Both the position numbers and the translations under genes were made by a program. Positions 1-64,000 of a stretch of DNA of 64,000 nt are shown in pieces. Positions within the stretch are counted from its first letter, which is position 1. Each line of letters starts with the position of its first letter. This DNA is from Candidatus Poribacteria bacterium (GTDB lineage Bacteria; Poribacteria; WGA-4E; UBA9662), in NCBI GenBank assembly GCA_036339735.1, contig JAYZAL010000047.1, forward strand, positions 32,001 through 96,000. The letters run 5' to 3'. A model generated the notes under the pieces. The model did not search any database. It had not been told where the DNA came from and worked only from the letters and a program-made list of their open reading frames with translations.

Positions 1-1497
1 ATGATTTACGGTCTGCGGACTTGGTGGATTGGCGCCGTTGGTACGACAGCGCTTAAAGTACATATATCAATAACAAGTTTGGTAATTGGCCTTGTCCTAA
101 GTTTAATCATGTCTCAACTAACCATCGGTTGGGTAGTAAAACGTCTATCACATGATATCCAACAGTCTAGTCATTTCTCCTTAAATAGTCGGTGGGTAAT
201 AGGAACGGTTTGCCTCATAATTGCCATTGGAACAATCACTTACGCACTTCTTGATAAGTTTTCACCACTTTTCTTTTATATATCTGGTACCTCTCTAATG
301 GTATCTGGTTTAGCCTATTTTTCTGGTTGGTTACACCATCGGCCAACTACTCGGTTTACTAATTATATAAGCTCGAGCATTAGGAATACAGCACGCCGTC
401 CAGGTAGAAGCCTGTTGTGTGTAGCTTTAGTCGCTTGTGCTAGTTTTGTAATTATTGCAGTAGGAACCAACCGACAACCATCAGTTGAATCATCAGTGCC
501 GATCAAACAAACAGGAACCGGTGGGTTTGGATATATGGCAAAAGCCGATATTCCGATATTAGTAGACCTTGAAAAATTTGATTCGATTATAACCGGGTCA
601 GTTTTTCCTTGTTTGACTTTACCTGGGGATGATGTGAGCTGCCTCAACTTATTCCAACCACAAAAGCCTCACATCATTGGCTTCTCTTCAGAATTAATTC
701 GACGTGGTGGGTTTCAATTTCAACAAACTATAGATCATGATTTGGATAATTCATGGAATTTATTGAACCAAGATTTGGGGCCGACAGTTGTGCCAGTGAT
801 TGGGGATTATGAGTCGGTGAAGTGGATTTTAGGTCTGGGGATCGGTCAAAGAATATCTATGCAAGATGAATCTGGCCAGATCATCGAATTCGAATTTGTA
901 GCTTTATTGAAGGATAGCATCTTTCAGAGTGAACTTATCGTTTCAAATGACCAGCTACGACGGCATTTCCCTCACCAATCTAGCAATCGTACTTTTTTGA
1001 TTGATTCCGTCCAAGGGGAAACTGTACAAAAGTTGGAACAAGAGTTCAGTTCATACGGATTAGATGTGACTCCAACTATTGATCGACTCAAAAGCTTTCA
1101 CACGGTCAAGCATACCTACATGTCAGTATTTCAGGTGATTGGCGGTTTAGGTCTCATGCTCGGCACTGCTGGACTCGCGATTGTTTTAGTGCGAAATACA
1201 ATCGAGCGGAAAAAAGAGTTGGCTATACTACAAGCTTTCGGTTTTAAAAGATCAATCTTGTCGATTATTATGCTAATCGAAAATACATTTCTGATTTTAG
1301 TTGGTTTATTTATTGGAACGATCTCCGCATTGTTGTCTGTTACCCCCCACCTATTATCACTTGGCAACTCAGTTCCGGTTATTTCTCTAGTCGGAACACT
1401 AATAATGATTGTGGTTTTTGGTATGGGAGCCAACTGGCTAGCAATCCAAATAACCACTCGATTACCACTCCTCGCAACATTAAAATCAGAATTTTAA
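1..1497 (+). CDS. ABC transporter permease, FtsX/MacB family (probably 5'-truncated by the window edge)
   Basis: Multiple TM segments; C-terminal 'RNTIERKKELAILQAFGFKRS' matches the FtsX-like permease motif (ERxxE.AxLxAxG). Confidence 0.85.
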   Translation: MIYGLRTWWIGAVGTTALKVHISITSLVIGLVLSLIMSQLTIGWVVKRLSHDIQQSSHFSLNSRWVIGTVCLIIAIGTITYALLDKFSPLFFYISGTSLMVSGLAYFSGWLHHRPTTRFTNYISSSIRNTARRPGRSLLCVALVACASFVIIAVGTNRQPSVESSVPIKQTGTGGFGYMAKADIPILVDLEKFDSIITGSVFPCLTLPGDDVSCLNLFQPQKPHIIGFSSELIRRGGFQFQQTIDHDLDNSWNLLNQDLGPTVVPVIGDYESVKWILGLGIGQRISMQDESGQIIEFEFVALLKDSIFQSELIVSNDQLRRHFPHQSSNRTFLIDSVQGETVQKLEQEFSSYGLDVTPTIDRLKSFHTVKHTYMSVFQVIGGLGLMLGTAGLAIVLVRNTIERKKELAILQAFGFKRSILSIIMLIENTFLILVGLFIGTISALLSVTPHLLSLGNSVPVISLVGTLIMIVVFGMGANWLAIQITTRLPLLATLKSEF

Positions 1498-3008
1498 TCA
1501 TCGTCAATTTTCTCACTTTTCACATGAAACCATTGAATTTGCTTCATGTTGGTTTGTGGCGGTGGAGGAAAATGATCTCCACGCTGGCTTGACAGGCCTT
1601 TATTCGGCCCAGGTAAAAATTTTTGATTAATTAGACCAACCAATTTGCCATTAACAATCCAATCTAAATCTGCACCGTAGAGTTGGCTAACCAAAATCTT
1701 AGTCAAGTGTTCCAGCTGATGACGATGAGTTGGATCGTTTGACAAGTTGAAAACTTCATTGGGATCTTTATTCAAATCAAACAGCTGTCGTTGGTTGCCT
1801 ACTGGGTAGTAAATGAGTTTATAGCGACCATCATGTACCATACGAGTGGCAAATGCATCTTCACCAACCTCTCCATAAAATGAGTCCCGTTTTTCTTTTC
1901 CAACCATTGAAAGACCTTCCACGGTTGTGGGAATACTGATACCAGCTAAATCAAGAAGTGTTGGCATTATATCGGTCCAACCAACTAATCGATGGTCGAT
2001 TTGGTGAATACCAACTCGATCATCGTCGCCTGTTCCCACTAGGATCATAGGGATATTAGCTGAATATTCGTAAAACAGACGTTTAGCCCACATACCATGA
2101 TTGCCTAGCATGTCCCCATGGTCTGAGGTGAAACAAATGATCGTGTTATCCAGTAGACTTTCCTCTCGAAGAGTACCTATCAAAACACGTAGTTGGTGAT
2201 CAATGTGTGTACAGAGTGCGTAAAAGGCTTGGCGTACCAATTGGATTTGTTCTTCTGCAGATTCTTGCTGGTAAAAATCAAAACCTCGACTGAGATTAGC
2301 CTGAATAGCAAAACAGTTCTCCTCGGTTGTCCATTGGCCAGATTGTGGCTTGTCAATCAGAAATTGTCGGTACAAGTCAAGATAAATTGGTAAAGGTACC
2401 AATGGTGGGTGCGGATGCCGGTAAGAAATGAACCAGAAACCAGGCCGGCTTGGATCACGACGTTTGATGGTTCTCGACATTTGTTGTGTAGCCCAATTAG
2501 TTGCATGGGTGTGTTCTGGCAAGTGCCAAGGTCGCCAACTATATTCGTTATTGCTCATACCGTGCCAAAATTGTTGTCCCGCATAACCTTGATCAGCTAA
2601 AAAAATTTCGTAATCATCGATCACTCCGTATTGTGTTCGTCCTTCTTCATCTAAAATTACATCGTCGAACCCTATACGGTTTCGCTGCGGATACACATGC
2701 AGTTTTCCAACAGCAGTAGCTTGATAGCCAGCCGAACGAAATGTTTCTGCCATAGTTGGGAGTTGAGGCATTGTTAAAGTCTCATCAAAAACTCGATCAC
2801 CATGCGTTCGAGGGGTTGTGCCAGTCATTAAAGTTCGACGAGCGGGAATGCATACGGGGCATTCAGAATAAGCATTAGAAAATCGAGTGCCACTTCGAGC
2901 AAGAGAATCCAGAGTTGGTGTTTGAATCACGGGGTGTCCCGCTACTCCCAGCAGTGCAGCCGGCCAGTGATCAGTACTAATTAGCAAGATGTTAGGTTTA
3001 TTTCTCAT
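1494..3008 (-). CDS. Sulfatase (choline-sulfatase/arylsulfatase-like, Cys type)
   Basis: KPNILLISTDH start, CIPARRTLMTG (CxPxR), GKLH, TSDHGDMLG; ATG at 3008 overlaps the upstream TGA (ATGA). Confidence 0.92.
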   Translation of the reverse strand: MRNKPNILLISTDHWPAALLGVAGHPVIQTPTLDSLARSGTRFSNAYSECPVCIPARRTLMTGTTPRTHGDRVFDETLTMPQLPTMAETFRSAGYQATAVGKLHVYPQRNRIGFDDVILDEEGRTQYGVIDDYEIFLADQGYAGQQFWHGMSNNEYSWRPWHLPEHTHATNWATQQMSRTIKRRDPSRPGFWFISYRHPHPPLVPLPIYLDLYRQFLIDKPQSGQWTTEENCFAIQANLSRGFDFYQQESAEEQIQLVRQAFYALCTHIDHQLRVLIGTLREESLLDNTIICFTSDHGDMLGNHGMWAKRLFYEYSANIPMILVGTGDDDRVGIHQIDHRLVGWTDIMPTLLDLAGISIPTTVEGLSMVGKEKRDSFYGEVGEDAFATRMVHDGRYKLIYYPVGNQRQLFDLNKDPNEVFNLSNDPTHRHQLEHLTKILVSQLYGADLDWIVNGKLVGLINQKFLPGPNKGLSSQRGDHFPPPPQTNMKQIQWFHVKSEKIDDD

Positions 3009-4045
3009 AGTTGACTTGAATTCATTACTGATGTGTCCCGTCTGTAACAGGCGGCCACTTGGAAAGCACAATCGACATCCTGATTAGGTTCAAATAGACC
3101 CTGAAATTGTTGCCAAGCATCTAATCGGCCATCAAGGTCAAAGCGAGAATCAGATAAGATTCTACTTCCATAATCAACTACTTCTTGCAACGCCCATTCT
3201 ATTGTGTAATAGTCCATCAAAACTGGATCGGTTTCGACGGGGCCGGATGAAGCAAAATATCCACGCAAATTGTCCTTATTAAGACCTAGGTAACTTTCAG
3301 ATCCGAAGAAATATAAATCCCGCTCTCTTGGTGCAAGAATAGCCCCGTCCCAATCGATAATATATAAATTACCCTTTTCGGAAAGTAAGACATTATCTTC
3401 ATGAATGTCGCCGTGACATAGGACGTAATCAAATTCTCTGGATCGCAAGTTAGCCCCCAATTGCGCAGCAACTTGTACTAGGCTTGTTAATTCACAACGC
3501 CTTACGTTAATAAAAGAGAGCAAATCTTTGACAATTTGGTCGGCTTGATAGATTGGGTTCCTAGGAGAAATAATTAACCGAAACTCTGACTGAAATTTTG
3601 TGAAATTTTCAATCGGTAATTCAATTTGATTGCTAATCTCACGAGTCAAGCTATGCAGGTGACCAACCATTTTACCAACTGCCTGTCTCAGCGAAGAAAC
3701 CTGTTGATTGGTTCGGTCAGACTTCATCAATGTTAATCCAGAAATGTATGGATAGACAACTAAACCAAAATTAGCTACCTTGACCACTGTTTGACCAGAT
3801 TTATCGGGCAAAGGAATCGGAATTGGTACACCTAGGCTGGCTAGTAATTTTATTAGGCTGTTGGTTAGCGAGATCTGATCTTTATCTTTCACCAAGCGAA
3901 CAAAAATATCGTTCTGTGCTTGTCCCCAGTAGCACCAAGAGCCTTCACCAACCGGAACAAAATTCAGCTGTTCTAAGCTAATACTGTAAAACTGATTAAT
4001 CTTATTTTTGATTTCCTCAGATGATACAGAGGGTTCAGTTTTCAT
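3005..4045 (-). CDS. Aminoglycoside phosphotransferase family kinase (APH(9)-like)
   Basis: Brenner motif LCHGDIHEDNVLL, IIDWD, LAPRERDL. Confidence 0.85.
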   Translation of the reverse strand: MKTEPSVSSEEIKNKINQFYSISLEQLNFVPVGEGSWCYWGQAQNDIFVRLVKDKDQISLTNSLIKLLASLGVPIPIPLPDKSGQTVVKVANFGLVVYPYISGLTLMKSDRTNQQVSSLRQAVGKMVGHLHSLTREISNQIELPIENFTKFQSEFRLIISPRNPIYQADQIVKDLLSFINVRRCELTSLVQVAAQLGANLRSREFDYVLCHGDIHEDNVLLSEKGNLYIIDWDGAILAPRERDLYFFGSESYLGLNKDNLRGYFASSGPVETDPVLMDYYTIEWALQEVVDYGSRILSDSRFDLDGRLDAWQQFQGLFEPNQDVDCAFQVAACYRRDTSVMNSSQL

Positions 4046-4051
4046 ACTAGT

Positions 4052-4816
4052 TCAAAGATTATAAGGGTTGTTTCCGCTTAGTAATAGATTGTGTTTAAGG
4101 ATTTCACCTTCTCTGTTTTTGGTGCCCACTGGCATATAATGAATAACTATCGCTCTACGATCCCTATCAGATCCATTAGGATTAGTTTGATGTAAGGTTA
4201 AACAGTGGTGCACCATTCCAAAACCAGATTTTAGAGGAACCGAAATTCCATAATCTTCATTAACATCAACTGATAGTAATGCTGGCAAATCCTGACCGCT
4301 ATGTTTTGCACGACTGTGGTCAGATGGTTCTACTAAGTGAGAACCAGGTATAACGTTCATGCATCCATTTTCAGTATCAGCATCATCAAGGGCAAGCCAA
4401 ATACTAACCAAATTTGCAGGCTCGCACTGCCAGTAACCATTATCTTGATGCCAAGGTACTGGACCACCAATTTGTGCTGGCTTGTAAAGAGCTTGATCAT
4501 GAAACAGCTGAATATTAGGCCCAATTAGACAAGCGACAATGCTGAGTAATGGAGGATGAAACAAGAGTTGATGAAATATCTCACTCTTTTCCCACATTTC
4601 CATGATTTGTAGCATTTCTTGTTGCTTGTAATTTTCTTTTTCATCTGTAGCTGAAAGATTTCGCCACCCTTTTCCATTAGTTTGAGACCGTTTTTCAAAC
4701 ACTTTGTCGTATGCAGAGCGGAGTTCTTGGAGATGATCTTTATCAACCAATTGATGCGGGATTGCCAAGTAACCCTCCTTTTGAAATATTTGAATTTGTT
4801 GATCATTTAACTGCAA
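4052..4816 (-). CDS. Phytanoyl-CoA dioxygenase (PhyH) family 2OG-Fe(II) oxygenase
   Basis: PWHQDNGYW (HxD), WLALDDADTENGCM.VIPGSH, distal His in TLHQT, conserved Arg in DRDRRA; TTG start. Confidence 0.9.
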   Translation of the reverse strand: MQLNDQQIQIFQKEGYLAIPHQLVDKDHLQELRSAYDKVFEKRSQTNGKGWRNLSATDEKENYKQQEMLQIMEMWEKSEIFHQLLFHPPLLSIVACLIGPNIQLFHDQALYKPAQIGGPVPWHQDNGYWQCEPANLVSIWLALDDADTENGCMNVIPGSHLVEPSDHSRAKHSGQDLPALLSVDVNEDYGISVPLKSGFGMVHHCLTLHQTNPNGSDRDRRAIVIHYMPVGTKNREGEILKHNLLLSGNNPYNL

Positions 4817-4820
4817 AGTA

Positions 4821-5261
4821 TTACCCTCCGAGAATTGAAATTAGTTCCTGATCAATATCCGCAACGACCTCAAAAGACTCAACCAAAATCCTTGGTGGGC
4901 GAGCCGGGCGTTGCCGTTCAAAATCAAAATAGACAAACTCAGTTTCTGCTCGAAAAATTGGTGTGGCTTGGTGGCAGATTTGATACCGTCTCATACTTCT
5001 GGTTTTTTGAAACCCCGCAACCCAAGTCTGAATAGTTAGTGATTGGTCAACAAGTGCAGGTTTCAAATAATCTAAGCAATGCCGGCGAGCAAACCAACCC
5101 GCCTGATTCTGTTGGTAACGTTCAGGCGACCAGCCATTAGCAGTCGAATGTGCGACTGCTACTTCTTGCATCCAATGGATATAAACAGTATTGTTAGCAT
5201 GTCCATTGAAGTCTATGCAAGATGGAGGAACGCTGATAATTTGTTGATAAATTCGAATCAA
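4821..5261 (-). CDS. Acyl-CoA thioesterase, 4HBT/hotdog fold
   Basis: IDFNGHANNTVYIHW motif (D.xGHxNN.xY). Confidence 0.85.
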   Translation of the reverse strand: MIRIYQQIISVPPSCIDFNGHANNTVYIHWMQEVAVAHSTANGWSPERYQQNQAGWFARRHCLDYLKPALVDQSLTIQTWVAGFQKTRSMRRYQICHQATPIFRAETEFVYFDFERQRPARPPRILVESFEVVADIDQELISILGG

Positions 5262-5279
5262 CCTAATATCCTTTTCGTC

Positions 5280-5308
5280 ATTATAGTCAATTTATAATTC
5301 AATGTAAA
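5280..5308 (-). promoter_or_regulatory. sigma70-type promoter for the thioesterase-PhyH-kinase-sulfatase operon
   Basis: Minus strand TTTACA-N17-TATAAT just upstream of the start at 5261. Confidence 0.55.
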
Positions 5309-5391
5309 CGCAAGACAAGTCGCCAAGCCAATTCTGTGCTACAATTCAATTGGTGATGGTCCAAACTAGGTAGGTGCAGGTAGGGCATAAT

Positions 5392-6030
5392 GTGAGAAAA
5401 ATCGAAAAAGTTGAGCGAATACAGAAAATTTTAGACGATTTATATCCTGAAACACCAAGCCCATTATCTCATGATAGCTTGTATACTTTGCTGGTCGCAG
5501 TAATGCTCTCAGCTCAAACCACAGATAAGAAAGTCAACGAAACTACGCCAACATTGTTTAGTTTAGCGACTACGCCTCAGCAAATGGCGGAGTTATCAGA
5601 AACAACTATTAAGCAGGTTATTTCCAAAATTGGGTTATCCAACACAAAAGCTAAAAATCTAAAACGACTCAGCCAAATACTGGTAGATCGACATCAAGGA
5701 AAAGTTCCAGACAACTACACTGATTTGGAGGCACTTCCGGGAGTAGGACATAAAACGGCGAGCGTTGTCATGGGTCAAGGATTTGGTTATCCTGCGTTTC
5801 CAGTCGACACGCACATTCATCGATTGGCTTATCGCTGGGGATTATCAAATGGTAAGAATGTGGAACAAACAGAGAAAGATCTTAAACGTCTTTTCCCAAA
5901 AATAAAGTGGAATAAGCTACATCTACAAATAATTTTTTTTGGTCGCGAATATTGTCCTGCCCGACAACATCAGCCAGCTCAATGCCCAATTTGTTCTTGG
6001 GCCGGAATCAAAAAAAGACTGAATTCGTAG
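5392..6030 (+). CDS. nth: Endonuclease III (HhH-GPD DNA glycosylase/AP lyase)
   Basis: LSAQTTDKKVN, LPGVGHKTA (HhH catalytic Lys), FPVDTHIHR, C-terminal Cys cluster; alternative start at 5374. Confidence 0.93.
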   Translation: MRKIEKVERIQKILDDLYPETPSPLSHDSLYTLLVAVMLSAQTTDKKVNETTPTLFSLATTPQQMAELSETTIKQVISKIGLSNTKAKNLKRLSQILVDRHQGKVPDNYTDLEALPGVGHKTASVVMGQGFGYPAFPVDTHIHRLAYRWGLSNGKNVEQTEKDLKRLFPKIKWNKLHLQIIFFGREYCPARQHQPAQCPICSWAGIKKRLNS

Positions 6031-6053
6031 TTAATAAAGAGCGTCTCCGATGC

Positions 6054-6082
6054 TTGACGCAATTGGGTTTCTTTGCTATACT
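6054..6082 (+). promoter_or_regulatory. sigma70 promoter with extended -10
   Basis: TTGACG-N17-TATACT with TG before the -10. Confidence 0.65.
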
Positions 6083-6155
6083 GAACTCGTCGATTTTTCA
6101 TATTAATAACTCTGTGGTTGTTGTCTACTGAGTAAAGCAAGGCCCCTATTTTAAA

Positions 6156-7043
6156 ATGAAATTTGAAGGTATTTACACTCCTATTATCACACCAATCGGT
6201 GATCAAGGATTGGTTGACACTGATGCTCTGAGCCGCCAGATTAACAGGCTACTGGCGCATGGGATACAAGGTTTGTATCTACTTGGCACATCTGGTGAAT
6301 TCGCATCCTTGGATAAAAATAACCGGCAGGTCGTGATTGAGACAGCCGTAGAAACAGTCAGACAAAGAGTTCCAATTATTTGCGGAGCCATGGATGCTAG
6401 TACAAGAAGGGTCATTTCTAACATTAAAATGGCTGAACGTCTTGGAGTAACTGCGGTTACTACTACTCCACCTTATTATTACCCCTCATCTGACCAGGAA
6501 CTTTTGACTTTTTATAGAGAAGTAGCTGTAAGCAGTAATTTACCAGTCGTGATGTACAATATTCCGTCTATGGTTAAAACCAATCTGAAACCGGAGTTGG
6601 TGGCCGAGATTGTTAATCAAAATCCAAACATTGTTGGCATCAAAGATAGCACCGCCGATTGGACTACTTTTCTCAAACTTCATTCATATCTAGGAAACCG
6701 GGACAACTTCTCAATCTTGATAGGATCCTACACTATGGCAGGTGCAGCCATAGTTTTTGGAGCTCAAGGTGCCGTGATTTCTATTTCTAATATAGATCCA
6801 AAAACCTCAGTTGAGTTGTATCGTGCCGCGCGGGATCGACACTTAAATAAGCTGCAAGATCTGCAGGGCAAATTGATAGATCTTGGCCGATTGTATAGTT
6901 ATGGAAACGGGATTAGCTGCCTTAAAGCATGTGCAGAAATTTTGGGCATCTGCTCGTCGCACACAACCTCTCCGATAGCTTCCGTCAGCGAAGAGGCAAA
7001 GGATGAACTGGCGGAACTATTGCGTTCGCATCAACTTTTATAG
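6156..7043 (+). CDS. Dihydrodipicolinate synthase / N-acetylneuraminate lyase family aldolase
   Basis: GTSGEF, PPYYY, YNIP, GIKDS (Schiff-base Lys). Confidence 0.88.
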   Translation: MKFEGIYTPIITPIGDQGLVDTDALSRQINRLLAHGIQGLYLLGTSGEFASLDKNNRQVVIETAVETVRQRVPIICGAMDASTRRVISNIKMAERLGVTAVTTTPPYYYPSSDQELLTFYREVAVSSNLPVVMYNIPSMVKTNLKPELVAEIVNQNPNIVGIKDSTADWTTFLKLHSYLGNRDNFSILIGSYTMAGAAIVFGAQGAVISISNIDPKTSVELYRAARDRHLNKLQDLQGKLIDLGRLYSYGNGISCLKACAEILGICSSHTTSPIASVSEEAKDELAELLRSHQLL

Positions 7044-7086
7044 ATGAATTGGATTGCTATAACCGGTCCACAATACACAAGCAAAA

Positions 7087-8001
7087 ATGAATAATATGAT
7101 ATCTAGTGGGTCCCAAATTTGGGTGCCAGAAGTTCTATCTGATGAGCAAGTGACTTTTTTTGTCGAGAATGGATATTTGGCTGTGTCGAATCTTGTTTCT
7201 AATGATGGAATTGAAGAATTGAGAGCTGATACCGTTAAACTAGCCAGAGGTGGCTATCCCTGTGAGACACTCGAACCTGTCGACTCTACATTATCAGACC
7301 AGGATGTATTGGCCTCAATTTTATGTATTCACCAACCGCATTTCATCAGCGAATTAATCGAGAAATACGTTAAACACCCACAAATATCTGGTGCTTTGAG
7401 TCAGATTACCGCAGCACATATTCCATTTTGGGATGGTAGCGTTAAGTGTATGCAATCGATGCTATTCGTCAAACCGCCTAATTTTCAGGGTCAAGCTTGG
7501 CACCAAGACGAAATCTATATTCCAACACGAGATAGATCTTTGATTGGCGCTTGGATTGCCATGGACGATGCAGATGTTGAAAACGGTTGCCTATGGGTTA
7601 TCCCCGGTTCACATCGACAAGGTTACTTATACCCACAGCGTTCTCATCAGGATCAAGATGAATTCGATTTTGCGAATGAAAGTTATGGCTTCGATGAGAC
7701 TGAAGAAATACCGGTCGAAGTTACAACCGGTACTGTGGTCTTTTTCAATGGTTATTTGTTACACCGTTCTCGTAAAAATAGGAGTCAAACTTATCGCCGA
7801 GTATTAGTGAATCACTATTGTAATTCTTGGTCTTTATTGCCTTGGAGTGTAGCTGAAGGTGAGAGTGTGGCTAACGCAGATCGGCGATCTGTAGTACCTG
7901 TGTCCGGTACAGATCCTTACGCTTGGAAGGGATACGAGCCTACACCAAATAATGTCTGGCTACGACAATGTAAAGCTCTTACTGAAATCGAAGCCAGTTG
8001 A
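7087..8001 (+). CDS. PhyH family dioxygenase
   Basis: AWHQDE, WIAMDDADVENGCLWVIPGSH, LLHRS, RRVL. Confidence 0.9.
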   Translation: MNNMISSGSQIWVPEVLSDEQVTFFVENGYLAVSNLVSNDGIEELRADTVKLARGGYPCETLEPVDSTLSDQDVLASILCIHQPHFISELIEKYVKHPQISGALSQITAAHIPFWDGSVKCMQSMLFVKPPNFQGQAWHQDEIYIPTRDRSLIGAWIAMDDADVENGCLWVIPGSHRQGYLYPQRSHQDQDEFDFANESYGFDETEEIPVEVTTGTVVFFNGYLLHRSRKNRSQTYRRVLVNHYCNSWSLLPWSVAEGESVANADRRSVVPVSGTDPYAWKGYEPTPNNVWLRQCKALTEIEAS

Positions 8002-8023
8002 GTTTCTGCGCAATTGGCCAAGT

Positions 8024-8052
8024 TTGAAAACCCGATAGCCTTGTGCTATACT
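8024..8052 (+). promoter_or_regulatory. sigma70 promoter with extended -10
   Basis: TTGAAA-N17-TATACT with TG; AAGGAG RBS before ATG 8101. Confidence 0.6.
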
Positions 8053-8100
8053 GAAAAAATCATAATAGTCAGCAAGTTGCTGAACTTTTAAGGAGTAAAG

Positions 8101-8904
8101 ATGAAGCGATTATCAAAATTGGTGCAAATCAGTTTAGGCTTTATGTTGATGCTGGCGCTGATTGGTTGCCAGGAGGCACTCAAAAGTAGTCTCAAATCTA
8201 TCACAGAAGGCAACTCACTAAAAAATATGCCAGCCATTTTCCCAGATGAAGAGAACTTACCTGAGGGGCATAGTATTCTTGATATGGAAGTAGCACGTGA
8301 ACAGTTTGATCCAGATGCTGCTCCACGTAATAATGGTGTGATTGTAACGAAAGATGGAATCGAATTTTCAATTGTTTATTGGCGTAGTGCTGACCTTGAC
8401 TTCAAATATAATCGAGGTAATAACGCATCCGTATTTTACGAACGTGAGGCTGCACACCAGGGTGATAAATGTGATGTTTTTTACGTTAAATTGGTCAATA
8501 ATCGTGAGCAAAAAGTGATCTTCGATGTCAAAAAGTGTCGAATTGTTGACCAAGGCGAGAATATGTATGGTGGACATAACTACGAAGATTTAAAAGAACG
8601 TTTGATGATGATGAGCCGAATTGGCGGTATTATGGTAAAAAATGGACTACAGGTGGCCAAAGAGATTTTGCTAGAAAAACAAGTTGCAAAAGTCGAGGAT
8701 GGCATACCTCCTGGAGGATCAGTAGAAGGGTTTCTTGCTTTCCAGCAAGTGAAGCTCAATGCTACCGATCTATCAGTACAAATTCCTGTTGAAAAAGCCC
8801 CGCCAGAAGGGACTGCTGCTCGTTACCAAACTGTTCCGTTCGAATTCAAATTCAAACACGACAGGGGTATCAGGCTAGCGCAACCTCCGCCAAAAAGATA
8901 TTAA
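8101..8904 (+). CDS. Hypothetical lipoprotein
   Basis: Strong RBS; basic N-terminus, hydrophobic stretch and lipobox LIGC; no family recognised. Confidence 0.75.
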   Translation: MKRLSKLVQISLGFMLMLALIGCQEALKSSLKSITEGNSLKNMPAIFPDEENLPEGHSILDMEVAREQFDPDAAPRNNGVIVTKDGIEFSIVYWRSADLDFKYNRGNNASVFYEREAAHQGDKCDVFYVKLVNNREQKVIFDVKKCRIVDQGENMYGGHNYEDLKERLMMMSRIGGIMVKNGLQVAKEILLEKQVAKVEDGIPPGGSVEGFLAFQQVKLNATDLSVQIPVEKAPPEGTAARYQTVPFEFKFKHDRGIRLAQPPPKRY

Positions 8905-8964
8905 CTTTTTTAGAGTTAACCTCTGATCTTATACACAGCGGATGGACTGGAAACTGTTCATTCG

Positions 8965-9429
8965 CTATTTTTTTGTCCGTTGGTAGATTGCCATGCTACC
9001 GTCGTCGTAGTAGAGTGTCAGTTGATCGTCAATTAGATCGAAGGTAATCTGTCCATCGAACGTCTTTGTTTTTACTGGAATCTGACTTGTGGGTAAAAGG
9101 GTTTTGACTGATTCAGTCACACTGTTAATCTGATCCTCTTGAATCCGCAGTTTCCCGTTTGCCTCCACTGACAGGTATCCTCCAGTAATCAATGGAAGAC
9201 TCGTTTTCGATTTCCAAGTGCCAATTTCACTAATTGTTAAGCTAGCACTGATAAGACCATCAGTTGGACGAAGGTGGGTTAATTCCCAGTAACCTACCAA
9301 ATTATCGGGTACTAGTACTTGTTCTGTGGACAAGGTGGGTGGACTTATATCATCAGGGCCACAACTAGCAAAGAGAAAACAATATAATAATAAAACAAAG
9401 AGTGCTGTGTTATTCCTTGGGCTTGACAT
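8965..9429 (-). CDS. Hypothetical lipoprotein, lipocalin-like beta-barrel
   Basis: Lipobox FASC, 'LVGYWEL' (GxW) and terminal 'DQLTL...IYQR' typical of lipocalin-like domains; ATG 9429 preferred over 9522. Confidence 0.6.
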   Translation of the reverse strand: MSSPRNNTALFVLLLYCFLFASCGPDDISPPTLSTEQVLVPDNLVGYWELTHLRPTDGLISASLTISEIGTWKSKTSLPLITGGYLSVEANGKLRIQEDQINSVTESVKTLLPTSQIPVKTKTFDGQITFDLIDDQLTLYYDDGSMAIYQRTKK

Positions 9430-9495
9430 GGGTTTCGATCTTTCGTATTCTATCAAACATTCACAAATAGATTTTTGAATGGAAGGCAAATTAAT

Positions 9496-10521
9496 ATGGG
9501 AAAAAGCTTGATTGTCGTGCATTCTCGGTTTGATCTAGTTTGGCCTTTTGCCGCTGATCACTTGCATACGCTGTGGGAAGCCGATGGAGATGTTGAATTT
9601 CACCGATTGGAGAATACAAATGATCAATTGCTGGGCCAAATTGCTAATGATACCGACAACATTGTTCGTCTGGCTACGTTGGGGGTCGGTGTTACGAAGG
9701 ATTGTCTGCAAAAATTCTCGGTTTTGAAAGAAGCAACCTTTCAAGGTAGTTACGGTCGTAATCTGTCTGAAGAAACCAATCAATATTTGAAAGAACGTGA
9801 AATCCTGACTTATGATCATCCTAGTGAAGGCTTTTGGGGGCAAACAGTTTCTGAATACGGTCTGGCACTGACTTTGTCGGGTTTACGCCGAATCCCACAA
9901 CTTCATCGTGAAATTTTGACCTCCTTGGAACCATGGGACTACAGTCCGCCAGACGGCATTGGTCGCCCTGGGGCTCGAGGTCATCAGTTTGGAGACAACC
10001 CCAATTTTACCAGTGGAACAATTGCGGGTAAAAAAGTCCGCATCGTTGGCGTGGGTAACATCGCTAGTCGTTACGCCAGTTTTGTCAGTATGTTGGGAGC
10101 TGATGTAGCTGCTTATGACCCTAACGCGAGTGAACCTTGCTTTCATCGGGCTGGTGCTAGAAAAGAATGGCATTTAGATCAACTTGTTAGGGATGCCGAA
10201 ATTTTTGCTCCTATGGTTCCATTGTGGGAATCAACACGAGGTATTGTCACCGCAGACCACATCAATGATCTACCAAAAGGCTGTCTAGTCGTCTTGGTTA
10301 CCAGAGCTGGGATCTGTGATGTTGATGCCATTCGCCGTCGAGTTTTAGCCGATGAAATTAGTTTAGCAGCCGATGTTTGGGATGTCGAACCACTACCGTT
10401 AGATGATCCGCTTCTAGGTCGCCATAATGTAGTACATACACCACACAACGCAGGTAGAACCATAGATGCCAACAAAAGTTGGGCTGAAAAGTTAGCAGTT
10501 CAGTTTCAACCAACGGCCTAA
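9496..10521 (+). CDS. D-isomer-specific 2-hydroxyacid dehydrogenase family
   Basis: IVGVGNIA Rossmann motif, VTRAG, ADVWDVEP, HTPHNAG; RBS GGAAGG before ATG 9496. Confidence 0.88.
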   Translation: MGKSLIVVHSRFDLVWPFAADHLHTLWEADGDVEFHRLENTNDQLLGQIANDTDNIVRLATLGVGVTKDCLQKFSVLKEATFQGSYGRNLSEETNQYLKEREILTYDHPSEGFWGQTVSEYGLALTLSGLRRIPQLHREILTSLEPWDYSPPDGIGRPGARGHQFGDNPNFTSGTIAGKKVRIVGVGNIASRYASFVSMLGADVAAYDPNASEPCFHRAGARKEWHLDQLVRDAEIFAPMVPLWESTRGIVTADHINDLPKGCLVVLVTRAGICDVDAIRRRVLADEISLAADVWDVEPLPLDDPLLGRHNVVHTPHNAGRTIDANKSWAEKLAVQFQPTA

Positions 10522-10525
10522 CGTT

Positions 10526-11335
10526 TTAATCCTGTTGCCAAAGGTAGCGCAAATAATCGGCGGCTTTTCTCATCGAATCTATAGGATCCGATTCTCCTTC
10601 GTAGACAATAGAAACTCCACCGTTATAGTTTAAACCTTTCAGGATTTTGACAATTCTAGCATAATCTAACCACTCTTCAACACCAGAATCGATGTGATAG
10701 AATTTCGCACGAACATATACAGCATAGGGCGCCGTCTTGGCAATACTGTCATAACAGTCAAATTTAGGAGTGGATTGGCCGTGGCTACCACTGGCTCCCG
10801 GTGAGCCTGCATATTGCCCTGTGTCAACAATGTGAGTAAAATAAGGATGATTGGTCTCGTTCAATGCGCGTAGGAGGTTATCTCCAGTTCGGGTCACGTT
10901 GTTGTGGTTGTGGTTTTGTAAACCAACGATGATACCTTTTTGGTAACCGTATTCGGCGACTTCCTTAAAGCCTCGTATCATCGGTGGCCAAAGTTCCTCT
11001 TCGTCGGTGCAATCTTCGGGTACATAAGCAGCGAAAACTCGGACCAATGGACAACTCATGAAACAGGCTATGTCTATCCAATTTTTGATTTTGGCAATCT
11101 GATCCGGGTGCTGATCTATAGGAACACCAAAATTATTGCTAACTCCGATATAACCTAGTGGTAACCCCTTTTTTTGTAAGTCCATTTTCAGTATTCTTAG
11201 ATAGTCAATATTAGTTGATTCAAAAGCGGTGGAATGCAGTTCAATCTGGTCTAGGTTCAGGTCGGAGACAATCTGGGCAAACTCGGTGGCTGTTGTTCCC
11301 CGAACGTTCAGTGACATAGTACCAAGCTTAATCAT
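10526..11335 (-). CDS. Sugar phosphate isomerase/epimerase (xylose isomerase-like TIM barrel)
   Basis: VRVFA, GLQNHNH, VDTG, GGVSIVYEG pattern. Confidence 0.8.
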   Translation of the reverse strand: MIKLGTMSLNVRGTTATEFAQIVSDLNLDQIELHSTAFESTNIDYLRILKMDLQKKGLPLGYIGVSNNFGVPIDQHPDQIAKIKNWIDIACFMSCPLVRVFAAYVPEDCTDEEELWPPMIRGFKEVAEYGYQKGIIVGLQNHNHNNVTRTGDNLLRALNETNHPYFTHIVDTGQYAGSPGASGSHGQSTPKFDCYDSIAKTAPYAVYVRAKFYHIDSGVEEWLDYARIVKILKGLNYNGGVSIVYEGESDPIDSMRKAADYLRYLWQQD

Positions 11336-11481
11336 TATTGGTCCTTTTCGGCGGTGTTGGTAAATCAGTTGCCGAGACTTGGGTCCAGTATATCACAATG
11401 CTAAACTATAACCAAAGTTAGATCTGGTCCTTTACCATTCTAACTTTTCATCTTTACTAAGTTATGATAAAAAGGAGAATT

Positions 11482-12339
11482 ATGAGACTTTTTAGATTTG
11501 GCCCCAGAGGCCAAGAAAAACCAGGTGTCTTAGTTGATGGTCAACACAAGGATTGCTCAGACCACTTTGAAGATTGGAACCATAGCTTTTTTAACAATAA
11601 TGGTTTAAACGAGCTGAGATCGTTAATAGCAGAAAAGAAAGACAATCTACCTGATTCACCCCCAAATGCCCGATTCAGTTCTTGTGTTTCACGCCCTCAC
11701 ATGCTGATGTGTATAGGTTTAAATTACTCAGATCATGCCGCTGAATCAGGCATGGAGCCCCCAGAAGAACCAGTCATATTCCAAAAGAGTACTAGTGCAG
11801 TACAAGGTCCATTCGATGACGTCATCATCCCTAAAAATAGTACGCATACTGATTGGGAGGTCGAGTTGGGTATTGTGATTGGGCAAAATGCATTATATCT
11901 AGAGTCGCCAGAATTGGCGAAAAGCCATATTGCGGGTTATTGTATTTCGCACGATGTGTCCGAACGAGAATTTCAAATTCAACGAAGTGGACAGTGGACC
12001 AAAGGGAAGTCCTGCCCAACATTCAACCCTCTTGGTCCTTACCTTTGTCCTGCAGAAGAAATCGGTGATGTTAATAACCTAGCAATGGAATTAAAAGTCA
12101 ATGGTGCGGTAAAACAATCAGGTAATACAAAAGATATGATTTTTAACGCGCACTTTTTAGTGTATTACCTTTCTCAGTTTATGTTATTGGAAGCTGGTGA
12201 TGTTTTATCCACTGGAACACCAGCTGGAGTTGGTTCCGGTATGAAACCACCACAGTACTTGCAAAATGGTGATGTAGTTGAATTGTCTATCGATAAATTA
12301 GGCAAACAGAAACAAACCTTCGTTGCTTATAAAGATTAG
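11482..12339 (+). CDS. Fumarylacetoacetate hydrolase family protein
   Basis: CIGLNYSDHAAE, DWEVEL, HDVSERE, WTKGKS, GDVLSTGTPAGVG; AAGGAG RBS. Confidence 0.92.
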   Translation: MRLFRFGPRGQEKPGVLVDGQHKDCSDHFEDWNHSFFNNNGLNELRSLIAEKKDNLPDSPPNARFSSCVSRPHMLMCIGLNYSDHAAESGMEPPEEPVIFQKSTSAVQGPFDDVIIPKNSTHTDWEVELGIVIGQNALYLESPELAKSHIAGYCISHDVSEREFQIQRSGQWTKGKSCPTFNPLGPYLCPAEEIGDVNNLAMELKVNGAVKQSGNTKDMIFNAHFLVYYLSQFMLLEAGDVLSTGTPAGVGSGMKPPQYLQNGDVVELSIDKLGKQKQTFVAYKD

Positions 12340-12343
12340 AACC

Positions 12344-13174
12344 GTGATTTTTCATCGATTACTAACTCAACAGTTCTATTTTGTGTGTCTACTTAGCTTG
12401 TTATGGTTATCAAGCCAAGGGTGGGCAAATTCATCATCTGTAGAACAATTAATTAGTCTATCAGATGAAAAATTCAAAACCGATCAACTCTCTGCCTGTC
12501 TGGAATTACTGCAGCAGGCGGAGCAGTTGTTATTGGCTACAGAACAGCCGATAAGCGATCAAGCTGATATCCTGTGGAGAATGTCTCGTGTCTATACCGA
12601 ACAAGGAAATAAAATATACAAATACAAAAAGAAGGATCACAAAAAAAGAGCCCGTAAGCTTTTTGTTAAAGCGGAACAACTTGCCCGACGATCTATCAAA
12701 TTATCTCCTAAAAATAGTCAATGTTATCTTTGTGTTTCCAATGCAGCTGGTAGCCTAACGCAAGTAGTAGGTGTTAGGGAAAAAATAAAATTGTCGGAGA
12801 TTGTTAGAGAATTTGCTGATCGAGCAGTTGAACTAGATCCAAGTAACCATTATGCGCACTATATTTTAGCTCGATGGCACCATGGTATGGCAAATGTTAG
12901 TGGGGTATTATTAGCAATGGTTAAGCTGATCTATGGTAGTTTACCCCCAGCCAGCATGGAAAAATCTATTCATCACTTTCAACAAGCAATTCAAAATGCC
13001 CCCAATAATGTAAGGTATCGTTTAGAATTTAGCCGTATCGCTTTATCAATGCAAGATTGGACACTTGCTCAGTTGCAGTTGGATGTGCTCCAAACATTGA
13101 TTGAGCAGTCAGAAATCTCCCCTAGTCTTGAAGATGAAGTCAAAAAGATCCAAAACAAATTGAACAACAGATGA
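12344..13174 (+). CDS. Secreted TPR-like helical protein (RMD1/RMDN-like)
   Basis: Signal peptide; 'ILWRMSRVY', 'DRAVELDPSNHYAHYILARWH', 'LIYGSLPPAS'; start may be 12323. Confidence 0.65.
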   Translation: MIFHRLLTQQFYFVCLLSLLWLSSQGWANSSSVEQLISLSDEKFKTDQLSACLELLQQAEQLLLATEQPISDQADILWRMSRVYTEQGNKIYKYKKKDHKKRARKLFVKAEQLARRSIKLSPKNSQCYLCVSNAAGSLTQVVGVREKIKLSEIVREFADRAVELDPSNHYAHYILARWHHGMANVSGVLLAMVKLIYGSLPPASMEKSIHHFQQAIQNAPNNVRYRLEFSRIALSMQDWTLAQLQLDVLQTLIEQSEISPSLEDEVKKIQNKLNNR

Positions 13175-14217
13175 AGTGGTTCGCTGTGCCCATCCTTGCT
13201 TACCAAAGATCATTCTTGAGAGATCTGTTCATTATTCTCTTTTTGTTTTTCTTTCAAGCTTGTGTTGGAGATAATCGTCCGGTGGTCAAGATTGGAGTCA
13301 GTGTACCAAACACTAATACAACGACTTATAACTTGATTCGAAAAGCAATTTTTGACCAATTAGTGGAACTCAATTTAACTCCTCAATCGGATCATATAGA
13401 AATAATCTGGAATAGTGTTCAAGATCAAGCTAACGGAAAAAATGCGATTGCAATGGAACTTCAGCAGGTGAAGGCTATGCTAAATCAAGGCATAAAGGTA
13501 TTGGTCTTGAATTCAATTGATTCTCGCTCTGCTTACTCTATACTACGTGAAGCCAAAAGAAAATCTGTTCCGGTCTTGACATTAGATGAACCGATTAGAA
13601 ATGATCAAATCGTCGGTCATTTTTCGATCGACCAAAGTCGCCTTGGAGAAATAGCAGCGGCCTATGTCGTACAAAAGCTCAAGGACGAATTACTTGTGGA
13701 TAAGTCTAATGTTCTAGTCTTAGAAGGGCCATTAGGATCGCCCGTTTTTCGTCAATTGAAAATTGGCATCTATCGGATTTTAGACCAGTACCCAGAAATA
13801 CATATTCTTTCCAAGTACTCAAAAGCTGACAAAAGTTCAGGTCGCCAATTAGCTAGCCAAACTCTGAGAGATTACGCTCAAAATGTACAAGCGATTATCT
13901 GTGTTAACAGCGATCTGGCTGTTGGTGCAGTCGAAGGTGTAAACTTATACGAGATGGCCGAAAAAATCGTTACCATTGGAGTTGGCGCAGAACGTTCAGC
14001 AATCGACCTGATTATTTCAGGCCAACATGATGCCGAGGTCGACCTCCAATCGTATGAACGCGGTCAGATGATTTTGCAATCAGCGATCGACATTTACAAT
14101 GACCAGCCCTTCCAAGCCGATCAAGGAAAAACCCAATTTGCACCCAGCCGTATTATTACAATTTCTAACTATACTATTTTAGAAAAGATTTGGCCGGATC
14201 TTCACTCAAAAAGATAA
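13171..14217 (+). CDS. Sugar ABC transporter substrate-binding lipoprotein (RbsB/XylF-like)
   Basis: Lipobox FQAC, KIGVSVP, VLVLEG, AIICVNSDLAVGAV. Confidence 0.8.
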   Translation: MKWFAVPILAYQRSFLRDLFIILFLFFFQACVGDNRPVVKIGVSVPNTNTTTYNLIRKAIFDQLVELNLTPQSDHIEIIWNSVQDQANGKNAIAMELQQVKAMLNQGIKVLVLNSIDSRSAYSILREAKRKSVPVLTLDEPIRNDQIVGHFSIDQSRLGEIAAAYVVQKLKDELLVDKSNVLVLEGPLGSPVFRQLKIGIYRILDQYPEIHILSKYSKADKSSGRQLASQTLRDYAQNVQAIICVNSDLAVGAVEGVNLYEMAEKIVTIGVGAERSAIDLIISGQHDAEVDLQSYERGQMILQSAIDIYNDQPFQADQGKTQFAPSRIITISNYTILEKIWPDLHSKR

Positions 14218-14723
14218 AAATAGAGCCAAAACAGTTTAGAATTCTGTTAATCTGAAACGAATAAAATGATTGAGAAAAGAAATTAAACGCGAACCGCTTG
14301 ACAAAACGACAAAGTCTTTTAATCAGGGATAGCAGGATAAGTCGTGATTGATAATTGCATTGATATAGATTCCTATCTGAGATCTTTCAACTTAGTTAAA
14401 TTATGAAAATCGGTTTTTGGTAAATTCTACATCTAAAGATTTCATGCCAATTGAGGTTAATTATCTCAATGGAGTAAAAGCCTTCGGTCACTATAGACTT
14501 TGGTCGCTTGCACTCCGGTAAATAACTCGATAACAAAATTGTACCTTTCGTGTTAACATGTAAATAATAAGTTGATTGATTTTACGTGTTCCAACGTAGA
14601 TTGAGTTTTTTGCCCTACAAATTCCCTTTTGAAACTTTTTTTGACCAAAATAATCCAAAGATTTCAGGATGAGAACAAGCCAGCATTTGGGGCACATTAT
14701 GTTCAGCATGATAGGTGGTACTA

Positions 14724-15626
14724 ATGGCGATTGACTTGACTTTTTCTAACGATTTAAATTACTGGGTAGGATCTTTGGTTGGTCTTGCAATTGGCGATCA
14801 ACTCGGATCAACAATTGAAGGGAAAGCCCCAGGAACCTTCCAACCAATTGTCGATATGATGGATGGTAGCTTTTGGACCGATGATACTTCTCAGGCGCTT
14901 TGTTTGGCTGACAGCTTGATATCGATTGGTCGATTAGACGCAATCGATCAACTTGAGCGTTATGCTCGTTGGTTATTCGGAGGCTATTTGAGCAGTCAGG
15001 AATCGGCATATGGTGTTGGCCCGACAGCACGTCAGGCTATCACTAATTTTCGAGATAGTGGCCAACCTCGACCGGTTGTCAATGCCACTAGTAATGGTGC
15101 TTTAATGCGATTAGCACCAGTACCATTGTTTTATGCAAAAGATTTAGAGTTAGCAATTCAAATGTCAGCGGATAGCGCGGCCACAACTCATGGTAGCTCA
15201 GTTTGCATTGATGCTTGTCGACTCTATTCTAGCCTGATTGTCAAAGCTCTAGGGCAAGCTAGTAAAACGGAAATCCTGAACTATCATGCCCTTTTATGGC
15301 AAAATCGATCTTTGGATCCCCAAGTTGAGCAAGTCGCACGTGGTTCTTACCAACAAAAGAAACCACCTGAAATAAAAGGCACCATTCACATTGTTGAAGT
15401 AATGGAGGCTGCTCTATGGTCTTTTAGTCAGACTTCATCTTTTTCCGAAGGTGTCCTACTAGCAGTCAATTTGGGTAATGATGCTGATACTACAGGTGCA
15501 ATTTTTGGCCAACTAGCGGGTGCTTATTATGGCTACAGTGAAATCCCTGACCATTGGAAATCACAGCTAGTTAATCGGGCATTAATTGAATATCTAGCCC
15601 TCAAACTTTTTGAAGGCCGCCCATAA
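14724..15626 (+). CDS. ADP-ribosylglycohydrolase (DraG/ARH family)
   Basis: GLAIGDQLG, WTDDT, SNGALMRLAP, TTH, NLGNDADTTGAI; RBS AGGTGG. Confidence 0.9.
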   Translation: MAIDLTFSNDLNYWVGSLVGLAIGDQLGSTIEGKAPGTFQPIVDMMDGSFWTDDTSQALCLADSLISIGRLDAIDQLERYARWLFGGYLSSQESAYGVGPTARQAITNFRDSGQPRPVVNATSNGALMRLAPVPLFYAKDLELAIQMSADSAATTHGSSVCIDACRLYSSLIVKALGQASKTEILNYHALLWQNRSLDPQVEQVARGSYQQKKPPEIKGTIHIVEVMEAALWSFSQTSSFSEGVLLAVNLGNDADTTGAIFGQLAGAYYGYSEIPDHWKSQLVNRALIEYLALKLFEGRP

Positions 15627-15661
15627 TCTATCTTATTAAATAAAGGAAATAATATAACTAA

Positions 15662-16573
15662 ATGTCAGCCGATTCTTGGAATTTTTTAAATGTGGCTGGG
15701 CCTTTTGATTTTACCGAAGGTCCAGTCTGGACAGGTGAGGTTGTTTTGTTTACTGATATACCAAACAACAGAATTATGCGTTACAATCCTTCAAATGGTG
15801 AAACGGACCTATTTCGTACAGGTACGAACGAGGCCAATGGCTTAATGTACGATTCAGCAGGCCAACTCTACGCGTGTGAGGGTGGCGGTCGTTGTATAGC
15901 TCGTTATAATTCGGATGGATCACGAGATGTGGTTGTCGACAAATTGGATGGTAAGCGTCTCAATAGCCCGAATGACTTAGCTTTCGATAAACAGGGGTGT
16001 ATTTGGTTCACGGATCCTAGATATGGTAACAAGATTGATGATTTAGAACTCAATCATCAGTCGGTCCTGAGAGCCAATTTAGAATCGGATGGTAGTTGGT
16101 CGCTTGAGCAAATGACCACAGATACAACTAAGCCAAACGGAATTCTTATTTCACCTGATCAATCTAGGCTATACTTGGCCGAAAGTAACCATGGTCCCGG
16201 TACTAATGCTGAACTGAGATCGTACCCGATTAATGCAGATGGAACATTGGGGGCTTTTGAGATTTTGCACAACTTTTATCCTCATCGTGGTATTGATGGA
16301 ATGACACTAGACGATCAAGGAAATATTATAGCTACTGCTGGTTGGGAAAACAGTGGGCCAGGATCAATGATTTACGTTTTTAGTCCAAGAGGACGAGTAT
16401 TGGAAACTCATCCCATTCATTTGATACAGCCGGATGGGGATCAATCAGGGAACCTCTTCCCCGGTGGCATTGTTACCAACTGTACATTTGGTGGTACAGA
16501 TTTAAAAACTCTCTATGTGACCGCCGGCGGTTGTCTTTATCGAGCTGAAACAGATCGTCAGGGGCTTCGTTGA
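15662..16573 (+). CDS. SMP-30/gluconolactonase/LRE family protein
   Basis: FTEGPVW, FTDIP, LNSPNDL, FTDPRYG, PNGI, DGM, TNCTFGG. Confidence 0.92.
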   Translation: MSADSWNFLNVAGPFDFTEGPVWTGEVVLFTDIPNNRIMRYNPSNGETDLFRTGTNEANGLMYDSAGQLYACEGGGRCIARYNSDGSRDVVVDKLDGKRLNSPNDLAFDKQGCIWFTDPRYGNKIDDLELNHQSVLRANLESDGSWSLEQMTTDTTKPNGILISPDQSRLYLAESNHGPGTNAELRSYPINADGTLGAFEILHNFYPHRGIDGMTLDDQGNIIATAGWENSGPGSMIYVFSPRGRVLETHPIHLIQPDGDQSGNLFPGGIVTNCTFGGTDLKTLYVTAGGCLYRAETDRQGLR

Positions 16574-16591
16574 TATTTTATCCCTAAGAAC

Positions 16592-16688
16592 AAAAAAAGA
16601 GAGAACACCCGATTTTTGTAGTCACAATAGGCTCACAAGATTTGGCAGAGGTGAGCAGATATTGTGTTAATTAGGGTATTCTCTCTTT
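16592..16688 (-). terminator. Long multi-segment hairpin ending in a U-tract downstream of flagellin
   Basis: Minus strand pairings AAAGAGAGAAUACCC/GGGUGUUCUCUCUUU, CACAAUA/UAUUGUG and GCUCAC/GUGAGC; ends in a run of 7 U. Confidence 0.65.
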
Positions 16689-16827
16689 GTCTTATCGCTT
16701 AAAATTGAAACTTGTATGAATCCGTCGCTATCCCAATTTCTTCCTCTGTAAATTGCATAATTGTTCTTTATACATCTATTCAATTTTCTATCGTCGTCTC
16801 TTCTGATTAAATGAAACAATTTCCTAA

Positions 16828-17943
16828 TTATTGTTGCATTAATTGTAAGACGGTTTGTGAAATCTGGTTGGCTTGTACCATCATTGCTGATCCTGACTGA
16901 ACCAGAATCTGGTACTTAGCTAACTCCATCGCTTCCTTAGCATAATCAACGTCTCTAATAGTCGAAATAGAAGCTTTCAAATTTACAATAGTACTATCCG
17001 CATTAGTGGCAGTGAATTCAAGTCGATTCTGAGTCGCACCTATGAAGCTACGATCATCGTTGATGGCTTCAATTGCAGCATCAAGAGTACTGATTGCTGC
17101 TTGAGCTCCGGCTAAATTATCCAATGATGATTGACTCAACCTCAACCCTTTAGCAGTAGCATCGCCAAGAGTGAAATCCAGATTACTGTCAGCATCATCA
17201 TCCGCACCAATCTGGACTGTACTTCCAGTGGCAGTAACCTCGAATGTCGAATTGGCCACATTATTGAGGTCGAATTCTTCGTCAAAAGCAACCGTTAGAC
17301 CGAGACTGGCGAATTGGTAGGTTTTGATTTCCCCGGCGCTAGCTGGCGTAAAATCGACCACTTCGAACTCACCTGTAGTTTTATTAACTAGTTTTAGGCT
17401 TCCAGGTTTGGATTCAAAACTATAGCTACCGGAACTAACTTTTTGCCCACCATGGCCGGCCGTACTAACTGAATCGATACCAATGCCAGTAACTGTGGAA
17501 ACTGTTGCTTTTTGAGAACCGTCGATTAATTTGATTTGATTATATTCGGTTGATCTGGCGATCCGATCAACCTCAGACTTGAGTTGCTGGTATTCCATAT
17601 CGATAGTTGATCGATCTTTTGTATTCAAATTGTCAGAAGCACTTTGTACGGCTAGTTCTCTCATGCGAGCCAGGATATTATGAATATCGTTTAGTGATCC
17701 TTCTGCAGTTTGTAACATATCAATTGTTCGTTTGGAATTTGTTTGTGCTTTTTGTAAGGAGCGAACTCTGTTACTAAGTCGAGTGGCAATGGCAGCGCCT
17801 TCTGTATCGTCGGAAGCTTTATTAATTCTCAAACCAGTTGATAATCTTTCTATACTTTCTTCTAATTTTGTTTGGGAATGTGCGAATGCACGATACGTTT
17901 TCATCGAACTGATATTGCTATTAACATTGAATCCGGTTGCCAT
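16828..17943 (-). CDS. fliC: Flagellin
   Basis: ERLSTGLRINKASDD, LQTAEGSL, RMRELAVQSA; C-terminal RSFIGATQNRL...STIRDVDYAKE...QANQ. Confidence 0.96.
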   Translation of the reverse strand: MATGFNVNSNISSMKTYRAFAHSQTKLEESIERLSTGLRINKASDDTEGAAIATRLSNRVRSLQKAQTNSKRTIDMLQTAEGSLNDIHNILARMRELAVQSASDNLNTKDRSTIDMEYQQLKSEVDRIARSTEYNQIKLIDGSQKATVSTVTGIGIDSVSTAGHGGQKVSSGSYSFESKPGSLKLVNKTTGEFEVVDFTPASAGEIKTYQFASLGLTVAFDEEFDLNNVANSTFEVTATGSTVQIGADDDADSNLDFTLGDATAKGLRLSQSSLDNLAGAQAAISTLDAAIEAINDDRSFIGATQNRLEFTATNADSTIVNLKASISTIRDVDYAKEAMELAKYQILVQSGSAMMVQANQISQTVLQLMQQ

Positions 17944-17993
17944 TTTCTTTCTCCGACTTTATCGAGTTGGTTACTCACTCAAAACCTGATACC

Positions 17994-18021
17994 TTATCGG
18001 TAGATTAACCGGATATGTTTA
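17994..18021 (-). promoter_or_regulatory. sigma28 (FliA/SigD) promoter of flagellin
   Basis: Minus strand TAAA-N16-ACCGATAA about 50 nt upstream of the ATG (consensus TAAA-N15/16-GCCGATAA). Confidence 0.75.
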
Positions 18022-18200
18022 ATCTTTTTTTCAAAAAAGCTTGCCGTATATTTCCATGCATGAGAAGTTCATGTTCTGTTTACTCAGATTGGTTGGCTTT
18101 TTTATTCAGACTAAAATATAATTTGCCATTTACTGACCAAGGTCTTGGAGGAGTCTTTCCCCAAGAAAATCAAGCCTCTAGCCTAAGAAGTGTGAATAGC

Positions 18201-19379
18201 ATGCGAAGTTATTTAACCCATTTAGAGTGTACTAATTGCCAACAACAATTTTCAGCTCAGGAAATACATACGCTATGTTCTGATTGTGGTAAGGTCCTTT
18301 TTGCTCGTTACGATTTAACTTCTGTAAAGGAAATTTGGAAAAAATCCGACCTACTAGGTCGAAAAAACGATATCTGGCGCTGGTTTGAAATCATGCCAGT
18401 ATTATCGTTGGAGAACGTGATTTCCTTGGGGGAAGGAGCAACACCGTTGTTACATGCTCATTCACTTGGTGAAATACATAATGCAAAACAACTATACATT
18501 AAAGATGAAGGTCTTAATCCGACTGGGAGTTTCAAAGCTCGCGGTTTATCCGCAGCTGTGTCTAAAGCCAAAGAGTTAGGAATTAGTTCAATCGCTATTC
18601 CTTCAGCTGGTAATGCAGCTGCAGCCCTAGCGGCTTATGGTAGTCGCGCAAAAATGGAAATTCATGTTTTCATGCCAAATGACACACCGGCCATGATGAT
18701 GCGGGAAGCTGTCGTGTATGATGCTAATCTACATTTAGTTGATGGTTTAATTAATCAAGCAGGTCAGGAGTTGAAAGCATCAGCTAAAAACTGGTTTGAC
18801 GTTTCTACATTAAAAGAACCGTATCGAGCAGAAGGGAAAAAAACCATGGGGTTGGAATTGGCTGAACAGTTTAACTGGTCACTACCAGAAGCAATTATTT
18901 ATCCAACTGGTGGTGGAACTGGTATTGTTGGTATGTGGAAAGCTTTCGATGAGCTAGAGCAGATTGGTTGGATTGGTAGTGAACGACCACAAATGATTTC
19001 CGTACAGTCAGAAGGTTGTGCACCTATCGTACGAGCATTTGAAAAGGGGGATAGCCATGCTGAATTATGGGAAGACGCAGAAACTATTGCTCCTGGAATG
19101 CGGGTTCCGGTAGCAGTGGCTGATTATCTGATGTTGCAGATCATTCGAGAAAGTAATGGAACCGCATTGACTGTTTCAGACGCTGAAATTCACTCATCTA
19201 TACACCGAATGGCAAGCCAAGAAGGCGTATTCGCCGCTCCAGAAGGTGCCGCGACCTATGCTGCTTATGAAAAATTATTGGCGAATGGGCATTTACAACC
19301 TGAGATGAGTGTAGTTTTATTCAACACAGGCAGCGGTATGAAAACGCCCGATTTGATTACGCTTCCAACAAGAACTTGA
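18201..19379 (+). CDS. thrC: Threonine synthase (PLP fold II, N-terminal Zn-ribbon type)
   Basis: CxxC...CxxC, LGEGATPL, NPTGSFKARG, PSAGNA, EGKKTMG, YPTGGGTG, NTGSG; likely start ATG 18201. Confidence 0.85.
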   Translation: MRSYLTHLECTNCQQQFSAQEIHTLCSDCGKVLFARYDLTSVKEIWKKSDLLGRKNDIWRWFEIMPVLSLENVISLGEGATPLLHAHSLGEIHNAKQLYIKDEGLNPTGSFKARGLSAAVSKAKELGISSIAIPSAGNAAAALAAYGSRAKMEIHVFMPNDTPAMMMREAVVYDANLHLVDGLINQAGQELKASAKNWFDVSTLKEPYRAEGKKTMGLELAEQFNWSLPEAIIYPTGGGTGIVGMWKAFDELEQIGWIGSERPQMISVQSEGCAPIVRAFEKGDSHAELWEDAETIAPGMRVPVAVADYLMLQIIRESNGTALTVSDAEIHSSIHRMASQEGVFAAPEGAATYAAYEKLLANGHLQPEMSVVLFNTGSGMKTPDLITLPTRT

Positions 19380-19424
19380 TAATTTTCAAAATCAGGGCCG
19401 AATTTTTTAACTGAGGAATATCAC

Positions 19425-20444
19425 ATGACATATAAAGTTGGGCTTATTGGTTGTGGTGGACGCCAGAATGCACATCTAGAATCTTTTCGCGACAACCTTA
19501 ATTGCAAGGTTGTCGCGGTCGTTGATATCAATCCACAGATAGGACAAGCGTTCGCAGAAAAACACGATATACCAGAGTCATTTGTTTCTGTGAACGACAT
19601 GGTACGATCAAGTGAAGTGGATATTGTTACTGTTGTCACACGACCTAAATGGATTTATCAACCAGTGATGGAATCAATCCAGTGTGGAGTCAAAGGCATC
19701 CTGATGGAAAAACCTTTTGGTGTTAATATCGAAGACTCAAAGAAAATGCTAGAATCAGCAAAAAAAAACGATACAACTCTATTAGTCAATCATCAGTATC
19801 GGTTTTTCGATTTAGCCGAACAAATGAAAAATATTTTACAAAGTGGTGAATTCGGAACCGTTGAATATATGCGGGCAATTAGTGCTATCAAGCTACACGG
19901 TCAAGGAACACATATGATAGATTTTGCCCGTTTCCTGTATAACGATCGACCATTTTCGTGGGCCTTAGGCAATTTTGCAGGGTCGGAGTCATTCGATGCT
20001 AAACAGATAGGACCAGATTATGATACGGGAATTTTAGTCTTTGAAGATGGTGTGCCAATTTATGTTGAGGCTGGAAGGGGATCTTCTCAATCCCCTTATG
20101 TTGGCAATGGACTTAATTTATACGTGGATGCAGTCTGTACCAAAGGCCGTATTTGGTTCGGTTTGTCACACGGTTTGAGAATCTGGTATCCTGATGGACG
20201 TTATCAAGAAATAGAAGGTATTTGGCCAGCCATTAGTAAACCAGCACAGACTCGTTTGGTAGCTAGTTTGCTTGATACTATAGAAAACGGTACAGAAAAT
20301 CGTTGTCAAGCAAGTAAGGCCTATTCTACCCAAGAAGCACTATGTGGTTTATTAGAATCTGGTTTAACACACCAAAAAATCAACTTTCCACTCAACATCC
20401 CACCTGGGCTTATGGATCGGGTAAGAAATCGAATGAATGTATGA
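19425..20444 (+). CDS. Gfo/Idh/MocA family oxidoreductase
   Basis: KVGLIGCGG, EKP, NHQYRF, GTHMID. Confidence 0.88.
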   Translation: MTYKVGLIGCGGRQNAHLESFRDNLNCKVVAVVDINPQIGQAFAEKHDIPESFVSVNDMVRSSEVDIVTVVTRPKWIYQPVMESIQCGVKGILMEKPFGVNIEDSKKMLESAKKNDTTLLVNHQYRFFDLAEQMKNILQSGEFGTVEYMRAISAIKLHGQGTHMIDFARFLYNDRPFSWALGNFAGSESFDAKQIGPDYDTGILVFEDGVPIYVEAGRGSSQSPYVGNGLNLYVDAVCTKGRIWFGLSHGLRIWYPDGRYQEIEGIWPAISKPAQTRLVASLLDTIENGTENRCQASKAYSTQEALCGLLESGLTHQKINFPLNIPPGLMDRVRNRMNV

Positions 20445-20684
20445 CATTGAAACCCATCAGAAAAAAAACATCGACTTATATCAACATATTAAAGCGCAAC
20501 TGCACCAATGGGAATTTGCAGCGACTAATAAGCTAGCTTTCTATATTCAAACGATTGTGCTTAAAAACTAAGAGCTGGACGTTTTCTTGAGTTTGACAAC
20601 ACAGTATATAAGAGGCGATTAGTTCTAGAAACAAGTCCTGTCGGCGACTCTTTCGAAACCAAATTTGTAGTTTCTCTTTAGATA

Positions 20685-20712
20685 AGTTCTGTTACCTGTA
20701 GGCAACAGAACT
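20685..20712 (-). terminator. Hairpin immediately after the sulfatase stop codon
   Basis: Minus strand AGUUCUGUUGCC-UACA-GGUAACAGAACU; weak U-tail. Confidence 0.5.
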
Positions 20713-20718
20713 ATCAGT

Positions 20719-22095
20719 TTAGCCTCGATCTTTTAGATCGTACATAGCAATAATATAAGGGTGATCGGGATCGTAGTGGGTTAAGGTATCTGAGCTATCA
20801 ACACGACCCACAGAACGTGTATTTTCGCCTTTGGTACTAGTTAAATCATCACCTAGATCTTTACGGTAAATATCCATTTGGGCATTTAGATCAGCTACGA
20901 TATCTGGGTGTTGATCGTATAGATTAGTAGTTTCGCTAATATCAGCAACTAGATCATAAAGTTCGTTACATACTTCAATGCCAGATTTCCCTACCGTATG
21001 AGTGTGTAATTTCCAACGACCACTCCGAATTGCCATTAGATTGTGAAGGCGATAATAAAGGAAGGTTTCACGAGGAGTTATCGCACCTTCCTCATTTCTT
21101 ATTAGTGAACTTATGTTTTTTCCATCAATGATACGATCGGAAGGCATTTCACCGCCTGCTAGTTCGACCAGCGTTGGACAGAGGTCAATAGCAGAAACCA
21201 ACTGGTTACTTACGGAGCCGGGTGGAATCTGAGAAGGCCACCGCATGATACAAGGTACTCGCTGACCTCCTTCCCAAGTTGTTCCCTTTGTTCCACGAAG
21301 TGGTTTATTACTACCACCTTCACCTCTAGCTCGAGAACCATTATCACTGGTAAAAATGACCAAAGTATTTTCATCCAATCCTAATCGTTTTAGTTCATCA
21401 AGTAATACACCAACGCTCCAGTCAATTGCTTGAACAGCTGCGCCATAACGACCATTTTCCGATTCACGCATGAAACGATCAGGTGGGTAGATGGGTAAGT
21501 GAACGTACATATGTGCGAAATAAAGAAAGAACGGTGTGTCTTGGTTGGCCCGAATAAATCTAACTGATTCTTCAACATAACGTTCAGTGACAGAAGCTTG
21601 ATCAGGCTGTTCTTGAATCACATCTTCATCGAGTAATAAGGGAAGAGGTGGGTATTTGTCGTCCGGGGTTTGACGTCCCATATCGTTAGAATATGGAATG
21701 CCATAATAACTATCAAAACCATGCCGGGTCGGGAGAAATTCTTTCTGATCACCACAGTGCCATTTGCCAACGATCTTGGTCGCATAACCCACGTCTTTCA
21801 GTAGAGACGCCACCGTTTTTTCGGCTGGATTCAATCCTAGTGATTGGCCAGGGAAAAGGACCCACCGGCCGTCGAATTCAGCAAACCCAATACGAGGAGG
21901 ATAACAACCAGTTAGCATTGCACCTCGAGAAGGTGAGCACACAGGTGACCCCATGTAGAAATCGGTGAACTGGATTCCGTCTGCGGCCATCTGATCCAAG
22001 TATGGTGTTTGATTGATATCAGAGCCGTAGCAACCGAGATCACCGTAACCAAGATCATCACAGTTGATAAGTATGATATTAGGCTGATCGGACAT
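20719..22095 (-). CDS. Arylsulfatase A-like sulfatase (Cys type)
   Basis: PNIILINCDDLGYGDLGCYG, CSPSRGAMLTG, GKWH, FTSDNG, WEGGQRVP. Confidence 0.93.
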   Translation of the reverse strand: MSDQPNIILINCDDLGYGDLGCYGSDINQTPYLDQMAADGIQFTDFYMGSPVCSPSRGAMLTGCYPPRIGFAEFDGRWVLFPGQSLGLNPAEKTVASLLKDVGYATKIVGKWHCGDQKEFLPTRHGFDSYYGIPYSNDMGRQTPDDKYPPLPLLLDEDVIQEQPDQASVTERYVEESVRFIRANQDTPFFLYFAHMYVHLPIYPPDRFMRESENGRYGAAVQAIDWSVGVLLDELKRLGLDENTLVIFTSDNGSRARGEGGSNKPLRGTKGTTWEGGQRVPCIMRWPSQIPPGSVSNQLVSAIDLCPTLVELAGGEMPSDRIIDGKNISSLIRNEEGAITPRETFLYYRLHNLMAIRSGRWKLHTHTVGKSGIEVCNELYDLVADISETTNLYDQHPDIVADLNAQMDIYRKDLGDDLTSTKGENTRSVGRVDSSDTLTHYDPDHPYIIAMYDLKDRG

Positions 22096-22167
22096 TAAAA
22101 ACTCCCTTTATCTATAGTTAATAAAAAATCATCTGAAGCGATTATAGACAAAACCTATATGCCTTTA

Positions 22168-22200
22168 CCTGAATCATCAGGTTCCAGATTATGATTCAGG
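22168..22200. repeat. Perfect 10-bp inverted repeat upstream of the sulfatase
   Basis: CCTGAATCAT-N13-ATGATTCAGG. Confidence 0.7.
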
Positions 22201-22286
22201 CTTGCAGTAGAATTAAAACTAAGAATGTCCACTTCAGTGTTCGTCGATTTTTTTAGAAGTAGTACTTAATTTTTTGAATAAAGAGA

Positions 22287-23213
22287 CTACTTTTCTATTT
22301 TTTGTAGGTGCCAACCTGATTTTGTAATCTGAATCTCATTAATTCCCTGATATTGGTCAAAAGTCTGCTCCATCTCTCCAACATTTTCAAAAAATCCTAT
22401 CAAATTAACAACACCGAAGCTTTCGCCTGACTTTATTGGCCAGCCACCGATCTCTTGAATCATACACACATAACTTCGTTGATGGCACCAAGCTTCATAA
22501 ACGATTGATGGATCTAAGGTCATCCCAGCCAACCAGTATCCATTATTAAGCTGATAGGCACGAATAAACCGTTCAGGCGCACGGTCCTTGGTACGCTGGT
22601 ATAAATAACGAGTATCGGGGGCAAAATCTATCTCGAACTCCTTTGCTGCGATATAGCCGTGATAACTAAGGTATATTTGCTTAAAACTATCTCCTTTCTT
22701 GTGCTTAATATGGCTGGGCATATCCATCCTTAGTACAAGAGAATCCACAGAGTTAACACTGGTAACTTTATCGTAAGCAAAAAACCAGCCAACACCATTC
22801 GGAAACACGAGCCACTGTTCCCACAAAGAACCACTCCTATAAGGTAGTTGGGCTGAATCCCAATTGAACCACTGTTTCAGGGCTACAAAATCTTTCCCCT
22901 TAACTATTTCGAACGGTAGCTTTTTGGCTTTGGTACAAATTTGGGGTAGCTCAACATAACGTTTGGGCAGTTGTCCGTGTACTAGATCACCCCAACGATA
23001 ATTTGGCGGTGTTGAGGTGTCGGAATTATTGATACCTGGTTCAAGCAAGAAGTCAACGATGCACAAACCAAAACCGAGATCCTTAGCCCCAGTACGCTTA
23101 TCAACAAATGACTCAGCCCCTACACCAGTTACATAACCTTCTGTCAGTATCTTCGCCTGATAACGGTCTGTCTCAATTTCAACGGAACCTTCATTTTCGT
23201 TAATGGTTAGCAC
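22287..23213 (-). CDS. Hypothetical protein (beta-rich, Trp/Tyr-rich)
   Basis: 308-aa ORF with protein-like composition; no family recognised. Confidence 0.7.
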   Translation of the reverse strand: MLTINENEGSVEIETDRYQAKILTEGYVTGVGAESFVDKRTGAKDLGFGLCIVDFLLEPGINNSDTSTPPNYRWGDLVHGQLPKRYVELPQICTKAKKLPFEIVKGKDFVALKQWFNWDSAQLPYRSGSLWEQWLVFPNGVGWFFAYDKVTSVNSVDSLVLRMDMPSHIKHKKGDSFKQIYLSYHGYIAAKEFEIDFAPDTRYLYQRTKDRAPERFIRAYQLNNGYWLAGMTLDPSIVYEAWCHQRSYVCMIQEIGGWPIKSGESFGVVNLIGFFENVGEMEQTFDQYQGINEIQITKSGWHLQKIEK

Positions 23214-23229
23214 AGAGGTACCGATTCAC

Positions 23230-23892
23230 CTATATTTTACAGTAGGTCCACTTTACCATGCCAGAGTGCCCAATAGATCGGTAGGCTGCAACCAAATGGT
23301 AATAAGTCGACGATTGATAAGGATCCAAAGTCAACGCTTTTTCTAAATAAGTAATGCCCTGGTTAATTTGGTTATTACTAATGGCCTGTTGGCCCAACAA
23401 CTGATAAGCCTCAGTTAGATTGGCGTCTATTTTTGTGGCGTGCAACAGATTTGATTTTGCTTCTTTATCGTCTTGGTAGTATAAATTAACCTCACCCAAG
23501 ACCAAATAAGCTTTTGCTGTTTGTGATAGTAGCTTGACAGCCTCTAGCTCGTGTGATTTTGCCCTGTTGAAAACACCCTCTTTTTGGTAAATCATGGCCA
23601 GATATAAGTGCGCTGTACCGTAGGCATCCGTTGACGTTTCCAAAGTTAGGACCTTCTGATAGGCAGTAATAGAATTACTCAGCCGCTCCTGTAATCGATA
23701 TGCTGCACCTAGTTGGCAGTATGCGGCTGCATTCTCTGGTTCTTGTGACAAGATTTGTGAGAATTTCGTAATGGATTCGTCGTATAACCCCATTTTTAGG
23801 TAGTTCATCCCATCCTCAAATTGGGTCGAGCTGGCCACTATGTTTATGCTAAACCAGAATAAAAATGCCAGAACGAACTGCCTGATGTCCAT
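23230..23892 (-). CDS. Secreted TPR protein (possibly C-terminally truncated)
   Basis: Signal peptide and about five TPR units (e.g. AYCQLGAAYRLQ, AYQLLGQ, TYYHLVAAY). Confidence 0.75.
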   Translation of the reverse strand: MDIRQFVLAFLFWFSINIVASSTQFEDGMNYLKMGLYDESITKFSQILSQEPENAAAYCQLGAAYRLQERLSNSITAYQKVLTLETSTDAYGTAHLYLAMIYQKEGVFNRAKSHELEAVKLLSQTAKAYLVLGEVNLYYQDDKEAKSNLLHATKIDANLTEAYQLLGQQAISNNQINQGITYLEKALTLDPYQSSTYYHLVAAYRSIGHSGMVKWTYCKI

Positions 23893-23947
23893 TGGTTCAG
23901 TCTATCAAAGATTTTATGTGATGTAAATAAATTAGACTGATAATGCT

Positions 23948-24799
23948 TTAGAGAGTGGACAGGATCTTACGTAAATACTGAATATCTTCTTTGGCCCATT
24001 TTTCGAGGTTCGGCGGTGAAGTATCGGCATAGCCAACTTGACGAATAATAGTTTCATCAAACTGATACTCTGTGTGAACCGTCAGTGGACCATTGAAATT
24101 GGATTGATGTAAGTTTGCTAAACTATTTTTCCAATCCACAATACCAGATCCAACTTTGACAAAGTATGGACGGTAAATGGGGGAAAAGCTTTCTTCCCAT
24201 TGAGAATAACAGACATCTTTGATACCAACTACGGTCAGATAATTCCCCATCATTGATAAACCCATTGGCCAATCTTCCCCGTCGAGTTCTAAATGACCCA
24301 AATCTGGGTAAGCTCCCACTTCCTGCGGATCAAATCCTTTCAATAAGTACATCAATCCTGATATATTTGACCCAAGACAGGGTCCACTATGTGTCTGGTA
24401 ACAGGTCTGTACTTGGTAACGACGACTGAGAGCTGTAAACCCATCTAATGCTTTTCTGGCTCGATCGAAAAGTTGCCAATAATCATCGTTAGATTCAAAT
24501 TGCCAAAAACCGATTTTTAGTCGTGGAATGCCCGATTCAGCACAAGCAGCAAACAGACTTTCAGCTCGAGCATCTGGCTGATTAAGATCAGCTGGTGCTG
24601 TTGCTAGTGGGCAAATCAGTCCTTGCTCCTCCCAGATACGCGTAGCAGATGGAAGTTCAACGAGAGCATTATTAGGATCTATTGGATGATTAGGGCGTAA
24701 GCATATGTCCAAGCCATCATAACCTAAGTTCTTGGCGGTTTCACCCAAATCTTCTACTGATAAATGGTTGAAAAATTTTGAGTTAAGTACAATCTGCAT
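23948..24799 (-). CDS. Sugar phosphate isomerase/epimerase TIM barrel
   Basis: LGYDGLD, YQTHSG, DLGH, IKD, VGSGIVDW, TVHTEY. Confidence 0.82.
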   Translation of the reverse strand: MQIVLNSKFFNHLSVEDLGETAKNLGYDGLDICLRPNHPIDPNNALVELPSATRIWEEQGLICPLATAPADLNQPDARAESLFAACAESGIPRLKIGFWQFESNDDYWQLFDRARKALDGFTALSRRYQVQTCYQTHSGPCLGSNISGLMYLLKGFDPQEVGAYPDLGHLELDGEDWPMGLSMMGNYLTVVGIKDVCYSQWEESFSPIYRPYFVKVGSGIVDWKNSLANLHQSNFNGPLTVHTEYQFDETIIRQVGYADTSPPNLEKWAKEDIQYLRKILSTL

Positions 24800-24982
24800 T
24801 TAATTTCCTTGTAAGCACTTTCGGATATTAGCTGGTAATTGTCAATTTAATGTTCGGCAAGGCTCGGCCAGCAAAATTGTAGCAATTATAGTCAAGAATG
24901 CCACGACATCAAATTTAACTAGTTCCTTTCCTTAGTTTATGATAGGCTGGAAGTCCACAATTAGGTTTTGGTGTAAGATTTT

Positions 24983-27022
24983 ATGATTGGGTTATTGGTA
25001 TTTCTAGGTTATGTATGTATGCCTATAGCTCAATCTATGGACTCACAAATGATAGAAGATCGAGACATAAAACTGCGTGTTTTGAAAGAAGATCATAGTC
25101 AGGCACTTTGGAATTATTTGATTGATCAGTCGAACAAACTAGATAGAAAAAGAGCTCAACGTCTAGCCGAAGCTCTAAAGACAAAGGATGAGTTACAGAA
25201 ATATCTTCGAGACTTACAAGACCATTACCTTCAGTTACTAGGTCCTTTCCCTTCCAAAACGCCACTGAGACCTCAAGTCAAAGGGGAGTTGATCGGTGAT
25301 GGATTTCGAGTCCAAAAAGTATTATTTGAGAGTTGGCCCAACCACCATGTGTCAGCCTTAATTTATCTGCCAGATCTTGACCCGAAACAGCATGGTCCTT
25401 GGCCAGGAATCTTATTTGCTTGTGGGCACTCCAATAATGGAAAAGCTTATATATCCTATCAGAAAGCATGTGCTCTTTTAGCTCAAAATGGGTTTGTAGT
25501 CTTAAGTTATGATCCTATTTCACAAGGGGAAAGAATACAAATGCCTAATGCCTCTCGTCATGGTACAACTGCTCATACTTTGCTTAATATCGGAGCAAGA
25601 TTAGTTGGGCGAAGTGTCGTTTGGTATCAAGCTTGGGACGGGATAAGAGCTTTGGATTACCTAACGAACCGTTCTGAAGTTGATAAAAATAAATCCATTG
25701 GTATGACAGGAACTAGTGGCGGTGGCACCCAAACGACCTTTTTAATGGCCTTAGATAACAGGATTGGGCCAGCTGCTCCATCCTGTTACACTATGCAAAG
25801 GACGTCTAAATTTTGCGGACATAGCGGACCAGCTGACGGCTGCCAACACCTACCGTTTGAAGGTCAATATGGTATAGACCATATTGATTATACCTTGATG
25901 CGTGCACCAAAACCGACAGCAATACTTGCAGCGACAAAAGATTTCTTTGAGATTGATTCAACGCGAGAAACTATACAGGATGCTGTCGCTGTTTATCAGA
26001 AACTTGATCAAAAAGAACGATTCCACTTCTTTGAAGCAAATGCAAAGCATGGAATGGGGTTGGAACATCGAAAAGAAGTAGTTCGATGGTTTCGTCATTG
26101 GTTTTACAAAGATTCGAGTCAAGTATCTGAACCGATGAATCTATCAACATTTTCTGAAACAGAGGTACAGGTGACAAATACTGGACAGGTTTCAACTGAT
26201 TTTCCCCATCAGGTAAGCGTTGCTGATCTAAATTTGGAGGAAGCTAAGCGGCTAGCAGAATTTCGAACTACATTTTGGCAAAATCATTCACCGGAAGAAT
26301 GCCTTAACAAAATTAGGAATTTGATTGGTCTTCCATTCAAAATTGGAACTGTAGAAGCAAAATCGATCGACGTTATAAAACAGAAAAGTAAAACGATTGA
26401 AAAGCTAGTACTAAAAAGACCCGGAAATATCCTCATACCAGCCCTTCTATTTCGAAAGCTAACAAAACATGATCGAAAGGGCAAATCAGTCATTTACCTT
26501 CATCACCAAGGGAAACATGTAGAAGCGAATAAGGAGATAGAAGAACTTCTTGAAGGCGCCAGACTTGTTCTAGCTATTGATGTTCGTGGGATAGGCGAAA
26601 TTCGTGATAAAGGTAGTAACACCAAATATCACAGCCATGATCATCGGATTAACACGGTCTCTATGCATATTGGTCGTTCTTTGTTTGGCCAGCGGGTAGA
26701 AGATATACTAATAGCTATTAAATATTTGCGGTTGCAGATAATTGATGAAGAAATCAACTCAGACCCGAGCCGAATTCACTTGGTCGGGATAGAAACGATG
26801 ACACCATTAGTACTTCACGCTGCAGTCTTAGATGATGGTGTAAACACCGTAGAATTAAGACGCCCAGTAGTAAGTAGCTGGGTCAACGATGTGGTTGCTA
26901 AGCCACTACGAAAAGAGATGGCAGGCATGGTGGTACCAGGTGCTCTAAAAATGTATGATTTACCTGATTTAATGAATCTACTCGGAGATCGTCTAACTTC
27001 AACACTTCCTCATACCAATTAA
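24983..27022 (+). CDS. Secreted alpha/beta hydrolase, acetylxylan esterase-like (two hydrolase domains)
   Basis: CGHS, DPISQGER, WDGIRALDYL, nucleophile elbow GTSGGG; second domain DVRGIGE. Confidence 0.82.
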   Translation: MIGLLVFLGYVCMPIAQSMDSQMIEDRDIKLRVLKEDHSQALWNYLIDQSNKLDRKRAQRLAEALKTKDELQKYLRDLQDHYLQLLGPFPSKTPLRPQVKGELIGDGFRVQKVLFESWPNHHVSALIYLPDLDPKQHGPWPGILFACGHSNNGKAYISYQKACALLAQNGFVVLSYDPISQGERIQMPNASRHGTTAHTLLNIGARLVGRSVVWYQAWDGIRALDYLTNRSEVDKNKSIGMTGTSGGGTQTTFLMALDNRIGPAAPSCYTMQRTSKFCGHSGPADGCQHLPFEGQYGIDHIDYTLMRAPKPTAILAATKDFFEIDSTRETIQDAVAVYQKLDQKERFHFFEANAKHGMGLEHRKEVVRWFRHWFYKDSSQVSEPMNLSTFSETEVQVTNTGQVSTDFPHQVSVADLNLEEAKRLAEFRTTFWQNHSPEECLNKIRNLIGLPFKIGTVEAKSIDVIKQKSKTIEKLVLKRPGNILIPALLFRKLTKHDRKGKSVIYLHHQGKHVEANKEIEELLEGARLVLAIDVRGIGEIRDKGSNTKYHSHDHRINTVSMHIGRSLFGQRVEDILIAIKYLRLQIIDEEINSDPSRIHLVGIETMTPLVLHAAVLDDGVNTVELRRPVVSSWVNDVVAKPLRKEMAGMVVPGALKMYDLPDLMNLLGDRLTSTLPHTN

Positions 27023-27309
27023 TGCATAATGAACTGATGAGAACTACTAATTTATTGAATTTGGACTCCTTGGTAATACACCTTCGAGCGACTAGACCAA
27101 AATGGAAATTGTTATTCTGATTTGAGTTGTTTGGCCTGAATATTGTTTCAAAATCTGTTCAATTGGCAATGGCTTCTTAAATACAAAATAGCTTTATATT
27201 TACAGTGTCTTTTTCTCATTTTATCTACTAATAAATATTAGTAATGTTATTTCAACCATAGATTTTTAGCATGCTATTGGGTTATCTAATATATCGGATA
27301 GAACAGAGA

Positions 27310-27338
27310 TGGACAACTTTTGGGCACAATGATATAAT
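27310..27338 (+). promoter_or_regulatory. sigma70 promoter upstream of gatA
   Basis: TGGACA-N17-TATAAT with TG extension. Confidence 0.6.
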
Positions 27339-27416
27339 TCGGGGCGAATTATAACTTGCTTGATAGTTCGGCTAGCCAAACATCTAGTGGAAGTACCCTC
27401 TTGGAGAGACGATTTC

Positions 27417-28880
27417 ATGTCCTTGTGTTCACAAACTGCTCACCAATTACATACCCAACTTAAAAATCGCAATGTTACAGCGACTCAGATATTAGCTGAC
27501 GTCTACGATCGTATCAAGCAAGTGGAAGACCAAATCGGTGGTTATATTACGTTAGCAGAAGAGACGGCCTTTGAAGCCGCGGGCATAATTGATCAACGTT
27601 TGCAAAATGGAGAAGATCTGCCTAAGTTATCCGGTATCCCAGTTGCTATCAAGGATGTGATTTGCACTAAGGGAATTCGAACAACTTGTGCGTCCAAAAT
27701 TTTGGCTAACTTTATCCCTCCTTATGATGCAACAGTCATTAAAAAATTGAAAAAACAAGGTGCCGTTATAGTCGGAAAGACTAATATGGACGAATTTGCC
27801 ATGGGGTCATCGACAGAAAATTCTGCTTATCAACTAACACGTAACCCTTGGAATACCAGTACTACTCCCGGAGGATCAAGTGGAGGATCAGCTGCTGTTG
27901 TTTCCGCCGATACTGCTATTCTATCGCTGGGTTCTGATACAGGCGGTTCAATTCGTCAACCAGCATCCTTTTGTGGTAACGTTGGCCTAAAACCAACTTA
28001 TGGAAGAGTTTCCCGGTTCGGTTTAATTGCTTTTGCCTCTTCTTTGGATCAGATAGGTCCTTTCACAAAAGATGTTCGCGACTCAGCTATAGCCATGAAC
28101 GCGATTTGTGGGTATGATCCGATGGATTCGACTTCTGCAAAATTCGATGTCCCTAACTTTGAGGACAGTTTAATAAATGATATTGAAGGTCTAAAAATTG
28201 GTTTGCCAGATGAATACTTCTTGGATGGTATTAGCCAAGAAGTAGAAACGTCTGTACGAGAAGCCATCTCACAATTGGAAAACTTGGGCGCAACCATTCA
28301 CCGAATCTCAATGCCGCATACAGAATATGCGATTGCCACATACTACATTATTGCACCTGCCGAAGCCAGTGCTAATTTAGCTCGCTATGATGGAGTTCGT
28401 TTTGGTTATAGAGCGGCAGAAACCAACAACTTAGAGAGTATGTATAAGTTGTCTCGGAGCCAAGGTTTTGGGCCAGAAGTCAAAAGAAGAATTCTTTTGG
28501 GTACTTACTCGCTCAGTTCTGGTTACTATGACGCTTATTACCTAAAAGCCCAGAAAGTTCGAACACTGATCAAGAAAGACTTTGACGAAGCTTTCGAGAC
28601 CGTGGATGTGATTGTTACACCGACTTCGCCTACTGCGGCATTTGAATTTGGCGCACGAACCGACGATCCCTTACAGATGTACTTGTCTGATATTTTTACA
28701 GCGCCTTCAAGTCTAGCTGGTATTCCTGGAATTTCGGTACCTTGTGGTGTTACCAAAGATCGTCTGCCGATCGGCTTGCAATTTTTGGCTCCGCCTTTCG
28801 GTGAGGAAACACTGCTCAGAGTAGCATATACATTCGAGCAGAACACCGACCACCACAGACAAAAGCCAAAACTTAATTAA
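27417..28880 (+). CDS. gatA: Asp-tRNA(Asn)/Glu-tRNA(Gln) amidotransferase subunit A
   Basis: [61 protein letters not shown]. Confidence 0.96.
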
Positions 28881-28882
28881 CC

Positions 28883-29371
28883 TTGACTGTTGAGCATTCT
28901 AACACCGCTTCTACGACACGATGGTTACCTGCTGTTGCAGCTAGTCTGATCGGAGCGGTTTTCGGCGGTTTAGCATGGGCTTATGTGGTTAATGCAATTG
29001 GATTTGTTTATGGGTTTTTGAGTATCCCGATTGGCTTTCTCGTCGGCTTTTGTTTGTTATTCTTGGGAAAATCTCCCCCGATTTCCCTAAGGCAAAAAGT
29101 ACTATACTACGCAATTGGACCAGTCAGTACACTAGTTGGTATTGCAACAGGCAAAATACTAGATATTAAATGGCGGGTGATGACAGAATTGGCTGATAAT
29201 TCATCGGTTACTTTCGACTTTTGGTTAGCTGTAAAACAATCAATATTGCCTCACGATTTGTTTTTCTTTTTGGCGGCCTGTTACTTTTCCTATCGGATCC
29301 CCTCTAGCCGCATATGGCAAAGCCTCGTGCAAAAAAAGGAATTTAGTTCGAATGATATTAACACCCTCTAA
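28883..29371 (+). CDS. Hypothetical membrane protein (about 4 TM)
   Basis: Gly-rich hydrophobic helices; tightly packed between gatA and the protease gene. Confidence 0.7.
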   Translation: MTVEHSNTASTTRWLPAVAASLIGAVFGGLAWAYVVNAIGFVYGFLSIPIGFLVGFCLLFLGKSPPISLRQKVLYYAIGPVSTLVGIATGKILDIKWRVMTELADNSSVTFDFWLAVKQSILPHDLFFFLAACYFSYRIPSSRIWQSLVQKKEFSSNDINTL

Positions 29372-30803
29372 CTCGAGTAGACTAGTTCACAGTTTACTTA
29401 TTCTTCTGTTCTTTATTGGTTTAATTTCAGTAAGTTGGTCGGACGTGGATACAGGATCGAATGATGAGCTATTAGAAAATTTGTCGCTGTTTACTGAAGT
29501 ATTAGCCCGAATTCAGCAAGAGCATGTCGAAACACCTCAGGCTAAAAAGCTAATGTATGGGGCAATTACGGGTATGTTACGCACACTGGATCCATATAGC
29601 CAATTTTTTGACCCAGAAGCCTATAAAGAATTTCGAACACAAACACACGGCACCTATGGTGGACTCGGTATGGAGATTGGTCTTAGGAATAGCCGGTTAA
29701 CTGTGATTTCTCCTTTCAAGGGAACCCCCGCCTATCAAGCAGGTCTACAAACAGACGATTTTATCAGTCTGATTGATAATCAGCCGACAACCAATATGAC
29801 TGCTCATGATGCAGCAAAAAAGATGCGAGGTGAACCTGGGACACCGGTGACATTAACCATCATCCGTGAGGGAGACAATGAACCAATTGAAGTAACGATT
29901 ATACGAGATGTGATTCGTATTCAGAGTATCGAATCAAAAGTGTTGAACCAGAAGATTGGTTATATTCGTATTAATCAGTTTCGTGATACAACAGCTTTAG
30001 ATGTTGAAAAAACTTTTGATAAATTTGCTCAAGAAGAAATTGAAGGGCTAATTTTGGACCTCCGCTCTAACCCAGGAGGCCTTCTTCGATCTGCAGTTGA
30101 TATCGCCAGCTCTTTCTTACCTCCGAACAAACTCATTGTTTATACCAAAGGTAAACGCCCAAGAGAAGATCACTTGACTATTGAGGGTAAAGGAAAGCCT
30201 TTAGCGAAAAATCTTCCCCTAATAGTACTTGTTAATCGTGGTAGTGCGAGTGCTTCTGAAATTGTGGCTGCAGCTATCAAAGACCACCAGCGCGGCTTAA
30301 TCTTAGGTGAACGAACTTTCGGGAAAGCATCTGTTCAGCAAATTTTCCCTTTGGGTAATGATGCTGCTGTTAAGTTGACTGTGGCTCATTACTACAGTCC
30401 AAAGGGGATGGATATACATAAAGTTGGTATTACCCCTAATTTGGAGGATCCTTGGTTTAGTCGGACCGAAACTCAGATGTTGAGTCAACTAGTAAACCAT
30501 CAAAGTATAAATGACTTTTTGAAAAATAATGGAGACGACATTCTGTCTCAAATTGAGAAGGCCGAATCAGCCGACCGAGAAGACTATGAATCGGCTGGTC
30601 TGCTACGAAAGTATCGTCGATTTGCTGATAGCTTGTCCAAAAAAGAGAAAATCGTTTTAAGTGATTCGGCGTTGAAATATGCACTCGCTCGCGAGACTGA
30701 AAACAAAATCGATGATTACGAGTATGATCCACAAATTGCTTCGGCCATGCGACAACTTGGTCTAATGATTGATAACAGTCATATAGAAGGAATAGAAAAC
30801 TAA
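29352..30803 (+). CDS. ctpA: Carboxy-terminal processing protease (S41A, PDZ)
   Basis: LDPYS, GGLGMEI PDZ, LDLRSNPGGLL, SASASEI, TFGKASVQ. Confidence 0.92.
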   Translation: MILTPSNSSRLVHSLLILLFFIGLISVSWSDVDTGSNDELLENLSLFTEVLARIQQEHVETPQAKKLMYGAITGMLRTLDPYSQFFDPEAYKEFRTQTHGTYGGLGMEIGLRNSRLTVISPFKGTPAYQAGLQTDDFISLIDNQPTTNMTAHDAAKKMRGEPGTPVTLTIIREGDNEPIEVTIIRDVIRIQSIESKVLNQKIGYIRINQFRDTTALDVEKTFDKFAQEEIEGLILDLRSNPGGLLRSAVDIASSFLPPNKLIVYTKGKRPREDHLTIEGKGKPLAKNLPLIVLVNRGSASASEIVAAAIKDHQRGLILGERTFGKASVQQIFPLGNDAAVKLTVAHYYSPKGMDIHKVGITPNLEDPWFSRTETQMLSQLVNHQSINDFLKNNGDDILSQIEKAESADREDYESAGLLRKYRRFADSLSKKEKIVLSDSALKYALARETENKIDDYEYDPQIASAMRQLGLMIDNSHIEGIEN

Positions 30804-30886
30804 GCCAAAATTCACTAAATATACTCAAGCACAGGTTATAAAGTCATGTCAGTCTTTTTAGCACTGGTGCACTATAAGGAGGAACT

Positions 30887-31864
30887 ATGGAAAATCCAGT
30901 TGTTTACTTAGGTACAATCGGTCAAGGTATTTGGAAAAGTACCGACGGTGGTGACACATGGAATCGGCAAGCAAATGGATTGTTCGCAGAGGCTGATATT
31001 CGAGCGATAGCAGTCCGGCCGGATAATACAAATATCCTTTTCGCTGGTACCGAAAAAGGATTATATCGTTCCGATTCAGCCGGACAAAGTTGGTATCAAG
31101 TCGATTCTCCAATGAATGACCATCAAATATGGTCGATGGCTATTGATCCATCAAATCCCGATACCCTTTACGTTGGTACTTGTCCATCTGACTTGTTTAA
31201 GTCAGATGATAATGGAGAGAATTGGCACAAACTGAGTGTAGAGTTAGCTGATGAGTGTGCTGGAGGTGCTATCGTACCAAGGGTCACTACTATCAAGATT
31301 GATCCTGATGATGTAAACACTATTTATGCAGGAATTGAAATCGATGGTTTTCGACACAGCACAGATGGAGGCAAAACCTGGGCTACCATAAACGAAGGAT
31401 TGAGTAGTCTGGATATTCATGGCATTGCCGTCATTCCAGGTTCCCCAAAAACTCTGGTTGTGGCTACCAATAATGATGTCTGCATAACGCAAGATTTAAA
31501 AACCTGGCTTCCGTTATCCGTAAAAGACCACTATCCATGGCCTTATGCGCGCGCGGCGGACTACATCCAATCTTCGGTTAATGATGAAGGACGTCTGTTT
31601 ATAGGTGCAGGTAATGGACCTCCAGGGAACCAAGGTGGAATCTTCATTTCTTCTGATAATTGCAAATCATGGACTCGTGCTGACCTTGGACATACTGCCA
31701 ACAGTACTATCTGGAATTTCGCTTATAGAAAATCAGTACCAGGTTGGGTTATGGCTTACAGCATTAGCGGTCAACTTTTCCGTAGTACCGATAATGGAGA
31801 CAGTTGGGAAAAATTAGACCGAGAATTTGGTGAAGTGCGTGGGCTAGAAATAGTTCCAGCCTGA
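30887..31864 (+). CDS. BNR/Asp-box repeat beta-propeller (VPS10/YCF48-like)
   Basis: Repeated S.D.G.[TS]W: STDGGDTW, SDSAGQSW, SDDNGENW, STDGGKTW, STDNGDSW. Confidence 0.85.
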   Translation: MENPVVYLGTIGQGIWKSTDGGDTWNRQANGLFAEADIRAIAVRPDNTNILFAGTEKGLYRSDSAGQSWYQVDSPMNDHQIWSMAIDPSNPDTLYVGTCPSDLFKSDDNGENWHKLSVELADECAGGAIVPRVTTIKIDPDDVNTIYAGIEIDGFRHSTDGGKTWATINEGLSSLDIHGIAVIPGSPKTLVVATNNDVCITQDLKTWLPLSVKDHYPWPYARAADYIQSSVNDEGRLFIGAGNGPPGNQGGIFISSDNCKSWTRADLGHTANSTIWNFAYRKSVPGWVMAYSISGQLFRSTDNGDSWEKLDREFGEVRGLEIVPA

Positions 31865-31876
31865 ATGATCTAAGCC

Positions 31877-32182
31877 GTGAGTAATTCGTTAAACTTAACA
31901 ATTTCCAGCAGTGAATATTCAAGGTTAGAGATTCGTTGGCACGCGGAAAGAGGTGTTGCAGACCTATTATTGTATGCAGGTGCGGGTAGTATGTCCTTGA
32001 TTTGGAATAAGAGAATTGAAGTCAATCCTGCGATTCAGCAAGCTGAGTTAGCTAAGATGCTAAAACCTCTAGCTGAACTCTGCCATGTTCTCTATCAAAG
32101 TGAGAATGGTCGAGCTGTCATCCCTGAATTGGCTGAAGCCTTATTTGATCTGAGAAGTTTGCTTCACAACGTTGAGGATTAG
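31877..32182 (+). CDS. Small hypothetical protein
   Basis: 101-aa ORF filling the gap between co-oriented genes. Confidence 0.5.
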   Translation: MSNSLNLTISSSEYSRLEIRWHAERGVADLLLYAGAGSMSLIWNKRIEVNPAIQQAELAKMLKPLAELCHVLYQSENGRAVIPELAEALFDLRSLLHNVED

Positions 32183-32207
32183 CGAGGACCTGTGGTTCTA
32201 GTAAACC

Positions 32208-33683
32208 ATGTCAAAGTCGGAAAGCCTGCCGAATATTCTTTTGATCTTAGCTGATGATCTAGGATATGGTGATGTCTCGTGTTACAACCCCGAGTCAAAA
32301 GTATCAACTCCAAATATTGATAAACTGGCCACCGATGGCGTGCGCTTTACTGATGCTCACAGTCCATCGACCGTTTGTACACCTAGTCGTTACAGCATAC
32401 TAACTGGGCGAATGGCTTTTCGTACGGGTTTTAGTGGGGTCTTCACTGGGGTTGGTGGCCCTTGCTTGATTGAAGATTCACGTTTAACCCTACCAGCGAT
32501 GTTAAAAACAAAAGGCTACAAAACAGCTCTGTTTGGAAAGTGGCACGTTGGCTTAAGTTTCCTTGATCGTGCAGGAGTACCGATCAATGAGAATGGATTC
32601 GAACCAGTACGAAGAATAGATTACAAACGTTCAATACCAGATGCTCCTATTCATCGTGGATTCGATCACTTCTTTGGTACTGCTTGCTGTCCAACCACTG
32701 ATTTCTTGTATGCCTTCATTGATGGAGATCGAGTTCCAGTGCCACCAGTAGCCTTATTAGATAAAGCCACTTTACCTAATCACCCTTATTCTCTGGATAA
32801 TCGAATTGGCTTCATTGCACCAGACTTTGACTTAGAAGAAGTAGATATGGTCTTTCTCGACAAAAGTAAGGCCTTTTTAGAAAACCATGCCCACGAAAGC
32901 CCAGATGATCCATTTTTTCTGTTTCATTCGACACAGGCCGTTCATCTACCTTCCTTTGCACAAAGAGGTTTTCAGGGGAAAACCAATGTGGGGCCACACG
33001 GTGACTTTATCTTTCAGTTTGACTATTTGGTTGGTGAATTACTGCACACGTTGCAAAAATTAGATATGGTTGAAAATACGCTAGTTATAGTGTGCAGCGA
33101 TAATGGACCAGAGGTTACTAGCGTAGTTAATATGCGTGCTGATTATCAGCATGATGGTGCAAAGCCTTGGCGAGGGATGAAACGCGATCAATGGGAGGGT
33201 GGGCACCGAATTCCATTTATTGTTCGTTGGCCATCACAAGTCCCAGCTGGTGTCACTAATGATCAAACTGTTTCCTTGTGCGATATTATGGCAACTTGTG
33301 CTGGTGTAGTTAATTTTCCGTTGCCGGATGATGCTGCCGAAGATAGCTTCAATATTTATCCAATCATAGGGAAACAAAAGGTATCTGTACCTACTCGAAC
33401 ATATACTTTACATCAGACTATTTCGCTGGCACTTTCCATTCGCAGGGATCAATGGAAATATCTTGACCACCAAGGTTCTGGGGGTAATGATTATGAATCT
33501 CCGGTACTCCAACCTTATGCTTTGAAAGAATATCAACCTACTGCTCCTGCACAGTTATACAATTTGGATGAAGATCCTGGAGAAACAACCAACCTTTACT
33601 TTGACTACCCGAAAATAGTAGAAGAATTAAAAATGCAATTAGATTGCGCCGTCAATTCTGGCCGAACCAGGCCTTACCAATGA
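32208..33683 (+). CDS. Arylsulfatase (Cys type)
   Basis: PNILLILADDLGYGD, CTPSRYSILTG, GKWH, SDNG, WEGGHRIP. Confidence 0.93.
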   Translation: MSKSESLPNILLILADDLGYGDVSCYNPESKVSTPNIDKLATDGVRFTDAHSPSTVCTPSRYSILTGRMAFRTGFSGVFTGVGGPCLIEDSRLTLPAMLKTKGYKTALFGKWHVGLSFLDRAGVPINENGFEPVRRIDYKRSIPDAPIHRGFDHFFGTACCPTTDFLYAFIDGDRVPVPPVALLDKATLPNHPYSLDNRIGFIAPDFDLEEVDMVFLDKSKAFLENHAHESPDDPFFLFHSTQAVHLPSFAQRGFQGKTNVGPHGDFIFQFDYLVGELLHTLQKLDMVENTLVIVCSDNGPEVTSVVNMRADYQHDGAKPWRGMKRDQWEGGHRIPFIVRWPSQVPAGVTNDQTVSLCDIMATCAGVVNFPLPDDAAEDSFNIYPIIGKQKVSVPTRTYTLHQTISLALSIRRDQWKYLDHQGSGGNDYESPVLQPYALKEYQPTAPAQLYNLDEDPGETTNLYFDYPKIVEELKMQLDCAVNSGRTRPYQ

Positions 33684-33774
33684 ATTTGAAATGCTTGCAC
33701 CACTTGCTCAGACTAGACGGTGTATGATATTATCTAACTTTTAATGTACAGAATGTAAAAGGAATAAAATAGAC

Positions 33775-35670
33775 ATGATTATCTATCTTCGAGAAAAGGG
33801 GCTGGCACAAATCCTAATTGGTGCAGTTACTGTTGCTTTTGTTATAGGCTCTATTTTCTTGTATGGTAGTTCTGACTTAGCAAGTAATACTGGTCCTGAT
33901 GAAGTTGCTTTGACCGTCGGAGAAACGAAAATCTTCCAAAGTGAGTTAGATCGAGCTATAAGTAATCAGGCCGCTGGGAAACAAGATCAAGAGGAAACAA
34001 AAAAACGGGTGATTGAGCAATATGTACTAAGAGAACTTGTTAAACAAGAAATGCCAGTTCAACAGAGTGAAATTGAACAGTACATAGCCTCTAACCCAGA
34101 CCAACTGAGTGCCTATAGATTATACCAAAAATCAGGAGTGAGTGATGAGTTTGAGAAAGACATTCAAGTCCAGCTTAGTTACCAAGGAATGGAGCAACTC
34201 CTTCATCATTTACCAATAGTAACAGATTCAGAAATCCAAGAAACCTACCAACGTGAGAATACGAAAGCAAAGCTGAAATTTATTCGGTTTCGTCACTATG
34301 AGTATAATAGTCTTGCCACAGTCACTGATGAGGAAGCAAAATCGCATTTCGAGTTAAATAAAGAGAAGTACAAAAAATCGGATCAGATTAATCTCAAGTA
34401 CGTACAAATCAAGCCCGAAGACTTTGTTACCGACGAACAAATAAAAGCCCATTATGAAAAGACAAAAGACCAGTATTCGGAAGTAACAGAAGTGACAGCT
34501 CGGCATATTTTGAAAAAAGTCGCTGAAGGTGCCAGTCTAGATGAAAAAGGCAAAATCCGCCAACAAGCAGCTGAACTGCTTGAAATGGTAAAAACAGAAG
34601 TGGTAGCGGGCAAATCTTTTGCAGAACTAGCAAAAGTCCACTCAGAAGGTCCATCGGCTAGTAATGGTGGTTCGCTCGGTTCTTTTGGTCGTGGTAAAAT
34701 GGTCAAACCTTTTGAAACAGCGTGCTTTGATGAGTTAGATATAGGTGAAATTAGTGGTTTAGTCGAAACTAGTTTTGGGTTTCATATCATCAAGTTAGAA
34801 GACAAAAAAGTTAATATGCAAACTTTTGATGAAGTTAAGCAAGAAATAAAAACCTTGCTGATAAAAACTGATGCCTCTCATGTTAGCCAACAACTAGCCG
34901 ATAATCTCCTGATGGATGTAGAACTTGATGATTACGAAACCGCTATGGGGCAAGAAGCTTATTCTAGTCGAAATTTGACTATCCAGGAAACTGGACTATT
35001 TGAACAAGATGCCAGCTCGATTCCCAACATCGGTTCTCGTTACACTTATGGGGATTTAATCGAAAAAGCCTTCGATATGGAAGTCAATATAAACGAAATG
35101 ATAGAGGTGAAGCGAAGTAATGGAGAAGTGGAAAGTTATTTCGTAGCCTTAGTCTTGGAAAAAAAGGCTGCGGCTATCCCAGAATTTGAGGATGTTAAAG
35201 CTGAAGTTAAGAACGACTTGCAAGAGGAAAAGGCAAAGGGGTTAGCAATGGAAGACGCTAACAAACTATTCAAACTTCTTCAAGCCGGTCAATCGCTAGA
35301 TGATTTGGTTCTATCGTACTCCGCACCTGAAAATACATCGATCAAAGAAAAAAAAGTCGAAGAGAGCGGACTATTTTCTCTAAGTGTTAATAGCATTTAT
35401 GTCTCTAACATGGGATCTTGCCAAGATGCTATGTTTAAGGCTTTTCAGATGGATATAAATGAAGTTGCTGGGCCATTTGAAGGCGACGTAGCTCACTACC
35501 TGATTCAGCTAGTCGAGAAAGATGAAGCAGACATGGAAAAGCTAAAGACCGATCCAAAGGTTCGTACAGAGATCATGAAGAAATTAGTTCAGGCAAAGAA
35601 AAATGAAGTCTTTACTGATTGGTATAATTCTACACGAAAGCAGATCACGGTCACAGACCATCGTTCTTAA
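33775..35670 (+). CDS. PpiD/SurA-like periplasmic chaperone with parvulin PPIase domain
   Basis: N-terminal TM anchor; ARHIL, FAELAKVHSEGPS..GGSLG.F.RGKMVKPFE, ETSFGFHIIKL. Confidence 0.88.
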   Translation: MIIYLREKGLAQILIGAVTVAFVIGSIFLYGSSDLASNTGPDEVALTVGETKIFQSELDRAISNQAAGKQDQEETKKRVIEQYVLRELVKQEMPVQQSEIEQYIASNPDQLSAYRLYQKSGVSDEFEKDIQVQLSYQGMEQLLHHLPIVTDSEIQETYQRENTKAKLKFIRFRHYEYNSLATVTDEEAKSHFELNKEKYKKSDQINLKYVQIKPEDFVTDEQIKAHYEKTKDQYSEVTEVTARHILKKVAEGASLDEKGKIRQQAAELLEMVKTEVVAGKSFAELAKVHSEGPSASNGGSLGSFGRGKMVKPFETACFDELDIGEISGLVETSFGFHIIKLEDKKVNMQTFDEVKQEIKTLLIKTDASHVSQQLADNLLMDVELDDYETAMGQEAYSSRNLTIQETGLFEQDASSIPNIGSRYTYGDLIEKAFDMEVNINEMIEVKRSNGEVESYFVALVLEKKAAAIPEFEDVKAEVKNDLQEEKAKGLAMEDANKLFKLLQAGQSLDDLVLSYSAPENTSIKEKKVEESGLFSLSVNSIYVSNMGSCQDAMFKAFQMDINEVAGPFEGDVAHYLIQLVEKDEADMEKLKTDPKVRTEIMKKLVQAKKNEVFTDWYNSTRKQITVTDHRS

Positions 35671-35709
35671 TCTTTACTGATTCGTAACAACTGGTACAGT
35701 CTACTTACC

Positions 35710-36708
35710 GTGCTTACTAATAGCCTTCGAACTGTTTTATTTTGTTTCTGGTCGATTGCTGTCACTTTATCTGTTTCTCAATGGAGCCAATCAGACAATC
35801 GTGTAGTTCCTCACCAACTAGAGGCTAATTCTTTTCAAACCTCTCAAGATTTAGATCTAATTAGAAAATTTGAAACCTACCAAATTCCAATGATGCTGAG
35901 AAAGGTAACAAAATCAGATGATGTCTATATTGTACCTTGGTTGCGAAAAAAAACGGGTGAGATCCATGATTACCAATTAACCATTGAAACTATGAAACGT
36001 GGTGTAATGGTAACAAATCAGCAATTTTCCTGGGTTCAAGAAGAAGTTAAGCGGTGTGCTGAGATTCTAAATTTGTCTCAAATCCCCTTGGTCTTCATCG
36101 TAGGCGACCGAGAGATGTATGCCGATATAGTTAATTTTTATGATCCTTTTCTCCTTTTATCCTCTGACTTGATTGAAAAATCAGGTTTAGCCGAGCTTCG
36201 TTTTATCATTGGACGAGAGCTCGGGCATTTGAAGTGTGATCATGTCTTTTATCATACCTTATTTGATGGTGGTTTAGATTCGATTAACTTAGTTCTAGGA
36301 AAATGGGTACAAGAATTAGTAAAAGCCTTTTTGGGCAAGATTTCCGACCTGATTTTGGCGGACTGGGTTTTAGCCAGTGAAATATCAGCTGATCGGGCAG
36401 GTCTTATTGCTTGCCAAGATTTGGCGGCTGCCAATCGCGCTTTGCTAAATTTTAAACTGTCGGTGGCTTCTAATATGATTGTTATTTCACCCACAGATTA
36501 TATCCGGCAGGCAAAAATTGTTCAGCAGAAACGAAAAAATGCACTCGACAGACTTCCAGAAGCAGGGCAAAATTCAATCAATAGATGGGAGAAATCAAAA
36601 CAGCTTAAATCTACACAGCCCTTTCTATCGAGTAGATTTGAAAAACTGCAGGAATACGCGACCTCAGAAGGATACCAAATACTATTATCAATCCAACCGA
36701 GAAACTAA
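35710..36708 (+). CDS. M48-family metallopeptidase-like protein (HEXXH altered to RELGH)
   Basis: ELRFIIGRELGHLKCDH and EISADRAGL motifs; signal peptide. Confidence 0.78.
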   Translation: MLTNSLRTVLFCFWSIAVTLSVSQWSQSDNRVVPHQLEANSFQTSQDLDLIRKFETYQIPMMLRKVTKSDDVYIVPWLRKKTGEIHDYQLTIETMKRGVMVTNQQFSWVQEEVKRCAEILNLSQIPLVFIVGDREMYADIVNFYDPFLLLSSDLIEKSGLAELRFIIGRELGHLKCDHVFYHTLFDGGLDSINLVLGKWVQELVKAFLGKISDLILADWVLASEISADRAGLIACQDLAAANRALLNFKLSVASNMIVISPTDYIRQAKIVQQKRKNALDRLPEAGQNSINRWEKSKQLKSTQPFLSSRFEKLQEYATSEGYQILLSIQPRN

Positions 36709-36720
36709 GAGAGGTATAAA

Positions 36721-37230
36721 ATGCTTGAAGATCTCCAAGTCAACATTATTGGGGTATTAGAACGTCGAGTTGAACAAGCAGTCGAACTCATCAACCAGAT
36801 GAAGAGCGAACGGAACTCACTGCAAGAAGAAATTAGTCGTTTGCAAGGGGTAATTCAACAAAAAGACAATAACATACAAGAATTAGACAATCGCAATCAA
36901 GAACTTCTGCAAATCAAAACAGACTTCGATAAGCTTGAGGAACAACAAAGAGCAGAAAAACAATCGAGAGAACAGGAAAAAAGTGAACTGCGACAGCGAG
37001 TAGAAAGTGTAATTTCGATTTTGGATAGTTTGCCACTGGGCACCTCTCCAAAGCTCGATGTATCCCAAGTTGGAGCACATCCAGAAACTTCCCCTGTACA
37101 AGCAACAACTTCCAATCAAATCTCTTTGCCAGCTGATAAATTTCCGACGCCTACAAGTAACCAGGTGAAATCTCCGTCGCCTACACCACTCGGTTCTATT
37201 CAGCCACCCTCCAATAAAAGTCCTAGTTAA
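36721..37230 (+). CDS. ZapB-like coiled-coil protein with Pro/Ser-rich tail
   Basis: LERRVEQAVELI, long heptad coiled coil, RVESVISIL; low-complexity C-terminus. Confidence 0.6.
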   Translation: MLEDLQVNIIGVLERRVEQAVELINQMKSERNSLQEEISRLQGVIQQKDNNIQELDNRNQELLQIKTDFDKLEEQQRAEKQSREQEKSELRQRVESVISILDSLPLGTSPKLDVSQVGAHPETSPVQATTSNQISLPADKFPTPTSNQVKSPSPTPLGSIQPPSNKSPS

Positions 37231-37268
37231 TCACTCTGCTATTCTTCAATTTTTCATTGGTTTAGGAC

Positions 37269-38456
37269 GTGAAGGCGCGGATTCTAGTCTTATCTCATTC
37301 CTACATTATGAAATCCTACAGGAAAAAATTTACCCTGATAGGACAATTAACAGCTCATCTGCCGGAGTTCCAGATTCGTGTTATTACGCCAAACACGTGG
37401 ATTGAAAACTTTCAGCAACTTACTTTCGAACCTACAACTAAAACTAACTGTCAAGAAATCCCTCTACCGGTCATTTCTTCTGGTTATGCTAGTCGTTTTG
37501 TTTATCAAGAAGGGTTAGTTCCTCACTTTCGTGATTTTCAGCCAGATATTATTCACTTGGAAGAAGAAGCTTGGAGTCTTAATGCGTTGCAAACACTCCT
37601 CTTACAACGATGGTTTTGCCCACACAGCAAGTTGATTTTTCGTACATCTCTAAGTGTAGAAATTAGCCAACGGTTCGGTCCCATCCCCAAATGGATTGAA
37701 AAACAAGTTTTTAAGAGGACGGATATGGCTTTTCCATTGAGTCAGAATGCGGTACAAATTTTAGCTAATCGTGGCTATACTGGTCCCTCAACAGTATTTC
37801 CAAATGGAGTTGATATTAGTCTTTTTCGACCACTAGATAGTATGACGATTACTGATCAACAAAGTGTAGCATTTCTGAAGCATTCACTAAATCTCAATGG
37901 GTGCTTTGTAATTGGCTATGTCGGTCGATTACTTCATATGAAAGGGATTGATATTTTATTTAGATCAGTCAAATCAATAGCGGAAAATAGCCTAATACAG
38001 TTCAAAATTTTGTTGTTGGGTCGTGGAAAATATAAATCCGAATTAGAGCAATTAGCGAAAAATCTTGGTATTGAGAATAATTTGATATGGATTGATGCAG
38101 TTCCACCTGAAGCCGTACCAAACTACATAAACTGTATGGATACACTAGTACTTCCTTCTCGAACGACACCCGATTGGGTGGAATTTTTTGGTCGTGTGTT
38201 AATAGAAGCAATGGCGTGCCGAGTCCCAGTCATTGGATCAGATTCGGGCGAAATCCCCAAAGTCATTGGAAAGGCTGGACTAGTTTTTCCAGAAGAAGAT
38301 ACAGAAACCTTAGCTCAGCACTTAAAGGCAATATACCAAGATCAATCCCTTCGACAACAACTTACCCAGCGTGGGTTCGAACGAGTCCACAGATTTACAT
38401 GGGAAACAATCGCGGATAATACCTTTAGAGCTTATATTAATTTGTTATCGGAATAG
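37269..38456 (+). CDS. Glycosyltransferase family 4
   Basis: PNGVD, GYVGRL..MKG, EFFGRVLIEAMAC.VPVIGSDSGEIP. Confidence 0.9.
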   Translation: MKARILVLSHSYIMKSYRKKFTLIGQLTAHLPEFQIRVITPNTWIENFQQLTFEPTTKTNCQEIPLPVISSGYASRFVYQEGLVPHFRDFQPDIIHLEEEAWSLNALQTLLLQRWFCPHSKLIFRTSLSVEISQRFGPIPKWIEKQVFKRTDMAFPLSQNAVQILANRGYTGPSTVFPNGVDISLFRPLDSMTITDQQSVAFLKHSLNLNGCFVIGYVGRLLHMKGIDILFRSVKSIAENSLIQFKILLLGRGKYKSELEQLAKNLGIENNLIWIDAVPPEAVPNYINCMDTLVLPSRTTPDWVEFFGRVLIEAMACRVPVIGSDSGEIPKVIGKAGLVFPEEDTETLAQHLKAIYQDQSLRQQLTQRGFERVHRFTWETIADNTFRAYINLLSE

Positions 38457-38635
38457 TTTTATCCTCTACTAGAAAAACAATAATGGACTCAATTTTCGCG
38501 ATTTATGCATTCTCTTTCCGCGTTTTTTGTTTCATCTTAAGTAACTTTGATCGAATAGATTATAACTATGACGGTAGTTAAATTTTTACTTTTGTATGAT
38601 GTTTTCTTGTTTATTTCAGGAATATTGTTGGGTAA

Positions 38636-39895
38636 ATGAAAATTATCTTGACAACTTGGGGAACTACAGGGGATGTACAACCCTTTATTGCTCTTGCCAG
38701 CGGTCTGATAGCGGCCGGCCATCAAGTTCGATTGTGTACGTCAGAAATTTATAGAGAGAAAGTTGAGTCTGTTGGTGCCGACTTTTTTCCTGTAGGTTTA
38801 CCATTTAACTCCGATCATTTTAACAGACTGATGGACCGTATTATCAAAATACGTAATCCATTTAGTTCAGCCCTAGTAGTAGCTAAAGAGGGTATTCTGT
38901 CAGGAGCCAAGTTTTGGTATGATGACTGCCTAAAAGCAATGAATGGAGATTTCGACTTGTCGATATCTCACTCTGCGGATATCCCTGGTCAAGAAGCTGC
39001 CATTCGGTCTGGGTTGCCAAATATTACTGTTAGTTATTGCCCCGCTTTTATTAAGTCAATATATGCACCGCCACCGCCAATGCCTAACTGGGGATTACCT
39101 ATTAGTTGGTTACTATGGCAAATGATCGGTCTTGCGATGTGGACCAAAGTTGATCCACTATTTAATGAATTTATTCATCAAGTAAAAGGAGAGCCGCGTC
39201 GGATGATTGGGTTTTCTGGTATGTACTCAACTGATTTGAACTTAGTTGCAGTTTCACCAGCTATCGTACCACCACCACTGGATTTACCAACTAATCATCA
39301 ATTTACTGGGGATTGGTCATTAGATGAACCTAGTTATCAACCACCAACTGACTTGCTTAAATTTATAAACGATGGTCCAAAACCAATTGTAGTGACATTT
39401 GGTTCCATGGGAGGTAATCAAGACCCCACTTCGATTATCTGCGCCGCAATACAGCGGACAAATCAGCGAGCGATTATACAATCTGGCTGGGGTAACCTCG
39501 GCCACGCAACCCAACTACACGAAGATATATTTTTTGTTGACTATGTGCCACATAGCTGGTTATTCCAATCAGCTAAAATGGTTATTCATCATGGGGGAGC
39601 AGGAACCACAACCGCAGTTTGTCGAGCCGGTGTACCATCGGTGGTTGTTCCCCACTTAGCTGATCAACCTTACTGGGGAGGGGTGCTTCATCAGCGCGGC
39701 GTAGCGCCAAAACCGGTTCACCGCCGGCATTTAAAAGTCAAGAATCTAGCACAACGGATCCAAGAAGTCTTAGATAACGGCCAGAAATTCGAACAAGCCC
39801 AACAACTTGGAAACGCTATGCGAAGCGAAAATGGAGTAAAAACAGCAATAGGCCTAATTGAGAGTTTTGCAGGGAATAAGTCGACTGATTATTAA
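38636..39895 (+). CDS. GT1/GT28 glycosyltransferase, sterol 3-beta-glucosyltransferase-like
   Basis: GTTGDVQPFIALA, VTFGSM, VPHSWLF, HHGGAGTT, DQPYWG. Confidence 0.88.
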   Translation: MKIILTTWGTTGDVQPFIALASGLIAAGHQVRLCTSEIYREKVESVGADFFPVGLPFNSDHFNRLMDRIIKIRNPFSSALVVAKEGILSGAKFWYDDCLKAMNGDFDLSISHSADIPGQEAAIRSGLPNITVSYCPAFIKSIYAPPPPMPNWGLPISWLLWQMIGLAMWTKVDPLFNEFIHQVKGEPRRMIGFSGMYSTDLNLVAVSPAIVPPPLDLPTNHQFTGDWSLDEPSYQPPTDLLKFINDGPKPIVVTFGSMGGNQDPTSIICAAIQRTNQRAIIQSGWGNLGHATQLHEDIFFVDYVPHSWLFQSAKMVIHHGGAGTTTAVCRAGVPSVVVPHLADQPYWGGVLHQRGVAPKPVHRRHLKVKNLAQRIQEVLDNGQKFEQAQQLGNAMRSENGVKTAIGLIESFAGNKSTDY

Positions 39896-40585
39896 CTATC
39901 TTAATTCAAAGGTGGAAGGTAATATTGTATCCTCGTCGTAGATTAGTTGTGAACAGTTTGTGTTCACAAGGTTGGCTTTCTCGAGGTTTGCTCCCCTGAT
40001 ATCAGCGTTAGTTAGATTGGCTCCGTATAAATTGGCACCAGTTAGGGTTGATTTATATTTTTCATCATCACTATCGCTATCGCTATGGTGGCTAAAATTA
40101 GCTTTGGCCAAGTTAGCTGAAGTCAAATTAACACCTCTCAGATCAGCCTCCACTAAATCAGCATTCGACAAATCAGCCAGGGTTAGATCCGATCGTTCTA
40201 ATTTTGCCTGACGCAAGTTAGCTTTTGTTAGTTGTGCTTCTCTCAAATCTGAACCACTCAAGTTTACCCAACATAAATTAGTTGCATTTAGACGAGCGTA
40301 GCGGAGATCTGCCCCATTGAGACTGGCACCATATAAGTCAGCACCATCAAGATTTGCTCCAGTTAGGTTCGCGCCTTCCAGGTTTGCACGACTTAGGTCT
40401 GCATTGGTTAGATCAGCACCGGCCAGATTAGACCATCTAAGATCGCTATATGCCAAGTGGGCATCAGTTAAATTTGCACTTTCAAGATTGGTCCAGCTTA
40501 GATCACATCGACTCATATCGGCTCCAGTCAAATTAGATGCTACTCCGAGCTCGTACTTTCTTCCATTTTTCTCGACAATTTTCAT
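39896..40585 (-). CDS. Pentapeptide repeat protein
   Basis: Long run of A[DN]LxX pentapeptides; alternative TTG start at 40600. Confidence 0.92.
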   Translation of the reverse strand: MKIVEKNGRKYELGVASNLTGADMSRCDLSWTNLESANLTDAHLAYSDLRWSNLAGADLTNADLSRANLEGANLTGANLDGADLYGASLNGADLRYARLNATNLCWVNLSGSDLREAQLTKANLRQAKLERSDLTLADLSNADLVEADLRGVNLTSANLAKANFSHHSDSDSDDEKYKSTLTGANLYGANLTNADIRGANLEKANLVNTNCSQLIYDEDTILPSTFELR

Positions 40586-40671
40586 GTTTTTTGTTTCCAA
40601 TCCGTCACACTAGTTCTTAGTTAAGATATTGAAATCTTTATTGTCTTTTGTTGATCCTGTATTATTTGAAG

Positions 40672-42753
40672 TTAATTTTTGGTTTCTAATTTCTTGACTA
40701 ATTGATCAATTTGCCGGAACTGCCAACTCCAGCGCACGTTGTATAAGAATTGTCTCAAATCGAAACGATTATCCTCTGGTGAATACAGCTCAGCGTGATA
40801 GGATGGCGTCATAGTCGTCATCTTATGACGGTTAACTGAGTAGTAAAAAAAGAATCGTTTGACTTTTTCTGCAACTATGGCGGGGGATAGGTGCTCCCAT
40901 TCGTAAACTAGTTTCTCGAACATTCTCACAGGCCCACATCGGTGAACTTTACGTAAGATTCCAAATTTACCGAGTTCATCGTATGTCATTCCCATATCGA
41001 TTTCGTCTTTCTGATTATAATTCTCAGTAATCGGTTCAAGTTCTGCTGTTGGGGGAGCATTAACTACGTCAATCAAAGCTGGATATCCCAAGTGGTTCGC
41101 GGCCCAACGAAGAAATTGTCGAAGGTCCCTCTTACTAATACCACCGATTGGATTAATATCAGCGCTACTACAATCGTATTTGGTAACATATCCGCGCAAA
41201 CTTTCATCTACGTTTGCACTACCGAGAACAAGTAGTCCTCCTTTATAACCTCTAACCCAAGGCAATAATTGAGCCAATAGATATGCTAAAACCATGCGGG
41301 TCCGCGCCTGAATATTTTGTAACGCCAGATTTTCGGATAGTGATCCGCCGTTAACTTTAAATTGAGGCTGTTTGCCAGTCAAACGTACAAACAACGACAA
41401 AAAAGCATTAACAATTCCATCAATGTTAGCATTTAGATGAAAGTTGCCAATTTGTTCAGAAATGGCTTGAGCCCGGTCTTTTGTATCTTTTGAGCTATTC
41501 TCCGAAGCCATGTAACAGGTGTGCAAAATTCGATTAGCCAATTTATGTGCTGAACTTGGCATATAAGTCTCGTCTGCCAACACTTTACGGATATCAGCTA
41601 ATGTCTGTTGATTGCCTCTACTAATAGACTCTACAACCAGTTGACACATTGAACCAACTAACGCAATTGTGGATGAGCTATCAGCACCACCAGAAATCGG
41701 AACGAAGTAACCACTACTACCTGAGCGACGTAGATAATCCCAAAGCCAACAGGCTGGGCCATATGCTATTTCTTCTTCTGGTTGATGGTAAAAAACCGTA
41801 ATAGGTTTTGTCGGTGCTACAAACTGGGATGTTGTTAAATCAAAATCGATCGAAATTCTCTGAATATTGTCAACTTGTGTCGCTTGCGCCGATCGACTCG
41901 AAATTGATCGGCGAAATGAACAGACCTCTTGTAAGTCAACTGTAGCAGTTATGACTTCCACATCGTCAAGAGAAAACTGAGAGCCTTGTGCCACTATTTC
42001 ACCATTGATTGCAATCAAGGCGCAACCATCAAAATAGAGCCGGCTGCCGTCACAACCCTGTTGGTTGGCATATAGATAAACACCACCACCTTTCGCTGTT
42101 GCTCCTCGAATCAGATCAATACGTTCATTAAGTTTACGCAACTGATGATGCGAACCCGATCCATTAGTGATAATTTCAATACCATCCAACCCAAAACCGA
42201 TGTGTGGACTCTTCGGTGTAAAGAGCTCTTCACAGGTTTCTGATGCAACAGTAGTATCCCTAGTAGCGATAGCTGCAATTCCAATGGGTGCAGTGTGCTG
42301 TTGGTTCAGGTCACGGATCGTTTCTGGCAGGGAAAAAGGTTCAATACTTCGTTCTTGACTCCAGGCTGAGAACCAACGTGTTTCCCTATAATTTCCATCA
42401 TTAGCCAAAAAGATTTTGGGCCGAATCATCAAGATTTGCTGATTCAGAACTAATACACGACAATTGTAACTAACATTTTTGTGTGAGATAGGCATCCCAA
42501 TATCACACAAAATTCCCTCGGTTGCATCGCTGGATAATATCTCAGCCATCACTTCCCAAGCATGCAAAAAGGTGTCTTCTTCTAAAAACGCATCTTCACA
42601 ACTATAACCAGTAACTTCTAACTCTGGTCCAAGGCGATAAGTCGCATCTTGCTCTTTGGCAATTTGAATGGACTGAAGAATTCGATCTAAATTACCGTCA
42701 AAATCTAAAGACCACTGGTTCAGATTACAAGTAGCGAGGGTTGCTAGTCTCAT
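40672..42753 (-). CDS. nadE: Glutamine-dependent NAD+ synthetase (eukaryote-like NADSYN1/Qns1 type)
   Basis: Nitrilase domain (GPELE, RPK, ETCEELF) fused to a synthetase domain ([52 protein letters not shown]). Confidence 0.93.
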
Positions 42754-42805
42754 AGCAAGATATTTTAAGATAGAGAACTATATTATTTGCAAAAAAACTA
42801 AATAT

Positions 42806-42847
42806 AAAAAGGGCGGGACGACAAGGTTGCCCTCATCGTATCCCGCC
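42806..42847 (-). terminator. Rho-independent terminator after the TPR lipoprotein gene
   Basis: GGCGGGA-UA-CGAUGAGG-GCAA-CCUUGUCG-UCCCGCC, then C and U5. Confidence 0.75.
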
Positions 42848-42889
42848 AAATTAAATTAAGTACTTCGCTGGCTTGCTAGGCCAGATATA

Positions 42890-44254
42890 TTACTTTTCTG
42901 GTTTGCTATTGCTATCTTGATCTGAAGTTCCAGCTTCCTGTTCTTGATAAAACATGAAACCATCTTCGTCTTGGTCAAGGTCAAATTGACGTACTAACTG
43001 TTGAGCTTCTCTGTAATATTTCAATTCGTCTGGATTATCTAAACTCATATATGCTTTGAACATTTCTCGGGCTTTAGCAAACTCACGAATACTTCGATAA
43101 CAAACGGCTTGCTGATAAACAGCTTCGTTTCGCCAAGTTGACTGAGGTGCTTCTGTAAATAGATTGTCATAGCCCTCTATTGCTTTTGTATATTCACCGT
43201 CTAGCTGGTGAAGACGACCTATTTGATATAGAGCATCAGCCTGAGCGAATTTATTACCAGTTAAATTTTCCGATAGTTCTCGATAAGCAAAAGTAGCATT
43301 AGGGTAATTTCTCATTTTGATCCAGCCAGCAGCGATGTTCTGGTAATCTTGAACGACTCGATCCCTTTGACCCATCTGGTATAAGTCTGCGGAAGTTACC
43401 AAGCGACCAGCTCTTCTCATGGCCATGGCCTTGGAATTAGTGTACTTAGATACATCATCTTGGTCTTGCTGAATCATAGTCAAAGTTTGGCGTGATCTTT
43501 TGAGTAATGTTTCAGCTTCACCAGCTTCGTAAGTACCGTTGTAGTCTTCTGCAACTTTCACAAAAGCACCCCAACCACCTGCATTGGTGTAATCATAAAG
43601 CTGGTAAAAATACAAATTGCCAACTTTAAATAGAGAACGAGGGGCAAGATCATGTTCCGGAAATTCATCGACTAGCTTTTCATAATTTGCAATAGCTTCT
43701 TCAAAATCACCTAGCCCAACATATGCTTCCGCTACTTTATACAGAGCTTGTACTGCGGCTTCCTGGCTTTCAGGTGTTTCGACTAAGCTGCGGTTTCTAT
43801 AAATTCGAAGTTGTTCCTGCACTTCTTGCCGATTACGCCGAATTGACGAAATATTACCTGCAGCTTGACTCCCTAAATAGCCAGTAGGAGCGATATCTAC
43901 CACCGACTGATAATGGATGATAGCATCATCTAGCTTCTTTCTATTTTTATGAATTTCAGCGATTTCGTAGTGGGCTCGTTGTTTGTAATTCATAACAGCC
44001 TTGCTAGTTTTGGTTGCTTGAGTAACCTCTAGGTATCCACCAACGGCTTCGTCGTATAGTTTGTTCTTTCGATCTTTTAGTTCATCTGCTCGTTTTTTAT
44101 CACTTGCAATTAAATCTTTATTGATTTGGATCAGTTCTGCCAGTTCAACTTTTCGATCGGCATTGCTAATTTTAACACTAAGTGGAACACATCCAATCAG
44201 CGATGTCATCACAATAAGCACAATCGGAAATAGCCAAACCATTAACTTTTTCAT
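42890..44254 (-). CDS. TPR lipoprotein (BamD/CpoB-like) with C-terminal Ca-binding repeat
   Basis: Lipobox LIGC after MKKLMVW; TPRs; terminal DLDQDEDG...EQEAGTS (thrombospondin type-3-like). Confidence 0.8.
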   Translation of the reverse strand: MKKLMVWLFPIVLIVMTSLIGCVPLSVKISNADRKVELAELIQINKDLIASDKKRADELKDRKNKLYDEAVGGYLEVTQATKTSKAVMNYKQRAHYEIAEIHKNRKKLDDAIIHYQSVVDIAPTGYLGSQAAGNISSIRRNRQEVQEQLRIYRNRSLVETPESQEAAVQALYKVAEAYVGLGDFEEAIANYEKLVDEFPEHDLAPRSLFKVGNLYFYQLYDYTNAGGWGAFVKVAEDYNGTYEAGEAETLLKRSRQTLTMIQQDQDDVSKYTNSKAMAMRRAGRLVTSADLYQMGQRDRVVQDYQNIAAGWIKMRNYPNATFAYRELSENLTGNKFAQADALYQIGRLHQLDGEYTKAIEGYDNLFTEAPQSTWRNEAVYQQAVCYRSIREFAKAREMFKAYMSLDNPDELKYYREAQQLVRQFDLDQDEDGFMFYQEQEAGTSDQDSNSKPEK

Positions 44255-44397
44255 CAAAATCTTCGCAGCTAAGCCCCAGCTTTCTAGAGTGGGAAATAAA
44301 CTGCACCTCCTTTTTTGGGTTAAAAAGCGTTGATAGTGTGTAATTTTCTTGTAACTCAATGACCAAGGGAAAATAGCTCTTCTCTTTCTTCCTTGCA

Positions 44398-44581
44398 GGA
44401 CAACTGGTATTAAATAGGCTCCACCTGTCTCAGGTTATTGCGACAGTTCGTGGCGAGCACGTGGAATTGCAAACCAAGACCGAGAAGAATGCAATCTCCT
44501 AACGACTGCTTTACTAAAAGCCAACTTAGGAAACAGCCCAGAATTTTTTCGGCTTGAGGGACTAAATAGCCTAACCTGTCC
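44398..44581 (-). ncRNA. Candidate structured RNA (6S-sized ncRNA or long leader)
   Basis: Starts 9 nt after a TATAAT; ends pair (GGACAG/UUGUCC, UAGGCU/AGCCUA); several internal stems; 184 nt. Confidence 0.4.
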
Positions 44582-44589
44582 GGATCGGT

Positions 44590-44617
44590 ATTATATCGTA
44601 TTCCCGAAAAATGGCAA
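44590..44617 (-). promoter_or_regulatory. sigma70 promoter
   Basis: Minus strand TTGCCA-N16-TATAAT. Confidence 0.65.
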
Positions 44618-44662
44618 GATATTTTTGCTGATATGGGGTAACTAGCAAATGGATGAGTTCTT

Positions 44663-45505
44663 CTACTCTCTTCTTTCAAATCGAACAGCAATTTCTCCAG
44701 ATTGGTCTTCTTGAGGTAAATGGACAGGTAATTTATTAAAAATAAACTGAGCCACGAAACTTTGAGCTTTCTGCCTCAGTTCCCCCGCACGATTTTCTAT
44801 GACTTTGACTTTATAAACTGTACCATCTGGTCTTACCAAAAAACTGAGCTGGACTATCCCACCTTGGATACTACCAGCAACCAGTGATAGCGTTGGCCGA
44901 TAACGAATGCCTCGTCCTTTGACTTCACCTTCAATACTGTAAGGTAAAATCCCAGAGACTTTTTGGGATTGGTTTTTCCTTTGACCTTCAGATGAAACCT
45001 TGCCTGCAAAAAGTTGGTCGCCCCTGTCCGTCCTAAGTAGTTTTTGATTAGAATTTGTCGTACCGATTGGGTCTGATAGAGATTGATGTCCAACATCACT
45101 TGAAAACGACTTTGCTCGGATAGTAGCGTTGAAGTCGGTTTCATTTCCACGTTGCTTTTGTCCTTTTGGAACATTATTATCAATCCACTGTTCGGATGCT
45201 TGAGATCGAATTTGTGGAAAATTTGGCAAATTAGAATTTTCAGAATGGCCGCTTAAGAAACTGTCTAGACTTTGTATCGACTGCAGAGGTGGCAAGTCAA
45301 CTGGAACCTCTGTAGGTTCTGGCACGAAAGAAACTACTGGTTTATTTATTTCTTTCTTTTCTGGCTCTCGTTGAAAAATTTCAACTTGATAAGCTGTTTC
45401 CTCAATTTTAAGCGATGGTGGTTGGTACACTAACCAAGCAAAAAACAGAATGGCCACCAAGTGTTCAACAATTGCTAAAGGTAAAAAAAGACCGATCTTA
45501 AACAT
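44663..45505 (-). CDS. TonB/TolA-like energy transducer
   Basis: N-terminal TM with His (AIVEHLV), Pro-containing linker, C-terminal 'GIVQLSFLVRPDGTV' TonB_C-like; ATG overlaps upstream TAA (TAATG). Confidence 0.75.
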   Translation of the reverse strand: MFKIGLFLPLAIVEHLVAILFFAWLVYQPPSLKIEETAYQVEIFQREPEKKEINKPVVSFVPEPTEVPVDLPPLQSIQSLDSFLSGHSENSNLPNFPQIRSQASEQWIDNNVPKGQKQRGNETDFNATIRAKSFSSDVGHQSLSDPIGTTNSNQKLLRTDRGDQLFAGKVSSEGQRKNQSQKVSGILPYSIEGEVKGRGIRYRPTLSLVAGSIQGGIVQLSFLVRPDGTVYKVKVIENRAGELRQKAQSFVAQFIFNKLPVHLPQEDQSGEIAVRFERRE

Positions 45506-46212
45506 TAGACCAACTTGTTTGGGGGTTTTGCCCAATCTCGGACATTTTCGTATTTTTCCTGAAACAGTTTATACTCTTCTGTCACTAGGAATCGAATTAG
45601 GGACATTCCATGTCGCTCTAGTTCATTTAACAAGTTCTTAGCTTTTCGATTGAAGTAGTGATAAGCTATTAGCGTTGGAAGGGCAACAATCAACCCAGCT
45701 GCTGTTGTCAACAAAGCTTCCGAAATACCATCAGCAATATCCTGGAGATGCTTTCCTGATTGGTCTCCTTTCCAAAGAGCCTGAAAAGATGAAGTCATGC
45801 CCAAAACTGTTCCCAACAGACCAGTGTACATCGAGACACTAGATAACATCGCCAGAGTCTTCAGATGCCTGACAATTGGAGGCCTTTCGAGTCTAACAGC
45901 CGTACCAACCGCTGACTTTAGTTCTTTTTCATCATAAGAACGATTAGAAATTCCGGCTTTCAAAATATTAGTCAGGGGTGAAGGAACCCGCTCACACATC
46001 TGAATTGCAGTTTCTGGCTTACCGTCTATAAGCTCAGCATATATACTCTGGGTTACATAAACTGATGGGATTACCCGTTTCCTGCGTAAATAGTGCGCTC
46101 TTTCGAAAATTAGAGAATGCGACCAAATAGAAAAAAAAATCAAAAGAGCTAGTAGGTAGCCCCCACCCGCTAGTCGTTCTAACCCTTGTAATATTTGGTC
46201 AGCTATTAACAT
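45505..46212 (-). CDS. MotA/TolQ/ExbB proton channel
   Basis: GLLGTVLGM..SF, IADGISEALLTTAAGLIVALP. Confidence 0.92.
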   Translation of the reverse strand: MLIADQILQGLERLAGGGYLLALLIFFSIWSHSLIFERAHYLRRKRVIPSVYVTQSIYAELIDGKPETAIQMCERVPSPLTNILKAGISNRSYDEKELKSAVGTAVRLERPPIVRHLKTLAMLSSVSMYTGLLGTVLGMTSSFQALWKGDQSGKHLQDIADGISEALLTTAAGLIVALPTLIAYHYFNRKAKNLLNELERHGMSLIRFLVTEEYKLFQEKYENVRDWAKPPNKLV

Positions 46213-46237
46213 GGTTTAAAATCCAATTTATGTATAA

Positions 46238-48046
46238 TCAAAGCTGTAGTTCAACACCAAGATCGACATAGCTACCACGAAGGGGGTGATATGGCATAAC
46301 CATCGATCCACTAGATAAATATGCTCCCCCAATAAAGATTGTTAGATACTGACCAAGGTTTCTCTTCATTTTTCCTTTTAGATGAATCAGATTCGCTAGG
46401 TTTGGCAACTGAATGGCTTTTGTCGTTTCTGATTGTAAATGGTCTCTCGTATCGATTTCAATTGTAGCTGTTAACTCAGTTTGCAAAATGCCAAACAACC
46501 AGTATTTGCAATCGATGTAAGCACGATTTTTGGCTTGGTAAGGCACATAAATCGGCTGTAAATCTCTTTGGTAGGAAAACTGTAGTTCATCGCCATTAGA
46601 AGCCCTTAGTTTACCCGACAGGATAAAGCCGTATCGAGTAATCACCCGATCAGAATTAGTTGGCACCCAATTTAGTGGCTTCACTCGGTTATTCATCAAC
46701 CCAATCGTTACTCCTGAACTATTACCTTCAGCTAAGTAAATCAAATCTGTTGTTCTATTGGCGAATGTAGATAAGCTAAAGTCAATTCTTTGCCCCCTAT
46801 TGTAGGTTAAGTCAATTAGTTGAGACCAGTTCTTCTCTGGGTTCAAGAAAGGGTTTACCCGAACATAATTATTATTGAGATAAAGTTCGGAAATTGTATA
46901 GTGATGAATCTTTCTTTTTCCCTCGAAGTTCAATCGCCAATAGTTGCTGAGTTGGGTTGTTATCGTTAAGGTCCCACTCGGTTCTATTTGGGTGGATTCT
47001 ACATAACCTAGTCTGCTATCTTTGCTTACATCACTTGGCTCTAAATTGCGGAAACTAACAATACCAAGACCTAGACCGAAAACAAAAGGACCTATTTGAG
47101 TAAATTGGTCTTTGGCGTAAAGCTCCAATAAGGTCGACCAATTCTGGCTACTCTGACCCGTTGATAAATTCTCCGCGACGGATAAATACTGCGAATTGAT
47201 CCCAAAATGAATTGGATTTGCCAAATTTAAAAAATGGCTTCTGATGTTAAAGTTAGCCTGTAAGTCAGTCACTCCGTCATTCAATACACTAAATGATGGA
47301 TTAGCACCGAAGACTTCCAGTTTTCCATTAGATGTAAATTGAGTCTTGTCAGATAGCCAATGGTGAAGATTCCAATTAGATGCAAATAATTGCAAATTAT
47401 ATATGTTGGCTAGTTGGTCTGACACATTCAATGGATTAGCGTTAGGTTCAGGAGATTCCAGTGTAGTTATTCCCGAAGTTTCTAATGGCCAGGGTAAATC
47501 TCGAATTGATATTTGTGATGATAGTGCTATCTCACTTAAGGGACGATAGGCTAAATTCAATCCTGCTTCTAGGGCTATATCCGTTCCTTGATTGCTCTTT
47601 TTTAAATCATCCAAGTCTTGATAGTTGAACTGCATATAACCATTAACTTTATTATACGCAGAGCCAGCCAAAAGTGCCCTAAAGAATGGAGCGATGGGAA
47701 TACTAGGAGACGCTGTTACTAAAATGCTAGGATTCTTATTTGTTTCGAGCGTTTGCCGATCTATTTTCTGTGGTGTATGGATCGAAGGTAGATTCCACAA
47801 ACGTTCTTTGGCGTATACTCCAAGTGCTTGGTGTACAAATGGCCTAAAAGGGGAATTAAATCTGATTCTTGGCTCAAGTTGAATTTGAGTTGTATCAATA
47901 ATACCGATGGTTTGTTCGTCTAAACGAATACTTTCCTCATCGTCCAAATTCTGGGGGTATACCATCGACGACATAAAAAGTAAAAAAAAGATAGTGAAAG
48001 TCAAAAAGCCTTGGTTGTCCTGGTACCGAGATGCAAGTATTATCAT
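46238..48046 (-). CDS. Outer-membrane beta-barrel protein (TonB-dependent receptor-like)
   Basis: Signal peptide, amphipathic strands, 'VNPFLNPEKNWS' (NPxLxPE), C-terminal 'GSYVDLGVELQL'. Confidence 0.65.
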   Translation of the reverse strand: MIILASRYQDNQGFLTFTIFFLLFMSSMVYPQNLDDEESIRLDEQTIGIIDTTQIQLEPRIRFNSPFRPFVHQALGVYAKERLWNLPSIHTPQKIDRQTLETNKNPSILVTASPSIPIAPFFRALLAGSAYNKVNGYMQFNYQDLDDLKKSNQGTDIALEAGLNLAYRPLSEIALSSQISIRDLPWPLETSGITTLESPEPNANPLNVSDQLANIYNLQLFASNWNLHHWLSDKTQFTSNGKLEVFGANPSFSVLNDGVTDLQANFNIRSHFLNLANPIHFGINSQYLSVAENLSTGQSSQNWSTLLELYAKDQFTQIGPFVFGLGLGIVSFRNLEPSDVSKDSRLGYVESTQIEPSGTLTITTQLSNYWRLNFEGKRKIHHYTISELYLNNNYVRVNPFLNPEKNWSQLIDLTYNRGQRIDFSLSTFANRTTDLIYLAEGNSSGVTIGLMNNRVKPLNWVPTNSDRVITRYGFILSGKLRASNGDELQFSYQRDLQPIYVPYQAKNRAYIDCKYWLFGILQTELTATIEIDTRDHLQSETTKAIQLPNLANLIHLKGKMKRNLGQYLTIFIGGAYLSSGSMVMPYHPLRGSYVDLGVELQL

Positions 48047-48095
48047 CTATTCTGCTAAAATCTGTTCTGCTTAACTTACTCGCTCAATTCTATTT

Positions 48096-51000
48096 TTACT
48101 GTATTTTTCGCAAAAGCTCTTGGTACATTTTAGTTGCATATTGATGTAACTGATTCCAGTCCTTTTTTTGATTAGTATTGACTGATGAAATGTAATTTTT
48201 GTACAGGCTGATTGCATCTTCGTAGCTATCCTTAGCTAGGAGCTCTTTTTTAGCTTTTACGTAAGCGTCTGCTGCTCGAACTGCCGCATGCAGAGCTGTT
48301 AGTGGACTGTGCTGCTCCCTGAGATGACGGACCCGGAGATAAGTAGAGCCAGCTTCATAATATTGACCATTTAAGCTCAGGGTTTCCGCCAATCGTAATT
48401 CAGCATCAATGACAATCTCAACAGGATATTGATCACTTCCACCATCACGAATTTTTGCATAAGCCGAAATTGCTTGCGTATACTGTTTTTGGGCTCGATA
48501 GACATGACCCAAAAGGAGTTGGGTCATTTTGGCTTGTTCTGAACTAGCATACTTATCGAGAATCGTTCGATAAATCTCAGCAGCTTCCCCCCACCTTAAT
48601 AACTCTTGATTGCAATTTCCAGCAAGTAACAACGCTTGTGGTGCATCATTACTACTCGGGTATTCCCTCGCTACTGACAAAAAAGCTGCAATTGCCTTTT
48701 CGAGATTTCTCCCAGGATTGTTTTTGTTATACCAAACATAGCCAGCTTCATAACGAGACGTGGCGGCTAGTTCACTTTTTTTCGAGACCTTCTCAAAAGC
48801 GGCTATTGCTTGTTTGAACGATCCGATTTCTAGATAAGATTTACCTATGTGATATCGTGCTAAAGATGAGGATTCTGAGCGACCGTATTGATCGATGACT
48901 TTTTGGAATTCAGATATAGCCCTACTATAATTTTTTTGGATAAAGTAGAAACGGCCAATGTGAATCTGAACATCAGGTGCTAGAGGGCTATCCGGGTAGT
49001 TCTTAATAAGATAATTGTAGGCTTGGAGTGCTTGTTCACTTTTCCCTTGGTCCTCGTGGGCTGTAGCGATACCATATTGCGCATCATCAGCCCACAGACT
49101 TTTCGGATAGTGTTCAATGACTTTTTGATATCCTTGAATTGCTTTTTGATAATTTTTCAAATTGATATAGCTCTCAGCAACGTAATACTGAGCTTCAGGT
49201 CTCAGATCAAAAGTCTTTTCTGCTCCAGGTCGACCTGTCTGTAACTTCAGATTTGGAAAATTTTCGATAACTCTTCGGTACTCAGTAATAGCACTTGCAT
49301 ATTTCCCCAATTTAAAATAGGCATTCGCAATACCAAAAATGGCCTTTGGCTCTAGCTGCGAAGCAGGAAAAGATCGTAATTGCTCTTGAAAAGCCATTAT
49401 CGCATCGTTGTAACGTTCCAATTTGTAGAAGGACCAGCCAATCTGGTATTGAGCATCATCCCGCCAATTGCTAGTCTGATACGTTTGTAATAGTTCAGAA
49501 AAAGTATTTATTGCTTTTTGGTAACGCCTCAAATTGCTTTGTGCTACGCCTTGGTGATATTGTGCTTGGTCAGAATAACTACCAGACGGATGTTTTTTTA
49601 TCATTTCTTGCCAACTTATTACTGCTTGGCCATATAATCTATCCTGTTCATTCCCATCAGATAATACTGCCTCTGAGAAATAAGTCCAGCCGACACCAAA
49701 TCGGTATTTTTCAGCCCATTCCTCATCGGATTCTTTGTCTAACAAATCTTGATATTTTTGTCTGGCTGATTGGTACGCAGATTTGGATTCTTCTTGCCAA
49801 TAAGTACTTTCAGCAATAAAAAAGTCGGCTTGCTGACGAAACTGGCTTTCTGGATACCTTTGGATCAAAGTATTACAAACTATGATAACTTCGTTGTAGT
49901 TCTCGGCTTCGAATAAAGCTCTAGCCTTCCAGTACAAAGCTTCGTCGGCACTAGTAGTTGATAATTTACGGTCATCTAAGGTAATGAAATAATTATCAAA
50001 AGCCGATGCACTTTCAGAATATTGTCGCAGATTGAAGTAGGACAATCCAAGATGGTACAGAGCATAAGGTTTTAGGTCAGTGTTAGGCGTCAATTTCAGA
50101 AGGCTTTCGATCACCGAAACAGCACTCTGATAGTCTCTTAGCTCAAAGTAACTAATAGCAATCTGATATTGGGCGTCATCAGCATAAGGTGAGTCTTCCC
50201 GCACTTTTTGATAATTAAGGATCGCAGAATTAAATTCTCTGGATAACCGGAAACACTCACCCATTCTAAATCGAGCAGCGTCACTCAATTCTGAGTTAAG
50301 ATCATCCGCCACTAGTTTGAAAGCGGTTTTAGCCTCTGTATAGTCCTGCGTATTAGTACCGAGATTGAAATAGACCATCGCTATCCCGTATTGAGCATTA
50401 TCAGCTACTGTACTATCTGGATATAAGCGAATGACTTTTTGGTATTCGTAAATCGCCTCGTTTACCTTATCTTCTTCGGCGAGAATCTCACCAATCCAGT
50501 ATTGTGCTTCTGCCGACAAGGACGACTTTTCACTTTCATCTAACAAGTATGTGAATGTATCTCTGGCTTCAGTCATCATCTTTTGTTGAAAATAACATTC
50601 ACCTAATCGAAAGCGTGCGTCAGTGATGTATTGTCTTAGCAAATTTTGGTCTTGATGACTATGGTTTTGGTACCTATCAATAAATTGTTGAAATTCAATT
50701 TGAGCTTCCTGCCACTCATACATTTGGAATAAGGATTCCGCAGCTCGGTAAGTAGCCTCAATTGTAGCAGAGTGATCTGGGTATTGATCGACAAAGAGCA
50801 GTAACTGATCGTGAGCTTTCTGGAATTTTTTCAACCTATAATCAACCCATGCAATTGAATATAAAGCATCTGCGGACTGTTTCGTCTGTGGGTAATCTGT
50901 TAGAATTTGATCATAATACTCACGAGATTTTTGATACAATCCTAACTTTTCGTAAGACTCCCCTATTAGGTAAATTGACTCCGAAATGACCTCTGGTGAG

Positions 51001-51428
51001 TAAGAATTAATGTCCTCAGTTGCAGCTTCCCAAAACTCTTGAAACCCCTTGATTGATTCAGTATATTTGCCCTGACGAAACCAAGCAATTGCTATACCTC
51101 GAACGGCATCTAAGCGTAAGGAGCTATTTGGGTGTTCTGCTGTCAAGCGCTTGAAGTTTTGAATGGCTATACCGTATTGTTCTAAATTAAGCGCTGATTC
51201 ACCAACTAACAGGCGGGCATCGTCAACATTTTTACTTTCAGGATATTTCTGGATAAAGATCTCGAATTGGTCCTTGGCAACGGCATACGCTTTTTTTTCG
51301 TATAATTTATAGGCAAATGTATAATCTTCACGCTCACCGGCATTTGCCGTAATGGTACAAAACAGGCATAAGAGTACAAAGAAATGAGGTAGGAATCTTG
51401 AGATCGATTGCTTATCGTAAGACTTCAT
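48096..51428 (-). CDS. Large secreted TPR protein (about 25 BamD/CpoB-type repeats)
   Basis: Signal peptide ending TANA; repeated 'YP.S..ADDAQY.IA' units; alternative start at 51446. Confidence 0.9.
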   Translation of the reverse strand: MKSYDKQSISRFLPHFFVLLCLFCTITANAGEREDYTFAYKLYEKKAYAVAKDQFEIFIQKYPESKNVDDARLLVGESALNLEQYGIAIQNFKRLTAEHPNSSLRLDAVRGIAIAWFRQGKYTESIKGFQEFWEAATEDINSYSPEVISESIYLIGESYEKLGLYQKSREYYDQILTDYPQTKQSADALYSIAWVDYRLKKFQKAHDQLLLFVDQYPDHSATIEATYRAAESLFQMYEWQEAQIEFQQFIDRYQNHSHQDQNLLRQYITDARFRLGECYFQQKMMTEARDTFTYLLDESEKSSLSAEAQYWIGEILAEEDKVNEAIYEYQKVIRLYPDSTVADNAQYGIAMVYFNLGTNTQDYTEAKTAFKLVADDLNSELSDAARFRMGECFRLSREFNSAILNYQKVREDSPYADDAQYQIAISYFELRDYQSAVSVIESLLKLTPNTDLKPYALYHLGLSYFNLRQYSESASAFDNYFITLDDRKLSTTSADEALYWKARALFEAENYNEVIIVCNTLIQRYPESQFRQQADFFIAESTYWQEESKSAYQSARQKYQDLLDKESDEEWAEKYRFGVGWTYFSEAVLSDGNEQDRLYGQAVISWQEMIKKHPSGSYSDQAQYHQGVAQSNLRRYQKAINTFSELLQTYQTSNWRDDAQYQIGWSFYKLERYNDAIMAFQEQLRSFPASQLEPKAIFGIANAYFKLGKYASAITEYRRVIENFPNLKLQTGRPGAEKTFDLRPEAQYYVAESYINLKNYQKAIQGYQKVIEHYPKSLWADDAQYGIATAHEDQGKSEQALQAYNYLIKNYPDSPLAPDVQIHIGRFYFIQKNYSRAISEFQKVIDQYGRSESSSLARYHIGKSYLEIGSFKQAIAAFEKVSKKSELAATSRYEAGYVWYNKNNPGRNLEKAIAAFLSVAREYPSSNDAPQALLLAGNCNQELLRWGEAAEIYRTILDKYASSEQAKMTQLLLGHVYRAQKQYTQAISAYAKIRDGGSDQYPVEIVIDAELRLAETLSLNGQYYEAGSTYLRVRHLREQHSPLTALHAAVRAADAYVKAKKELLAKDSYEDAISLYKNYISSVNTNQKKDWNQLHQYATKMYQELLRKIQ

Positions 51429-51519
51429 TTTGAAATATCCGATCACGCTGTTGTTGGTGGGGCTTATGGCTGTAAAAGCAGGAGGCCATTTTGATCGAAA
51501 ATCCGCCGGTCAATTTTCA

Positions 51520-51548
51520 ATTATATCACTGGTTTTTGGTCTTTTCAA
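51520..51548 (-). promoter_or_regulatory. sigma70 promoter for the TPR-barrel-ExbB-TonB cluster
   Basis: Minus strand TTGAAA-N17-TATAAT with TG extension. Confidence 0.7.
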
Positions 51549-51673
51549 CTTACGCAATACAATCATATACAGCATTAGAAGCAACAAACAAAATCAAAAA
51601 AGCCAAGGAACCAGTACGATAAATGTATCATTTTGGGCTGATAAATTTCGAGCTGAATTAGAAAGATACTAAT

Positions 51674-52678
51674 CTAGGTAGTCGTGTAGTCTTCCTCAGA
51701 TACGATAGTCTCAGTTTCAGCCTCGACTGCCTCAATTGCTTTTGTATCGCTTTCAGTTTGAATGAAATTACCGTCGGCATCCCGAGTTGTTTCGCTATTA
51801 CTTAAGGGATCAAAACTTTTGACAAACTGACCATCAATAAAGAGCGTAACTTCACTAGTTTCTTCACTGACTACAATAGCAGCCATAACCTCATCCAAGG
51901 ATGAAGCATAAAGTGCTGCATTATGTCGCGCACTACCCTTGGTTAAACGCTCAACCTTGTCGTATACGCGATAAGTTCTTACACCTTCAACCATCATACA
52001 AGTGCGGAATGCAACACCTTGTAAGTCGATCAATAAAGCACCATCTCGCTCTTCGTGTCCGGTTACTTTCCCTGTCTCATCTCGCAAAAACGTTTTTTCA
52101 CCCATGAAGGCTAAAACTTCATTCACTTTGGTTGAGAAAATGTGGGGCAGGAAGTCAATCCCTTTATATTTACTCTGGTCGAGATGTTCCAATTGGCCAT
52201 CGTGAAACTCAGAAAAGTTCTCACCAGCCATATTTCTGTAGTCAGCCAATACTACAAATAACCCTCGGTTTTTCTCCATTCCTCGACTGGACATAGCAAA
52301 ATGCCGAGCTAGTGAATATAACTTGTTGATATAGAGTTGAATCAAGTCTTTTCTGTCAGATTGCAATTTTTCGATTTGTGTCCGATTCAAACCCAATCCA
52401 TTGATCGTTTCCTCTACAACACTATCGATATTTTCTTTTGTCTTTTCCTCAATTTCCGACAATTTAATCTGCAATTCGTTATAATTTTCGGATAATTCTG
52501 TTAGACTAGTAGAACGTTCCTCCAGTTCTTCCTCTTGTTCGAGTTTAGTTTCTAATAACTGTTCTCTTTCCCCTACTAAAGTTTTAATCTCTTTTTCTAG
52601 CTCATGGCAACGCTCCTGAAGCTGTTTTTGTTCACTCAGCATACTACGGTATTTTTGCCCACTTAAAATTTTAAACAT
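51674..52678 (-). CDS. Diadenylate cyclase (DisA_N/DAC domain) with N-terminal coiled coil
   Basis: GLFVVL, RDGALLID (DGA), GSARHNAA (RHR-like), AIVVSEETSEVTLF; RBS AGGAG before ATG 52678. Confidence 0.85.
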   Translation of the reverse strand: MFKILSGQKYRSMLSEQKQLQERCHELEKEIKTLVGEREQLLETKLEQEEELEERSTSLTELSENYNELQIKLSEIEEKTKENIDSVVEETINGLGLNRTQIEKLQSDRKDLIQLYINKLYSLARHFAMSSRGMEKNRGLFVVLADYRNMAGENFSEFHDGQLEHLDQSKYKGIDFLPHIFSTKVNEVLAFMGEKTFLRDETGKVTGHEERDGALLIDLQGVAFRTCMMVEGVRTYRVYDKVERLTKGSARHNAALYASSLDEVMAAIVVSEETSEVTLFIDGQFVKSFDPLSNSETTRDADGNFIQTESDTKAIEAVEAETETIVSEEDYTTT

Positions 52679-54269
52679 CACAACTTCTCCTTTTTCCTTT
52701 CCTGAAAAAGACAAATACCAGTAACAAAGATAAGATTATAATAGTCACGAGCAGGTAATAATAGACCAAATAGAACGATTGTAATTTTTGTCCAGCTAGT
52801 TTGTGAGCTTCGCTATTTCTTTCTGCTGTTTTTAAAGCCTTTCTCAAATATTTTTTTGCAATCTCTGGCTTGTTTGTTCTTGTTGCGAGTTCCCCCATCA
52901 CTATGAGGTAAGTGGCTGGCAGATCTGCCTGTCCCATTACATCTAAAAAAGAGTCATACAACATACTAGTAAAAGAATCAGAAAACGATGGAAAATCCAA
53001 GGTACCTTCAATCCCACTTTGGAAAGCTTGGATTGCATCTTGGTATTCAGACAAATCGTACAGCATCTGTGCTAATTGAAACCAATTCTTTTCTGTTAGG
53101 TTTAGGTGAACGTCAATTGGTTTAACCCCCTGATATATGAAACTTGCTGCTCCATAATGTCGCTGGTTCCCTTTTGCTAAAATTGTATATGACTTACCTA
53201 CTTCAAGGTAACCATTTGTCCAATCATCAAATACAAATTGACCTGTACCTTCTATTTTAATCTGGTAATCAGTATCCAAAATTTCAACAATCAATGAGCG
53301 AATACTCGACAAAGATTCACTCTTACCTCTCACTGAGATTGGTTCCAACTGGTATCTAATCGAAGTTTGTTGACCAGGTACAATTGAAATTTTCGGCAAG
53401 ATTAGTTTTTTGAGTTGGTATCCCGACTTGTGCAATTCAATAAAACGAGCCATTTGGTCTAATTTATCGGTCAGGCGTAGCTCAGTTTGGCCGATTTTCG
53501 TACCATTCATCATAACCGAGGCTGCTGTTGGGTTCCCCCAAATCTTAACCATAGCAGGTAGTTTGAATAAAACTTTTTCTAGGTCTCCTGTTGGTACGAA
53601 AACTCCAGAATGAAGAGAACGAGATAACAATGTCTCGTAAATTTCAGAAATCGTCAGTTGGCGATTATCATCAGTGTCCGCAATAGATGGGTCATCAAAA
53701 AGGGCTTTCAAGCCGACGATTAGCCCCACACTTGAGTTCATGCCCGTTGAACCACTTATAACCGAGACAAGAGCTGATTGGCCAAGCTGTTGCCGATTAG
53801 CATAAAAAGCTCCCAAATTACTATTTGGGGTAATACAGTCTAACAAAACAGTGGAGTCAATTTTTTCTAACCAACGATTTATGTTTTGGCCACTAATCAA
53901 ATCATCACCTTTCAAAACAAAGTAGATTTGATTGTTCGCATTTGGTGTAGTAATCCGGCCTCGGAATAAAAAAATCAACCGGTCATGTGTACTAAACGAA
54001 TTCCTGATTTTTGTGATTGATCTCTGTATGTCATTTTTACTACACTCCTCACCTGTTAGAGAAACAATTCGAGAACTTATACCCATAGACGATTCAAAGT
54101 CTTTCACAAAGTGAGCACTAGAAAAATCATCTGTTGTATCCACTACTAGCCACCACAAGATTCCGTTATCATTATCGGCGAAGCAACTAAGATTATAGAA
54201 GAGAAGAAAAAAAATCCAAAATACTAGGTTACTTATGCAAAGAACGTGGTACCTGAACAAATGTTTCAT
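52671..54269 (-). CDS. Exported, membrane-anchored protein: degenerate caspase-like (C14) domain + PEGA + TPR + C-terminal TM
   Basis: Signal peptide; LTGEECSKNDI...DRLIFLFRGR...VLLDC...ADTDDNRQLTISEIY; PEGA 'NPTAASVMMNG.KIGQT...KSGY'; TM followed by RKGKRR. Confidence 0.6.
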   Translation of the reverse strand: MKHLFRYHVLCISNLVFWIFFLLFYNLSCFADNDNGILWWLVVDTTDDFSSAHFVKDFESSMGISSRIVSLTGEECSKNDIQRSITKIRNSFSTHDRLIFLFRGRITTPNANNQIYFVLKGDDLISGQNINRWLEKIDSTVLLDCITPNSNLGAFYANRQQLGQSALVSVISGSTGMNSSVGLIVGLKALFDDPSIADTDDNRQLTISEIYETLLSRSLHSGVFVPTGDLEKVLFKLPAMVKIWGNPTAASVMMNGTKIGQTELRLTDKLDQMARFIELHKSGYQLKKLILPKISIVPGQQTSIRYQLEPISVRGKSESLSSIRSLIVEILDTDYQIKIEGTGQFVFDDWTNGYLEVGKSYTILAKGNQRHYGAASFIYQGVKPIDVHLNLTEKNWFQLAQMLYDLSEYQDAIQAFQSGIEGTLDFPSFSDSFTSMLYDSFLDVMGQADLPATYLIVMGELATRTNKPEIAKKYLRKALKTAERNSEAHKLAGQKLQSFYLVYYYLLVTIIILSLLLVFVFFRKGKRRSCDV

Positions 54270-54342
54270 GTTTAGCCTAAAGACACAAACAAGTAGTTTT
54301 TTTACAAGTTATGCTGTGTGTGCACCATACAGGTAATCACAA

Positions 54343-55338
54343 TTATTCAGATCGCACACCAGCTTCCAATACAGGACTAGAGCGTGGGTCTAAGACTTCA
54401 TCAACACCATAAAACTGTTCGCTATTTCGGCTATTACTCTGCTCAACCCTTGCTAGATTATTATTGCCCCGGATAAAATTGTCTCGCAATCTTCCTCCTT
54501 CATAAACGGCCCATCCACTGTTACTTGTAATATTGTTTGCGGTGATTTCCGGATCGGCAGAAGCGTAACAAGCTACTCCATATTGATAATTTGTGGAAAT
54601 GTCATTATGATGGATGTTGGGTCGGGCATCATCGTTGCAAACGACACCGTACTCATTTGCCTGAAGTCTATTATAGCTTATTTCACTTTCAGCCCCTTGA
54701 TCACACTGAATACCAGTACCATTCTTATTGATCTCATTTTGAGTGATAAAGGGTGAAGTGTCCTGACATAAAATTCCGATTTCGTTCTCAACAATCAGAC
54801 ATCGTTCGATATGAACAGTGTCTGATTGACAAAGTAGCGCTGTTGATGCATGTTGTAAACGACAATAGGTCAGACGAGCGTTTGGGCTAGTTGGCAGAAT
54901 CCTCACACCTAACCAGTCCCCTGATTTAGGCAACTCAAATTCATCTTCCGTGCCTAAAGAGCCAAAAACAATCATTCCTTCTGTGTTACCTTCTGCATAA
55001 AAAGAACCGTAGACAATCAATTGATGAGTTCCAACTAAAGGGTCAAAACCTATAATAGCACCCGGCTTTATTGTAAGAGTAACACCTTCAGGCACCACTA
55101 CATCACCCGTAATTTGAATCACACCTGCCCAGACCTCATTTTTTTCAAGCTCTCCCGACTTGTAAAGAGGCCGGCTACGTGTACCTACTTTCGAATTCGT
55201 TATGCCAGAGCAACCTAAACTCAGCCAAGTCAGAAAAAGAAAAAACGAAAAAAACAAGTTTCGGGAGTGATAAGGAGGTATAAAAAATCGAGTTGGCTTA
55301 TACTGCTGCGGACTGAATAAGAAATCAATCTTCCTCAT
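54343..55338 (-). CDS. Right-handed parallel beta-helix lipoprotein (NosD/pectin-lyase-like)
   Basis: Lipobox SLGC; 'W.G.I.ITGDVVVPEGVTLTIKPG', GDWLG, repeated I..N.I..N..GI.C. Confidence 0.82.
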   Translation of the reverse strand: MRKIDFLFSPQQYKPTRFFIPPYHSRNLFFSFFLFLTWLSLGCSGITNSKVGTRSRPLYKSGELEKNEVWAGVIQITGDVVVPEGVTLTIKPGAIIGFDPLVGTHQLIVYGSFYAEGNTEGMIVFGSLGTEDEFELPKSGDWLGVRILPTSPNARLTYCRLQHASTALLCQSDTVHIERCLIVENEIGILCQDTSPFITQNEINKNGTGIQCDQGAESEISYNRLQANEYGVVCNDDARPNIHHNDISTNYQYGVACYASADPEITANNITSNSGWAVYEGGRLRDNFIRGNNNLARVEQSNSRNSEQFYGVDEVLDPRSSPVLEAGVRSE

Positions 55339-56252
55339 TTGATAAGGAATCTAACAACTCCACGAGGCAATCGGTGATCAGAAGGGAGAAGATACTGACG
55401 CATATCGACAAGATTATCTAGGGACTCGCCATTAGGCTGAGTCAATTTCGGGCTTTTCCCCTTTATAGATTTGACTCGAATTTCACTCGTTCCAGCCTTT
55501 ACTGCACGGAACTTGGCTATTGCGATTATTTCACCTTCCTGACCTATAGCGATTGGCTTTTGCCCCTTAGTCAACGTAAGTGCAATCTGCATTTGACCGG
55601 CTCGTGAATCTAAATTCAAATCATGAAAAACAGGGAGGCTTGATTTCGCAAATTTAGTACTTGGGTAAGCTTCGACCCCAAGTGGGAAAAATCGACTTCG
55701 ATTATACTCTAATTCTAGTGCCACACCGAACAAATCTGATACATTTTTCAGGCGAATGTGGAGTAGCATTTCATCTCCAACTTTATAGGAAGTTTGTGGG
55801 CTAGAAATACTGAGAAGTGGTATCCCGACTGGGTCGAGTCTGATATTGGCAATTACTGCTCCATCCCCAACATAATCAATAACATGACGTCCTGTCAAAA
55901 CCAATTCACCAAACTCATACCCTTTCACATCGACGATCCTTCCTTCACCCATCGGGACTTTCAATTTGGCAATTTGTGGCTGAACCGTGCCTAGCGAAAT
56001 TTTTTTAATCACAGGAGGGTCAAACGAAAACTCAGCACCATAACGGTCAAAGCGTAGAACTTCAATTTCAATATCCAGATTTTGGGAAAGATCCATCTGT
56101 CCGTAAGCAGAAGGAGCAAATGCTATCTGTACTGAAACATCATCAGTAGTAGGAGTAAGCTCTCCTTCGTAGTCCCGCTCACACCCTACGAAGAAAACGA
56201 GCATCACATAGGGGAAAAAATACGTGCAAATCATCAAAGCCAAGCGGTTCAT
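55335..56252 (-). CDS. Lipoprotein with C-terminal cohesin domain
   Basis: Lipobox FVGC; 'VGDEMLLHIRLKNVSDLFGVALELEYNRSRF...GEIIAIAKFRAVKAGTSEI' cohesin pattern. Confidence 0.72.
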   Translation of the reverse strand: MNRLALMICTYFFPYVMLVFFVGCERDYEGELTPTTDDVSVQIAFAPSAYGQMDLSQNLDIEIEVLRFDRYGAEFSFDPPVIKKISLGTVQPQIAKLKVPMGEGRIVDVKGYEFGELVLTGRHVIDYVGDGAVIANIRLDPVGIPLLSISSPQTSYKVGDEMLLHIRLKNVSDLFGVALELEYNRSRFFPLGVEAYPSTKFAKSSLPVFHDLNLDSRAGQMQIALTLTKGQKPIAIGQEGEIIAIAKFRAVKAGTSEIRVKSIKGKSPKLTQPNGESLDNLVDMRQYLLPSDHRLPRGVVRFLIK

Positions 56253-56271
56253 CAAAAAAATCCTGTGTCCT

Positions 56272-59200
56272 TTATTTCAAAATAACAAATCGGCGTTGGG
56301 ACGAAAAAACATCCGATTGGGCATCTTGGCTATTGGTTTCCGCGAAGAAGTGGTAGAAATAGACTCCACTGGAAACTAACTCTCCAGTATCGTTTGTACC
56401 ATCCCATTTTAGAGATCGAGACTGATCTGTGTAGTATCCTGCTTTTTTGTAACCAAGATTAAAAATCCGAATAGTTTCCCCTTTCTGATTATAAATTTCA
56501 ATTTTGACCGTAGCAGCTTGAGATAATTGGTAGGGAATCCAAGTCTCAGGGTTGAATGGGTTAGGATAGTTGGGCAAGAGTTTGCTAACAGAAGGTATCA
56601 AAGAATTTTCTGATCGACTGACCATTTGTTCTAATGCGAATAGTAGTTCAGGGTTACCATCTATTTCCCTGAGTTTTTGGTAAATTTCATTATATATTAG
56701 TCTGTCATTCTCGTTGGTCATTGGACCCAATTTGTCGATTGATTCTGATTCAGTCGGAGCTTTCCTTATGCGCGTATTTCGCCAATTCTGGCTGATCGGG
56801 ACAATATCATCTTGGTTAATGATCCCATCTCCGTTGGCATCCGCATAAGTAGCAACTTTATCTTTCCAGGCTACAGCAGGTTGAAGTTTCCAGCTATTAT
56901 CGCCTTTGTCACGCACTGGCCCAATACTTCCCCAGAATTGGCCTAGTGGTAACACATCGAAAACATCAACCTGACCGTCTCGATTCGTATCCCCTGGCCA
57001 AACGATCAAACCCGTACGAAATACGATGTCACTGGCTTCAACGTATTTGCCACTCATGTCCTCAATTACACTGCTGACACTAATCGTAATCTCTTCTTCT
57101 GAGCGAAAAATTGACTGAGGGTCAAATAAAATCAAGTTGGATCCCTCAATTTTGAACTGAGTCTGTTGAGAGGAGTAAGTTTTACTGGACTCATCTGCTA
57201 ACTTCCCACGGACCTGAATGCTAAATGGTGTAATAGTCTCTTCCCGTAATTGAGCGAAAGTTGGCATTCGTATCCGAATTTTAGTAGTGACTTCAACGTT
57301 GTCCAGTCGGTTTGGCTCAACTAATCGCCAAATTTCACCCTGTTGTTGGACACTTGCAACTTCCTGTTGAATATTCCAGAACAAAATTGTTCCGTCGAGT
57401 GAACTTGACGCCAAAATGTTGGTGCCATCATTCCGCTCAGTAAAGGTCAGCCCCGTCACTTTATCAGTATGACCACGGAATAATTTCGGTCCCTTTTGTA
57501 AACTTGAGTAATTCCATACCCAAACAGCATCACCAATTCCTGCGGCAAAGAAGCGACCATCTTTCGACAAACATACCGCACGAACTTTTCCTGAAGATAT
57601 ATTACGATCTACGTTGAACTGTCCATTGCGACCGACTTTCCCTCCAGCCAAAACTTCCCAAGTTTGAACCGACCCGTTTTCTAATCCTACAACAAACCTA
57701 TTGTCGCCTTTTACTCTACTAAAACTTACAGCTGTTAAAGACCCACCGGCCGGTACAGTTACAATTTCTTGTAACCCATCTTTATCTGACAAGCTAAAGA
57801 GTGCAATCTGTCCATTTGAAGTAACCACAATCATCAGTGTTCCATCATAGTTGAAATCGACATCCTGAGCAGAAACATTGACAAACATGTCATCATTACC
57901 AAAAGGACTTCCTCCTTTCCGACGAACTCTCAGGCTACCGTCGGTGGCTACTGACGCTACCCAATCCCTCTGTGCAGAAAATCGAACTGAGTTAAGAATC
58001 GATAGAGGTGGATGGCTATTACCAAACTGCCCATTGATGTTTTTAGGAGGATCCGTGGATAAGTCAGTAACTTCGACTTGATTTGTTTTTGTAGCAACGG
58101 CCAAATCTAAACCTGACGGCGCATAATCAAGGCTAACAATTGGGCTGGGAGAGGTCAGTGTCACAACTGGTAACAAGTCTTTTTGATTCCAAATTATGAT
58201 TTCTTGTGACTGATATGCAGCAACAATTCTGCCATTTGGCTGGTTTGGAAAGCTAACATCAATCACTTGAGAATAAAAGTCATTAAAAGGTAGAACCGTT
58301 CGAGCAGGTACTTCCACCACACCAATCTCAAAGTGTACCAGAGATTCGCCAAAGGGGTTGTTTTCAGCACCGACAATGAGTTCCGTATCATATGGGTGGA
58401 ATGCTAATGATATACCGGTGGATGCAAAATCTCTCTTCAAAATTTGAGGAGGTTTTGGGGTCGCATCCGATGTGTAAAGTTCCCAAATCCGCAAGGTTTT
58501 ATCCGTTGCATAAGCAATAAGATTCTTATTGCCCATGTAGAAAGCTAAATCGTAAAGTTTTTCAGCCCCCAGCTGTTGCCAAAATTGTGGCTTAGGATTT
58601 TTAACTTCTTGGATGTAAATGTCAGAAGTATTGTTGCTGAGGTTATATGTACCGACAAAAAGGAACTTTCCGTCGTAATTATAAGCGATTTTTTGTATTT
58701 CGGTCTGACGCCCGTAGACGCCCTTTTGAATTCCGCGGAAGACTGATTCGTTGACACCTTTACGCCATAAGTGGAGCTCTCGTGTCGTTGCTACTGCTAA
58801 CATCTGATCATAACCAGTTGGCGCAGGATCGAATAGAAGATCTTTAACACTCCCTTCTAAACTCAGAACTTGGGCTTGTGAAAAAGTTGGAAGATTGTTT
58901 CCGGCTTCCTGAACTCTTACTTCAATCGAATAGATATACACGAGACTCGATGCAAGATTTTCATCTTGTCGGTTTTCCGTTAATGCAACCACTAACCAAT
59001 TTCCATCTCCACTTACTGTAACGGAATCAACTGTCTTTCCTTGAACCAAGGCTGGCGTTTCGATAATCAATCGTGGATCGACCAGATCGACAAATTTTAA
59101 TCCTTCATCAGTTGCTAGAGCGATCAGTTGGTTGGAAATGAATGCCAGATCGTTAATGTAACCATCTTGCCGGTAGAATCCAATCTGTCGATTGTTTTCG

Positions 59201-59427
59201 GTATCGATCAAACGCAATCCGATAGTGGTTGCTACGGCAAGTCGTTTGCCATTAGGCGAATAAGCGGCCTGACGAATAGTTCCATAGCCAATTCGACCGA
59301 TTGATCCAGTCGGCAAATAGCTATTAGCATCAGCCAAGCAAACCCACACAAACAAAAACGCGAAAAAACTAAGAAGTTGCGCGATAAAACGACTGAATGG
59401 ACTTAAATTCACTGGAATTAATTTCAC
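56272..59427 (-). CDS. Secreted WD40 beta-propeller + Ig-like + dockerin + FlgD-like C-terminal domain protein
   Basis: WD40 (AYSPNGKRLAV, GHTDKV...LASSSLDGTILFW); twin EF-hand loops GDTNRDGQVDVFD and ADANGDGIINQDD; LLPNYPNPFNPETWIPYQL...WDGTND.GE.VSSGVYFY. Confidence 0.85.
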   Translation of the reverse strand: MKLIPVNLSPFSRFIAQLLSFFAFLFVWVCLADANSYLPTGSIGRIGYGTIRQAAYSPNGKRLAVATTIGLRLIDTENNRQIGFYRQDGYINDLAFISNQLIALATDEGLKFVDLVDPRLIIETPALVQGKTVDSVTVSGDGNWLVVALTENRQDENLASSLVYIYSIEVRVQEAGNNLPTFSQAQVLSLEGSVKDLLFDPAPTGYDQMLAVATTRELHLWRKGVNESVFRGIQKGVYGRQTEIQKIAYNYDGKFLFVGTYNLSNNTSDIYIQEVKNPKPQFWQQLGAEKLYDLAFYMGNKNLIAYATDKTLRIWELYTSDATPKPPQILKRDFASTGISLAFHPYDTELIVGAENNPFGESLVHFEIGVVEVPARTVLPFNDFYSQVIDVSFPNQPNGRIVAAYQSQEIIIWNQKDLLPVVTLTSPSPIVSLDYAPSGLDLAVATKTNQVEVTDLSTDPPKNINGQFGNSHPPLSILNSVRFSAQRDWVASVATDGSLRVRRKGGSPFGNDDMFVNVSAQDVDFNYDGTLMIVVTSNGQIALFSLSDKDGLQEIVTVPAGGSLTAVSFSRVKGDNRFVVGLENGSVQTWEVLAGGKVGRNGQFNVDRNISSGKVRAVCLSKDGRFFAAGIGDAVWVWNYSSLQKGPKLFRGHTDKVTGLTFTERNDGTNILASSSLDGTILFWNIQQEVASVQQQGEIWRLVEPNRLDNVEVTTKIRIRMPTFAQLREETITPFSIQVRGKLADESSKTYSSQQTQFKIEGSNLILFDPQSIFRSEEEITISVSSVIEDMSGKYVEASDIVFRTGLIVWPGDTNRDGQVDVFDVLPLGQFWGSIGPVRDKGDNSWKLQPAVAWKDKVATYADANGDGIINQDDIVPISQNWRNTRIRKAPTESESIDKLGPMTNENDRLIYNEIYQKLREIDGNPELLFALEQMVSRSENSLIPSVSKLLPNYPNPFNPETWIPYQLSQAATVKIEIYNQKGETIRIFNLGYKKAGYYTDQSRSLKWDGTNDTGELVSSGVYFYHFFAETNSQDAQSDVFSSQRRFVILK

Positions 59428-59564
59428 CTAAACTATTTTTGTTTCAATTTTTTAAACATTGGCCTTTCTTTTTCCACGCAATACAGTCCAAGAATATTCT
59501 TGAGTTATTACAGCCACCCTGTTTCCGAAAAGACCAGACCTAAGCTCTACACTCGCCATCCAAT

Positions 59565-59593
59565 AATTTAGCATAGGAGGTAGAATGTGTCAA
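59565..59593 (-). promoter_or_regulatory. sigma70 promoter for the WD40-dockerin operon
   Basis: Minus strand TTGACA-N17-TAAATT with TG extension. Confidence 0.55.
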
Positions 59594-59612
59594 CAGTCAA
59601 GCCTAACTAGAA

Positions 59613-60440
59613 TCAGAATCGGATAGCCTTGAAAGATTCGATTTGTCTTCTAATTGCAGTTTCAGTTGGAAGCCGTTCTGCACTTGACGCTCCATAGAAT
59701 CCCACTACACCTTTTGTATGATCTAAGATGTATTGGGCATCCGTTGGCTCTGCGATTGGCCCTCCATGGCAAATGACCAAAACCTCCGGATTAACACTTA
59801 CCGCTGCATCATGGATGGACTGTACCTTTTTAGCGGCTTCTTCCAAGGTTAATGCAGTGTGGGCACCAATCGATCCTTTGGTAGTTAAACCCATATGAGC
59901 TACTAGAATGTCAGCACCAGCCCCCGCCATCTGCTCGGCTTCCACTTCGTTGAAGGCGTAAGGAGTTGTTAATAGATCCTTTTGATGGGCTTGACGAATC
60001 ATCTCAACCTCTAGGCCATAGCCCATGCCAGTTTCTTCTAGATTTTGGCGAAAGATACCATCAATCAGTCCGACAGTGGGAAAATTTTGCACACCTGAAA
60101 AACCAACATCCTCAACCTCTCGTAAAAAATTACTCATGATACGAAAAGGGTCGGTCCCACAGACCCCTGCTAAGACAGGTGTATCCTTAACAACGGGCAA
60201 AACTTCCCTCGCCATGTCTATTACGATCGCATTAGCATCTCCATAGGGCATCATACCAGCTAAGGATCCACGACCAGCCATTCTAAAACGACCAGAATTA
60301 TAGATAACTATTAGGTCTATACCACCAGCTTCTTCGCATTTGGCCGAAATGCCAGTTCCAGCACCACCTCCGATAATTGGTTGACCTCGATCAATATTTG
60401 CGCGCAAACTTTCTAACACCTGCCGTCGAGTAAACTGCAT
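59613..60440 (-). CDS. Phosphoenolpyruvate hydrolase-like TIM-barrel protein (Tm-1 C-terminal-like)
   Basis: [55 protein letters not shown]. Confidence 0.9.
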
Positions 60441-61020
60441 TCTCTAAACTACCCCTTAATTTTTTTACAAGTTAATATTCTATTTCCTAAATGCCACTGG
60501 CAACCGGCCTAAACCCCTAAACCTTTGCCACTCAAAATTATTATTTTTCACTGTCCAACCAAATTTTTAGAGTCAGGCTCTCTACAGATGGCATCCGGCA
60601 GTTAGTAAGATGAAATTGCACAGACATAACACCATTTCCTATCTATGTACAATGTGTAAGATATTCTCAATAGGAAATAAGAACACGCCGACTTATCAGG
60701 AAACTGATCTCCACAGCCTCACTTCATTTACAATTTACAACGAGAGAATTAAGAAGCACAAACTCAAACAAACACGCCTTAGAAACGACGGCTAAACTGA
60801 GTATTCTGATTTTGTTGGATAACACCATTGGAACAAGTGGTTCGGAAATTTTTTAGCAAGCTTGAAATTTTGTAGTCAAACGACTAAGCAAACAGCATCA
60901 TCTCGCACATCCAAAATATATCATATACCATACGATTTTAGCCAAGAGGTATTGAAAATACTAAGCTTGAACTTTTGTTAGAAGGGGTTTCAGGCATGAG
61001 GAAAATTTTGACACTATTCA

Positions 61021-61920
61021 ATGGCCGTGCTAAAATCCTGCCATCAATTTACACAACTAGACATGGCCTTCACCCGAAATCAAATCAGATCCTTTCAAAA
61101 ACAAGACTATCCAGCCGATCTATACCAGTTCGACAAGGCAGCGCGAGGAGTCGACGGCGGGTTTGGTAAGATTACAACTGATCACATCCAACACTTCCAA
61201 GACCACGGATATCTGATTGTAAACGAAGCATTTGACACCAATGAAATCCAACGAGGGAAAAAGGGCATACAGAATCTAGTAAGCCAGAAGTACCCTGATT
61301 TTCGTGGCCTACAGATTGAACCACGACTTGTAAAACAACAGAGAAAGCTCACGGTCGACGAACGAATCCATTCAACCCGCAAGGCCTTTAATTTTTTACA
61401 AACTGAACCATTGCTCAAAGACTTGTTTTATACCCCCAAATTACTAAAAGTTGTGTCAAAGTTACTCAATGATACCCCTGTCCACCTGCAAGACATGGCT
61501 TTGCTGAAACCCGCTAATTTTGGCACAGAAAAACCATGGCATCAAGATTGCGCCTACTTTAACTTCCCATTAGACGTTACTATTGTCGGTGTATGGATAG
61601 CTCTGGATGAAGCTAAACCAGAAAACGGATGTATGCATATCGTTCCTGGATCACACAAAAAACCTAAAATCCACTTCAAAAAGCGAGACTGGCAAATTTG
61701 CGACACAGATGTTGATCGGAAAAACGATTTTTTCGTTCCCCTCAGACCTGGCGGGGTTTTGTTTTTTCATGGTTTAATTCATCACGGAACACCATCCAAC
61801 CGATCTGACCAAAGTAGATGGGCGCTCCAGTTTCACTATCGCCCCCAAAACGCCCGTGAGATTTCGAACGATGATCGGCTCTCAATTTTCGGCAGCCAAG
61901 GTAAAGACGTAGACTGCTAG
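61021..61920 (+). CDS. PhyH family dioxygenase
   Basis: KPWHQDCAYF, WIALDEA..ENGCM.IVPGSH, HHGTP.N.S..SRWA. Confidence 0.9.
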   Translation: MAVLKSCHQFTQLDMAFTRNQIRSFQKQDYPADLYQFDKAARGVDGGFGKITTDHIQHFQDHGYLIVNEAFDTNEIQRGKKGIQNLVSQKYPDFRGLQIEPRLVKQQRKLTVDERIHSTRKAFNFLQTEPLLKDLFYTPKLLKVVSKLLNDTPVHLQDMALLKPANFGTEKPWHQDCAYFNFPLDVTIVGVWIALDEAKPENGCMHIVPGSHKKPKIHFKKRDWQICDTDVDRKNDFFVPLRPGGVLFFHGLIHHGTPSNRSDQSRWALQFHYRPQNAREISNDDRLSIFGSQGKDVDC

Positions 61921-61926
61921 TTTCCT

Positions 61927-62382
61927 ATGCATCGTCATACATTTCACACTAACACACCTGTAGAAACAGAGAAAGTTGGTCACATAATAGGTCAGACTCT
62001 GGTAAAACGGGATATAGTCGCCTTGATAGGTGATCTTGGTGCTGGGAAAACCTGCCTCACACGTGGTTTAGCTTCGGGGCTTGGCCTGCTTTCCCCCCAA
62101 GAAGTCACTAGCCCATCGTATACCCTCATCAATGAATATGAGGGGCAAATTCCAATCTACCATATCGACTTATACCGAATTGACCAACGTGAGGAAGTCT
62201 GGGATTTAGGTCTTGATGAGTACCTGGAAAGCGAGGGCGTTTGTATTATTGAGTGGGCAGATATAATTCTACAAGAATTACCTAACCATACGATTGAAAT
62301 AAAACTAAGTTGGCTAGGAGAAAACCGTAGATCCATTGAGACAAAAAATACCGTTAACTTAAGTACTTATACTTCCAAGTGA
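61927..62382 (+). CDS. tsaE: tRNA threonylcarbamoyladenosine biosynthesis ATPase TsaE
   Basis: GDLGAGKT, VTSPSYTLINEY, YHIDLYR, IIEWA. Confidence 0.95.
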   Translation: MHRHTFHTNTPVETEKVGHIIGQTLVKRDIVALIGDLGAGKTCLTRGLASGLGLLSPQEVTSPSYTLINEYEGQIPIYHIDLYRIDQREEVWDLGLDEYLESEGVCIIEWADIILQELPNHTIEIKLSWLGENRRSIETKNTVNLSTYTSK

Positions 62383-62412
62383 ACTCGCTAACATCCGATA
62401 AATAGAGGTTTG

Positions 62413-63579
62413 ATGATCAGTAAAAAATTGATTCCCTTGAGCCGCCCCTGGATAGATGCAGATGGGCCCGAGATCCCGGCACTTAAAGAAGTTTTCTCCT
62501 CCCGATGGCTGAGTACTGGCCCAAAGTGCCAAGAATTTGAGCAACGTTTTAGTCAATACATCGGGGCTAAGCATTCAATAGCAGTCAATTCCTGTACCGC
62601 TGCGCTTCATCTATCCTTACATGTTTCAGGAGTAGGACCTGGAGATGAGGTGATTACTACCCCATATACTTTCACTGCAACTTCTGAAGCTATTGGCTAT
62701 ACTGGAGCCAAGCCCGTTATGGTCGATATAGATCCTCTCACACTCAACTTGGACACCTCTCAAGTCGAGGCGGCTATCACGCCTCGTACGAGGGCTATTG
62801 TTCCGGTGCATATGGCAGGTCACCCCTGTAAAATGGATGATTTGGCCGAAATTTGCAATCGTTACAACCTAGTGTTAGTTGACGATGCCGCCCATGCAAT
62901 TTCCAGCCAATATCGGGATACAATGATTGGCAATACGGGCAACCTGTCTGCATTTAGCTTTCATGCTACAAAAAATTTGGCGATTGGGGAAGGCGGCATG
63001 ATAACCACAAACTGTGACGAGTTAGCTAAACGCCTGAAAGTCGTCAGACTTCACGGTATTAGTAAAGATGCTTGGAAAAGGCAAAGCCGGAAGGATTCTT
63101 GGTATTACGAAGTCGTTGAGCAGGGGTTTAAGTATAACCTTAGTGATATCCAAGCAGTTCTCGGGTTATGCCAACTTGCTAAATTAGAAAAACAGTTTGA
63201 AATTCGGAACATGCTTGCTGAAGTTTACCAAAACGAGTTGAGTTCAGTGAGCCAAATTACTCTACCTAAAGTTCCTATCGATGGCAAACACGCTTGGCAC
63301 TTGTTCATTATCCAATTGGATTGTCAGCACTTGAACACCGACCGAAGTAAAGTAATCAGGCAATTACGAGCTGCAAATATTGAGTGTGGAGTGCATTATA
63401 TTCCTCTTCACTTATTCCCCTATTACCAAGAAACCTATGGTTATCAAATTGGTGACTTCCCTTCAGCTGAATCGGTATATAAACAAGCCATTAGCCTTCC
63501 TATGCATGCCTTACTAGATTCGGATGATGTTCGGACGGTTACCGATGCACTCAAGCAACTCATTGAAAATGCTTGTTGA
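62413..63579 (+). CDS. DegT/DnrJ/EryC1/StrS nucleotide-sugar aminotransferase
   Basis: VNSCTAALHL, DDAAHA, FSFHATKNL..GEGG, GFKYNLSD, LPMH. Confidence 0.93.
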   Translation: MISKKLIPLSRPWIDADGPEIPALKEVFSSRWLSTGPKCQEFEQRFSQYIGAKHSIAVNSCTAALHLSLHVSGVGPGDEVITTPYTFTATSEAIGYTGAKPVMVDIDPLTLNLDTSQVEAAITPRTRAIVPVHMAGHPCKMDDLAEICNRYNLVLVDDAAHAISSQYRDTMIGNTGNLSAFSFHATKNLAIGEGGMITTNCDELAKRLKVVRLHGISKDAWKRQSRKDSWYYEVVEQGFKYNLSDIQAVLGLCQLAKLEKQFEIRNMLAEVYQNELSSVSQITLPKVPIDGKHAWHLFIIQLDCQHLNTDRSKVIRQLRAANIECGVHYIPLHLFPYYQETYGYQIGDFPSAESVYKQAISLPMHALLDSDDVRTVTDALKQLIENAC

Positions 63580-63603
63580 TCACTTTATGCCATTACCAAA
63601 TTG

Positions 63604-64000
63604 ATGTTGACTGTTAGGCGTGCTTTTCGACAATCTGGATCACCGAAAGCAAAAGCTCTATTCCTTGTTATTGCTCTTGGATCTTGGTTTCTTTACTTTT
63701 TCTCTCACCGAATTTTTGACCGAACTGCCCCCAAATTAACTATCAACAATTTAACTGATGGCGAAACTTTGAAAACTTCACTACTACTCGAAATTACAGC
63801 CAGCGACCAGAGAGCTGGTATCAAAGACCTATACCTACAAATCAACGATGAGCAACCTCAAAAACTGCAAAAATTACCAAAACAAACAATCAAACGTGCC
63901 CGTGAATATAATTATGACCTATCTGGCTTAGAGGATGGGCCGTATCAGCTGACTATTACCGCACTAGACAGAGCATTCCGAACAAACGAGAGCTATTTGC
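63604..64000 (+). CDS. Membrane-anchored protein with bacterial Ig-like domain (3'-truncated by the window edge; not in the ORF track)
   Basis: Open frame to the end: MLTVRRAF..., TM ALFLVIALGSWFLYFF, then DRTAPKLTI...ASDQRAGI...LEDGPYQLTITALDRA. Confidence 0.7.
   Translation, partial: MLTVRRAFRQSGSPKAKALFLVIALGSWFLYFFSHRIFDRTAPKLTINNLTDGETLKTSLLLEITASDQRAGIKDLYLQINDEQPQKLQKLPKQTIKRAREYNYDLSGLEDGPYQLTITALDRAFRTNESYL

Follow-up and report, generated by a model that had tools for sequence, protein, structure and literature searches.

Gene and domain organization of nadE

The window analysed here is a stretch of 64,000 nucleotides from a 140,778-bp contig of a Candidatus Poribacteria genome. 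On its minus strand, the open reading frame list and the translation gave one complete gene at 40672..42753, exactly where the initial annotation had placed it. This gene, referred to below as nadE, starts with ATG, contains no internal stops, and encodes a protein of 693 aa (the span includes the stop codon); it was typed as a eukaryote-type (NADSYN1/Qns1-like) glutamine-dependent NAD+ synthetase. The stretches quoted in that annotation were all present in the translation, namely a 15-residue stretch at residues 7–21 and YRLGPELE at residues 39–46 in the N-terminal part, and two longer segments at residues 511–541 and 641–671.

Two domains were recognized in the protein. The first is an N-terminal glutaminase domain (nitrilase-like, CN_hydrolase) at residues 6–281 (41911..42738, minus strand; Pfam PF00795, E 2.7e-38), and the second is an NAD synthetase domain (ATP pyrophosphatase, NAD_synthase) at residues 336–596 (40966..41748, minus strand; Pfam PF02540, E 2.8e-27), within which the P-loop SGGADS was read in the translation at residues 354–359. 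A C-terminal region (residues 597–693) follows. The glutaminase domain possesses the catalytic residues E44, K113, and C174 together with the second glutamate E124, and it also carries the eukaryote-type residues Tyr122 and His202. Based on the alignment with the human structure 6ofb and the residue numbering given in the available part of PMC6946656, these six residues correspond to Glu45, Lys114, Cys175, Glu125, Tyr123, and His203 of the human enzyme, respectively.

Given these domains and residues, the gene product probably functions as a glutamine-dependent NAD+ synthetase of the kind known from eukaryotes (NADSYN1/Qns1). Glutamine would be hydrolysed in the nitrilase-like N-terminal domain by the Cys174-Glu44-Lys113 triad, and the ammonia released would pass to the C-terminal ATP-pyrophosphatase domain with its P-loop at residues 354–359, which would adenylate nicotinic acid adenine dinucleotide and then amidate it to NAD+. 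The substrate nicotinic acid adenine dinucleotide would be supplied by an ordinary bacterial NadD, and a NadD was found in the genome (186.6 bits, with the cut-off at 112.45). The enzyme itself is ordinary; its ancestry is unusual.

Genomic context and integrity of the locus

The nadE gene had been described as intronless and surrounded by bacterial genes, and this description holds: it is a single open reading frame, and its flanking genes belong to ordinary Pfam families (pentapeptide repeat, glycosyltransferases, TPR, and ExbB). The GC content of nadE is 0.420 and its GC3 is 0.346, compared with means of 0.417 and 0.351 for the open reading frames of the window. A check for a chimeric contig had been proposed, and it showed that other assemblies have the locus in synteny. 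The flanks are collinear on both sides in two of them (L016 and L015), and the upstream flank is collinear in three (L017, L006, and L007). Moreover, both nadE junctions are bridged by contigs of the runs X4 (records 18 and 23) and X6 (records 24 and 28), which come from two other studies. The same type of gene was also found in single-contig genomes of 4–7 Mb from the same order. The stretch was held by 20 runs, all labelled as marine or seawater metagenomes save one without a label, and none labelled as sponge.

A hairpin (GGCGGGA ... TCCCGCC) with a T-run behind it was read directly from the sequence at 42801..42846 on the minus strand, in the 136-nt spacer that separates the start of nadE from the TPR gene upstream of it, whose stop lies at 42890. 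This hairpin is probably the terminator of the TPR gene, in which case nadE would be its own transcription unit. Contigs of two metatranscriptome runs (two studies) end at 42819–42836 and DNA contigs continue across, which is a weak hint in support of a terminator. A consensus scan for promoters and terminators returned sites no more numerous than in shuffled sequences, and the hairpin at 42801..42846 was absent from its list. Contigs of two metatranscriptome runs also lie over parts of nadE; contigs from RNA libraries are no proof of transcription.

The NAD synthetase complement of the genome

The genome is about 92% complete, with an estimated contamination of 2.41%. A profile search with PF02540 returned four matches in it, namely nadE, GuaA, LarE, and a 20.7-bit match beside LarE. 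The second nadE suggested as a check by the initial annotation was thus not found by the profile search of this genome, although at about 92% completeness the missing DNA might hold one. The eukaryote-type gene is the only NAD synthetase found in this Candidatus Poribacteria genome, from which it follows that the ordinary bacterial NadE would have been replaced here, while other classes of the phylum keep it. However, a search for the eukaryote-type protein gave a single match in 88 of the 93 relatives, and in the other five the matches were two pieces of one open frame.

Comparison with eukaryotic and ordinary bacterial enzymes

The initial annotation had likened the protein to human NADSYN1 and to yeast Qns1, the latter being a eukaryotic glutamine-dependent NAD+ synthetase. 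This likeness is real and no chance match of motifs: residues 2–690 aligned with residues 4–696 of human NADSYN1 (6ofb_A, 707 aa) in one stretch with 932.7 bits (E 1.2e-279), an alignment that reaches into the C-terminal region as far as residue 690. Among solved bacterial enzymes, the best scores were 219.7 bits for Cytophaga (3ilv) and 66.5 bits for M. tuberculosis (3dla). The alignment score of the protein to 6ofb is that of a 58%-identical representative, and the clusters nearest to it in the Atlas are composed of 91–100% Eukaryota. Identity to the named eukaryotes ranges from 41 to 62% (61.8% for the red alga Galdieria, 53.0% for an insect, and 45.0% for a trematode), compared with 22–30% to ordinary bacterial NadE proteins from the phylum and from plasmids.

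The difference from typical bacterial NadE that had been noted was also evident from the family models. The protein scored below the cut-offs of both NCBIfam full-length NadE equivalogs, with 132.9 bits against 473 for NF002730 (PRK02628) and 119.4 bits against 479 for NF010588 (PRK13981), and the generic nadE domain model TIGR00552 was the sole NCBIfam nadE model that it passed (89.8 against 63.65). When 72,556 plasmid records were searched by tblastn for possible carriage of the gene, 150 had a NadE match, but only ordinary NadE was found, the best among the matches listed being that of Spirosoma with 30.2% identity; plasmid carriage was rejected.

The protein and human NADSYN1 (hsNadE, PDB 6OFB) are alike in length class (693 and 707 aa), in their two domains, in the C-E-K triad and second Glu, in the P-loop and the C-terminal region, and in the Tyr/His residues of the constriction. 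The gating Trp179 of the human enzyme is replaced by Phe178 here, and Phe occupies this position in 16 of the 41 eukaryote-like rows of our alignment and in 14/14 bacterial eukaryote-type rows. Unlike its eukaryotic counterparts, the gene is intronless, lies on a bacterial chromosome among bacterial neighbours, and has a bacterial-type NadD upstream of it in the pathway. The ordinary fused NadE enzymes (tbNadE, 3DLA; Cytophaga hutchinsonii, 3ILV; NF002730 and NF010588) share with it the reaction, the domain order, and the catalytic residues, but differ in having Phe/Pro at the constriction-1 positions, in the low bit scores of tbNadE and the Cytophaga enzyme, and in lying across a branch of 3.0–3.5 changes per site.

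The constriction residues deserve particular mention. According to the available text of PMC6946656, Tyr123 and His203 are conserved in eukaryotic NAD synthetases, and Phe and Pro stand in their place in prokaryotes. In our alignment, Tyr/His occupied the two constriction-1 positions in all 14 bacterial eukaryote-type rows, and Phe/Pro occupied them in 4/4 rows of ordinary NadE from the same phylum; among the eukaryote-like rows (n = 41), Tyr was present in 31 and His in 32. The catalytic residues E44, K113, C174, E124, and E175 were likewise intact in every one of the 14 bacterial rows, and so was the P-loop SGGADS.

Distribution among bacteria

Full-length matches with 61–72% identity were detected in all 93 of the 93 further genomes sampled from the order, a good many of which consist of a single contig, and are spread over four families. 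Elsewhere in the phylum the eukaryote-type NadE was found in 0/7 genomes; these seven carry ordinary NadE, either fused (four genomes, 544–581 aa, 22–25% identity), as split subunits (two genomes), or in a 421-aa form (one genome).

A eukaryote-type NadE is also present in metagenome-assembled genomes (MAGs) of Anaerolineae, a class of Chloroflexota and thus of a phylum other than Poribacteria. These copies include P0357 ("NAD(+) synthase [Chloroflexi bacterium]") and P0436 ("Candidatus Promineifilaceae"), and NCBI labels the Chloroflexota copies plainly as "NAD(+) synthase". At least 11 Chloroflexota-named sequences occur among the matches listed, with 73–100% identity to P0357, and P0357 in turn shares 65.8% identity with the Poribacteria protein; the full-length identities of P0389 and P0357 to the latter are 64.5–65.8%. 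The Chloroflexota copies have the same signature residues and fall in the same clade as the Poribacteria sequences in every tree. Taken together, it is fairly probable that the gene has been vertically inherited throughout one Poribacteria order and has its closest relatives in Anaerolineae-class Chloroflexota.

The initial annotation had also considered that this subtype might prove widespread and already described in bacteria. The first part stands to the extent that the type is fixed in one Poribacteria order and occurs in Anaerolineae MAGs; as to the second, our literature search found no published description of a bacterial eukaryote-type NadE.

Phylogenetic analysis

The main tree was computed with LG+C20 PMSF from 59 rows; its UFBoot run was not fully settled (correlation 0.979). 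Most representatives among the rows are without an organism name, and the six to which an organism could be assigned are all eukaryotes. In every tree, the protein was placed with the eukaryotic sequences, on their side of a long branch to ordinary NadE that measured 3.0–3.5 changes per site in two trees. The main tree recovered a bacterial clade (99/98), within which the Poribacteria sequences (99/95) and, as their sister subclade, the Chloroflexota sequences together with two unnamed rows (93/86) were separated. This bacterial clade was found inside a group of 29 rows (85/93) that also holds red algae and a lupin sequence, and the opisthokonts, a ciliate, and an apicomplexan were found outside it, the opisthokonts as a separate group (92/93). 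In the second tree, the bacterial clade instead stood beside an opisthokont-containing group (SH-aLRT 90). The position of the bacterial clade within the eukaryotic radiation is therefore unstable and shifts with sampling.

In both unconstrained maximum-likelihood trees the bacteria were nested among eukaryotes. When the bacteria were forced to be sister to monophyletic eukaryote-like rows, the cost was 8.2 lnL in the main data set (p-AU 0.291) and 4.7 lnL in the second (p-AU 0.285; iqtree2 on the same alignment, two trees, PMSF site frequencies), so that a sister placement to all eukaryotes was not rejected by the AU tests. The constrained tree had a eukaryotic stem of only 0.061 changes per site, against about 3.05 on the stem that leads to ordinary NadE. 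The outgroup branch is very long and, in the main tree, joins the ingroup at its longest row, so that a rooting artefact could account for the nesting.

Insertions and gaps in the alignment were also inspected. The red algae have private insertions that are missing from the bacteria (for example, one column with 7/7 red rows and 0/14 bacterial rows), so that the bacterial genes do not originate among the red algae sampled. A one-residue gap at query position 577 is the only gap that the bacteria share with red algae, and it is uninformative because the outgroup has the same gap.

A giant virus was considered as a vector and rejected. Eight loci from giant-virus bins (IMG/VR, scan with alignment A1) have open reading frames for a NAD synthetase of the eukaryote type, and these fell in four separate places of a FastTree tree, three of them beside the representatives P0247, P0162, and P0152, and none adjoined the bacterial clade; a viral vector is thus unsupported.

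Origin of the bacterial gene

The sharing of a eukaryote-type version by a bacterial order and some Chloroflexota points to an old exchange of genes between eukaryotes and bacteria, and since Poribacteria and Chloroflexota are unrelated phyla, transfers are required under any reading. Both origins proposed at the outset, a transfer from a eukaryote and a lineage of bacteria that is sister to the eukaryotic enzyme, are compatible with our data, given that the trees nest the bacteria and the AU tests keep the sister position. We favour an ancient eukaryote-to-bacterium transfer, which we regard as reasonably probable. The gene would have passed once from a eukaryote to a bacterium, an early transfer between the two bacterial phyla would have followed, and the native nadE would then have been lost. 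The donor would have branched close to the root of the crown radiation.

The other origin, in which the clade of Poribacteria and Chloroflexota does not descend from eukaryotes, is the less likely one, with a modest probability. It takes two forms, a bacterial donor to the eukaryotic ancestor or a branch off the eukaryotic stem just before the crown, and the changes along the long branch that leads to ordinary NadE would in that case have accumulated within bacteria. The AU results agree with it, as do the short branches of the bacterial clade and its want of a stable eukaryotic partner, and the gap at position 577 could be an ancestral state. Furthermore, the available part of De Ingeniis et al. 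2012 (PMC3376133) derives eukaryotic branch II from bacterial branch I. However, the type is limited to one order of Poribacteria and is otherwise seen only in Chloroflexota-named MAGs of an unrelated phylum, but is carried by every eukaryotic group seen; there is no bacterial grade around the eukaryotes, whose stem is very short compared with that to ordinary NadE; and both unconstrained trees put the bacteria among eukaryotes. That this clade is the surviving bacterial lineage that donated the NAD synthetase to the last common ancestor of eukaryotes or to the stem before it is a little less likely again.

Poribacteria are known as sponge symbionts, and a recent capture from a sponge or another animal host might be suspected from the fact that the human enzyme is the top-scoring solved structure and that the second tree sets the bacterial clade beside an animal and fungal group. 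We consider such a capture very improbable. The bacterial clade never fell within animals in our trees, which contain no sponge sequences, and the opisthokonts formed their separate group in the main tree; the insect and trematode proteins are less identical to the query than that of Galdieria. In addition, the gene is fixed across four families and has the composition of its host, which indicates that it is old, the same clade occurs in Chloroflexota, and no run holding the stretch was labelled as sponge. A chimeric assembly or a bin contaminated with eukaryotic DNA, which might a priori be suspected when a MAG with some estimated contamination contains a protein that shares about 60% identity with the human enzyme, can be practically dismissed in view of the intronless frame on a long contig with matching GC and GC3, the same flanks in independent assemblies, the bridged junctions, and the single-contig genomes of the order.

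Significance of the eukaryote-type NadE

Under the bacterial alternative, the finding would bear on the source of the eukaryotic enzyme, and if the donor form of it were true, these bacteria would represent the donor of a housekeeping enzyme that is universal in eukaryotes, with the Tyr/His constriction and the C-terminal region as bacterial inventions. Under any origin, the rule that separates eukaryotic from prokaryotic enzymes by Tyr/His and Phe/Pro, as worded in the available part of PMC6946656, fails in these bacteria, which is relevant where NadE is a selective drug target. The intronless bacterial orthologues of NADSYN1 are also usable for expression and structural work. Under the favoured transfer from a eukaryote, a presumably essential single-copy housekeeping enzyme would have been exchanged between the two domains and then retained over the whole history of a bacterial order, and, unlike the accessory "eukaryote-like" repeat proteins, it would provide a clean and datable case of interdomain gene replacement.

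A eukaryote-type NAD synthetase gene in Poribacteria

The window nadE (40672..42753, minus strand) is a single ATG-started ORF encoding a protein of 693 aa, and the three protein stretches quoted in the initial annotation were all found in its translation. Pfam domains for carbon-nitrogen hydrolase and NAD synthase lie at residues 6-281 and 336-596, respectively. When all Protein Data Bank chains were searched, the top match was human NADSYN1 (6ofb_A, 932.7 bits, E 1.2e-279), with residues 2-690 of the window protein and 4-696 of the 707 human residues joined in a single alignment. The best-scoring bacterial structures were 3ilv, described as the Cytophaga hutchinsonii enzyme (PMC3376133), with 219.7 bits, and 3dla, the M. 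tuberculosis enzyme, with 66.5 bits. On the two NCBI full-length bacterial NadE models the protein scored 132.9 and 119.4 bits, far below their respective cut-offs of 473 and 479, and the generic nadE domain model was the sole NCBI NadE model passed. The window protein thus agrees with the NADSYN1/Qns1 type in all its sequence-level criteria and falls under the curated thresholds for ordinary bacterial NadE, which confirms the proposal of a eukaryote-type NAD synthetase in a bacterium.

Authenticity and surroundings of the locus

The window belongs to a 140,778-bp contig of a 4.32 Mb genome (107 contigs, 92% complete, 2.4% estimated contamination). The GC and GC3 of nadE are 0.420 and 0.346, compared with means of 0.417 and 0.351 over 53 window ORFs. 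Pfam families were found in 18 of the 25 neighbouring ORFs scanned, and the flanks are bacterial as first described, with a flanking pentapeptide-repeat protein, two glycosyltransferases, TPR proteins and an ExbB-type channel nearby. The flanks are collinear on both sides in two other assemblies, at loci L016 (nadE 94% identical) and L015 (84%), and the upstream flank is collinear in three further assemblies (L017, L006 and L007). Both nadE junctions are bridged by contigs from sequencing runs of two further studies (X4, records 18 and 23; X6, records 24 and 28). Within the limits of these data, the host-like composition, the bacterial neighbours, the synteny and the bridging contigs exclude chimerism and eukaryotic contamination; the synteny comparison suggested in the initial annotation gave no sign of a chimera. 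Among the 120 close matches listed, 7 were named “Candidatus Poribacteria bacterium” and none carried the name of another bacterial phylum; the same name was on two of the three loci found in a genome-contig search.

The window neighbourhood contains many repeat and eukaryote-like domain proteins. A 1116-aa TPR protein (48096-51446) and a 1051-aa WD40 beta-propeller protein with a FlgD-Ig domain (56272-59427) are encoded on the minus strand, and a Sortilin/BNR protein (30887-31864) and a sulfatase (32208-33683) on the plus strand.

In the spacer upstream of nadE lies a GC-rich hairpin followed by a T-run (42801-42846, minus strand). Contigs from two metatranscriptome runs, each of a different study, end within this spacer (42819-42836), and in those runs the depth over the upstream TPR gene is three- to four-fold higher. 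The hairpin and the contig breaks give a weak hint that nadE may be transcribed on its own. Loose contig ends were also observed at 40067, within the pentapeptide-repeat gene (39896-40600), in DNA run X4 and RNA run X16; they consist of ATCACT/ATCGCT-type hexamer repeats that coincide with the protein's Ser-Asp repeat stretch. This repeat is probably length-variable and breaks assemblies.

Distribution within the phylum

The window protein was used to search 101 genomes of the phylum. A full-length match of 61-72% identity was present in all 93 other genomes of the order (four families), many of them a single contig, and a second NadE-like match was found in none of these 93. In five of them (G057, G058, G060, G071 and G080, from two genera) the match comes in two pieces of a single 719-779 aa open frame, with additional sequence at the linker between the two domains, at about query residues 307-316. 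Seven genomes of other orders or classes gave only weak matches (best E 2.8e-12). At these seven loci ordinary NadE was found as four fused proteins (544-581 aa, 22-25% identity), two adjacent glutaminase/synthetase pairs and one 421-aa form. The pairs, L032 (1745-3456) and L033 (1139-2844), come from two genomes of another class and encode first a glutaminase and then a synthetase subunit, 283-285 aa each, matching the “clustered” type as described by De Ingeniis et al. 2012 (PMC3376133). With the two-gene and fused 544-581 aa forms beside the eukaryote-type enzyme, the phylum holds three NadE architectures.

Identity to the window protein declines with family kinship, from the same family (highest) to the largest family, f4 (lowest). 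This kinship order and the single Poribacteria clade in the tree are both consistent with a single acquisition at the root of the order and vertical inheritance since then.

Predicted function and diagnostic residues

The glutaminase triad is present as Glu44, Lys113 and Cys174, which correspond to Glu45, Lys114 and Cys175 of the human enzyme by the 6ofb alignment and the numbering given in Chuenchor et al. 2020 (PMC6946656), together with the second glutamate Glu124, Glu175 and a P-loop, SGGADS, at residues 354-359. The host genome has four PF02540 matches (window nadE, GMP synthase, LarE and a 20.7-bit match adjoining LarE) and a bacterial NadD (186.6 bits, cut-off 112.45). Judging from the catalytic residues, this inventory in a 92%-complete genome and the presence of NadD, the window nadE most likely encodes the cell's only NAD synthetase, which would amidate NaAD supplied by NadD; the search for a second nadE proposed earlier found none.

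Tyr123 and His203 are reported as conserved in eukaryotes, with Phe and Pro in prokaryotes (Chuenchor et al. 2020, PMC6946656). At the equivalent positions, all 14 bacterial eukaryote-type rows have Tyr and His, and all four ordinary NadE rows of the same phylum have Phe and Pro. The bacterial eukaryote-type enzymes are therefore an exception to the eukaryote/prokaryote residue rule as stated there.

Relatives in Chloroflexota and eukaryotes

When 1.84 billion cluster representatives were scanned in full with HMMER, 915 clusters reached an E-value of 1e-30 or lower. Organism names were available on 6 of the 20 representatives looked up, all eukaryotes (red alga, insect, ascomycete, ciliate, trematode and apicomplexan), and the best three named Atlas clusters are 91-100% Eukaryota. 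Identity to the window protein is 61.8% for Galdieria, 57.0% for Chondrus, 53.0% for Lygus, 48.7% for Blepharisma, 46.7% for Durotheca and 41.3% for Eimeria. The red-alga protein P0147, used as query, retrieved bacterial proteins named Chloroflexi and Anaerolineales. With one of these, P0357 (65.8% identical to the window protein), as query, at least 11 Chloroflexota-named proteins, 73-100% identical to it, were among the matches listed (Chloroflexi/Chloroflexota bacterium, Anaerolineales, Anaerolinea sp., Anaerolineae and Candidatus Promineifilaceae), so the eukaryote-type NadE is not unique to Poribacteria.

The 1201-aa Lupinus angustifolius protein P0042 aligns twice to the window protein (residues 1-642 and 686-1164) and results either from tandem duplication or from a gene model that merges two genes. 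Eukaryote-type two-domain NAD synthetases were also seen in eight giant-virus MAG contigs (L041-L048, IMG/VR bins), each as one uninterrupted ORF of 681-1114 aa, 35-54% identical to the window protein. They take four separate FastTree positions, three adjoining representatives P0247, P0162 and P0152, and may belong to the viruses themselves or stem from eukaryotic DNA binned with them.

Phylogeny and origin of the gene

Tree 1 (IQ-TREE, LG+C20+F+G4 by PMSF, 59 rows, 697 columns) was rooted with ordinary NadE of the phylum. It recovered a bacterial eukaryote-type clade (99/98, all UFBoot values being from a run short of full convergence), with Poribacteria inside it (99/95) and Chloroflexota grouped with two unnamed rows (93/86). 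This clade falls within an unresolved group of 29 rows (85/93) with red algae (97/99), a lupin sequence and unnamed representatives; the group excludes opisthokonts (92/93), ciliates, Eimeria and other rows. For tree 2 (44 rows), ten long unnamed rows and five others (four bacterial, one unnamed red-algal relative) were removed, and three nearer outgroups, the plasmid-borne nadE genes of Spirosoma, Hymenobacter and Vibrio (28-30% identical), took the place of two of the four distant ones. The bacterial clade was again found (SH-aLRT 96), now adjoining the animal and fungal group (SH-aLRT 90). Since its neighbours differ between the trees, its place inside the eukaryotic radiation is unstable. 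The outgroup branch of tree 1 is 3.5 changes per site and the ingroup stem of tree 2 is 3.05; in both trees the window protein lies on the eukaryotic side of this long branch.

That annotation left two readings, transfer from a eukaryote or a bacterial sister lineage. We favour transfer and think it rather probable, because all eukaryotes seen have this type, which in bacteria is limited to one order of one phylum and part of another, unrelated phylum, because no bacterial grade surrounds the eukaryotes, and because the bacteria are nested in both unconstrained trees. That the bacteria are instead a sister or donor lineage of the eukaryotic enzyme is possible but fairly doubtful. It would agree with the conclusion in De Ingeniis et al. 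2012 (PMC3376133) that the eukaryotic branch arose from a bacterial one, and when all eukaryote-like rows were constrained to one clade, making the bacteria their sister, the cost was 8.2 lnL (p-AU 0.291) in data set 1 and 4.7 lnL (p-AU 0.285) in data set 2, so this position was rejected in neither AU test. The eukaryotic stem in the constrained tree is only 0.061 changes per site, and the indels examined did not decide between transfer and sister. The gene is unlikely to have been captured recently from a sponge host, given that the bacterial clade never falls inside animals (in trees without sponge rows), is old, host-like in composition and shared with Chloroflexota, and that of the 20 runs containing this stretch 19 carry a marine or seawater metagenome label and one carries none. 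Whether by transfer or as a sister, the bacterial clade split off at about the time when the crown eukaryotes radiated; by then the type had already undergone nearly all of its divergence from ordinary NadE.

These proteins already bear the generic database name “NAD(+) synthase”. A full-text literature search found no paper on NAD synthetase in Poribacteria, NADSYN1 transfer to bacteria or the eukaryotic type in Chloroflexi, the only related work among the papers listed being a general study of the NAD synthetase family. The enzyme kind itself is known; what makes this member interesting is its ancestry and its exception to the published residue rule.
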